DNA of 29,587 nucleotides from a virus (lineage: Duplodnaviria; Caudoviricetes). Shown one piece after another: positions 1 through 29,587 of the stretch (within the stretch, counting starts at the first letter, position 1; every line of letters starts with the position of its first letter). The stretch lies in the IMG/VR virus record IMGVR_UViG_3300029448_000275, positions 1 through 29,587 of that record; one strand, written 5' to 3'. Under the pieces are notes generated by a model that did no database searches, was not told the origin of the DNA, and saw only the letters and a program-made list of their open reading frames with translations. The translations under genes were made by a program, and so were the position numbers.

Positions 1-134
1 TGTCCTTTTGCTAATTCTTGGGCGTGTCGTTCCGCCATCGTACTTAACTCTGCCGCAATCTTCATCTTCTCATCTGCGTCAGGAATGAACTTATCCAGTA
101 GTCCTGCTACTGGTCCGATTAGTGCTTGGAGCAT
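1..134 (-). CDS. Holin, 3TM/GTA-type (runs off window; 5' part only)
   Basis: Translated by hand: MLQALIGPVAGLLDKFIPDADEKMKIAAELSTMAERHAQELAKG..., the typical N-terminus of 3TM holins. Directly downstream of, and overlapping, the lysozyme gene. Confidence 0.75.
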   Translation of the reverse strand, partial: MLQALIGPVAGLLDKFIPDADEKMKIAAELSTMAERHAQELAKG

Positions 135-568
135 ACTTCCAACCTTGTCATCAATCGCTCAGCGCGATCGCCTACCTGTACATACCATCGTGAGTCTCTA
201 CCTTCAATTGCGGCAGTTTCTAAGTCTCCAGATGCTAGTGCAGCGTTCATTTTTTTGAAACCACTGAGTCGTGGTCTGCCTAAGTTAAACATCATGTTTA
301 TTAACACTTCTTGTACTTCATCAGGAAAATTATCCCAACAATCATACAACATTTTGCACTCTGTAAGTGCAATCTCAAAGTCACGATAAAATGCTTCTTT
401 TACTCGTTCTTCTGAGACACCATCACCAATCATGAGTCCGTGCTCAGGATCATGATCAAGTATTAAATGTCCAATTCCAAATGTAGGATATCCAAGATGG
501 TCGAGGTAGATTTCATACACTACACCTTCATCAATCTTGAGCTGTTCCATTACTTTATCTCTGTTCAT
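119..568 (-). CDS. Endolysin, T4-like lysozyme (GH24)
   Basis: Catalytic E-x8-D-x5-T motif (DEGVVYEIYLDHLGYPTFGIGH), plus NMMFNLG and SRWYVQVGDRAERL motifs; GGAG RBS. Confidence 0.93.
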   Translation of the reverse strand: MNRDKVMEQLKIDEGVVYEIYLDHLGYPTFGIGHLILDHDPEHGLMIGDGVSEERVKEAFYRDFEIALTECKMLYDCWDNFPDEVQEVLINMMFNLGRPRLSGFKKMNAALASGDLETAAIEGRDSRWYVQVGDRAERLMTRLEVCSKH

Positions 569-577
569 TTACTACTC

Positions 578-670
578 CTAAAGAACTGTTATTAAATACC
601 ATATTACGATTACAAACATTGGTCCTGTAAACATTAAAAACATTCCCAACATTTTAAGTGCGTCTTTCAT
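578..670 (-). CDS. Small membrane protein (30 aa)
   Basis: MKDALKMLGMFLMFTGPMFVIVIWYLITVL; ATGA overlap with the upstream stop. Confidence 0.6.
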   Translation of the reverse strand: MKDALKMLGMFLMFTGPMFVIVIWYLITVL

Positions 671-843
671 CCTAATAATCCCCATCCGTGATTAGCGATT
701 GCATTGAGAATAATAAATATACAAGTCGCCATATGTGTTAACCACCATATTGTACGTATAGTAGCTATGGTATCTGCTTCTCTGTCTGTTTCTCCAACCT
801 TCTCTCCAAGCGACTTTGCCCAGATTCTCCACCATTTTTTCAT
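667..843 (-). CDS. Small membrane protein, paralog of 840..1016 (58 aa)
   Basis: WWRIWAKSLG...DTIATIRT followed by a TM helix; ATGA coupling to the upstream gene. Confidence 0.75.
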   Translation of the reverse strand: MKKWWRIWAKSLGEKVGETDREADTIATIRTIWWLTHMATCIFIILNAIANHGWGLLG

Positions 844-1016
844 AACCATCCTACTATAATATTCATTATTATGAGAAATGCGCAGGTTAAATTTATTGAA
901 ACTATTGTTGTTCGTATTATCGCAATCAAATCGTCATGCCCAGCCGTATCCTCATAGCTGTAGGAACCTAAGCTATGCTTCCAGACTGTCCACCACTTTT
1001 GTTTTGACTTTTCCAT
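840..1016 (-). CDS. Small membrane protein, paralog of 667..843 (58 aa)
   Basis: WWTVWKHSLG...DLIAIIRT followed by a TM helix; start placed at the ATG of MEKSK. Confidence 0.7.
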   Translation of the reverse strand: MEKSKQKWWTVWKHSLGSYSYEDTAGHDDLIAIIRTTIVSINLTCAFLIIMNIIVGWL

Positions 1017-1254
1017 CTTTGGTCCACGATTTAATACTTGACCACGCAATGTCTTCGTATCTGTTTTCATCCATACGATAAACTACGAGCCGTGAGTTGT
1101 CAACACCTTGATTTCTTACGGAAGGAGGTCTGGTGCAAAGAAGTTCCAGTAATTCTCCTGAATTTTGAGATTTGAATTCTATATAAACAAGTAGGCCCTC
1201 ATCAAAAGCTTTGAGGAGGTCTTGTCGTCGAGGTCTTGATTTATCACTATTCAT
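973..1254 (-). CDS. Hypothetical protein, possible WYL-like/SH3-fold domain
   Basis: The pattern IEFKSQNSGE...LCT...LVVYRMDENRYEDIAWSSI resembles phage WYL_2-type domains (by eye). Confidence 0.55.
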   Translation of the reverse strand: MNSDKSRPRRQDLLKAFDEGLLVYIEFKSQNSGELLELLCTRPPSVRNQGVDNSRLVVYRMDENRYEDIAWSSIKSWTKDGKVKTKVVDSLEA

Positions 1255-1387
1255 CGAGGTCTAGATACCCCTTTTTTTGCATATGATCAACAGCCTCTGC
1301 GATGCCGCTGTTTCTTCCTAAATGATAGCTATGTAGGCCACAGCCCCATATACAAAATAAAATAATACAAATTAAGGTTAAGTCCAT
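1247..1387 (-). CDS. Small membrane-anchored protein (46 aa)
   Basis: MDLTLICIILFCIWGCGLHSYHLGRNSGIAEAVDHMQKKGYLDLDE; AGGAG RBS; first gene after the leftward promoter. Confidence 0.7.
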   Translation of the reverse strand: MDLTLICIILFCIWGCGLHSYHLGRNSGIAEAVDHMQKKGYLDLDE

Positions 1388-1434
1388 AAAAACTCCTGTT
1401 TAATTGCTTATGTAGTTCGGCTTTTTCAGTGATT

Positions 1435-1463
1435 ATTATACTAAATTTATACATTTTTGTCAA
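1435..1463 (-). promoter_or_regulatory. sigma70 promoter, leftward (lysis operon)
   Basis: Perfect TTGACA-17-TATAAT on the minus strand, with an AT-rich UP region. Confidence 0.85.
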
Positions 1464-1505
1464 GAAAAATTTTTTGTATGTCTTTAACGGTTTGAAAAAT
1501 AATAC

Positions 1506-1534
1506 TTGACAAAATATCTATTTTTAGTTATAAT
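1506..1534 (+). promoter_or_regulatory. sigma70 promoter, rightward (rpsU-isc operon)
   Basis: Perfect TTGACA-17-TATAAT; TAAGGAG RBS downstream. Confidence 0.88.
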
Positions 1535-1573
1535 ACGCTTATGAAAAATATAATAAGGAGTTTGATTTAAAAG

Positions 1574-1783
1574 ATGCACGTAAAAGTTAAAAATAACAAT
1601 ATTGAAATTGCATTGCGCATCTTTAAGCGTAAGTTAAAAGAGAGCGAAAAGTTAATACAACTTCGTAAACGTGAGCATTATGAAAAACCCTGTCAAAAAA
1701 GAAACAAAGCTAAATCAGCGGCAGTATTAAGAGAAAAGCGTAGACAAGGAGGTACAAATGGACTCAATAAGCCCCGAAGATAA
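1574..1783 (+). CDS. rpsU: Phage-encoded 30S ribosomal protein bS21
   Basis: VKVKNNNIEIALRIFKRKLKESEKLIQLRKREHYEKPCQKR matches the S21 signature ALRxFKR...RxRxxYEKP. Confidence 0.92.
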   Translation: MHVKVKNNNIEIALRIFKRKLKESEKLIQLRKREHYEKPCQKRNKAKSAAVLREKRRQGGTNGLNKPRR

Positions 1784-2003
1784 ACTTCAAATAGATGAAG
1801 CAAATTCAAAAACAGCTCAGTTTATTTTTGAATTGTTAAAAGATAAAAATCCTATGGTTGTTGCAGGTGTATTAACTGCTATGGCTTTGGGACTCTATAA
1901 AACAATACTCGATGAGGAAGAGTATGAAATAATGATCGACTCAATTAGTGAGAGTCGTCACGTAATTAATAACTTTGGAGCAGATATAAGGACATTGCAC
2001 TAA
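1758..2003 (+). CDS. Hypothetical acidic protein
   Basis: AGGAGG RBS; translationally coupled in the operon. Confidence 0.75.
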   Translation: MDSISPEDKLQIDEANSKTAQFIFELLKDKNPMVVAGVLTAMALGLYKTILDEEEYEIMIDSISESRHVINNFGADIRTLH

Positions 2004-2383
2004 TGACAAATAATCAACTAGTCGAAGAGTTTATGAGAACTTTTGGACAAGAAGTAAAACCAGTAATTGAATGGCCGGGACTAGATGTTGCAGCACTAAG
2101 GGTAGAACTAATTGATGAAGAACTTAAAGAATTACGTGAGGCAACTTTAAAACAAGATCTGGTTGGTATTGCTGACGCGCTTACAGACTTACTTTATGTA
2201 GTTTATGGAGCTGGCCATGCATACGGCATGGATCTTGATGTGTCTTTTGCAGAGGTACACCGCAGTAACATGAGTAAGTTAGATGAAAACGGAAAACCAA
2301 TCTATCGTGAAGATGGAAAGGTACTCAAGGGTAAAAACTACAGTCCACCGGACTTAGTAAAAACTTTATTTGGAATGCCATGA
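2003..2383 (+). CDS. MazG-like/PRA-PH nucleoside triphosphate pyrophosphohydrolase
   Basis: LIDEELKEL...DALTDLLYVVYG...EVHRSNMSK...REDGKVLKG motifs. Confidence 0.88.
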   Translation: MTNNQLVEEFMRTFGQEVKPVIEWPGLDVAALRVELIDEELKELREATLKQDLVGIADALTDLLYVVYGAGHAYGMDLDVSFAEVHRSNMSKLDENGKPIYREDGKVLKGKNYSPPDLVKTLFGMP

Positions 2384-2700
2384 TACATGTAGCCGCATCT
2401 GCACGAAGCAAACTTACAAAACTACATCTAACACCACCATGTATAGGTATTCGCATTCGTGTAGAAGATAGTGGCTGTAGTGGACTTGCATATGCTATGG
2501 AATATTGCTACAAGAAAGAAGAAACTGATACAGTAGTTCGTGCGGGCTCAAAACGATTGTATATAGATGCAAAAAGTATGCTCTATTTACATGGCTCGGA
2601 CTTACACTATCGTAAAAAAGAATTTGAAGAGGGATATGAGTTTACAAATCCCAATGTAACAAGTGAATGTGGCTGCGGAGAAAGTTTCTATGTCACATAA
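2380..2700 (+). CDS. iscA: Fe-S cluster assembly A-type carrier (IscA/HesB)
   Basis: GCSGLAY and FTNPNVTSECGCGESF motifs with all three conserved Cys. Confidence 0.93.
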   Translation: MIHVAASARSKLTKLHLTPPCIGIRIRVEDSGCSGLAYAMEYCYKKEETDTVVRAGSKRLYIDAKSMLYLHGSDLHYRKKEFEEGYEFTNPNVTSECGCGESFYVT

Positions 2701-2708
2701 GGACTAAT

Positions 2709-3095
2709 ATGGCTTACAGCGAAAAGGTAATTGATCACTATGAGAATCCCCGTAACGTTGGAAAGATGGATGCGACTAAAAAGAATGTCGGCACAGGTAT
2801 GGTGGGAGCTCCTGCTTGTGGAGACGTTATGCGACTTCAAATTGAAGTTGACAAAGGAATTATATCCGATGCGAAGTTTAAAACTTATGGTTGTGGTTCT
2901 GCTATTGCTAGCTCTTCTCTACTCACCGAGTGGGTCAGAGGCAAGTCTATTGATGAAGCTGCTTCAATAAGAAATACACATATTGCTCAAGAACTTGCAC
3001 TTCCACCTGTAAAAATACACTGTAGTGTACTCGCAGAAGATGCAATCAAGGCGGCAATAAACAACTACAAGGAGAAGCAGAATGGAACTGTTTAG
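2709..3095 (+). CDS. iscU: Fe-S cluster scaffold IscU
   Basis: MAYSEKVIDHYENPRNVG, GAPACGDVM, KTYGCGSAIAS and LPPVKIHCS motifs; start refined to the ATG at 2709 with an AAGGA RBS. Confidence 0.96.
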   Translation: MAYSEKVIDHYENPRNVGKMDATKKNVGTGMVGAPACGDVMRLQIEVDKGIISDAKFKTYGCGSAIASSSLLTEWVRGKSIDEAASIRNTHIAQELALPPVKIHCSVLAEDAIKAAINNYKEKQNGTV

Positions 3096-3393
3096 TGCAC
3101 TTGTATTAATCTGTACCACCTCTTGGGGAGAGCCTCGATGTGAAATCGAAAAACTACCTGAGATACACAACGATGTACGAGACTGTATGCGTTCAATCTA
3201 CACTTACGATGCCATCAACAGTACCAAGCTCTCAAAGGAAACAAAGTACATTATTTCTGGCACTTGCTTGAAATGGCATGTACAGAAGAAGAAACATGAT
3301 CTACAATATACTGCATTGGAGAGTATGAATATCATTGCAGTAACGACAGCGGGAAGATACTATCCCAAGCTCTCTAACATTATCGGGCGATAG
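3082..3393 (+). CDS. Secreted/membrane Cys-containing hypothetical protein (paralog of 3764..3997)
   Basis: Hydrophobic N-terminus MELFSALVLIC; 4 spaced Cys; AGGAG RBS. Confidence 0.7.
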   Translation: MELFSALVLICTTSWGEPRCEIEKLPEIHNDVRDCMRSIYTYDAINSTKLSKETKYIISGTCLKWHVQKKKHDLQYTALESMNIIAVTTAGRYYPKLSNIIGR

Positions 3394-3398
3394 AATGA

Positions 3399-3590
3399 AT
3401 GAAACATATATTTTTATTGATAGTCATGTTCAACGGAGATATCAAAAGTAATGATATGTTCTTCTACAGTGTTGTTGCCTGCACTGACTACGCTTTACAA
3501 CTTAATATGTCCATGGCTGCTGGCTTTCAAGCATACTGCACACCAGTAAAAATGGATCCCAAAGAAAACCCAGATATCAAGGTCTACTAA
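3399..3590 (+). CDS. Small hypothetical protein with hydrophobic N-terminus and Cys pair
   Basis: MKHIFLLIVMF...FYSVVAC...AYCTP. Confidence 0.65.
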   Translation: MKHIFLLIVMFNGDIKSNDMFFYSVVACTDYALQLNMSMAAGFQAYCTPVKMDPKENPDIKVY

Positions 3591-3591
3591 T

Positions 3592-3777
3592 ATGCCAATG
3601 AAATACAAACCCACCGAAAGAATCTTTGATCGTAGCACTCGAAAGACCACTATCAGAAACCACTATATGCATACAATTCCTACTAGCCAGCTCATACAGG
3701 ATATTAAAGACGCTCGTTTAACTCCAAAACGACTTCAGAAAATTCGTAATGAGTTAGCGCGTCGTGGAACTGTTTAG
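3592..3777 (+). CDS. Small basic hypothetical protein
   Basis: Tightly packed in the operon; C-terminal KIRNELARRG. Confidence 0.7.
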   Translation: MPMKYKPTERIFDRSTRKTTIRNHYMHTIPTSQLIQDIKDARLTPKRLQKIRNELARRGTV

Positions 3778-3997
3778 CGCTATACTTCTACTCTGCACTC
3801 TGAAAGACGAACCAGATTGCAGCACTGTCGTTCACAAAAAACCTTTTACTACACTCAAGCAATGTAGAAAATCTGTTGATGCTCACGAAATTCGACATGG
3901 AAAACTGTGGGCAGAAGCAGAGATTTACGTAGTCTCAAGTGTATGTATTGCTTGGGCACATCACACAAATTATCAATTCAATAGGACTTACAAATGA
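3764..3997 (+). CDS. Secreted/membrane Cys-containing hypothetical protein (paralog of 3082..3393)
   Basis: GTG start; MELFSAILLLC with the same Cys spacing as its paralog. Confidence 0.68.
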   Translation: MELFSAILLLCTLKDEPDCSTVVHKKPFTTLKQCRKSVDAHEIRHGKLWAEAEIYVVSSVCIAWAHHTNYQFNRTYK

Positions 3998-4167
3998 TAC
4001 AACAAATAGAAGAAGCAAGTTTTTGGCTGCTCGCCTCCATTTGGTGGATATATGTTACTGGATTTTTATTTCATAACTTGTCAGAGGCGTCCGACTTTGT
4101 GGAGGTAATGATAGCATTCATGGCTTGGTATGTATTGGGAATTATTCCTCTAGTTCTTCGAAAATAG
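3994..4167 (+). CDS. Two-TM small membrane protein (57 aa)
   Basis: MIQQIEEASFWLLASIWWIYVTGFLFHNLSEASDFVEVMIAFMAWYVLGIIPLVLRK; ATGA overlap; AGGA RBS. Confidence 0.68.
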   Translation: MIQQIEEASFWLLASIWWIYVTGFLFHNLSEASDFVEVMIAFMAWYVLGIIPLVLRK

Positions 4168-4234
4168 AGTATTTTTACGATACTGAAGAGCCGTACAAGC
4201 AGTTTCACTCTATGACCTACGGAAAAATTACCCC

Positions 4235-4263
4235 TTTACAAAATTTAATTTGTGTGATATAAT
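4235..4263 (+). promoter_or_regulatory. sigma70 promoter with no downstream ORF
   Basis: TTTACA-17-TATAAT with a TG just upstream of the -10. Confidence 0.65.
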
Positions 4264-4269
4264 AAATAT

Positions 4270-4470
4270 AAATTAATGAATGATAAGATCGATCACAGAT
4301 TAATCTTGTTGAATATAAAATGCTTGTGTAAAAAGCGTCTGGAGGCGGAATCTAAGGGAGCCTCCTAACCGCTAATTTTACATAATTATTTTATTCTAAT
4401 TATGATCTAAGTGCCAACGTGCTAATAACCGGATAAGGACACAACGGGTACTTAAGGTCATAATTGATTT
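4270..4470 (+). ncRNA. Candidate structured ncRNA
   Basis: Two long interrupted stems (4327-4382 and 4398-4465) behind a promoter in ORF-free DNA. Confidence 0.45.
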
Positions 4471-4618
4471 CGTTCCAAAGTTGCGTCTATTTCACACTCA
4501 TATATGTTTAAAAAAATTATCCCCAATTCGCGATTTTTTAACTCATTGTACCTTTTTCAAAATTATTCTTAATTATCTTAGATTATCCCCTTACGGCGTC
4601 CTGTTTTTTCGTAGACAT

Positions 4619-4644
4619 AAAAAAAGCCCTCTCGAAAGAAGGCT
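4619..4644 (-). terminator. Rho-independent terminator of the leftward pre-early transcripts
   Basis: Minus strand AGCCTTCT-TTCG-AGAGGGCT followed by a T run. Confidence 0.8.
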
Positions 4645-4665
4645 CTCTACGCACCCGTAGCGACT

Positions 4666-4989
4666 TTACTCTGCTCCTGACCCCGCAGCGGTTGCTCTTT
4701 CCAGTATAAATAATACTTGCTTCGGAGCTTTCTCCAATCCCTCCAACTGACTATCCTCTAGCCCTAATGCATATGCAATTGTTGTAACTAACTCAATTTT
4801 TGTGACTGGAGCGACCCCGCTCTTGGTTACATACACGTTTCGCTTGTACACTCCCTCTCGGGATAGTTTGCCAATTATAGACTTAGGACTCTTTCCTAGC
4901 TCTTCGGCTAATTCGTTTACAACTTCCATAGTAGGCTCACTTTCATACACGCCCACTATGTAGTCTGTTTGATCTTTTGTATAATTCAT
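4666..4989 (-). CDS. T5 A2-like DNA-binding protein (paralog 1)
   Basis: NYTKDQT...ELAEELGKSPKSIIGKLSREGVY...VTKIELV...LEGLEKA resembles T5 A2 (HTH-like N-terminal part plus C-terminal helices). Confidence 0.72.
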   Translation of the reverse strand: MNYTKDQTDYIVGVYESEPTMEVVNELAEELGKSPKSIIGKLSREGVYKRNVYVTKSGVAPVTKIELVTTIAYALGLEDSQLEGLEKAPKQVLFILERATAAGSGAE

Positions 4990-5309
4990 GCTGGCTCATC
5001 TCCTTCAAAATCTTCTAATACGAAGTGCAGTGTTTTAGTGTCGCCATCATATCGAATATTTACTTGTTTGCAATATGTAAGAAGTCTAGCTTCTATACTC
5101 TCCTTTTCTACCATTCTAGCGTACTCACGCAATACTGCGCTGTAAGCTACCTCGACTTCATGTATAGAGTCACCAATATCAGAAATCTTGCCCATGAGTA
5201 TATCCATCTCATCATAGGCATCGTCCATTTTGTTGATCATTTCATCGAGTTTGTTCTTGAGACGTTCTCTCTTCTTTTCCTGATTTGGAAACTGTATTAT
5301 CTCCGCCAT
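4986..5309 (-). CDS. Acidic coiled-coil hypothetical protein
   Basis: Phage-typical MAEIIQFP N-terminus; ATGA overlap. Confidence 0.75.
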   Translation of the reverse strand: MAEIIQFPNQEKKRERLKNKLDEMINKMDDAYDEMDILMGKISDIGDSIHEVEVAYSAVLREYARMVEKESIEARLLTYCKQVNIRYDGDTKTLHFVLEDFEGDEPA

Positions 5310-5470
5310 TGTTTGTACTCATCTTTTCCGATTATATCGGGTTTAATGCACTCATACGAATATGAATAGCTTGGATAGTTTCGTTGTACATAAACTTCGT
5401 TACAAGAGCCTCGATATATTACTTTACCAAAATTGTTTTTTACTTCGTAGATTCCTGACTTTGGTTTCAT
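5297..5470 (-). CDS. Small protein with a GIY-YIG-like N-terminal motif (57 aa)
   Basis: MKPKSGIYEVKNNFGKVIYRGSCNEVYVQRNYPSYSYSYECIKPDIIGKDEYKQWRR; ATGA coupling; AGGA RBS. Confidence 0.6.
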   Translation of the reverse strand: MKPKSGIYEVKNNFGKVIYRGSCNEVYVQRNYPSYSYSYECIKPDIIGKDEYKQWRR

Positions 5471-5601
5471 TTTTGTTTCCTTTCAATTACTTTTGCTTGT
5501 TCAGCAATTATTTTTGCCTGTGCTTCAAGCTTCTTTTGTTGAAACAGAAGTCTTTGCTCTTGGTGCTCTGCTTCAGTTTGTAACTTTGTAATTTTATCCA
5601 T
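5467..5601 (-). CDS. Small coiled-coil protein (44 aa)
   Basis: MDKITKLQTEAEHQEQRLLFQQKKLEAQAKIIAEQAKVIERKQK; GGGGGA RBS. Confidence 0.65.
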   Translation of the reverse strand: MDKITKLQTEAEHQEQRLLFQQKKLEAQAKIIAEQAKVIERKQK

Positions 5602-5614
5602 TAGTTTCCCCCAA

Positions 5615-6012
5615 AAAAATTCCCCATATTAGAGGCTTCATAGCGGATATGCTCGGCATAATATGGGGTTAAAAATGCATTTTTATTTTTAGTGGCACTC
5701 GGTAGCTCCCACCTCGTGTCCTTTAATAGGTATGACACGATCACCCTGTAGTGGCTGTTTTCTTTACTATCTGCTGTTCTGATGTGTAGCTGATAGTTAG
5801 ATTCATTTGAGTGCGTTCTGGCTATGCCACGTTGCTTCACCACTACTTTCATTTGGGTCAACAGTCCTCACATCAGTCTCATTCTGCAATCCTATGTACT
5901 TGTGGTGAAGTTGTGATAAAGAGTGCTTCACCAGCTTTTGCTCACATACCTACTACCGATGTAGTAGACGTACAGCCCGCGACCTTTCCATAAGATGCTT
6001 TATTCCCAAATT
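5615..6012 (-). ncRNA. Candidate large (~400 nt) multi-stem, pseudoknotted ncRNA
   Basis: Own promoter, at least five perfect 6-10 bp local stems, two long-range pairings, and a 3' hairpin followed by a U tract. Confidence 0.55.
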
Positions 6013-6022
6013 TTGAAAAACT

Positions 6023-6051
6023 ATTATCTCAAATTTTTAACCTTCTGTCAA
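6023..6051 (-). promoter_or_regulatory. sigma70 promoter for the ncRNA candidate and downstream genes
   Basis: TTGACA-17-GATAAT. Confidence 0.72.
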
Positions 6052-6386
6052 CAATTATTTTTCAAATGGTCAGAAATAATTCTTCGAAACTTTCTACTTG
6101 GTTGAAAGCGTGTAGTGCTTTGCGATATAACGCATTCATCAGGTACTAAATAGTCTGTTATCTGTTCCAATACCATAGGCGGCTCATCTTTTCGCACCAC
6201 AAGAGAGATATCATAGCGTACATACTCTTGGTTTTCGTACACTTCCTCGTGATACTTTCTACCATTTTTGAGTTCGTTTGGTAACTTTTCGATAAACAGT
6301 TCATACTGCTCACGCTGAGATGTTTCATCGCGTAGATCAAAGCCTAAGCACATATCGTCTGTATCGCATACTTCATCCATTTTCAT
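6048..6386 (-). CDS. Hypothetical protein
   Basis: GGGAG RBS; overlaps the upstream gene. Confidence 0.7.
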   Translation of the reverse strand: MKMDEVCDTDDMCLGFDLRDETSQREQYELFIEKLPNELKNGRKYHEEVYENQEYVRYDISLVVRKDEPPMVLEQITDYLVPDECVISQSTTRFQPSRKFRRIISDHLKNNC

Positions 6387-6753
6387 TCTCCCACTCTATT
6401 ATTACACACCATTGATTATAACGTCCACAAAAGAAACTCATTGTTTTGAGGTTCCAAGCCCATGAAGGGCGGTTGGTTTCCTCATCGTCATTCCAGTTTC
6501 TTACTACTATCATACCACGTTCATGCCAGCTTGCAAGTGCATGAGCTGCTGTATCAAAAGCAGTGTATGGACTGTGCAACCATGGGCAATCAAACTCAAC
6601 TACAGTTACAGTATCTCCAGACTCAAAGTGCCGAACAAGCACTGGCTGATAGTCTGAATTGGTAAACATTTCTTTCGCCCAATTATTAAATACTGTTGTA
6701 GAGTCACTTCCTCGAGCTTCCTGTCGATAAGCGTATTCATTATAACTAGCCAT
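6373..6753 (-). CDS. Hypothetical protein
   Basis: GGAG RBS; coupled in the operon; Trp-rich. Confidence 0.72.
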   Translation of the reverse strand: MASYNEYAYRQEARGSDSTTVFNNWAKEMFTNSDYQPVLVRHFESGDTVTVVEFDCPWLHSPYTAFDTAAHALASWHERGMIVVRNWNDDEETNRPSWAWNLKTMSFFCGRYNQWCVIIEWENENG

Positions 6754-6910
6754 TCTCAGTCTCCAAATGTTGTAGACACATTTTAATTATTTTTGCACCT
6801 GCATCCATTGTTGCAAGATAAGTAATCGCTTCGTCTTTTGTACAACCATCTTGCATCATTCCAAAAAATAACATTAGCCAGTCAAGTTGCTCATCATCAT
6901 ATCGGTTCAT
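6746..6910 (-). CDS. Hypothetical protein (54 aa)
   Basis: MNRYDDEQLDWLMLFFGMMQDGCTKDEAITYLATMDAGAKIIKMCLQHLETENG; ATGA overlap. Confidence 0.62.
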   Translation of the reverse strand: MNRYDDEQLDWLMLFFGMMQDGCTKDEAITYLATMDAGAKIIKMCLQHLETENG

Positions 6911-7050
6911 GTTCGCACCAATATAATATAAGTGAATACCATCATCGCAAAAGCACTATATGCAAGAAAACAATTGATAAACATTTTAAAACTAGAACTC
7001 TTGTCTTTTAGTACAAGTTCTACTATGTTCTCAGCAAAGTAATTTCTCAT
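6907..7050 (-). CDS. Small membrane protein (47 aa)
   Basis: MRNYFAENIVELVLKDKSSSFKMFINCFLAYSAFAMMVFTYIILVRT; GGAG RBS; ATGA overlaps at both ends. Confidence 0.65.
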   Translation of the reverse strand: MRNYFAENIVELVLKDKSSSFKMFINCFLAYSAFAMMVFTYIILVRT

Positions 7051-7211
7051 GTGTTATCTCCGTCACGATAGTGGTCAGCGGATTTATTATAGTGATTCAT
7101 AAAATCACCTATGGTCGGATCTTTTTCTTTTGGCTTGGTCAACTCTTGGTAGACGATAGAAAAAATACAGCCTACCAAGAGTCCCAAAACTCCAGCGATA
7201 AACCAGTCCAT
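7047..7211 (-). CDS. Small membrane-anchored protein (54 aa)
   Basis: MDWFIAGVLGLLVGCIFSIVYQELTKPKEKDPTIGDFMNHYNKSADHYRDGDNT; GAGGG RBS. Confidence 0.65.
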   Translation of the reverse strand: MDWFIAGVLGLLVGCIFSIVYQELTKPKEKDPTIGDFMNHYNKSADHYRDGDNT

Positions 7212-7219
7212 CAAACCCT

Positions 7220-7564
7220 CTAAGAAGCAGAGGGTAGGACAGTCTGAAGCGCATTTACCAAGCGCTGAAGGTCGGCTTTTGAAGCCTTCACCAGCGAATC
7301 AACGCTAGTCCCTGTCAGAGACGCAATCTGAGAAACAAGCTCAGCTTTGCGAACAATGGTAGCACCAGACTTGGTGGTGCGCTCTTGTGCCTGATAGACA
7401 CCTTCACGAACGAGCTTAGCAATAATGCTACGCTTATTCTTACCAAGCTCTGCAGACAGAGCAGAAACAGTCTCCGAGCTAGGAGCTGCAGTGTATTCGC
7501 CTACCATGCGGGCGACCATCGCATCAGTGTAATTCGGTACACGAGCCGTAGTAGTTGCTGTCAT
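7220..7564 (-). CDS. T5 A2-like DNA-binding protein (paralog 2)
   Basis: NYTDAMV...LSAELGKNKRSIIAKLVREGVY...IVRKAELVSQIA...KASKADL; start refined to MTATT with an AGGAGG RBS. Confidence 0.78.
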   Translation of the reverse strand: MTATTTARVPNYTDAMVARMVGEYTAAPSSETVSALSAELGKNKRSIIAKLVREGVYQAQERTTKSGATIVRKAELVSQIASLTGTSVDSLVKASKADLQRLVNALQTVLPSAS

Positions 7565-7629
7565 AAATGCCTCCTGTGGCAATCATATAAATTAAGAATT
7601 TGTTAAGCGTTTTTCGATTTTATAAATGT

Positions 7630-7658
7630 ATTATACGGGACTTTTTGGATCTTGTCAA
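7630..7658 (-). promoter_or_regulatory. sigma70 promoter
   Basis: Perfect TTGACA-17-TATAAT. Confidence 0.85.
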
Positions 7659-7777
7659 GAACTTTTTTACGTTTTGGAGGAAAAATTGTGGCAATGAATT
7701 CCGGGGGGCCACGCGCGGGGTTGTCCTGTCAAGTTCTGTTTTCCCGAACCTTCCCAAATTTTCCAAAATCTGCGCAT

Positions 7778-7806
7778 ATTATATCAACCCCGCCCCGACT
7801 TGTCAA
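7778..7806 (-). promoter_or_regulatory. sigma70 promoter (tandem)
   Basis: Perfect TTGACA-17-TATAAT. Confidence 0.8.
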
Positions 7807-7871
7807 GATAAACTTGTGACCGAAAAGACCAGACTTATTCGCAAATATTTAAGGAAACCTTAAAAAAAGAC

Positions 7872-7901
7872 TTGACAAGTTGCCGGCGGCAGGGGTATAA
7901 T
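7872..7901 (+). promoter_or_regulatory. sigma70 promoter firing into the repeat array
   Basis: TTGACA-18-TATAAT with an upstream A-tract. Confidence 0.72.
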
Positions 7902-7915
7902 GGGCGCGGCTTAAA

Positions 7916-8195
7916 AAATTCGCCGAACTACTACTCGGCTGGGCGCACATTAAATTCGCCGAACTACTACTCGACTAACTGAAAAAATTTCACAAGATTA
8001 CTACTGGACAAGCAAATAAAAAATTCGCCGAACTACTACTCGAGTGGGCGCAGACTACGTTATTTTATTTTTGCTTTTGCACCAAAAAACACTTGACAAA
8101 GTTTGTTCGATCGCGCACTATGGTGGGCGCAAAAATATTTCATAGAACTACTACTCGAGTGGGCGCAGAAAATTTCGCCGAACTACTACTCGACT
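7916..8195 (+). repeat. Direct-repeat array, core GAACTACTACTCG x5 (plus 1 degenerate), ~35-bp period
   Basis: Cores at 7925, 7961, 8030, 8145 and 8180; degenerate copy at 7996; extended unit AAATTCGCCGAACTACTACTCG; interspersed TGGGCGC. Confidence 0.9.
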
Positions 8196-8301
8196 GCAGA
8201 GACTACTGTTTTGTTCGATTGCACACTAGGTTGCACACAGAGCAAATGGGGGTAAGCGTTCACTTTCGCACTCGGGCGCGGCGGCGCCGAAATCCCTTTG
8301 A

Positions 8302-8314
8302 AATCAAGGACTTA
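8302..8314 (+). promoter_or_regulatory. IHF-binding consensus
   Basis: AATCAAGGACTTA fits WATCAANNNNTTR; the same 12-mer occurs at 10672. Confidence 0.6.
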
Positions 8315-8327
8315 CAGCGCTCCGTTT

Positions 8328-8486
8328 CTAGGCATACATCTCGCCCCCGTCGGGAATTTCCGCGTAGCGATTTTCCCAAATTTGGTCAATCCAGCTTTCA
8401 ATTGCGTCATCCGAAAGCCCAGCTTTTTCGCCTTCCTCGCAGAGTTCCTCGTAAAGATTTTCTGCCGCTTGATCTCTATAAGACAT
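8328..8486 (-). CDS. Very acidic 52-aa pre-early protein (DNA-mimic candidate)
   Basis: MSYRDQAAENLYEELCEEGEKAGLSDDAIESWIDQIWENRYAEIPDGGEMYA; GAGGA RBS; own promoter. Confidence 0.75.
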   Translation of the reverse strand: MSYRDQAAENLYEELCEEGEKAGLSDDAIESWIDQIWENRYAEIPDGGEMYA

Positions 8487-8518
8487 TTTGTGTTCCTCGT
8501 TTCAGTGAATGTATAACC

Positions 8519-8546
8519 ATTATAGCGCGGTCAGTAAAGATGTCAA
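8519..8546 (-). promoter_or_regulatory. sigma70 promoter
   Basis: TTGACA-16-TATAAT; leader ACATTCACTGA shared with the promoter at 10477-10505. Confidence 0.75.
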
Positions 8547-8671
8547 GCATTTTTTTGCAAATTCATCAAAAATATTTCCAGTATTGGAATAGTTGCGCGC
8601 TCGAGTCCTTTGCTTTGTGAATTGAGTTCGGGGCATAATTGTTGAATTTCTTGGATTAGTAGTTTTTTCAT
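8543..8671 (-). CDS. 42-aa protein resembling the A2 C-terminal domain alone
   Basis: MKKLLIQEIQQLCPELNSQSKGLERATIPILEIFLMNLQKNA; AAGGA upstream. Confidence 0.6.
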   Translation of the reverse strand: MKKLLIQEIQQLCPELNSQSKGLERATIPILEIFLMNLQKNA

Positions 8672-8731
8672 AATTGAAAATTCCTTGTGTAAAGTTAAAA
8701 GTTAAAAGTTAAAAAATAGGACAGCGACCGA

Positions 8732-9352
8732 CTAAAGTCGGTAGCCGTCCACAGGTAAGCGCCACCCAGATTGTCCGCGAAATTTTTTGTCGCGAATATC
8801 TGCCCAGCCGTCCACCATTCTGTCGCGCCCTTGAGAATCTAGCCATAAATCCCAGAGTGCGAATATATCATGCAGGTAAAATTCTGTTTTTCCAGAGGGG
8901 GCAGGATTGCCCGCTTTTTTTGCCATGCTCAAAATTTCGGGCAAAAAGTGAATATCTGACCCCTGATATGTTTTGTGCAAAAATTGCTCTGCCGCCAGTG
9001 CTTCATTTACCGAGTGCGTAGCGATTCCATAAATCTTGCCCTTAAGAACACCTTTTTTAAGGTTGAAAGATTTTTCCCATGCTTGGATAGTTTCGCGAGT
9101 GCGATGCACCGCACCAATGCCGTAGCGTCTGCCCGACTTATTTTGCCCGATAACGCGCTCGGCTTTTGCGTAGCCCATCTTGACGATAACGCGCTCGCCT
9201 TGAATCTGTGGCTTGAGATGCGGAAATGCAAGCCATGCGTTAGACAATTTCCAGAAGTAATAATGCCCATTCGCAGTAGATCCAGTTTGAATCTCATAAT
9301 GGCTCGGCTTCATATTGACAGTGTCCACAGTGTGTAATAGTTCGATTTTCAT
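8732..9352 (-). CDS. T5orf172/GIY-YIG-superfamily nuclease-like protein
   Basis: GHYYFW...VKMGYA...R...AEQFLH...GKTEFY pattern; start refined to MKIELL with a GGAGG RBS. Confidence 0.62.
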   Translation of the reverse strand: MKIELLHTVDTVNMKPSHYEIQTGSTANGHYYFWKLSNAWLAFPHLKPQIQGERVIVKMGYAKAERVIGQNKSGRRYGIGAVHRTRETIQAWEKSFNLKKGVLKGKIYGIATHSVNEALAAEQFLHKTYQGSDIHFLPEILSMAKKAGNPAPSGKTEFYLHDIFALWDLWLDSQGRDRMVDGWADIRDKKFRGQSGWRLPVDGYRL

Positions 9353-9461
9353 GATTGACCTCCAAAAATCAAGTAGATAATGCCGCCCAGTAAAACTAGA
9401 TCGGCTGTGATGCTGTAGACCATATAAGCCCGAAGCGCCCAAGTTGCAATTTGTGTTTTAT

Positions 9462-9932
9462 TCATGCCGCTAACCTCTCGTTTAATGTAGTGCTATTATA
9501 AACCCGAATGCCCTCTGAAGTCAAGCCTTCTATAACAGAAATGTTATCATCAAACATTATCGCAGTAGAGCAAAATCGCGCCCATGATAACTCATATTGG
9601 CGGCAGAGTCCCACAAGCGCATAGAGTTTTAGCGCAAGATCGGGCATTGTGTTGCCCTCTGGCCTCGACAATATCGCATGATATTCTAGCCCATTCTGAC
9701 TTAGATAAAGATAGTCGGACGCGCTCATAACTCTCGCAGTGCAAACAATGACGAGCGAGCGAGTATAAGCCGACCGCATTTGCTTGGCAAGTGGTAGCAG
9801 TTTATCCGCCGCAATCTTTCGCGGTGTTGCGTTCGCTTGCCAGTACGCCAGATCAAGCGAACCATCTGCGAGATATCGAGTGCGCTCGGATGAATCGATA
9901 ACAGTGCCGTCGAGATCGAATATTTTAATCAT
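9462..9932 (-). CDS. HAD-superfamily phosphatase (T5 dmp/PseT-like nucleotidase)
   Basis: IFDLDGT, CTAR, conserved K and MFDDN motifs I-IV; start refined to MIKIF with a GAGG RBS. Confidence 0.85.
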   Translation of the reverse strand: MIKIFDLDGTVIDSSERTRYLADGSLDLAYWQANATPRKIAADKLLPLAKQMRSAYTRSLVIVCTARVMSASDYLYLSQNGLEYHAILSRPEGNTMPDLALKLYALVGLCRQYELSWARFCSTAIMFDDNISVIEGLTSEGIRVYNSTTLNERLAA

Positions 9933-10135
9933 GCTAGTAGCCTCATTAGTGAAGTAGAAAATCCTATTATACTCGCAATATTCAGAAAAATCAAATTCCA
10001 GTTTCTTTGCTCGTATGCTTGCCCAGTAAGAAGTGACAAGCCGAGTATAGCAAGATAAAAGCCGAGCATAGACGGCATCGAAAAAGATGCCGCCACCATG
10101 CAAAGAGCGCCCGCCCAACCTACAAGGGCAATCAT
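9929..10135 (-). CDS. Small multi-pass membrane protein
   Basis: Hydrophobic 68 aa; ATGA overlaps at both ends. Confidence 0.72.
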   Translation of the reverse strand: MIALVGWAGALCMVAASFSMPSMLGFYLAILGLSLLTGQAYEQRNWNLIFLNIASIIGFSTSLMRLLA

Positions 10136-10446
10136 GGGATTGCCTTGAGCAAGTTAATAAGCGCTTGAGCTTTTGCAAGCTCCAAACCCTCAAGCGAATC
10201 GTCAGTTGCTAGAGCGCGTTTGATCTCAGAAACCAAATCCGCTTTAGTAACAACATCGCCTTGAGTTTTACGCCTAGGCATGGACTCATACGGAATGCCC
10301 GCATTTTTTGCCTTGGCGACTATGCTCTTGGGCGAGCGATTAAGGGAAACGGAAAGCTCTTTAGCTTTCGCCCAGTTAAGGGGTGCGGCTTTGCGAAGTG
10401 TCGCCACCATGCCGTCGGTGTAGTTTCTGGGTCGGGGCATCTTCAT
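10132..10446 (-). CDS. T5 A2-like DNA-binding protein (paralog 3; first gene of the pre-early operon)
   Basis: NYTDGMV...ELSVSLNRSPKSIVAK...VTKADLVSEIKRAL...LEGLELAK; GAGGA RBS. Confidence 0.72.
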   Translation of the reverse strand: MKMPRPRNYTDGMVATLRKAAPLNWAKAKELSVSLNRSPKSIVAKAKNAGIPYESMPRRKTQGDVVTKADLVSEIKRALATDDSLEGLELAKAQALINLLKAIP

Positions 10447-10476
10447 GACCTGTCCTCTATCAGTGAATGTACAAGT

Positions 10477-10505
10477 ATTATGAGGGTTGCGGCAGAATAT
10501 GTCAA
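10477..10505 (-). promoter_or_regulatory. sigma70 promoter
   Basis: TTGACA-17-CATAAT. Confidence 0.75.
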
Positions 10506-10572
10506 CACCCTAGAGAAAAAAAGATCATGCTTTGTTTGCATAACGCCCATGCATTTTATGCATACCGCGAGG

Positions 10573-10650
10573 GCAAGCAAGAATCGTGCCAACTTTTCGC
10601 AAGCAAGAATCGTGCCAACTTTTCGCAAGCAAGAAGCATGCCAACTCTTA
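10573..10650 (-). repeat. 3 x 26-bp tandem repeat, each unit a sigma54 (-24/-12) consensus
   Basis: Minus strand TTGGCACGATTCTTGCT at 10576-10592 and 10602-10618, and TTGGCATGCTTCTTGCT at 10628-10644. Confidence 0.85.
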
Positions 10651-10670
10651 AAAAATAAAAACTCCTTATA

Positions 10671-10683
10671 TATCAAGGACTTA
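10671..10683 (+). promoter_or_regulatory. IHF-binding consensus with 5' A-tract
   Basis: TATCAAGGACTTA fits WATCAANNNNTTR, preceded by AAAAAATAAAAA. Confidence 0.68.
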
Positions 10684-10685
10684 GG

Positions 10686-10715
10686 GGCGGTTCTTAAACT
10701 AGTTTCGAGACCGCC
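10686..10715. promoter_or_regulatory. 30-bp imperfect palindrome
   Basis: GGCGGT-tctt-AAACTAGTTT-cgag-ACCGCC, symmetric about 10700.5. Confidence 0.6.
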
Positions 10716-10832
10716 GCGCGGGGGTCACCCACACGTACTACTTAAAAAAATTTTTTGGTTTCTAACGTAACGTTATATCAAATTTGGTATACTCACCATA
10801 AGAAAATATCACATATTTGATATAAATATTAC

Positions 10833-10861
10833 TTGACATTTCGACTATTCTTTGATATAAT
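10833..10861 (+). promoter_or_regulatory. sigma70 promoter
   Basis: Perfect TTGACA-17-TATAAT. Confidence 0.82.
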
Positions 10862-10910
10862 ATCTCTGTTCAAAAGCAAATTTTTGGACAAGGAAAATAG
10901 GAGAATATTG

Positions 10911-11030
10911 GTGTCAGCAGTCGTAACTAAGCAGCAGATATGCACATATTGTGATATTGTAAAAGGCGGAGTGTTAGCACTTACCGCAGTAGGAATGCCC
11001 TTCCTCGTAATCGCAGCAATGTACATGTAA
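10911..11030 (+). CDS. Small membrane protein with CxxC (39 aa)
   Basis: AGGAG RBS; (M)SAVVTKQQICTYCDIVKGGVLALTAVGMPFLVIAAMYM; the start could instead be TTG at 10908. Confidence 0.6.
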   Translation: MSAVVTKQQICTYCDIVKGGVLALTAVGMPFLVIAAMYM

Positions 11031-11100
11031 CTCTAAAAAACTTTAAAAACGCTTTTCAGGGATGAAGAGCGTTTTTTCTTGCACCCTGTAAAAATAATTC

Positions 11101-11129
11101 TTGACATTTTACTTATATTTAAGTATAAT
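11101..11129 (+). promoter_or_regulatory. sigma70 promoter of terS
   Basis: Perfect TTGACA-17-TATAAT, with the ATG 7 nt after the -10. Confidence 0.85.
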
Positions 11130-11136
11130 TCTTACT

Positions 11137-11595
11137 ATGGCTAAAGAACTCACTACAATTTCTCCAGAAGGTATGGAGATAGCGAATAGTTACTTACAGT
11201 TTGGAAATATAAAAGCTGTAAGTCAAGAACTATGCGTATCAGAAGATAAAGTAGCGGATTTATTGAGTAAACGAGAAGTTAAGAAATATATTGATACTGT
11301 ATATCTAGATATGGGATACCGTAATCGAAATAATATAGCATCAGTTCTTGATGAAATGATTGAGTCGAAACTAGAAGAGGCACAGGAATCAGGCGTATAT
11401 TCAAGCAAAGATTTAGCAGACTTACTCTCAATGGCTCATAAGATGAGAATGGATGAAATTAAAGCTCAAGCAGATTTGGAAAAAGCTCAAGCAGGCAATA
11501 TTCGAACACAAAATAACGTACAAATTAATTCAGAAATACCTTTTGGACAAGGCAACTATGGTAAGCTCATGGAGAAACTCCTTGGAACTACATGA
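11137..11595 (+). CDS. terS: Terminase small subunit (T5-like)
   Basis: SPEGMEIANSYLQ...EVKKY...GYRNR...KLEE...AHKMRMDE resembles T5 TerS; start refined to MAKEL. Confidence 0.85.
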   Translation: MAKELTTISPEGMEIANSYLQFGNIKAVSQELCVSEDKVADLLSKREVKKYIDTVYLDMGYRNRNNIASVLDEMIESKLEEAQESGVYSSKDLADLLSMAHKMRMDEIKAQADLEKAQAGNIRTQNNVQINSEIPFGQGNYGKLMEKLLGTT

Positions 11596-11773
11596 CCTAG
11601 AAACTGTTTTTAGAGCACACGAAGCACAGTGCGAAGAAAGATGGAAAACTATTTTTACTCGTGTAGATGAGAATAGTAAACATCTTCAGCGTATTGAAAC
11701 ACGTATGCTTGGCATGGGAGGTACAATTATATTATTTTTAGCGGGAATCGTTGCCTCAGGTTATATGGGTTAA
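11582..11773 (+). CDS. Coiled-coil plus C-terminal TM protein (XhlA/holin-like)
   Basis: TTG start with a GGAG RBS; HEAQCEERW motif; C-terminal hydrophobic helix. Confidence 0.6.
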   Translation: MELHDLETVFRAHEAQCEERWKTIFTRVDENSKHLQRIETRMLGMGGTIILFLAGIVASGYMG

Positions 11774-11776
11774 GTT

Positions 11777-12220
11777 ATGCTTGCCGAAGTGCAAGCTGCG
11801 AATGCTGCTCTCAGTCAGATTATGAATTTGGTTAGACATGGACAAGATATATCACAAATGGCAGGAAGTTGTGCAGATTATTTTAATTCAAAAGCAATTA
11901 TTGCAAGATGCTCAAACAAAAAAGGAAGTAAGTCTCAAATTCAAACATTTATGGAGTTTGAGAAACTAAGACAACAAGAATACAAATTACGAGAGATAAT
12001 GATTTATTCAGGCTCTCCGGGAATGTGGGACAGGTGGTTAGAGTTTCAAAGAGATTGTAAAAGAGAAAGAGCTGCCGAAGCAAAGAAAAAGCGAATGTCA
12101 GACAAGAAAGAGCTCGAAGAAGTAATGTCATATGTAAAGATGTTCGGAGGATGCTTATCTACAATAGTTACAGTAATGATAGCAACTTTTGAAGGGCTCA
12201 AATATATGGGGTATACGTAA
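11777..12220 (+). CDS. Hypothetical protein with C-terminal TM
   Basis: ORF coupled in the late operon. Confidence 0.7.
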   Translation: MLAEVQAANAALSQIMNLVRHGQDISQMAGSCADYFNSKAIIARCSNKKGSKSQIQTFMEFEKLRQQEYKLREIMIYSGSPGMWDRWLEFQRDCKRERAAEAKKKRMSDKKELEEVMSYVKMFGGCLSTIVTVMIATFEGLKYMGYT

Positions 12221-12420
12221 TGGGTAGAAGAGTAAAACCAGATTATATACCAATGAGAATTAATCAACTATTAGAAGATCGGGATAAGGCACACGACGAT
12301 TATGATAAACTTTGGTACAATCGTATTATTCAAGAGCTAGACTGGGTACAGCAAGCTCAAGGCAGAAAGTTTAGACGAAACTGCTATATGGAGAATGAAG
12401 ATGCCATCACATTACGGTAA
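12220..12420 (+). CDS. Hypothetical protein
   Basis: TAATG coupling; WYNRIIQELDW motif. Confidence 0.7.
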   Translation: MGRRVKPDYIPMRINQLLEDRDKAHDDYDKLWYNRIIQELDWVQQAQGRKFRRNCYMENEDAITLR

Positions 12421-12547
12421 AAAGAAAAATGGTAAAAAGAAAGTTGGTAAGAAAAAGAAAAAAGCGAACGGTCTTACCGCCAAACAGAGAAAGCTTCCTA
12501 TGGCGTTGCAAAAGGCAATTCTTAGGAAGAAAAGGGCTAAGAAGTAA
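12401..12547 (+). CDS. Lys-rich 48-aa protein
   Basis: MPSHYGKKKNGKKKVGKKKKKANGLTAKQRKLPMALQKAILRKKRAKK; GGAG RBS. Confidence 0.72.
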   Translation: MPSHYGKKKNGKKKVGKKKKKANGLTAKQRKLPMALQKAILRKKRAKK

Positions 12548-12684
12548 TGCGTAAGACTTATCGAGGCAAACGCGCTCCGAAAGGTTATCATTTCATGCCT
12601 GGAGGCAAGCTGATGAAGGATAGTGCTCATGGCAAGAAAAAAACGAAGAAGCGCAGCAAAAAAAGTAAGAAACGTTCCTACTAA
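12547..12684 (+). CDS. Basic 45-aa protein
   Basis: MRKTYRGKRAPKGYHFMPGGKLMKDSAHGKKKTKKRSKKSKKRSY; TAATG coupling. Confidence 0.7.
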   Translation: MRKTYRGKRAPKGYHFMPGGKLMKDSAHGKKKTKKRSKKSKKRSY

Positions 12685-12811
12685 GCCTAAGTTGTATGCT
12701 TCAGTAAAAGCAGCAGCAAAAAGAAAATTTGCGGTATATCCAAGTGCATATGCTAATGCATGGCTTGTACGTACTTACAAGAAAAGAGGAGGTACTTATC
12801 GTCGTGGCTAA
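12629..12811 (+). CDS. Basic protein (DUF5872-like)
   Basis: PKLYASVKAAAKRKFAVYPSAYANAWLVRTYKKRGGTY motif; AAGGA RBS. Confidence 0.72.
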   Translation: MARKKRRSAAKKVRNVPTKPKLYASVKAAAKRKFAVYPSAYANAWLVRTYKKRGGTYRRG

Positions 12812-13085
12812 AGCGGGAGGACTCAAAAAATGGTTCAGCGAAAAATGGGTAGATATTGGTCGTCCAAAGAAGAAGGGTAAGTTTCAACCTTGTGGACGCA
12901 AAAAAGCAAAGAAAGGTAAAAAAGGTTACCCAAAGTGTGTACCTCTTTCAAAAGCTCGTAGTATGACAAAAGCGCAAATTAAATCGGCAGTGCGACGTAA
13001 GCGAGCAAAACCTCAAGGAGTTGGTGGAAAACCTACTATGGTTAAAACTTTTACAAAAAAACGTCGAAGGAGGGTCCGAAGATGA
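12804..13085 (+). CDS. Basic protein (GLKKWFSEKW...CGR...YPKCVP family)
   Basis: GTG start with a GGAGG RBS; highly Lys/Arg-rich. Confidence 0.72.
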   Translation: MAKAGGLKKWFSEKWVDIGRPKKKGKFQPCGRKKAKKGKKGYPKCVPLSKARSMTKAQIKSAVRRKRAKPQGVGGKPTMVKTFTKKRRRRVRR

Positions 13086-13312
13086 TAAAATACAAAAAAG
13101 GATCTCGCTGGATAGTAATTGATGACGCAGGAAAGATGCATAGCTTTTTTAAAGAAGAAGATGCTTCAAGTTTTGCAGGAGAAAGTAATGGCAAGAAAGA
13201 AGGATCCACGGCTAAAGCGGGCTGGAGTGAAGGGGTTCAACAAACCAAAGCGTACACCAAGTCACCCGAAAAAAAGTCATATAGTAGTGGCAAAAGTTGG
13301 GACAAAAATTAA
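13082..13312 (+). CDS. Hypothetical protein overlapping the next gene
   Basis: GGAGG RBS and ATGA coupling; the 3' 125 nt overlap 13188..13478. Confidence 0.5.
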   Translation: MIKYKKGSRWIVIDDAGKMHSFFKEEDASSFAGESNGKKEGSTAKAGWSEGVQQTKAYTKSPEKKSYSSGKSWDKN

Positions 13313-13478
13313 AACGATACGTTTTGGTCAACAGGGAGCAAGCACTGCTGGTAAACCAAAAGCAGGAGAAAGCGAAGCAATGAAAAAGAAACGTGCTTCA
13401 TTTAAAGCAAGACATCGTAAGAATATAGCAAGAGGAAAGATGTCAGCAGCCTATTGGGCTGATAAGGTGAAATGGTAA
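13188..13478 (+). CDS. Basic conserved phage protein (IRFGQQG...ASFKARH...SAAYWA)
   Basis: AGGAG RBS; start refined to MARKKD. Confidence 0.78.
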   Translation: MARKKDPRLKRAGVKGFNKPKRTPSHPKKSHIVVAKVGTKIKTIRFGQQGASTAGKPKAGESEAMKKKRASFKARHRKNIARGKMSAAYWADKVKW

Positions 13479-13549
13479 TGTGTGATTGTTGTGGTTGTGA
13501 AACTTGTGTATGTCCTCCAGAATGTCCGGATTGTGGTTGCAATAGTTGA
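13478..13549 (+). CDS. Metallothionein-like micro-protein (23 aa, 9 Cys)
   Basis: MCDCCGCETCVCPPECPDCGCNS; TAATG coupling; AAGGTG upstream. Confidence 0.65.
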   Translation: MCDCCGCETCVCPPECPDCGCNS

Positions 13550-13560
13550 AAGACTGGTTA

Positions 13561-13719
13561 ATGCAAAAAACTCAGCCATTTAGAGATTGGCAAGACACTC
13601 TACCTTGGCACAAACGTTTAATGGTAGAGTTAGCAAGTTTGATTGTTATTGTAGCACCAATTAGTTTTGTAATATATTTACTAACAGGGGATGTGTATTT
13701 ATTCTTCCCAAGTTATTAG
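13561..13719 (+). CDS. Small membrane protein (52 aa)
   Basis: MQKTQPFRDWQDTLPWHKRLMVELASLIVIVAPISFVIYLLTGDVYLFFPSY. Confidence 0.55.
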   Translation: MQKTQPFRDWQDTLPWHKRLMVELASLIVIVAPISFVIYLLTGDVYLFFPSY

Positions 13720-13728
13720 GAGTAAGGA

Positions 13729-14028
13729 ATGTCAGACATAAAAGTACCGTCATGGACGCTACCCATTCTTGCAGGAGTTATACCTGCATGTATTGCTTGG
13801 GGAACGATGCAGGCACAAGCTCAATCGACTCAAGAGGATCTTGATCGAATACGTGGTGTTGTGGAAAAAACTGCAGAGTCTGCACAAGAGACTGGGCAGT
13901 TGAGTAAAGTCAATGAAGCCAAAATAGAAGCGATAGTAAGTTCCCTAGCTGATCAAGCAGAAACAGCTAAAGAGTCTGATGAGAAACTACAGCAACTAAT
14001 TGAAATTATGCTTCAAAGAGCTAACTAG
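13729..14028 (+). CDS. N-terminal TM plus coiled-coil protein (possible i-spanin-like)
   Basis: AGGAG/AAGGA RBS; hydrophobic N-terminus followed by a heptad-rich C-terminus. Confidence 0.7.
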   Translation: MSDIKVPSWTLPILAGVIPACIAWGTMQAQAQSTQEDLDRIRGVVEKTAESAQETGQLSKVNEAKIEAIVSSLADQAETAKESDEKLQQLIEIMLQRAN

Positions 14029-14039
14029 GAGCATGAATA

Positions 14040-14276
14040 GTGTGGGCTTACGCCCTAGTTGTAATACTCTCAACAGGGGACGAAGCACCTCGAGTTTACT
14101 ATAAACATTTGGATCAGTGTAGGTGGCAGGCACAGGAACTAACAAGAGCATACAATAACTTTGTTCCAGCAAAATCAGCAGTATGCCATCCACACGTAGC
14201 AGGGCCGGATGATGTTCTGATAGACTTAACACAGAACAAAACAAAGCAAGAGTTGGAGGCGTTGTTAAACAAATGA
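14040..14276 (+). CDS. Secreted Cys-pair hypothetical protein
   Basis: AGGAG RBS; hydrophobic N-terminus; Y...C...AVCHP pattern like 3399..3590. Confidence 0.62.
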   Translation: MWAYALVVILSTGDEAPRVYYKHLDQCRWQAQELTRAYNNFVPAKSAVCHPHVAGPDDVLIDLTQNKTKQELEALLNK

Positions 14277-14587
14277 TGGTAAAAAAATTTGAAACAAAAA
14301 CTCGATACGCTCAATATGATATGGATGGAGACGGAGTAGTAACAGACGAAGAACTTTCAAGAGCAGGAGAAATGATTGAACTTGAACTAAGAGAAGAAAA
14401 AGCAGAAGCACAAAAAAGAATGGCATGGGTATCAATTGTAGCAATGTGTGCATACCCACTAATATCATTGATTATACCAGAAAGTAAGCTAGACACTTGG
14501 GGATCAATGAGTGATATGATATTTTTATCGCAGGCGTCCATAGTTGGTATGTATTTTGGTGCGCAGGCTTACATGGCAAGAAAATAA
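14273..14587 (+). CDS. EF-hand plus 2TM membrane protein (holin-like)
   Basis: Canonical EF-hand loop DMDGDGVVTDEE; two hydrophobic helices ending in GMYFG. Confidence 0.7.
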   Translation: MMVKKFETKTRYAQYDMDGDGVVTDEELSRAGEMIELELREEKAEAQKRMAWVSIVAMCAYPLISLIIPESKLDTWGSMSDMIFLSQASIVGMYFGAQAYMARK

Positions 14588-14588
14588 A

Positions 14589-15893
14589 ATGGCAATCGAA
14601 ATAAGTCGTTCTGATATAATTGACGACTACATTTTAAATTTGAAATCTGAGACACGCTTTCTCAAGCTTCCAGTAGTTGATTATTTAAAACTGCTGGAAG
14701 TTCAACCACTACCATCCCAGGTAGCTATTATTAACGCAGTTAATAGTCCGAAGTATCGTTTTGTCTCTGCAGCGATCTCCCGAAGGCAAGGCAAGACATA
14801 CATTGCAAATATCGTTGGTCAGCTAGTTTCTCTAGTGCCTGGTTCCAACATCCTCATAATGTCCCCGAACTATGCGTTGTCTCAGATTTCTTTTGATTTA
14901 CAGAGACAACTGATAAAACATTTTGATTTAGAGGTAAAAAGAGATAATGCAAAAGACAAAGTCATCGAACTTTCTAACGGTTCTACGATTCGTATGGGGT
15001 CGATCAACCAGGTGGACTCCTGTGTTGGTAGGAGTTATGACCTTATTATTTTTGATGAAGCTGCTCTTGTGGACGGAAGGGACGCTTTCAATGTGGCTCT
15101 TAGACCTACTCTAGACAAGCCAAATTCAAAAGCATTATTTATATCTACACCGCGAGGTAGAAATAATTGGTTTAGCCAGTTTTGGCAAAGAGGTTTCTCT
15201 GAAGAGTTTCCTGAATGGTGTTCAATAAAAGCAAGCTATAAAGACAACCCAAGGATGAGTGAGTCTGACATTGCAGAAGCTCGTAAATCAATGTCAGATG
15301 CAGAATTTAGACAGGAATATGAAGCAGACTTTAATACATATGAAGGACAGATTTGGAATTTTAATTTCGAAGAGTGCATACACGATCTCACTCAGTTTGA
15401 TACTACATCAATGGATGTATTTGCTGGGCTTGACGTTGGCTATAAGGATCCTACTGCCTTTTGTGTAATTGCATATGACTGGGATACAGAAAAATATTAT
15501 CTTGTTGATGAATATATAAATGCAGAAAGAACTACTGAACAACATGCTGGAGAAATACAAGAGTTAATTGATAAATGGGATATTGACTATATTTATATTG
15601 ATTCTGCTGCACAACAAACACGATTTGATTTAGCACAAAATTTTGATATTTCAACTATTAATGCAAAAAAATCAGTACTAGATGGTATAGGGCATGTAGC
15701 AGGAATTGTAGATAATAATAAATTAGTTATAAATCAGACTTGCTCAGAAAGTCAATATGCAGTAGAAGCGTATCAGTGGGATTCTAACCCTAATTTAATG
15801 AAAGAACGACCGAAACATGATCGTTCATCTCACATGGCTGATGCAATGCGATATGCTTTGTACTCGTTTGTAACTTCGAACACTTCGTTCTAA
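14589..15893 (+). CDS. terL: Terminase large subunit (T5-like)
   Basis: Walker A SRRQGKT, Walker B LIIFDEAA, motif III ISTPRG, nuclease GLDVGYKD...HMADAMRY; start refined to MAIEI. Confidence 0.96.
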   Translation: MAIEISRSDIIDDYILNLKSETRFLKLPVVDYLKLLEVQPLPSQVAIINAVNSPKYRFVSAAISRRQGKTYIANIVGQLVSLVPGSNILIMSPNYALSQISFDLQRQLIKHFDLEVKRDNAKDKVIELSNGSTIRMGSINQVDSCVGRSYDLIIFDEAALVDGRDAFNVALRPTLDKPNSKALFISTPRGRNNWFSQFWQRGFSEEFPEWCSIKASYKDNPRMSESDIAEARKSMSDAEFRQEYEADFNTYEGQIWNFNFEECIHDLTQFDTTSMDVFAGLDVGYKDPTAFCVIAYDWDTEKYYLVDEYINAERTTEQHAGEIQELIDKWDIDYIYIDSAAQQTRFDLAQNFDISTINAKKSVLDGIGHVAGIVDNNKLVINQTCSESQYAVEAYQWDSNPNLMKERPKHDRSSHMADAMRYALYSFVTSNTSF

Positions 15894-15915
15894 TGAGACC
15901 TCTGAAAAATAATTA

Positions 15916-15944
15916 TTGACAAATCAACTAAAACTTAGTATAAT
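15916..15944 (+). promoter_or_regulatory. sigma70 promoter for the head genes
   Basis: Perfect TTGACA-17-TATAAT; GGAGG RBS downstream. Confidence 0.85.
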
Positions 15945-15974
15945 TCTTGTAATGATATAACTGGGAGGAATAAA

Positions 15975-16358
15975 ATGCCCAAGTTAAAACGCGATATAGT
16001 AAAGTATGTAAGAGACAAAGCTAAATCACGATATAAAAAAGGACCGGAATGTTATATCTGTGGGAGAAACACTCAGTTAGACTTTCACCACTTCTATAGT
16101 TTAACAGGACTATTGAATAAATGGTTAAAAGAAAACAATTTAAATCCACAGTATATACAGGCACTTCGAGAAGATTTTATTGATGAGCATGAGGCAGAGT
16201 TATACGAACACGCTGTAACTTTATGCAATATGCACCACAAACACCTTCACTCTGTCTATGGCAAAGAACCTTCCTTGGGAACAGCCAAAAAACAAATGCG
16301 GTGGGTAAACATACAAAGAGAAAAACATGGCTTGGTATCACAGACTACTTGGAGTTAA
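15975..16358 (+). CDS. HNH nicking endonuclease (T5-like, between terL and portal)
   Basis: CYICG...LDFHH...TLCNMHH motifs; T5 synteny. Confidence 0.85.
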   Translation: MPKLKRDIVKYVRDKAKSRYKKGPECYICGRNTQLDFHHFYSLTGLLNKWLKENNLNPQYIQALREDFIDEHEAELYEHAVTLCNMHHKHLHSVYGKEPSLGTAKKQMRWVNIQREKHGLVSQTTWS

Positions 16359-17505
16359 AGAAAAATTAAATCCTGCTCAATCCTATGATCTAGGAAAAGT
16401 AGAAAGCTCACGAGAGCACACTGTTTCATATGAAAGAATGTATGAGCAGTTAGAAGTTGTGAATCGTGGTGTAAATATGATAGTAGACGATACAGCAGAA
16501 GTACCTGCAATAGTAAGTCCTTTTGATACTTTTCCTGGGATTGTTAAAGGAGTAAAACGAGCAAAAGTAGATACGCTTTTGAACAAAAGTCCAAATCCTT
16601 TCCAAGATGTAAATACTTTTAAGCGTAATTTAATAACAGACTATCTTTTAGATGGTAATATTTTTATTTATTTTGACGGAGCACATCTATACCATTTACC
16701 AGCAGATCAAGTTAGAGTAAAAGCCGACAAAGATACTTTAGTAGAGAAATATAGTTTAAAGCTTATTGATTATACTCCTGATGAGATTATACATATAAAA
16801 GAAAATTCTTTTTATTCAATCTATCGAGGAGTATCTAGGTTAAAGCCAGCACTGCGAACAATGCAGCTAATTGCTTCAATGAGAAGATTTCAAGATAATT
16901 TCTTTAAGAATGGAGCAGTTCCAGGGTTAGTACTAAAATCACCAAATACATTGTCCGATAAGATAAAAGATCGAATGATAGTTGCATGGCAGCAAAGATA
17001 TCGACCAGATACAGGCGGACGAAGACCTTTAGTTCTTGATGGTGGAATAGAGATTGATAGTTTTTCACAGACAAATTTTAAAGACTTAGATTTTCAAAAT
17101 TCTATAGAGCAAAACGAAAAAATAGTATTAAAAGCATTGGGAGTTCCTCCAATAATGTTAGATTCAGGAAACAATGCAAATATACGTCCTAATATGAGAC
17201 TTTACTATTTGGAAACAATACTACCAATTGTAAGAAAATTAAATTTTGGACTTTCACGTTATTTTGGATTTAATATAACAGAAGATATATCAGATATACC
17301 AGCTTTACAGCCAGAACTTAGAGATGCCTCCGCTTATTATACTTCACTTGTAAATGGCGGAATTATCACTGCAGCAGAAGCACGTGAAAGGCTTGGATTT
17401 GAAAAAATAGAGGGTACTGAAGAAATAAGAGTACCTGCAAATATTGCAGGGTCAGCTGGAAACCCGAGCGAGGGTGGTAGACCTGTTGAAGAAGGAGAAG
17501 AGTAG
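16327..17505 (+). CDS. Portal protein (HK97/T5-like)
   Basis: PNPFQ, LLDGN, IIHIK, FFKNGAVPG and EARERLG motifs. Confidence 0.95.
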   Translation: MAWYHRLLGVKEKLNPAQSYDLGKVESSREHTVSYERMYEQLEVVNRGVNMIVDDTAEVPAIVSPFDTFPGIVKGVKRAKVDTLLNKSPNPFQDVNTFKRNLITDYLLDGNIFIYFDGAHLYHLPADQVRVKADKDTLVEKYSLKLIDYTPDEIIHIKENSFYSIYRGVSRLKPALRTMQLIASMRRFQDNFFKNGAVPGLVLKSPNTLSDKIKDRMIVAWQQRYRPDTGGRRPLVLDGGIEIDSFSQTNFKDLDFQNSIEQNEKIVLKALGVPPIMLDSGNNANIRPNMRLYYLETILPIVRKLNFGLSRYFGFNITEDISDIPALQPELRDASAYYTSLVNGGIITAAEARERLGFEKIEGTEEIRVPANIAGSAGNPSEGGRPVEEGEE

Positions 17506-17817
17506 ATGGGAGTTCGAGACAAGAGAAATCTATTAGAAACAGGGTATAAACATTTTAAAGATTATGACCTGCCTCTTGACATTGATCAAAAAAGTTATAT
17601 AAACATTGTAGGAAGGGGAGCACTTCCAACTGCAGCAGTCAAACGACGGTTTAAGGCTTGGAAATATTTTTTGGTTGGTCTTAAAACTACCTATCCTGAT
17701 TTATCTAAGCCTAAGGCACCCCCACCTCCACCTCCTCCAGAGCCAAAAGTAGAATTACCTAAAAAAGACCCTTTAGAGGCTCTTCGAGAAAAGACTGTAG
17801 GAAAAAACTATGAATAA
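17506..17817 (+). CDS. Hypothetical protein with Pro-rich linker
   Basis: PTAAVKRRFKAW helix motif followed by KAPPPPPPEPK. Confidence 0.7.
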   Translation: MGVRDKRNLLETGYKHFKDYDLPLDIDQKSYINIVGRGALPTAAVKRRFKAWKYFLVGLKTTYPDLSKPKAPPPPPPPEPKVELPKKDPLEALREKTVGKNYE

Positions 17818-19786
17818 AGTATTTAACTTACACTCTACGTTTAAATCAGAGCTTCATGAAGATGGATCTGTGATGGTACGTGGTATGGCAAGTACTGCTG
17901 ATTTTGATCGTGTAGGAGACTCTATCTCCGCAGAAGCATGGGCAAAGGGTGGTCTTGGAAATTTTGAGAAAAATCCTATAATTTTATTTAATCATGATTA
18001 TAACAAGCCAATTGGACGGGCAACAAAAGTTACTCCAACAACAGATGGCTTGCATATGGAGGCAAAAATCAGCAAACATGCTGAATGTGCAGATTTAATC
18101 AAAGACGGTGTCCTTGGAGCTTTTTCCGTTGGTTTTCGGGTAAAGGACGCTGAGTATATTAAGGAAACTGACGGATTAGAGATAAAGGACGCTGAGTTGT
18201 TTGAGGTATCGGTTGTATCAGTACCTTGCAATCAAGCAGCTACTTTTTCATTAGCGAAGTCTTTCGATTCTGAGCAGGATTATGAAGATTTCAAGAAAAC
18301 TTTTAAAAGCGAGGAAGATTCCTCTTCAAAGGAGATAGATATGTCGGAAGAAGTAAAAACTCCCGAAATCGACTTGGAAGCTTTTGCGAAGAAAGTTGCA
18401 GATGAAACTGCTGCTAAAATTGCAATGAAAGCTGCCGAGCAAAAAGCTGCAGAAAAAGCTGAAGCAGAAAAAGCTGCCGAAGTAGAAACTGCAAAGGCTC
18501 TTGAAGCCGAAAAAATTCAGGCCACTATTAAGTCTGGAATAGAAACTGGTGCAGAAAAGCTCGTTGCAGATGTTCAGCAAGAGATTAAAGCACAAACTGA
18601 ACTTGATGTTAAAGCTCTCACCGAAAAGTATGAGAAAGACCTTAAAGAAAAATCAGAGGAACTCGAAGCAATGCGAAACAGCAAGCGTGATTTCTCCGGT
18701 CGAAGTGGAAAGGCGGATATAACTAAATTCCAAAAAGAACTCATGTATGGCCATTTTCTCGGAGTTTATACTGGAAAAGGATGGAACACGGATTATTCAA
18801 AAGATATCTTTGAAAAAGCCGGCCTCGAGTGGGACTCAGGACTTGGTAGTGTAACTACTGGTGCTCCTGATATTGCTCAAGGTGTTTCAGCTGCGATTGA
18901 AAAAGAAATCATGCTAGAGCTTAAGCTTGCGCAAGCTTTCCGTGAAATTACTATCAATTCAGCAACTCAAGTATTGCCAATCCAAACAGATGCTCTTCCA
19001 GCAACTTGGGGCTCTAATACTGCAGCTAGTGGTAACTTGACTAACCGCCCTCAAATTGATGCAAATCAGTATAATGCAAATCAAGTAATTCTAAAGGCTA
19101 CTCGACTTGTTTCGACTACCTTTATGGATAATGACATTGATGAACAAGTTCTTGTTAATTTAATGCCTATGCTTGTTGAAGGTGTTGCACGTGCTCACGC
19201 TCGCGCAGTTGATGATGCAATTCTAAACGGCACTACTGGCGGTACTCAAGGCTTTAACGGTCTCGAAGCTCTCGCGACACAAAATGGAGCTGCAGTTAAG
19301 GTAGATGTTCTTGAGCTTAGCGGAAGTGCAAATGATGACACTACTGTAACTTCAGCAGAGTTTTTAGCTGCACGTAAGTTGATGGGTAAGTATGGTATTA
19401 ATCCTGGCGACCTTGCATACGTTGTGTCACAGAAGCGTTATTATGACCTTATTGCTGATCCTGCTTTTGCAGATATCACTGATGTTGGTTCTGATGTTGC
19501 TACAAAGATCACTGGATCAATCGGAGCAATTTATGGTACTCCCGTAATTATATCCGATGCTCTTGAAGGTGACGGAACTGCCGGAAATACTATAGGTTAT
19601 GCTGTTAATGTTAAAAACCACGTAATTCCACGTCTCCGTGGAGTATCCATTGAGCAGGATTACGAAGTGTTAAACCAGCGCAATGTTATTGTTGCTAGTC
19701 AGTCTCTTGGCTTTAATCAGTTAAGAGCGAATAATGGAACAACTGATGTATCTGTTGTTAAATTAACTCGAGGAGCTGACGCGTAG
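17810..19786 (+). CDS. Fused prohead protease, scaffold (delta) domain and HK97-fold major capsid protein
   Basis: N-terminal ILFNHD...AFSVGF...EVSVVSVPCN protease motifs, then a coiled-coil and the capsid domain; internal AAGGAG-ATG at 18341. Confidence 0.93.
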   Translation: MNKVFNLHSTFKSELHEDGSVMVRGMASTADFDRVGDSISAEAWAKGGLGNFEKNPIILFNHDYNKPIGRATKVTPTTDGLHMEAKISKHAECADLIKDGVLGAFSVGFRVKDAEYIKETDGLEIKDAELFEVSVVSVPCNQAATFSLAKSFDSEQDYEDFKKTFKSEEDSSSKEIDMSEEVKTPEIDLEAFAKKVADETAAKIAMKAAEQKAAEKAEAEKAAEVETAKALEAEKIQATIKSGIETGAEKLVADVQQEIKAQTELDVKALTEKYEKDLKEKSEELEAMRNSKRDFSGRSGKADITKFQKELMYGHFLGVYTGKGWNTDYSKDIFEKAGLEWDSGLGSVTTGAPDIAQGVSAAIEKEIMLELKLAQAFREITINSATQVLPIQTDALPATWGSNTAASGNLTNRPQIDANQYNANQVILKATRLVSTTFMDNDIDEQVLVNLMPMLVEGVARAHARAVDDAILNGTTGGTQGFNGLEALATQNGAAVKVDVLELSGSANDDTTVTSAEFLAARKLMGKYGINPGDLAYVVSQKRYYDLIADPAFADITDVGSDVATKITGSIGAIYGTPVIISDALEGDGTAGNTIGYAVNVKNHVIPRLRGVSIEQDYEVLNQRNVIVASQSLGFNQLRANNGTTDVSVVKLTRGADA

Positions 19787-19815
19787 GCGGCTAATTCGAT
19801 TACTAATAAAAACGA

Positions 19816-19841
19816 GGGGTGGTTCGCCACCCCAAGTTTTT
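19816..19841 (+). terminator. Rho-independent terminator after the capsid gene
   Basis: GGGGTGG-TTCG-CCACCCC followed by AAGTTTTT. Confidence 0.85.
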
Positions 19842-19856
19842 ACTAATGGACTTATT

Positions 19857-20483
19857 ATGGCACTTTTAGTATCCCATACAATCTATAAGCAAGTTCTTGG
19901 AATAACAGGTTCTGGAAATACTGACCAAATTCTAAGTGCATATGCTGATTCTGTGAGTCAATTAGTAAAAACTTATTGTAATAATAGTTTTGTTGATTTT
20001 TATTCGGTTGCAAAAACTGAATATTTTAATATTCTTTATGATCAATCTTTTGTACAAATATCAGAAGCACCATTGGTTCTTTCGAATATTACTACTCCGG
20101 ATAGCGGATCGAAATCTTTACAGGTCTATGAAAGAGCTGGAATAAGTGAAAGTTATACTCAACTTACAAACACAGCAGGAGAATACTATCCTGATGCTAG
20201 TACTGACACCATTTATAGAACAGACGGAACTACAGGATTAAAGTTTTTTCCACGAGGGCCAGGCTCTGTTAAAATAGTTTACTATGCAGGTTATGCACAA
20301 ATACCTGATGATTTAAAACTTGCGGTTATTGATTTGATAACTTATTATTATAAGGAACAAACTAAACCGCGACAAACAATTGCGGGTGCTAGTATACAGA
20401 ACCAGGCATCGAATACTATGCGAAATAATAGTGATTTTCCAGATCACATTAAACGAGTATTGGACTTATATAAAAATTACTAA
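19857..20483 (+). CDS. Head-tail connector/head completion protein (T5 p144-like)
   Basis: VKIVYYAGY..IPDDLKLAV...FPDHIKRVLDLY; synteny. Confidence 0.85.
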   Translation: MALLVSHTIYKQVLGITGSGNTDQILSAYADSVSQLVKTYCNNSFVDFYSVAKTEYFNILYDQSFVQISEAPLVLSNITTPDSGSKSLQVYERAGISESYTQLTNTAGEYYPDASTDTIYRTDGTTGLKFFPRGPGSVKIVYYAGYAQIPDDLKLAVIDLITYYYKEQTKPRQTIAGASIQNQASNTMRNNSDFPDHIKRVLDLYKNY

Positions 20484-21835
20484 TGGCGAATAGAGGACTT
20501 GCAAACATGACAAAGCGTATTATTAAACGCTTATCTGTGGCAGATCAAAGAGAAAAAGTACTACGATTGCAAGGACAAATATTTATATGGCATAAACACG
20601 AGTTTATTAAAAAAATGACAGAGCTTACAGGAAATGGTATCCATGTAAGAAAGCTAACACGATTATACAGAGATAGTTTAAAAAAACAAGATAAGAAGAT
20701 GTTAGCCAGTAAAGATGGAAAGCGCTTAAAAAAAGTAAAAATTGATCTTAAAGCAGGAGTTTTTGGAACGTTTGACATAAAAAAAGATGACGCTTATGCA
20801 GTTCTAAACTACAGATCGGTTCAAGAAATAAAAAGACTGGTTGGAAAAAAGTTTAATGAACTTACCGGTAAAGAAGCAAAATTAGTAACAGGAAGTGTAC
20901 AAGGGGGAGATCAAGCTTCAAAAGCACCGGGATGGGCTGTTGGTCATGGAGAATATGGTCAAGCAGTTTCAACAACACAAGTTTCTTCTGCTCAAGCAAT
21001 AATGAGAACTCAAACTTCTGTAAAAAGATATGGTGCAGTAGAAACATACCAAAAAATAGAACAACATATTCAAACGTATAAGAAAACTTTAAATCTTGAA
21101 CTTGAACTAAAACAAGAACAACATATTTCATCAACAGGACGATTTAAGAAAACTTATACTGCACTAATTTCTGATGAAGATGCAGCAGAAAATTGGGCAG
21201 CAGGAAGAGCAGAACAAGATGCTTTAAGAGCTCTTCGAAATGCAATAGAAGGTGAACTAGCTAATATTCCAGATCAAGACGGCTCAGATTCTTTGGTTGA
21301 GGGAGTAACAAAAGTACTTACTCATCAACTTACAAAAGCAAAAGGAGTAAAGCATAAAAAAGGGCAACGACCAGCACCTGTTTCAAAATCAAAAGGAAGA
21401 GCAACCCGAAAAGGAAGGACACAACAAAAAACAAAAATTGGAATTATCAAGGGAACAGGAGTACCTGCAGTAAGTGCAAAGAAAAGAGATGGAGACGGAG
21501 AAACAACTGCATCAACTCCTCTACACTTAATTGGCTTAATAAATAAAGCACTACCAGAGGTAGTAAAAAATAATATGAGAAGTCCTGCACTGGTAAATAG
21601 AACAGGACGTTTTGCGAATAGTGTAAGATTAACAGATATAATTCAAACTCCACGCGGATATCCAAGTTTTGGATATACATATCAAAAAGATCCGTATGAA
21701 GTATTTGAAATGGGTGCGCAAGGTTCTGCTCCCTGGGCAACACCAGATAGAGATCCTAGATTTTTAATTGATAAATCTATTCGAGAGATAGCTGCACAAT
21801 TTGCTATAGGAAGATTTTACACTAGGAGAGAGTAG
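20483..21835 (+). CDS. Tail completion/neck protein (T5 p143-like C-terminus)
   Basis: LVNRTGRFANSV...PYEVFE...RDPRFLIDKSIREIA; synteny. Confidence 0.7.
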   Translation: MANRGLANMTKRIIKRLSVADQREKVLRLQGQIFIWHKHEFIKKMTELTGNGIHVRKLTRLYRDSLKKQDKKMLASKDGKRLKKVKIDLKAGVFGTFDIKKDDAYAVLNYRSVQEIKRLVGKKFNELTGKEAKLVTGSVQGGDQASKAPGWAVGHGEYGQAVSTTQVSSAQAIMRTQTSVKRYGAVETYQKIEQHIQTYKKTLNLELELKQEQHISSTGRFKKTYTALISDEDAAENWAAGRAEQDALRALRNAIEGELANIPDQDGSDSLVEGVTKVLTHQLTKAKGVKHKKGQRPAPVSKSKGRATRKGRTQQKTKIGIIKGTGVPAVSAKKRDGDGETTASTPLHLIGLINKALPEVVKNNMRSPALVNRTGRFANSVRLTDIIQTPRGYPSFGYTYQKDPYEVFEMGAQGSAPWATPDRDPRFLIDKSIREIAAQFAIGRFYTRRE

Positions 21836-22299
21836 TGAGTACAAGACTTTATACATCAAGGCGACAAGCGATAATAGAGCAACTTGTAATTAAGTTAAAA
21901 GGTATTAATGGTACAGGCACTACTGAAACAGGGTTTTTAACAGACGTACGAAACAATGTACATGGCAGATTATTGTTTTGGGACGAAGTAGACGAGTTCC
22001 CAGCAATTCACATGAATGCTGGATCAGAAACTAGACAGTATCAGGCAGGAGGATACAAAGACCGATTTTTAGCAGTAACAATTCGATGCTATGTAAAGCA
22101 GGAAAACGCAGCACTTGCATTAGATAGATTAATAGAAGATGTTGAAACGGTTCTTGAAGATAACGGTAGCTTGCAGTATTTAGATAGACAAAATGTTCTT
22201 CAACAGATTCAGCAAATTACCATTGTCAGCATTGATACAGATGAAGGTTCGTTAGAGCCTCTAGGAGTTGGAGAGATACTCATAGAAGTTCGATACTAG
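21835..22299 (+). CDS. Tail tube terminator (T5 p142-like)
   Basis: DEVDEFP...SIDTDEG.L.PLGVGE; located just before the tail tube gene. Confidence 0.8.
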   Translation: MSTRLYTSRRQAIIEQLVIKLKGINGTGTTETGFLTDVRNNVHGRLLFWDEVDEFPAIHMNAGSETRQYQAGGYKDRFLAVTIRCYVKQENAALALDRLIEDVETVLEDNGSLQYLDRQNVLQQIQQITIVSIDTDEGSLEPLGVGEILIEVRY

Positions 22300-22360
22300 G
22301 GAAAAACTGGCAGGAACAAAAGTTCACTTCCATGTCTTTTCAAGAAAATAGGAGAAAATT

Positions 22361-23731
22361 ATGTCAGACAATTTATATTTTAGTAGAGATACGAAAGTAT
22401 ATATCGAAATTCTCGCGGCTAATAACAGTACTTCTGGTAGTGTTATATGGGAAGTTCCCGTACTGGAGGGATACTCCTTTAGCCAAGCTCAAAATGCTAC
22501 TGAAATTACACTGTCAGAGATGGAATCTTCTACCGGTGTAAGTAGACGTGGACGACGAAACTTTAATGATTCATATGCTCCCGCAGAGTGGAGCTTTAGT
22601 ACTTATGTGCGACCTTTTGCTTCTAGCGGATTTGACTCTTCAAACGTACATGCTGTAGAAGAAGTACTTTGGGGACTCTTTAACGGAAAAGCATATTGGG
22701 ACAATACTGCAAATGAGTTTAAATCTGCAGCAAGTGGAACAGCATATTCAGCACATAGTGGAACTACTGCTGTTTTTGACCTTGCTCAGTCGAATACTGC
22801 GGCTCTTGGAGAAGCAAATATTTATTTTGCACTTGGTGCAAATACTGCATCTACTCATACTGATAATGTTGCATCAGGCAGTGCTCAAACTGGCACTACA
22901 ATTACTCTTGACGGAGCCGTTGCAGTAGCAAATACAATTGCAGCTGGAGATGTAATGCTCTTTACAGGAGATAGTTCAGGAGTAACTGAGACTGCCACTG
23001 TAGTAACAGGAAATACAGCTGGTGGAACTCAAATTACTATTGCAGCTGCACAGGGTGGCGGTATTGCAGGTGGCGGAGCTGTTACTTTTCAAAGAGCAGT
23101 AACGTACAAACTTGAAAATTGTGTTGTAAACGAAGCTTCAATTGATTTTGATGTTGATGGTATTGCACAAATTAACTGGTCAGGTCTTGGTAAAATAATT
23201 TCAGAAGCAATTATTCCAACTCCGACTATAACTGCAGGAATTAGTTTAACAAGCAATTATATTCGTAATCGTCTTACGCAACTTACAATTACGCCTGCTG
23301 ATACAACAACTTTTGCAAGTTCTTATACTGCTACACTTACTGGTGGAAATGTTACTTTGTCTAATAATATTGAATACTTGACTCCAGTAACACTTGGTGA
23401 AGTAAACCAACCTTTTGCAGCAGTAGCAGGAAGTAGAAATGTTGGTGGAAACTTTACATGTTATCTAAATACAGGTAATGATGGTAGTGCTGACTTGTTC
23501 AGGGATCTTATCGATGCAAACACTGTTATTACAAACAGCTTTGACTTAAAGTTTGGAATCGGAGGAGCTGCTGGAGGTAGTGGCCCACGTCTTGAAATCC
23601 ACTGCCCAACTTCCCATATTGAACTTCCAACACACAGTATTGAAGATGTAATTTCATTGGATACTACATTTGCGGCTCTTCCCTCCACCATTTCTGGAGC
23701 AGACGACGCAACGTTAACCTATAGAGTATAG
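22361..23731 (+). CDS. Major tail tube protein (T5 pb6-like)
   Basis: RDTKVY, YSFSQ, PAEWSFSTYVRP, IDFDVDGIAQINWSG and YIRNRL motifs; AGGAG RBS. Confidence 0.9.
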   Translation: MSDNLYFSRDTKVYIEILAANNSTSGSVIWEVPVLEGYSFSQAQNATEITLSEMESSTGVSRRGRRNFNDSYAPAEWSFSTYVRPFASSGFDSSNVHAVEEVLWGLFNGKAYWDNTANEFKSAASGTAYSAHSGTTAVFDLAQSNTAALGEANIYFALGANTASTHTDNVASGSAQTGTTITLDGAVAVANTIAAGDVMLFTGDSSGVTETATVVTGNTAGGTQITIAAAQGGGIAGGGAVTFQRAVTYKLENCVVNEASIDFDVDGIAQINWSGLGKIISEAIIPTPTITAGISLTSNYIRNRLTQLTITPADTTTFASSYTATLTGGNVTLSNNIEYLTPVTLGEVNQPFAAVAGSRNVGGNFTCYLNTGNDGSADLFRDLIDANTVITNSFDLKFGIGGAAGGSGPRLEIHCPTSHIELPTHSIEDVISLDTTFAALPSTISGADDATLTYRV

Positions 23732-23747
23732 AACTTAAAAATATTTC

Positions 23748-23776
23748 TTGACTTTTTTGTTTAAATAAAATATACT
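23748..23776 (+). promoter_or_regulatory. sigma70 promoter for tail assembly genes
   Basis: TTGACT-17-TATACT. Confidence 0.65.
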
Positions 23777-23794
23777 ATGTAGTAGAAAATATAA

Positions 23795-23819
23795 AAGCGG
23801 GGGCTAAGTACCCCCGCTT
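23795..23819. terminator. Strong hairpin (terminator or processing/stability stem)
   Basis: AAGCGGGGG-CTAAGTA-CCCCCGCTT; no clear U-tract on the + strand. Confidence 0.55.
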
Positions 23820-23849
23820 CACCACTTAAATTTGAAAGGATCCTATGTT

Positions 23850-24272
23850 ATGAGCGACACCCCTGTTTCTTTAGCGAGTTTAATGACTCCAAGTAAAACA
23901 ATTTCAATTAATTTTCCCGGATATGAAGGTTTCACTGTAGATTTATGTCATTTAGCACGAGAAGAGTTAATAAAGCTACGAAAAAGGTGTCTTACAACAA
24001 AGTTTAGTAAGAAAACTCGTCAGCCCGAAGAGTCATTGAACGAAGAAATATTTATTGTAGAGTATTGTAAAGCAGTTATTAAAGGTTGGTCAGGCTTTAA
24101 ATATCGTTACCTAGAAGAGCTTCTTTTGGTAGATGTAGCAGCTTACGATCCGGATGATACCTTACTCTATTCTAAAGAGAATGCAGAGTTACTTATGAAG
24201 AACTCAACAGAGTTTGATACTTGGGTAACAGAGACAGTAGGTGATTTAGAAAATTTTACTGGGAACAAGTAG
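23850..24272 (+). CDS. Tail assembly chaperone (gpG-like)
   Basis: Lies between tail tube and TMP; IKGWSG...ENAELLMKNS.EFD.WV; ends in a slippery site. Confidence 0.85.
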   Translation: MSDTPVSLASLMTPSKTISINFPGYEGFTVDLCHLAREELIKLRKRCLTTKFSKKTRQPEESLNEEIFIVEYCKAVIKGWSGFKYRYLEELLLVDVAAYDPDDTLLYSKENAELLMKNSTEFDTWVTETVGDLENFTGNK

Positions 24273-24685
24273 GAGAAGTACAAACTCTACTTGAAAAATT
24301 AGTAAAGCAAACTACTAGTAAAATAGATGTAGATAAATACTTACTTATATGTGAACAGCTCGGAGAGGAGCCAGATCCCGAAAGAATGCCACTCGAACCT
24401 GCCGATTTTCCTGCAGAAGTTCAAGTGGCATTTTTTATATTTGCACTTTTATCTGATCGCTGGGAAGGAATGTCGGGATCCTACTTAGGAAAAGACTGGA
24501 CATGTTTAAATGATATATTTGACTTATATGAAGTTGAAGATCGACGAGAAGTATTTTATTTTATGAAAATGTACGAAAGTTTAATCGTTCAAAAACGAGC
24601 AGAGGAGCAAGAATCGCAAAGAAAAGCAGCTGAAAAGAAATCGGCAGGGAGTGGCAAGAATTATACTCATAATGTGAAAGGCTAA
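24251..24685 (+). CDS. Tail assembly chaperone gpT-like part, reached by -1 frameshift
   Basis: The -1 frame is open from 24245 to 24685; slippery heptamer A AAT TTT at 24251-24257. Confidence 0.8.
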   Translation, partial: KFYWEQVGEVQTLLEKLVKQTTSKIDVDKYLLICEQLGEEPDPERMPLEPADFPAEVQVAFFIFALLSDRWEGMSGSYLGKDWTCLNDIFDLYEVEDRREVFYFMKMYESLIVQKRAEEQESQRKAAEKKSAGSGKNYTHNVKG

Positions 24686-27600
24686 TGGCGAAGAGTAAAA
24701 TTGGAGTTGATTTTATAATCGATGACAAAGGTAATATACGAAAACTTGGAGATGCTGCCGAAAAAACCGGTCGAAAGGTAGGTAAGCTGGGCGAGAATTC
24801 TCGTACTGCCGATAGAAATATAAAAGGCGTTGCTTCCGCATCTGCAAATGCTACAAAAAACTTTTCAAAAATGGGACAAGGCATGGGTGGTCTTGTTGGT
24901 TTGTATGCAACTTTTGCTGCAAACGTATTTGCTCTAACAGCAGTTTTTGGTTTTCTAAAAGATATTGGTGACTTAGCCGCACTTGAACGTGGGCAAGCTG
25001 CTTATGCTTTAAATACCGGTACAAATATGAAGTTTTTAGCAAACAGTATAAAAGAAGCTACTGGAAGTATCATAAGCTTTCGTGAAGCTTCTCAAGCTGC
25101 TGCAATCGGTACGGCAGCTGGATTAACTCAAACACAACTCAAAGAAATTGCAACTCTTGCAAAAAATGCTTCCATAACCTTAGGGCGAGATTTAACAGAT
25201 TCTTTTAATCGTCTTACTCGTGGTATTATCAAAGCAGAGCCAGAACTTTTGGATGAATTGGGTATTATAATTCGTCTTGATCGAGTGATGAAAGAGTATG
25301 CTGCATCAATAGGTGTAACAGTAACAGAGCTAACACAATTTGAAAGAAGTCAAGCTGTTGCAAATGCTGTTCTTACTCAAGGAGGAGATAAGTTTCAAGA
25401 CATGGGAGATAATGTTAATGAAACATCAAAAGCTTTAGAAGCTCTAAATGAATTATTGGATGAAGTTAAAAGAAAACTTGCTCCTGTAACTGAAAGTGTT
25501 GCAAAAGGACTAACAGATGCACTTAAAAGTGCTGAAGCTAGCACTGTAAGTTTTGGTGACGTAGTTGGAGCATTGTTTGGAGGAGGTGTACTAGCAACGA
25601 TGTTTGGAAATTTTTTCTCATCAGCTTCAGAAAAGGTTGGACAAGGCGGAAAAAAGATATCAGAAAAACTTAAGGATCTATTTACAAATTCAGGCAGAAG
25701 TCTCCTTGGTGGTGCAAAAAGGCTTGTTCTAAGTGGTCTAGCAACAATATTTAGAACCTTTACAGCGAGAGTCACTGCAGGAGTATTGATTATGGACGCA
25801 GTTCTAGGCACAAAGATGATAGAGAAACTTACAGCAATTTTCAAGATGACAGACGAAGAAAAACAAAAACAAAATATATTTGCGGAGCAAAATGATAATG
25901 TTGATGCCTTAGTAGCTAACATGGAAACTTATCATGAAATGGGTCTCAAACCTGTTAATCGAACACTTCAAGATATGCTAGTACGATACAAGGCTCTTGC
26001 AGAAACAGATTTTAAAAATGTTGAGGATCTTGCAAAAGATTTTAGGGCAGGAAAAGTTCTTAGTTCCGTGGAGGAGCAAGATGACTTTGGCAGGACAGGC
26101 AGAACCATCACAACTTATGGTTTTGCCGGAGGATCAGAGGATATAGACCATAATAACGACCTTCTAAAACTGATGAATATCGAGTTAAGTATTGCTCGCA
26201 ATACTATAAGCCAAATGACCTTATTAAAAGACAAAATAGGCATGGAAACAGGAGCTGCCAGAGATTTAGAAAGAGCAACCATTACTTTAGGACAGATGGA
26301 TGAGTTAATGGAAAGAATAAATACAAATAAAGATTTTACAGATATTGCTGGGATGAATAAATTTAATAGTGCATTTCGTGAGTTCGGTTTAACAGTAGGC
26401 ATGCTTAGACAAGATATGGAGAACTTACAGGATTCAACTATTGTAGCAACACAAAAAGTTAGTCAAGGCTTAATTGAGCAAGCAGAAGCTTTTGATAAGA
26501 TAATGCAAGCACAAGGAGGCGCTGCTTCTGTATTTGATAAAACTCAAACACTTATAAGTACTAATATTAGGCTATTAAAAGACGCAGAAGCTATTGCTGG
26601 TGGAGATGGACTATCTAAAGGCAGAGCAGCTTTTGGACTTAGTGAAAGCGAATTTGCCAGTACAGCAAAAATTCTTGGAGATTTACAAGTTGAATCAATG
26701 AGCGGAGCAAAGATACTTGAAGCTTTAGCAAATAGATCTCTTGAGATAAAATCTCGTGAAGAAGCAATTAATATAAATGTTTTAAAAGCGCAAGAAGCGC
26801 AAGTAATTGCCTTAGGGAAAGCTATGACTTTTGAAAAAGCAAGAGTTCAAGCACAATCAAGTTATGATATAGCTAAGGCAAAAGAACTTAAATTAGTAGC
26901 TCAAATTGCTCAGGAGGAAGATGCACAGTTTGCATTAAGCGGAACAAGAACAAATTCAAAAATTGAACAAATGAAAATTCAATTAAATTTATCAGAGGCA
27001 CAAGTAGCTGAAGCACTAAAACTTTTAACGATAGAAAATAAAGAATCAGTTAAACTAGCAAGAAAAAATATTGATCAAATTAATTTTGACCAAAAAAGAT
27101 TATCAATACTGGAGTCCATCGAATCTGTAGAACGTAGAATTGCTAAGATAAAAATTAATGACTTAAATAGAAGTATTGCCGAGGAAGAGAGAAAGAGAGC
27201 AAACGATATACAAGCAGTAGAACTATCAGGTAAAGGTGATGTTCAAAAACGATTTGCACTAGAAAAAATCAATCGAGAGGCAGATATAGCAGTACTTGAG
27301 AAAAGAAAATCAATAATCGAAGAAGAAAAACTAGCTAAACTTGACGCTCTTACGCGAGAAGAGGAAATGCTTACCTTAAAGTATGATTTGCAAATAAATG
27401 AGCTTGAGCTACTGAAAGAAACGAGGGATATAGAAACTACCAGAATAGCCGCAATCGAGCAGCTAATTACTAGATTACAAGATGCAAAAAAAGGTTTATC
27501 AGGTGACGATGGAACAATTGAAGGGCTAAAAGGTGATGTTAAAGACGATGCCGAGAGCAAGACAAAGGATATTGATAGTCAAATAGAGCGATCTAGAAAA

Positions 27601-28200
27601 GCACAAAGAGAGATTATGGATATAAATCAACTATCACAGTCTGCAACAAATTCTCTGGCAGATGGAATGGGTCAAGCATTGGGCGATTTAATGACAGGAA
27701 CAAGTAGTTTTAAAGACGCATTTAAAAATATGGCTAAATCAGTTTTAGCTGACATAACACGAATGATTGCAAAGCAACTAGTTCTTCGTGCTCTTTTTGG
27801 TCCATCAGGACAAGGTGGCATCATGAGCATCTTCAGTAAAAAAGATGGAGGAATTATTCATGCTGCAAATGGTGGAATTTTTAAAACAGCACGAAATTAT
27901 GAGTACGGAGGTGTAGCTCGTGGCCCCACTCGAGGGCATCCTGCTATTTTACACGGAACAGAAGCAGTTGTTCCACTACCAAATAATCGTGAAATACCGG
28001 TTGAAATGAAAGGTATGCCTGCACAGTCCGGTGATACTACGAATGTTTCCATAAATGTTAACTCTGATGGAAGCATGAGCACCTCAGGTGATCCTGGGCA
28101 GGGAGAAGCATTAGGTCAATTACTAGCACGTGCTGTTCAGCAAGAATTACAGAATCAAAAACGATCGGGTGGTATACTAAGCCCTAATGGAGTAGCATAA
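24685..28200 (+). CDS. Tape measure protein (T5 pb2-like)
   Basis: 1171 aa, helical; KAEPELLDELGI motif, hydrophobic segments and C-terminal LHGTEAVVPL. Confidence 0.92.
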   Translation: MAKSKIGVDFIIDDKGNIRKLGDAAEKTGRKVGKLGENSRTADRNIKGVASASANATKNFSKMGQGMGGLVGLYATFAANVFALTAVFGFLKDIGDLAALERGQAAYALNTGTNMKFLANSIKEATGSIISFREASQAAAIGTAAGLTQTQLKEIATLAKNASITLGRDLTDSFNRLTRGIIKAEPELLDELGIIIRLDRVMKEYAASIGVTVTELTQFERSQAVANAVLTQGGDKFQDMGDNVNETSKALEALNELLDEVKRKLAPVTESVAKGLTDALKSAEASTVSFGDVVGALFGGGVLATMFGNFFSSASEKVGQGGKKISEKLKDLFTNSGRSLLGGAKRLVLSGLATIFRTFTARVTAGVLIMDAVLGTKMIEKLTAIFKMTDEEKQKQNIFAEQNDNVDALVANMETYHEMGLKPVNRTLQDMLVRYKALAETDFKNVEDLAKDFRAGKVLSSVEEQDDFGRTGRTITTYGFAGGSEDIDHNNDLLKLMNIELSIARNTISQMTLLKDKIGMETGAARDLERATITLGQMDELMERINTNKDFTDIAGMNKFNSAFREFGLTVGMLRQDMENLQDSTIVATQKVSQGLIEQAEAFDKIMQAQGGAASVFDKTQTLISTNIRLLKDAEAIAGGDGLSKGRAAFGLSESEFASTAKILGDLQVESMSGAKILEALANRSLEIKSREEAININVLKAQEAQVIALGKAMTFEKARVQAQSSYDIAKAKELKLVAQIAQEEDAQFALSGTRTNSKIEQMKIQLNLSEAQVAEALKLLTIENKESVKLARKNIDQINFDQKRLSILESIESVERRIAKIKINDLNRSIAEEERKRANDIQAVELSGKGDVQKRFALEKINREADIAVLEKRKSIIEEEKLAKLDALTREEEMLTLKYDLQINELELLKETRDIETTRIAAIEQLITRLQDAKKGLSGDDGTIEGLKGDVKDDAESKTKDIDSQIERSRKAQREIMDINQLSQSATNSLADGMGQALGDLMTGTSSFKDAFKNMAKSVLADITRMIAKQLVLRALFGPSGQGGIMSIFSKKDGGIIHAANGGIFKTARNYEYGGVARGPTRGHPAILHGTEAVVPLPNNREIPVEMKGMPAQSGDTTNVSINVNSDGSMSTSGDPGQGEALGQLLARAVQQELQNQKRSGGILSPNGVA

Positions 28201-28574
28201 TGGCGATAGGCTTTGTAACTTTAGACAGTGTAAATAGAATACCTGACAAAGGCATGAGAAAAAGCAGTAAGCCCAAAGTACTTTTAGCACAGTATGGAGA
28301 TGGCTACGAGCTTCGAGTTCGAGATGGAATAAATAATGTAAATGAAATATATACTGTTAATTTTTCAAGAAGACCAAAAGCAGAAATTGACAAAATTATA
28401 GATTTTCTTGACTCAAAAGCAGGTACAGATAATTTTACTTTTACTGTACCTGATTCTGCAGCAGGAGGAGGTGAATTAGCAATTAAGGTAGTTTGTGACA
28501 CATATTCTCATGTATTTGATTATGATGAATACTGGAGCGCAACTGCAACATTTAGAAGAGTTTTTGAGCCATGA
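28200..28574 (+). CDS. Distal tail protein (lambda gpM-like)
   Basis: QYGDGYELRVRDGINN...ATFRRVFEP. Confidence 0.85.
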   Translation: MAIGFVTLDSVNRIPDKGMRKSSKPKVLLAQYGDGYELRVRDGINNVNEIYTVNFSRRPKAEIDKIIDFLDSKAGTDNFTFTVPDSAAGGGELAIKVVCDTYSHVFDYDEYWSATATFRRVFEP

Positions 28575-29587
28575 CAAACAATGTAATAGCAAGTGACTTA
28601 CAAAAGCAAGATGCAGGAGGAGCAGGTTCAGAGTTAGTAGAGCTTTTTATTTTAGAACTTCCAGATCATCTTTCTACAGAATTTAGTCGTATTTATTTTC
28701 ATGCGGGAACTCTTGATTCTGGAGGTAGTCATGGAAGCGTAACTTTTAGAGATCGTGAACAAGATCCTTTGACGGGAAACTACGAACTTCGAACATATAT
28801 TCCGTTACCTATGAATATCACAGGAATTGCCTCAGAAGCAGAAGGAGTAACTCCAAGACCAAGTTTAACAGTTGCAAATTTAAGTAATATATTTCGTGGA
28901 GCACTTGGTGAATACTCAAACGAAGACTTAATTCGATGCAAAATTATACGAAGAAGAACTTTTAAAGATCAGTTGGCTACTGGTAGTAACACAGCTCCTC
29001 CAATAGAGTTTCCAGTTCATAGTTATAAAATTGATAGAATAAGTAGCGAAACTGCAGAATTAGTTGCTTATGAGTTAGTTGCACCGTACGATTTAGAAGG
29101 AATAACACTTCCTCGTCGAGAAATTATTGGCAAGTACTGTTCATGGATTTATCAAGGATTTAATCATACGCCTCGAAAAGGAGCTTGTCATTGGGAATTA
29201 GATGGATTATATCGTGATATAGTACAACGGCAAATTCAGACTATTACTGAGAGTACGTCACCTGATCAGTATGTAATTGCTGTAGGAAATAATCACGGCT
29301 TTGCCGCTAATCAGTATGTAACATTTGGACGTATAAATGGAGGCAGTAACTACTCTTTAAATGGAAAAGTGTTTGAAATTGAACAAACAACAAATACAGA
29401 AATTAAAATTCCAATTACTGATGTTGATGGAACAACACATAGTTTTGCAAGTGTTCCTGCACATATTGCTGATACGGGATTTATTCGACTAAATTCTACA
29501 ACAGGTACTCTTCATAATTTTTATTTTGACAAAGATGATACTCCTCTTGTTGCTGCAAGTTTATTTGGCAATAACGTTGTTGGAGAT
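28571..29587 (+). CDS. Baseplate hub/minor tail protein L-like (runs off window)
   Basis: MTNNVIASDLQKQD...LVELF...PRPSLTVANL...RRRT...YEL..P.DLEG.TLPRR...CSWIYQG; ATGA overlap with Dit. Confidence 0.85.
   Translation, partial: MTNNVIASDLQKQDAGGAGSELVELFILELPDHLSTEFSRIYFHAGTLDSGGSHGSVTFRDREQDPLTGNYELRTYIPLPMNITGIASEAEGVTPRPSLTVANLSNIFRGALGEYSNEDLIRCKIIRRRTFKDQLATGSNTAPPIEFPVHSYKIDRISSETAELVAYELVAPYDLEGITLPRREIIGKYCSWIYQGFNHTPRKGACHWELDGLYRDIVQRQIQTITESTSPDQYVIAVGNNHGFAANQYVTFGRINGGSNYSLNGKVFEIEQTTNTEIKIPITDVDGTTHSFASVPAHIADTGFIRLNSTTGTLHNFYFDKDDTPLVAASLFGNNVVGD

Follow-up and report, generated by a model that had tools for sequence, protein, structure and literature searches.

What fills a gap of about 400 bases in a minus-strand gene block of an apparently T5-like phage, where a sequence-only reading had placed a structured non-coding RNA? 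The window, meaning the whole stretch of 29,587 nucleotides analysed here, is a virus record (IMGVR_UViG_3300029448_000275; 31% complete) whose large terminase is ∼50% identical to large terminases of Vibrio, Serratia and Escherichia phages, which we take to be T5-like. The block that holds the ∼400-base candidate adjoins the small terminase gene (terS), and includes three mutually related DNA-binding genes of one family together with many consensus promoters. Two of the three match PHROG 1725 (E about 1e-4 to 1e-5), and the family is labelled A2-like after its presumed T5 counterpart, A2; no A1 gene was identified in the window. The position beside terS, the three A2-like genes and the many promoters suggest that the RNA is likely pre-early. 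The gap is not free of ORFs, since an 86-codon frame overlaps it. We consider the element very likely a real structured RNA. Its non-coding gene, in what we read as a marine T5-like phage, is led by a promoter, and the product is predicted to form two domains over ∼335-400 nt (Table 1).

Table 1. Features of the RNA element, its slot in the window and loci that carry module A
Feature	Position	Strand	Remark
Transcription start, predicted	near 6016-6014	-	
5' domain, ∼165 nt	5851..6016	-	predicted closure by P1, 6011-6005/5857-5851
Candidate 5'-domain pseudoknot	5856..5984	-	5984-5977/5864-5856 crossing 5998-5989/5896-5886
Variable-length hairpin	5949..5968	-	
Hairpin	5903..5933	-	alternative: 3' strand with 5843-5835, 9 bp
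Overlapping 86-codon frame, judged spurious	5601..5861	-	
3' domain, multiloop	5695..5846	-	predicted closure by 5814-5809/5700-5695
Dispensable, variable hairpin	5762..5802	-	A' of the sequence-only reading (5779-5786) in loop
7-bp hairpin	5714..5740	-	
5-bp hairpin	5701..5713	-	closing pair 5713-5701 covaries, back-inferred from codons
Terminator-like stem	5613..5668	-	10 bp, 27-nt loop, then AA and seven U
Upstream slot anchor, second A2-like gene	7220..7582	-	
Downstream slot anchor, conserved 107-aa gene	4986-5309	-	
Downstream slot anchor, A2-like DNA-binding gene	4666-4989	-	
Module A loci			L250, L252, L254, L256, L260, L266, L269, L270, L273, L274, L283, L288, L302, L310, L318

The element has its own promoter, as first read: a sigma70-type sequence with an extended -10 (6051-6023, minus strand; 11/12 consensus, with TG). 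The five local stems of the sequence-only reading are likewise all present (5950-5956/5961-5967, 5903-5910/5926-5933, 5766-5771/5792-5797, 5714-5720/5734-5740 and 5622-5631/5659-5668). Perfect local stems of at least 7 bp number 5 against a mean of 0.54, a count reached in 0/300 dinucleotide shuffles. Folding is better than that of shuffles (z = -2.2 for 5615-6012), and for 5680-6016 the minus strand scores z -2.83 and the plus strand z -0.86, with the caveat that 4/25 background windows (168 nt, elsewhere in the genome) also lie below -2. The hairpin at 5903-5933 is preferred over the alternative 9-bp pairing (0.84 vs 0.14). The terminator-like stem was not called by the terminator scan.

Two metagenome copies, L207 and L227, are 95% and 90% identical to the element and are the only homologs among the 117 loci of a scan that covered 28/64 parts. 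Both retain the promoter, and L227 keeps promoter and RNA although its upstream DNA differs; conservation of the RNA is therefore independent of the upstream gene. In L227 the variable-length hairpin differs by one compensatory change and one wobble change; it is shorter in L207 and longer in RNA contigs of sequencing runs X1 and X4. The terminator-like stem carries a compensatory A-U to G-C change in L227, and in L207 the closing helix P1 could extend to 13 bp. The hairpin at 5762-5802 occurs in a 21-nt shorter form in L227 and a 17-gap form in run X1. A repeated 11-mer, ACYCAAAUGAA, is present as described in the sequence-only reading, but we count it as not conserved because its first copy (5848-5858) differs in L207, as it does in the X1 and X3 RNA contigs. 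A viral scan with RNA motifs (36/64 parts) returned 120 loci, zero of them homologous; of two further such scans, one gave 2 chance matches and the other none. Scanning with the upstream gene (6048-6386) found no loci, and with the downstream gene one locus, which ends before the RNA.

The overlapping frame might itself be the gene, with the structure incidental, a reading that we hold to be highly improbable. Its middle stays open in each of the three DNA sequences, gene callers pick it up widely, and the common hairpin deletion is in frame; the open middle partly reflects the fact that protein collections record open frames only. Several findings count against it: the start is lost in L207, the stop position shifts, relatives span 63-127 aa with frameshifted forms among them, the protein search found no relative below 76% identity, and the product has no PHROG match. 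That search gave 8 clusters, with 38 of ∼71 sequences read, and 38 translations are usable, the window's included, one chimeric protein having been left out of 39. Among 37 translations, 26 have R/P at one pair of residues and the other 11 have K/L, and mixed forms never occur. These coupled changes, which also speak against a coding role, map onto one RNA base pair, as expected if bases 5713/5701 switch between G-C and A-U; the switch may be a single event. Other traced residue changes fall in loops or yield wobble pairs, and one wobble-type change in the 7-bp hairpin is back-inferred from P0122, P0151 and P0157. Covariation thus appears at one pair by way of the translations, while in the alignment of three DNA sequences it is not significant (2/82 pairs, matched in 68/500 shuffles, for a structure picked on the same three sequences).

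The two long-range pairings of the sequence-only reading, A-A' (5869-5876 with 5779-5786) and B-B' (5840-5846 with 5748-5754), exist as complementary segments, but the A-B-A'-B' pseudoknot built from them fails, since the A' loop is lacking in L227 (one of two DNA homologs), where a short hairpin replaces its hairpin, and in 22/38 translations. A crossing pair of long-range stems of such size arises in 96/300 shuffles and so does not exceed chance, and the A-A' pairing probability is about zero in the ensemble of nested folds, where pseudoknots cannot be scored. B-B' persists across the three DNA sequences with a single G-U change; within the 3' domain its core (5845-5840/5754-5749) crosses a different helix, the one that closes the multiloop. 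This crossing is a candidate pseudoknot, whose two helices show one wobble change each (in L227, and in P0148 by back-inference) and zero double changes. The 5' domain holds a further, unproven candidate, in which the pairing 5984-5977/5864-5856 is invariant in the 3 sequences and the crossed helix has one wobble change and no double change; the energy model prefers a different fold.

Part of the stretch 5400-6200 is present in 22 RNA runs from 11 studies, half of its words being found in none. Contigs of 4 of 24 runs (X1, X3, X4 and X5, chosen for holding the stretch) were placed on the window, and in 3/4 of these marine runs deep contigs cover 5614-6018 and little else. In X1, depth is 212-452 on 5680-6018, falls about five-fold at 5680 (452 to 81) and is 81 on 5614-5709, against only 2-6 on other pieces (4782-4954, 5100-5256, 7308-7514). 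Contigs of X3 cover 5680-5995 and those of X4 5665-5982, and coverage in X5 is low and patchy. Two RNA runs added as same-sample contain next to none of the stretch's words, which is not proof of absence. Coverage stops at 5680 in two studies, a weak hint at a mature end before the terminator. The contigs carry no strand and may include DNA carry-over; the RNA is apparently abundant, and its mature ends are putative.

This coverage also bears on whether the element acts as a DNA-level signal, an injection stop or an origin, and not as RNA. T5 terminal repeats are described as holding repeat-rich untranslated injection-stop DNA (10.1101/866236). The strand-asymmetric folding, the G-U-type changes and the RNA-library coverage argue against such a role, for which the repeat array at 7912-8207 is a better candidate, and we find it barely credible here.

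No Rfam family matches the RNA credibly at E up to 10, ribozymes included, which leaves the earlier suggestion of a ribozyme unsupported. With known self-cleaving ribozymes and group I/II introns among the models, only sroB (E 4.3) and snR33 (E 0.71) appear, far below cut-offs. The sequence-only reading could not match the RNA to tmRNA, RNase P RNA or tRNA, and neither ARAGORN (0 tRNA or tmRNA genes in the window) nor the Rfam models give a match. The best hit of permuted tmRNA (RF04321) has E 2.5 and lies elsewhere in the genome, with both ARAGORN and the model detecting this RNA in relatives; RNase P types A and T (RF00010, RF02357) give 0 matches at E up to 10, their controls being positive. 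A catalytic RNA, self-cleaving or with RNase P-like processing, would suit the size, the candidate pseudoknots and the tRNA neighbours in relatives, and to our eye the helix order of the 5' domain loosely resembles the RNase P core; given these null results, we consider it very unlikely. Nor is there any Rfam match for type III antitoxin or CRISPR-repeat similarity, or a tandem unit among the repeats. In INPHARED, blastn with the window RNA finds no similar phage record and tblastn with an A2-like protein nothing usable, and the literature covered, which leaves out most subscription papers, gave no description of this RNA or its slot. The label of an unclassified large phage ncRNA is supported: the RNA is conserved independently of the gene upstream, RNA libraries cover it, its substitutions preserve structure, and Rfam has no match. 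Words that on visual inspection looked like hammerhead, group I, RNase P or tmRNA sequence were set aside, being either not conserved or without a match.

Related loci were collected through A2-like genes (80 of 397 matches, plus 18, plus 2) and share a fixed order of A2-like gene, slot, conserved small gene and A2-like gene. In 56/62 relatives with the whole slot (46 distinct), it holds an ORF-poor unit that runs from promoter to terminator (here called a cassette) over 210-1295 nt, several lengths including a tmRNA and a short ORF. The window RNA is likewise a promoter-led non-coding unit, lying downstream of the second A2-like gene and upstream of the conserved small gene; the cassette script missed it because AA precedes the U run in its terminator. 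In most cassettes inspected the next gene has its own promoter past the terminator, so the cassettes are stand-alone units.

This arrangement weighs against a cis-acting leader or attenuator setting read-through into the four downstream genes, since in most relatives the unit is terminated and transcription begins anew for the same gene downstream. The window itself offers some grounds for such a leader: the terminator-like stem runs straight into the ribosome-binding site and start codon (ATG) of ORF 5467-5601, no strong promoter was found after it, depth drops near 5680, and an alternative 9-bp pairing is available. One conserved module of the relatives (module A) also lies ∼25 nt ahead of a start site, directly before a gene, in L372, L377 and L388. 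A switch overlapping the terminator was not found, and a leader seems improbable.

Rfam matches above cut-off, in 9, 7 and 15 slot loci, are to tRNA and tmRNA only. ARAGORN reports permuted tmRNA in 9/60 loci scanned, 8 of these in the slot; three cassettes contain tRNAs. Unlike permuted tmRNA, the window RNA has no tRNA-like domain or tag by ARAGORN or the RF04321 model, and some relatives hold tmRNA and cassette side by side. The slot content might point to a translation-side helper or inhibitor that binds ribosomes or translation factors, aiding the phage or damping host translation. Cassettes contain 101 Shine-Dalgarno-like 5-mers, mostly without a following ATG, against 74.8 +/- 7.6 after shuffling (42 cassettes, related to one another and some shortened by the script), and a hairpin with a G-rich loop closes many of them. 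The enrichment is mild, presence per cassette is at chance (35/42 vs 33.3), and the window has no tRNA-like or tmRNA-like domain; we regard a translation-side role as unlikely. The permuted two-piece tmRNA is seen at L252 5844-6227 and in L267, L269, L270, L274, L281, L292, L302, L306 and L319; these genes carry the tag ANDDVYSLAA or a close form and mostly start at the stop of an A2-like gene. At L281 6927-7001 a tRNA-like gene inside the cassette has an 8-base anticodon loop, for which ARAGORN gives a four-letter anticodon.

Cassettes are modular, with modules gained, lost and moved. Module A (70-110 nt; e.g. L252 6824-6898) is absent from Rfam, and 10/15 of its pairs covary, a 3-bp pseudoknot included (16 sequences). 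Its core motif occurs in 48 viral loci, the full module in 39, and in 31 a slot anchor gene lies no more than 2.5 kb away. In many cassettes it comes first, in L260 and L273 last, and close kin lack it. In our judgement some of its loops resemble the T-loop motifs of FMN and cobalamin riboswitches. In L353, L357 and L385 a 16-nt unit in its variable hairpin is tandemly expanded three to five times. A second module, a 45-nt H-type pseudoknot, has 8/12 covarying pairs (10 sequences); shuffles reach this count in 52/500 and its covariation score in 0/500. It occurs with a conserved A-rich linker at L244 3351-3396 and in 11 other loci.

Structure is demonstrated for these two scored modules only, since the nested folding energy of cassettes is no better than that of shuffles or coding controls (median z -0.37 vs -0.97, 46 each). 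RNAalifold on the T1 alignment gives 3 pairs, and the joint alignment of T1 and T2 is too poor to score, so the T1 and T2 3' modules are putative homologs by visual comparison. Across the cassettes we found no universal core: content differs by clade and largely follows the protein tree, in which the window is a long branch.

The window RNA shows no shared module with 92 + 31 related loci by blastn, nhmmer and three models, a comparison of limited power in that the window models were built from 3 near-identical sequences and the positive control of model R3 reached only E 0.42. Nine module profiles run against the window gave no match, and the one likeness, between the 5' closing helix and a short leader hairpin that lacks the insert and follows the promoter in L256 and L376, is not significant (E 8.6 and 2.1). 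The link between window and cassettes is positional: the slot is common and no detectable sequence is, so that lessons from the relatives transfer by position only.

Among known phage RNAs, GOLLD (RF02032) and ROOL (RF03087) are alike in being large, structured, phage-encoded and often near tRNA genes, and are described as self-assembling (10.1101/2024.12.08.627333). A self-assembling large RNA or RNP scaffold of that kind would agree with a phage-encoded, apparently abundant RNA whose relatives neighbour tRNA genes, and one clade has units of ∼800-1300 nt. The window RNA is shorter, however, and neither model matches: GOLLD gives 0 matches among 9 scored candidates and ROOL none in window or candidates, the ROOL control being silent too. 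GOLLD and ROOL each have one conserved fold, whereas the slot carries different modules per clade with no universal core, and Rfam yields no scaffold RNA in the relatives; a scaffold is a rather weak contender. The units of the clade L324-L338, non-coding from promoter to terminator, follow the second A2-like gene (e.g. L331 6607-7640, L325 2813-3760), have no Rfam match and are candidates for a new giant RNA. T4 RNA C and RNA D are likewise phage small RNAs without assigned function (PMC9697503) and are classed as late, in contrast to the likely pre-early window RNA. Candidate viral structured RNAs have also been mined by covariation from IMG/VR intergenic regions (Fremin et al. 2023, PMC10690425); those described there span 29-151 nt, and the relatives' short modules could be among them.

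What, then, might the RNA do? In line with the anti-defence decoy proposed in the sequence-only reading, we tentatively favour, as possible though short of probable, an early decoy RNA that would act in trans, being bound or cut by host defence or RNA-handling proteins instead of their real targets. This reading derives from the stand-alone units, the turnover of their content and neighbours known as T5 counter-defence tools: tRNA and permuted tmRNA share the slot, and T5 tRNAs are described as countering host defence (PMC11555353). Slot synteny, the frequency of cassettes, the compact covarying modules and the excess of X1 depth on the RNA body over the three other pieces are consistent with it. 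The strong promoter would have the RNA made right after phage entry, the pseudoknots and the paired 5' end would stabilize it, and the modules would act one by one. Against the decoy, the analysis turned up no target, no partner that binds the RNA and no host RNA that it mimics, and the window shares no detectable module with its relatives. The folding energy of cassettes is no better than that of shuffles or coding controls, the three-sequence covariation is not significant, and the RNA runs were preselected, with strandless contigs and patchy X5 coverage. The lack of a strong promoter past the window terminator fits a leader, and content that largely follows the protein tree shows less reshuffling than a locus in a fast arms race might.

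Type III antitoxin mimics and RNA anti-CRISPRs are phage RNAs used against host immunity. Unlike them, the window RNA has neither tandem repeats nor a CRISPR-repeat or antitoxin match in Rfam; the relatives' 45-nt pseudoknot module has, as we understand it, the size and topology of type III antitoxins. A broader proposal, which we rate as doubtful, is an RNA anti-defence island, in which the first-injected DNA of marine T5-like phages would combine one strong promoter with mix-and-match folded modules, the window being a lineage-specific two-module member. Each module might then bind, as decoy or aptamer, a host immune protein, a ribosome part or a signal molecule.

Large phage RNAs without assigned function, such as GOLLD, ROOL and T4 RNA C and D, have long marked a gap in knowledge. 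The window adds an uncatalogued phage RNA that is probably real and points to a clade-wide modular RNA locus: in a widespread marine phage group, one slot is reserved for non-coding RNA with about a dozen uncatalogued folds, two of them with clear pseudoknot covariation. At 45-170 nt the modules are easily made and could be screened one at a time for ligands, protein partners and rescue from defence. Should the decoy reading be right, RNA counter-defence would be an arrayed, evolving strategy and not a few isolated cases.

Several further features of the genome are recorded here. Window positions 1574-3095 hold auxiliary genes for ribosomal protein S21, a MazG-like protein, IscU and a probable A-type Fe-S carrier. 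In marine viral genomes, IscU genes are reported to group with Gammaproteobacteria, one with SAR86 (PMC5332604). Contig L322, which belongs to the same phage group, sits in the bin of an archaeal Poseidoniales genome, likely through a binning artefact. At 7912-8207, five to six direct repeats of 26-41 nt with a CTACTACT core lie between facing promoters; similar text recurs in relatives, and the array is a candidate injection-stop region. At 10573-10650, three tandem 26-nt repeats with nearby palindromes precede the terminase gene and possibly mark a terminal-repeat boundary.

Follow-up and report, generated by a model that had tools for sequence, protein, structure and literature searches.

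Tandem Sigma-54 Consensus Sites beside the Predicted Entry End of a Marine T5-Like Phage and in Many Unrelated Phages: Possible Landing Sites for Silent Host RNA Polymerase

INTRODUCTION

Enhancer-dependent sigma-54 promoters such as glnAp2, nifH, and pspA share a layout in which an upstream activator site (UAS) and an IHF site precede the -24/-12 elements. IHF also aids terminase at lambda cosB, where we know of no role for sigma-54, and one sigma-54-like promoter has been reported in phage YuA. Excerpts of a study on Escherichia coli (PMC4591121) describe a sigma-54 holoenzyme that needs no activator for binding and then remains shut, and consensus sites that are bound mostly without RNA; these silent sites are scattered on the chromosome, many are intragenic, and intragenic binding does not block transcription. 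In T5, arrays of DnaA boxes have been described in silico in the terminal repeat and the injection-stop region, with a proposed action on the DNA as it enters (Davison, bioRxiv 10.1101/866236, in excerpt). In phage PAK_P3, a 14-kb loop seen by HiC at 3 min connects the termini to a gene-free anchor (PMC13510664, in excerpt). Excerpts of three further papers, otherwise unrelated to the topic, indicate that rpoN mutants can resist phage via loss of flagella (PMC3391216, PMC7693777, PMC11877940). Searches of the open-access literature, mostly at the level of listings, found no description of tandem sigma-54 arrays of this kind.

The locus analyzed here has the two-block consensus, its spacing, and an upstream IHF match in common with enhancer-dependent promoters, but differs from them in that the site is present in three copies with overlapping footprints, no UAS is conserved, IHF is not co-conserved, a sigma-70 promoter lies downstream, and the array is located at a predicted DNA end. 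It resembles the silent sites of E. coli in its consensus and, like them, would be occupied mostly without RNA; unlike those sites, phage arrays are phased and occupy noncoding ends, and tandems are almost absent from prokaryote genomes. The T5 DnaA-box arrays are likewise boxes for a host protein in a noncoding part of a T5-like repeat, but the protein is a different one, T5 has no sigma-54 match, and the present array hugs the predicted entry end. An IHF match beside the terminase cut motif is common to this locus and lambda cosB, although the former belongs to a predicted T5-like direct repeat and not to a cos site.

RESULTS

The window, i.e., the whole stretch of DNA analyzed, is one 29.6-kb contig of a T5-like phage (an IMG/VR record that is ~31% complete), and it is contained in marine metagenome runs from 11 studies. 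RNA runs X19 and X20 contained 0.13 and 0.07 of its words, respectively. The plus strand harbors TerS, TerL, portal, protease/capsid, and tail genes, a T5-type terminase pair and head-tail gene order typical of T5-like phages (Demerecviridae), and TerL is ~50% identical to the TerL of Vibrio T5-like phages. The minus-strand genes left of 10446 include a dmp homolog and an A2-like gene, which T5 keeps in its terminal repeat according to the T5 record; here they adjoin the terminus motif, as in a T5-like terminal repeat (Table 1). The first gene gave no significant match when compared directly with T5 A2, and its paralog at 7220-7582 matches phrog_1725, the T5 A2 family. The window has three A2-like paralogs (10132-10446, 7220-7582, and 4666-4989), and no A1 homolog was recognized among the ORFs scanned, those of the predicted 3-kb repeat included. 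An operon at 1574-3095 carries genes for ribosomal protein S21, a MazG-like protein, and a NifU-like protein; the S21 protein is at most 49% identical to its counterparts among the matches listed, which come from 400 Gammaproteobacteria. The terS-terL interval (11595-14544) holds a run of small lysine-rich ORFs that differs in length between relatives, and a scan of the window gave no tRNA or Rfam matches.

Table 1 Features of the window (minus-strand features are read from the higher coordinate)
Feature	Positions	Strand	Basis or remarks
Conserved T5-like terminus motif	10684..10743	-	Alignment of relatives; fixed 51-nt span ACGTG...ACCGCC at 10736-10686
Imperfect palindrome	10686..10715		22/30 complementary; lies within the terminus motif; lacks conservation
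A-tract and IHF consensus match (10671-10683)	10653..10683	+	Directly behind the terminus motif
Sigma-54 consensus site 1	10629..10643	-	Pattern and weight-matrix score
Sigma-54 consensus site 2	10603..10617	-	Pattern and weight-matrix score
Sigma-54 consensus site 3	10577..10591	-	Pattern and weight-matrix score; implied start ~10565
Sigma-70 promoter match for first operon	10477..10505	-	11/12; between array and first gene
First gene, A2-like	10132..10446	-	37% identity with the paralog at 7220-7582 (E 2e-11); own phrog match weak (E 0.039)
T5 dmp homolog (pre-early phosphatase)	9462..9935	-	tblastn to T5 dmp, 43%, E 1e-13; phrog_415
Five 41-nt repeats (7912-8207) and second IHF match (8302-8314)	7912..8314		Candidate injection-stop-like region, judged from position
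Candidate far end of ~3-kb terminal repeat (end ~7706)	7693..7769		Conserved motif; blastn matches L003, L047, L053, L010, L080, L018
TerS (terminase small subunit)	11137..11595	+	phrog_3802, E 3e-39; transcription runs away from the array

A preliminary description of this DNA had reported three tandem 26-bp sigma-54 units on the minus strand that point into the pre-early operon, and our results bear this out. The units span 10573-10650, and the sigma-54 consensus pattern TGGC-N7-TTGC occurs in them on the minus strand with starts at 10643, 10617, and 10591 and nowhere else in the window. All three sites are oriented toward the minus-strand genes with the dmp and A2-like homologs, and all have the GG-N10-GC elements at the exact spacing of sigma-54 promoters. 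Scoring with an RpoN weight matrix gave near-maximal values of 21.5 to 22.1 bits out of a possible 22.8, with a matrix trained on prokaryote tandem hits (126 sites), themselves picked by consensus; the consensus is also similar to the E. coli ChIP-seq motifs, as excerpted from PMC4591121. A strict site arises by chance in 0.013 of simulated windows (2/150), and since the units are duplications, the three sites do not represent three independent events. Both flanks are covered by contigs of independent runs that break at the repeat, which indicates that the repeat exists; the copy number of three is that of the window assembly. A BLAST search of the array region against isolates returned only short matches at the level of chance.

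The location at the probable genome-entry end, which had also been proposed, is supported by the terminus motif. This motif is carried by 220 further loci (L444-L663); 33 distinct rows of relatives align with the position at which the T5 repeat is annotated to begin, and the record of Vibrio phage SJ1 has the same ACCGCC and stops 41 nt from its end. Because the motif is in register with both the T5 repeat start and the SJ1 record end, the left end, which enters first according to the T5 record, is predicted at ~10725-10727. The first sigma-54 site would then lie ~83 bp from the entry end, and the three sites would span 83 to 150 bp inside it. Contig depth lends weak support to the predicted end: it is raised over ~8.2-10.6 kb in 4/4 runs, about double in 3 of them, and single around 7.4-8.0 kb in two runs, these being depths of contigs, which cannot reveal DNA ends and are not a measure of copy number. 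The motif at 7693-7769 resembles, as judged by eye, the right end of the T5 repeat. In the candidate injection-stop-like region, two of the 41-nt repeats have hairpins; a perfect sigma-70 match precedes them on the plus strand (7872-7901), with no clear gene behind it. An estimated ~600 metagenome stretches carry the fixed-span motif, from which the left ends of marine T5-like phages can be predicted.

The 30-bp palindrome, previously regarded as the upstream activator element, had to be rejected in that role. It falls within the terminus motif, and the window contains 10 further 30-mers that pair as well as it does or better. The equivalent 30-mers in 116 distinct related termini pair at 2 to 16 of 30 positions, and in marine runs X1, X2, and X4 (3 of 4), the center of the palindrome (position 10700) is occupied by a different base at full depth. 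It thus lacks the conservation expected of a sigma-54 activator site.

The IHF consensus and A-tract next to it are present as described, but the match itself is ordinary, with 5 IHF matches in the window versus 3.2 expected by chance (60 simulations), one of which, at 8302, is nearly identical to that at 10671-10683. The IHF match is centered ~60 bp ahead of the start that site 1 implies, a position that fits this site only, and the relative L058 has an IHF match at the same position and no sigma-54 site. Transcripts from sites 1 and 2 would start at the first base of the next site, and only the start of site 3 is free. The sigma-70 promoter noted just downstream of the array was found again, as was the absence of an enhancer-binding ATPase: no PF00158 activator was found in the window, which belongs to a record ~31% complete, or in 5 array-bearing records.

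We then compared the sequences on both sides of the terminus motif in relatives. The 220 loci comprise 186 distinct ones, several of them near-duplicates; 116 have at least 400 nt inside the motif and 134 have as much outside. Sigma-54 sites occur inside in 13/116 (8 with two or more) versus outside in 1/134, IHF matches in 16/116 versus 5/134, and Fur-like boxes in 44/116 versus 0/134. Sigma-54 and IHF matches occur together in just 4 relatives, as 9 of the 13 with sites lack IHF and 12 of the 16 with IHF lack sites. Relative L490 has the same 26-bp sigma-54 triplet and no IHF match, and in it and L611 the sites begin 5 nt behind the terminus motif. A strict pattern with a terminus motif and a site within 30 nt matched 0 viral stretches although L490 has this layout, which indicates that the pattern was too strict. 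Among the closest TerS relatives, sites are found at 3/31 termini. These boxes vary and mostly occur apart behind the terminus motif, so the order in the window appears to be one draw from a mix-and-match cassette of host-type boxes rather than a conserved enhancer. The family can dispense with the array: 103/116 related termini and 7/13 isolates, including T5, are without it, and this counts against the role at entry that we consider below. Taken together, the palindrome within the terminus motif, the separate occurrence of IHF and sigma-54 matches, the overlapping starts, the intervening sigma-70 promoter, and the 103 termini without a site leave the classical enhancer reading unsupported, and with it both the complete UAS-IHF-promoter layout and the suggestion, likewise from the preliminary description, that the phage may gate its first genes on a host activator.

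Tandem sigma-54 arrays appear to be a general feature of many unrelated phages. An estimated ~420 viral stretches carry the tandem pattern (19/64 parts scanned), versus 1 for a control tandem pattern with a 5-nt core, and 596 Gb of prokaryote genomes gave 68 hits. In 120 array loci, not dereplicated, sites beyond the two that define the array number 232 with a 4-nt core versus 4 with cores of 0 to 3 or 5 to 7 nt; the largest arrays have up to 10 sites. Among 63 viral clusters, the 88 periods within the search range of 21 to 36 bp peak at 26-27 and 35-36 bp with none at 21-23 or 31-32 bp, versus 15/68 prokaryote periods at 21-23 bp. The spacing thus seems to prefer half-integer helical turns, and 26 bp would set neighboring sites on opposite faces of the helix. 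Periods above 36 bp showed no phasing, and candidate long-range peaks at 46-47 and 57 bp were discarded after they disappeared upon dereplication. Inverted sites are included in 17/63 clusters, and the L111 array points outward.

The 80/120 loci with long flanks form 41 clusters. A terminase gene is nearby in 26 of these, in varied families (14 arrays point away from it, 7 toward it, and 5 otherwise), and is not nearby in 15. TerL lies within 4 kb in 19/41 clusters versus 5/80 control loci (p 5e-7, same-cluster queries left out), with TerL queries drawn from array-bearing families and control loci not matched for habitat; only 1/68 prokaryote tandem hits is near a terminase. A tandem sigma-54 pair lies within the TerL reading frame at L144:4001-4051.

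We also scanned 13 isolates of our own choice. VpV262, PAK_P1, PaP1, SJ1, pVp-1, and PAK_P3 have matches, and T5, YuA, phiCbK, Lau218, LUZ24, LUZ7, and 14-1 have none; the promoter sequence listed for YuA departs from the search pattern. VpV262 has 5 sites at 173-346, beside an annotated repeat at 1-138 and followed by a long gap to the first gene. In SJ1, 13/13 matches are in or at most 250 bp from the inferred repeat. PAK_P1 has 5 sites within its repeat, as mapped in the excerpted Table S1 of PMC4309531, and others 12 kb away. Internal clusters are also found in PaP1, SJ1, and pVp-1, and the sites of PAK_P3, at 50798(-) and 50946(+), lie 12 kb from a repeat that itself has none; the DNA end is therefore not the sole location of arrays. 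The sigma-54 sites of SJ1 and pVp-1 lie among DnaA boxes, whereas in the predicted repeat of the window one DnaA box (8982) and no array of them was seen.

Both PAK_P3 (L441) sites are in a gene-free gap (50571-51080), which is ~12 kb from the repeat and near where the HiC anchor would fall. Site 50946 is followed by a sigma-70 promoter, the same order as in the window; such promoters lie ~50 to 75 nt after the array in the window, PAK_P3, L141, and L109. In the excerpted ONT-cappable-seq start table for PAK_P3 (PMC10914365; one phage, one study), the start at 48439 is followed by that at 51049, with no entry in the interval that holds both sites, while the sigma-70 promoter behind site 50946 fires.

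DISCUSSION

Our results raise the possibility, which we favor while rating it at somewhat less than even, that the three sites hold parked, nonfiring sigma-54 polymerase that grips and shields the entering end of the phage DNA. Among the uses suggested in the preliminary description, we retain the clamp that stable closed complexes would form at the leading end, with the physical end, the binding, the silence of these three sites, and the role at entry as the conjectural parts. Sigma-54 holoenzyme made by the host would be available at once and could bind the array without an activator. The 26-bp spacing would pack neighboring complexes on alternating faces of the helix, and the locked complexes would grip and shield the leading end during entry, while the sigma-70 promoter behind the array would likely make the RNA. 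Because the holoenzyme binds unaided and stays shut, it would act as a ready-made clamp for which the phage need not express any gene. The specificity of the sites, their packing, their proximity to terminase genes and termini, and a geometry that argues against firing are consistent with such a role at the entry end; silence is further suggested by L490, which has no IHF match, by inverted and outward arrays, by the gap in PAK_P3 starts, and by the lack of PF00158 activators in the records mentioned above. The shielding may be weak, since intragenic sigma-54 sites in E. coli do not form roadblocks and RecBCD evicts bound polymerase. The distance of the PAK_P3 sites from their repeat, the internal clusters of other isolates, the 15/41 clusters with no terminase nearby, and the lack of phasing above 36 bp likewise speak against a role at the entry end.

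The arrays lie near terminase genes in several families, sites come as close as 5 nt behind the cut motif (L490 and L611), and IHF matches are present at both predicted repeat ends (10671 and 8302). These observations would also suit a signal for packaging or repeat copying, in which parked sigma-54 polymerase and IHF beside the cut motif slow the motor or the fork and help terminase to cut. We regard this as rather unlikely, as the terminus motif is conserved but the array is rare behind it (13/116) and the internal clusters of PAK_P1, PAK_P3, SJ1, and pVp-1 are kilobases from the cut site. A true activator-dependent promoter, whose activation by nitrogen or envelope stress would gate or augment early transcription, is an unlikely explanation. 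The common orientation of the three sites into the operon, the distance of the IHF center from the implied start of site 1, the excess of clusters pointing away from terminase genes (14 versus 7), and the promoter reported for YuA, albeit off pattern, are in its favor, but it conflicts with a palindrome that is unconserved and belongs to the cut motif, the mostly separate occurrence of IHF matches and sites in relatives, the self-blocking geometry of sites 1 and 2, the sigma-70 promoter downstream, and the PAK_P3 start table, which, in the excerpt from that one study, lists no start at the sites.

The sigma-54 regulon includes psp and rtc, and arrays doubled by replication might titrate the holoenzyme and damp such responses of the host. 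Near-maximal scores, a spacing that permits co-occupancy, arrays of up to 10 sites, and a location in repeated regions would all suit such a sponge, an earlier suggestion that is weak for just three sites. We consider it quite improbable: the pool cannot be depleted by just three sites on each end that enters, there would be no need to hug the cut motif, and in E. coli 135 sites are bound as it is (PMC4591121, in excerpt). The short distance between array and sigma-70 promoter in the window, PAK_P3, L141, and L109 could mean that the array is a polymerase reservoir or architectural booster for that early promoter. With the long gap before the first gene of VpV262 and the existence of inverted and outward arrays, this seems very unlikely, and we know of no hand-over of core polymerase from a sigma-54 complex. 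Finally, the distant S21 matches point to no particular host and three A2-like genes are nearby, so that the motif might be bound by another protein, such as the phage terminase or an A2-like protein, and merely resemble a sigma-54 box. This is highly improbable in view of the exact two-block spacing and the flanks like those of E. coli ChIP-seq motifs, both found across families with different terminases. In addition, the six matching isolates infect Vibrio or Pseudomonas, which have rpoN.

Extended to the other phages, the parked-polymerase reading becomes doubtful, though not negligible: many unrelated phages may have evolved a noncoding landing strip for a host factor, on which phased, locked sigma-54 polymerase anchors and shields the end that enters first and perhaps loops to a second cluster ~12 kb inside, comparable to the 14-kb HiC loop of PAK_P3 (PMC13510664, in excerpt). 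If parked polymerase does serve at entry, sigma-54 would have a function other than transcription, and DNA sequence would be all that lytic phages need to enlist it within the first seconds of an infection. This would bear on the survival of unprotected linear ends at entry, on the role of T5-like terminal repeats in two-step injection, and on the anchor of the early PAK_P3 loop. The proposal is directly testable, as PAK_P1, PaP1, PAK_P3, VpV262, SJ1, and pVp-1 are cultured and carry sites, and the analysis has yielded a sequence motif that predicts the termini of marine T5-like phages.

Boxes of other kinds were also observed near these ends. Fur-like boxes lie in or just behind the terminus motif (for example in L018, L054, L065, L080, and L141), and in T5 (L202:9657-9690) and SJ1 the stop region combines them with DnaA boxes and LexA-like boxes. 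Behind the terminus, L054, L055, L058, and L065 have palindromic boxes of the TGGTAATATTACCA type in repeated copies.
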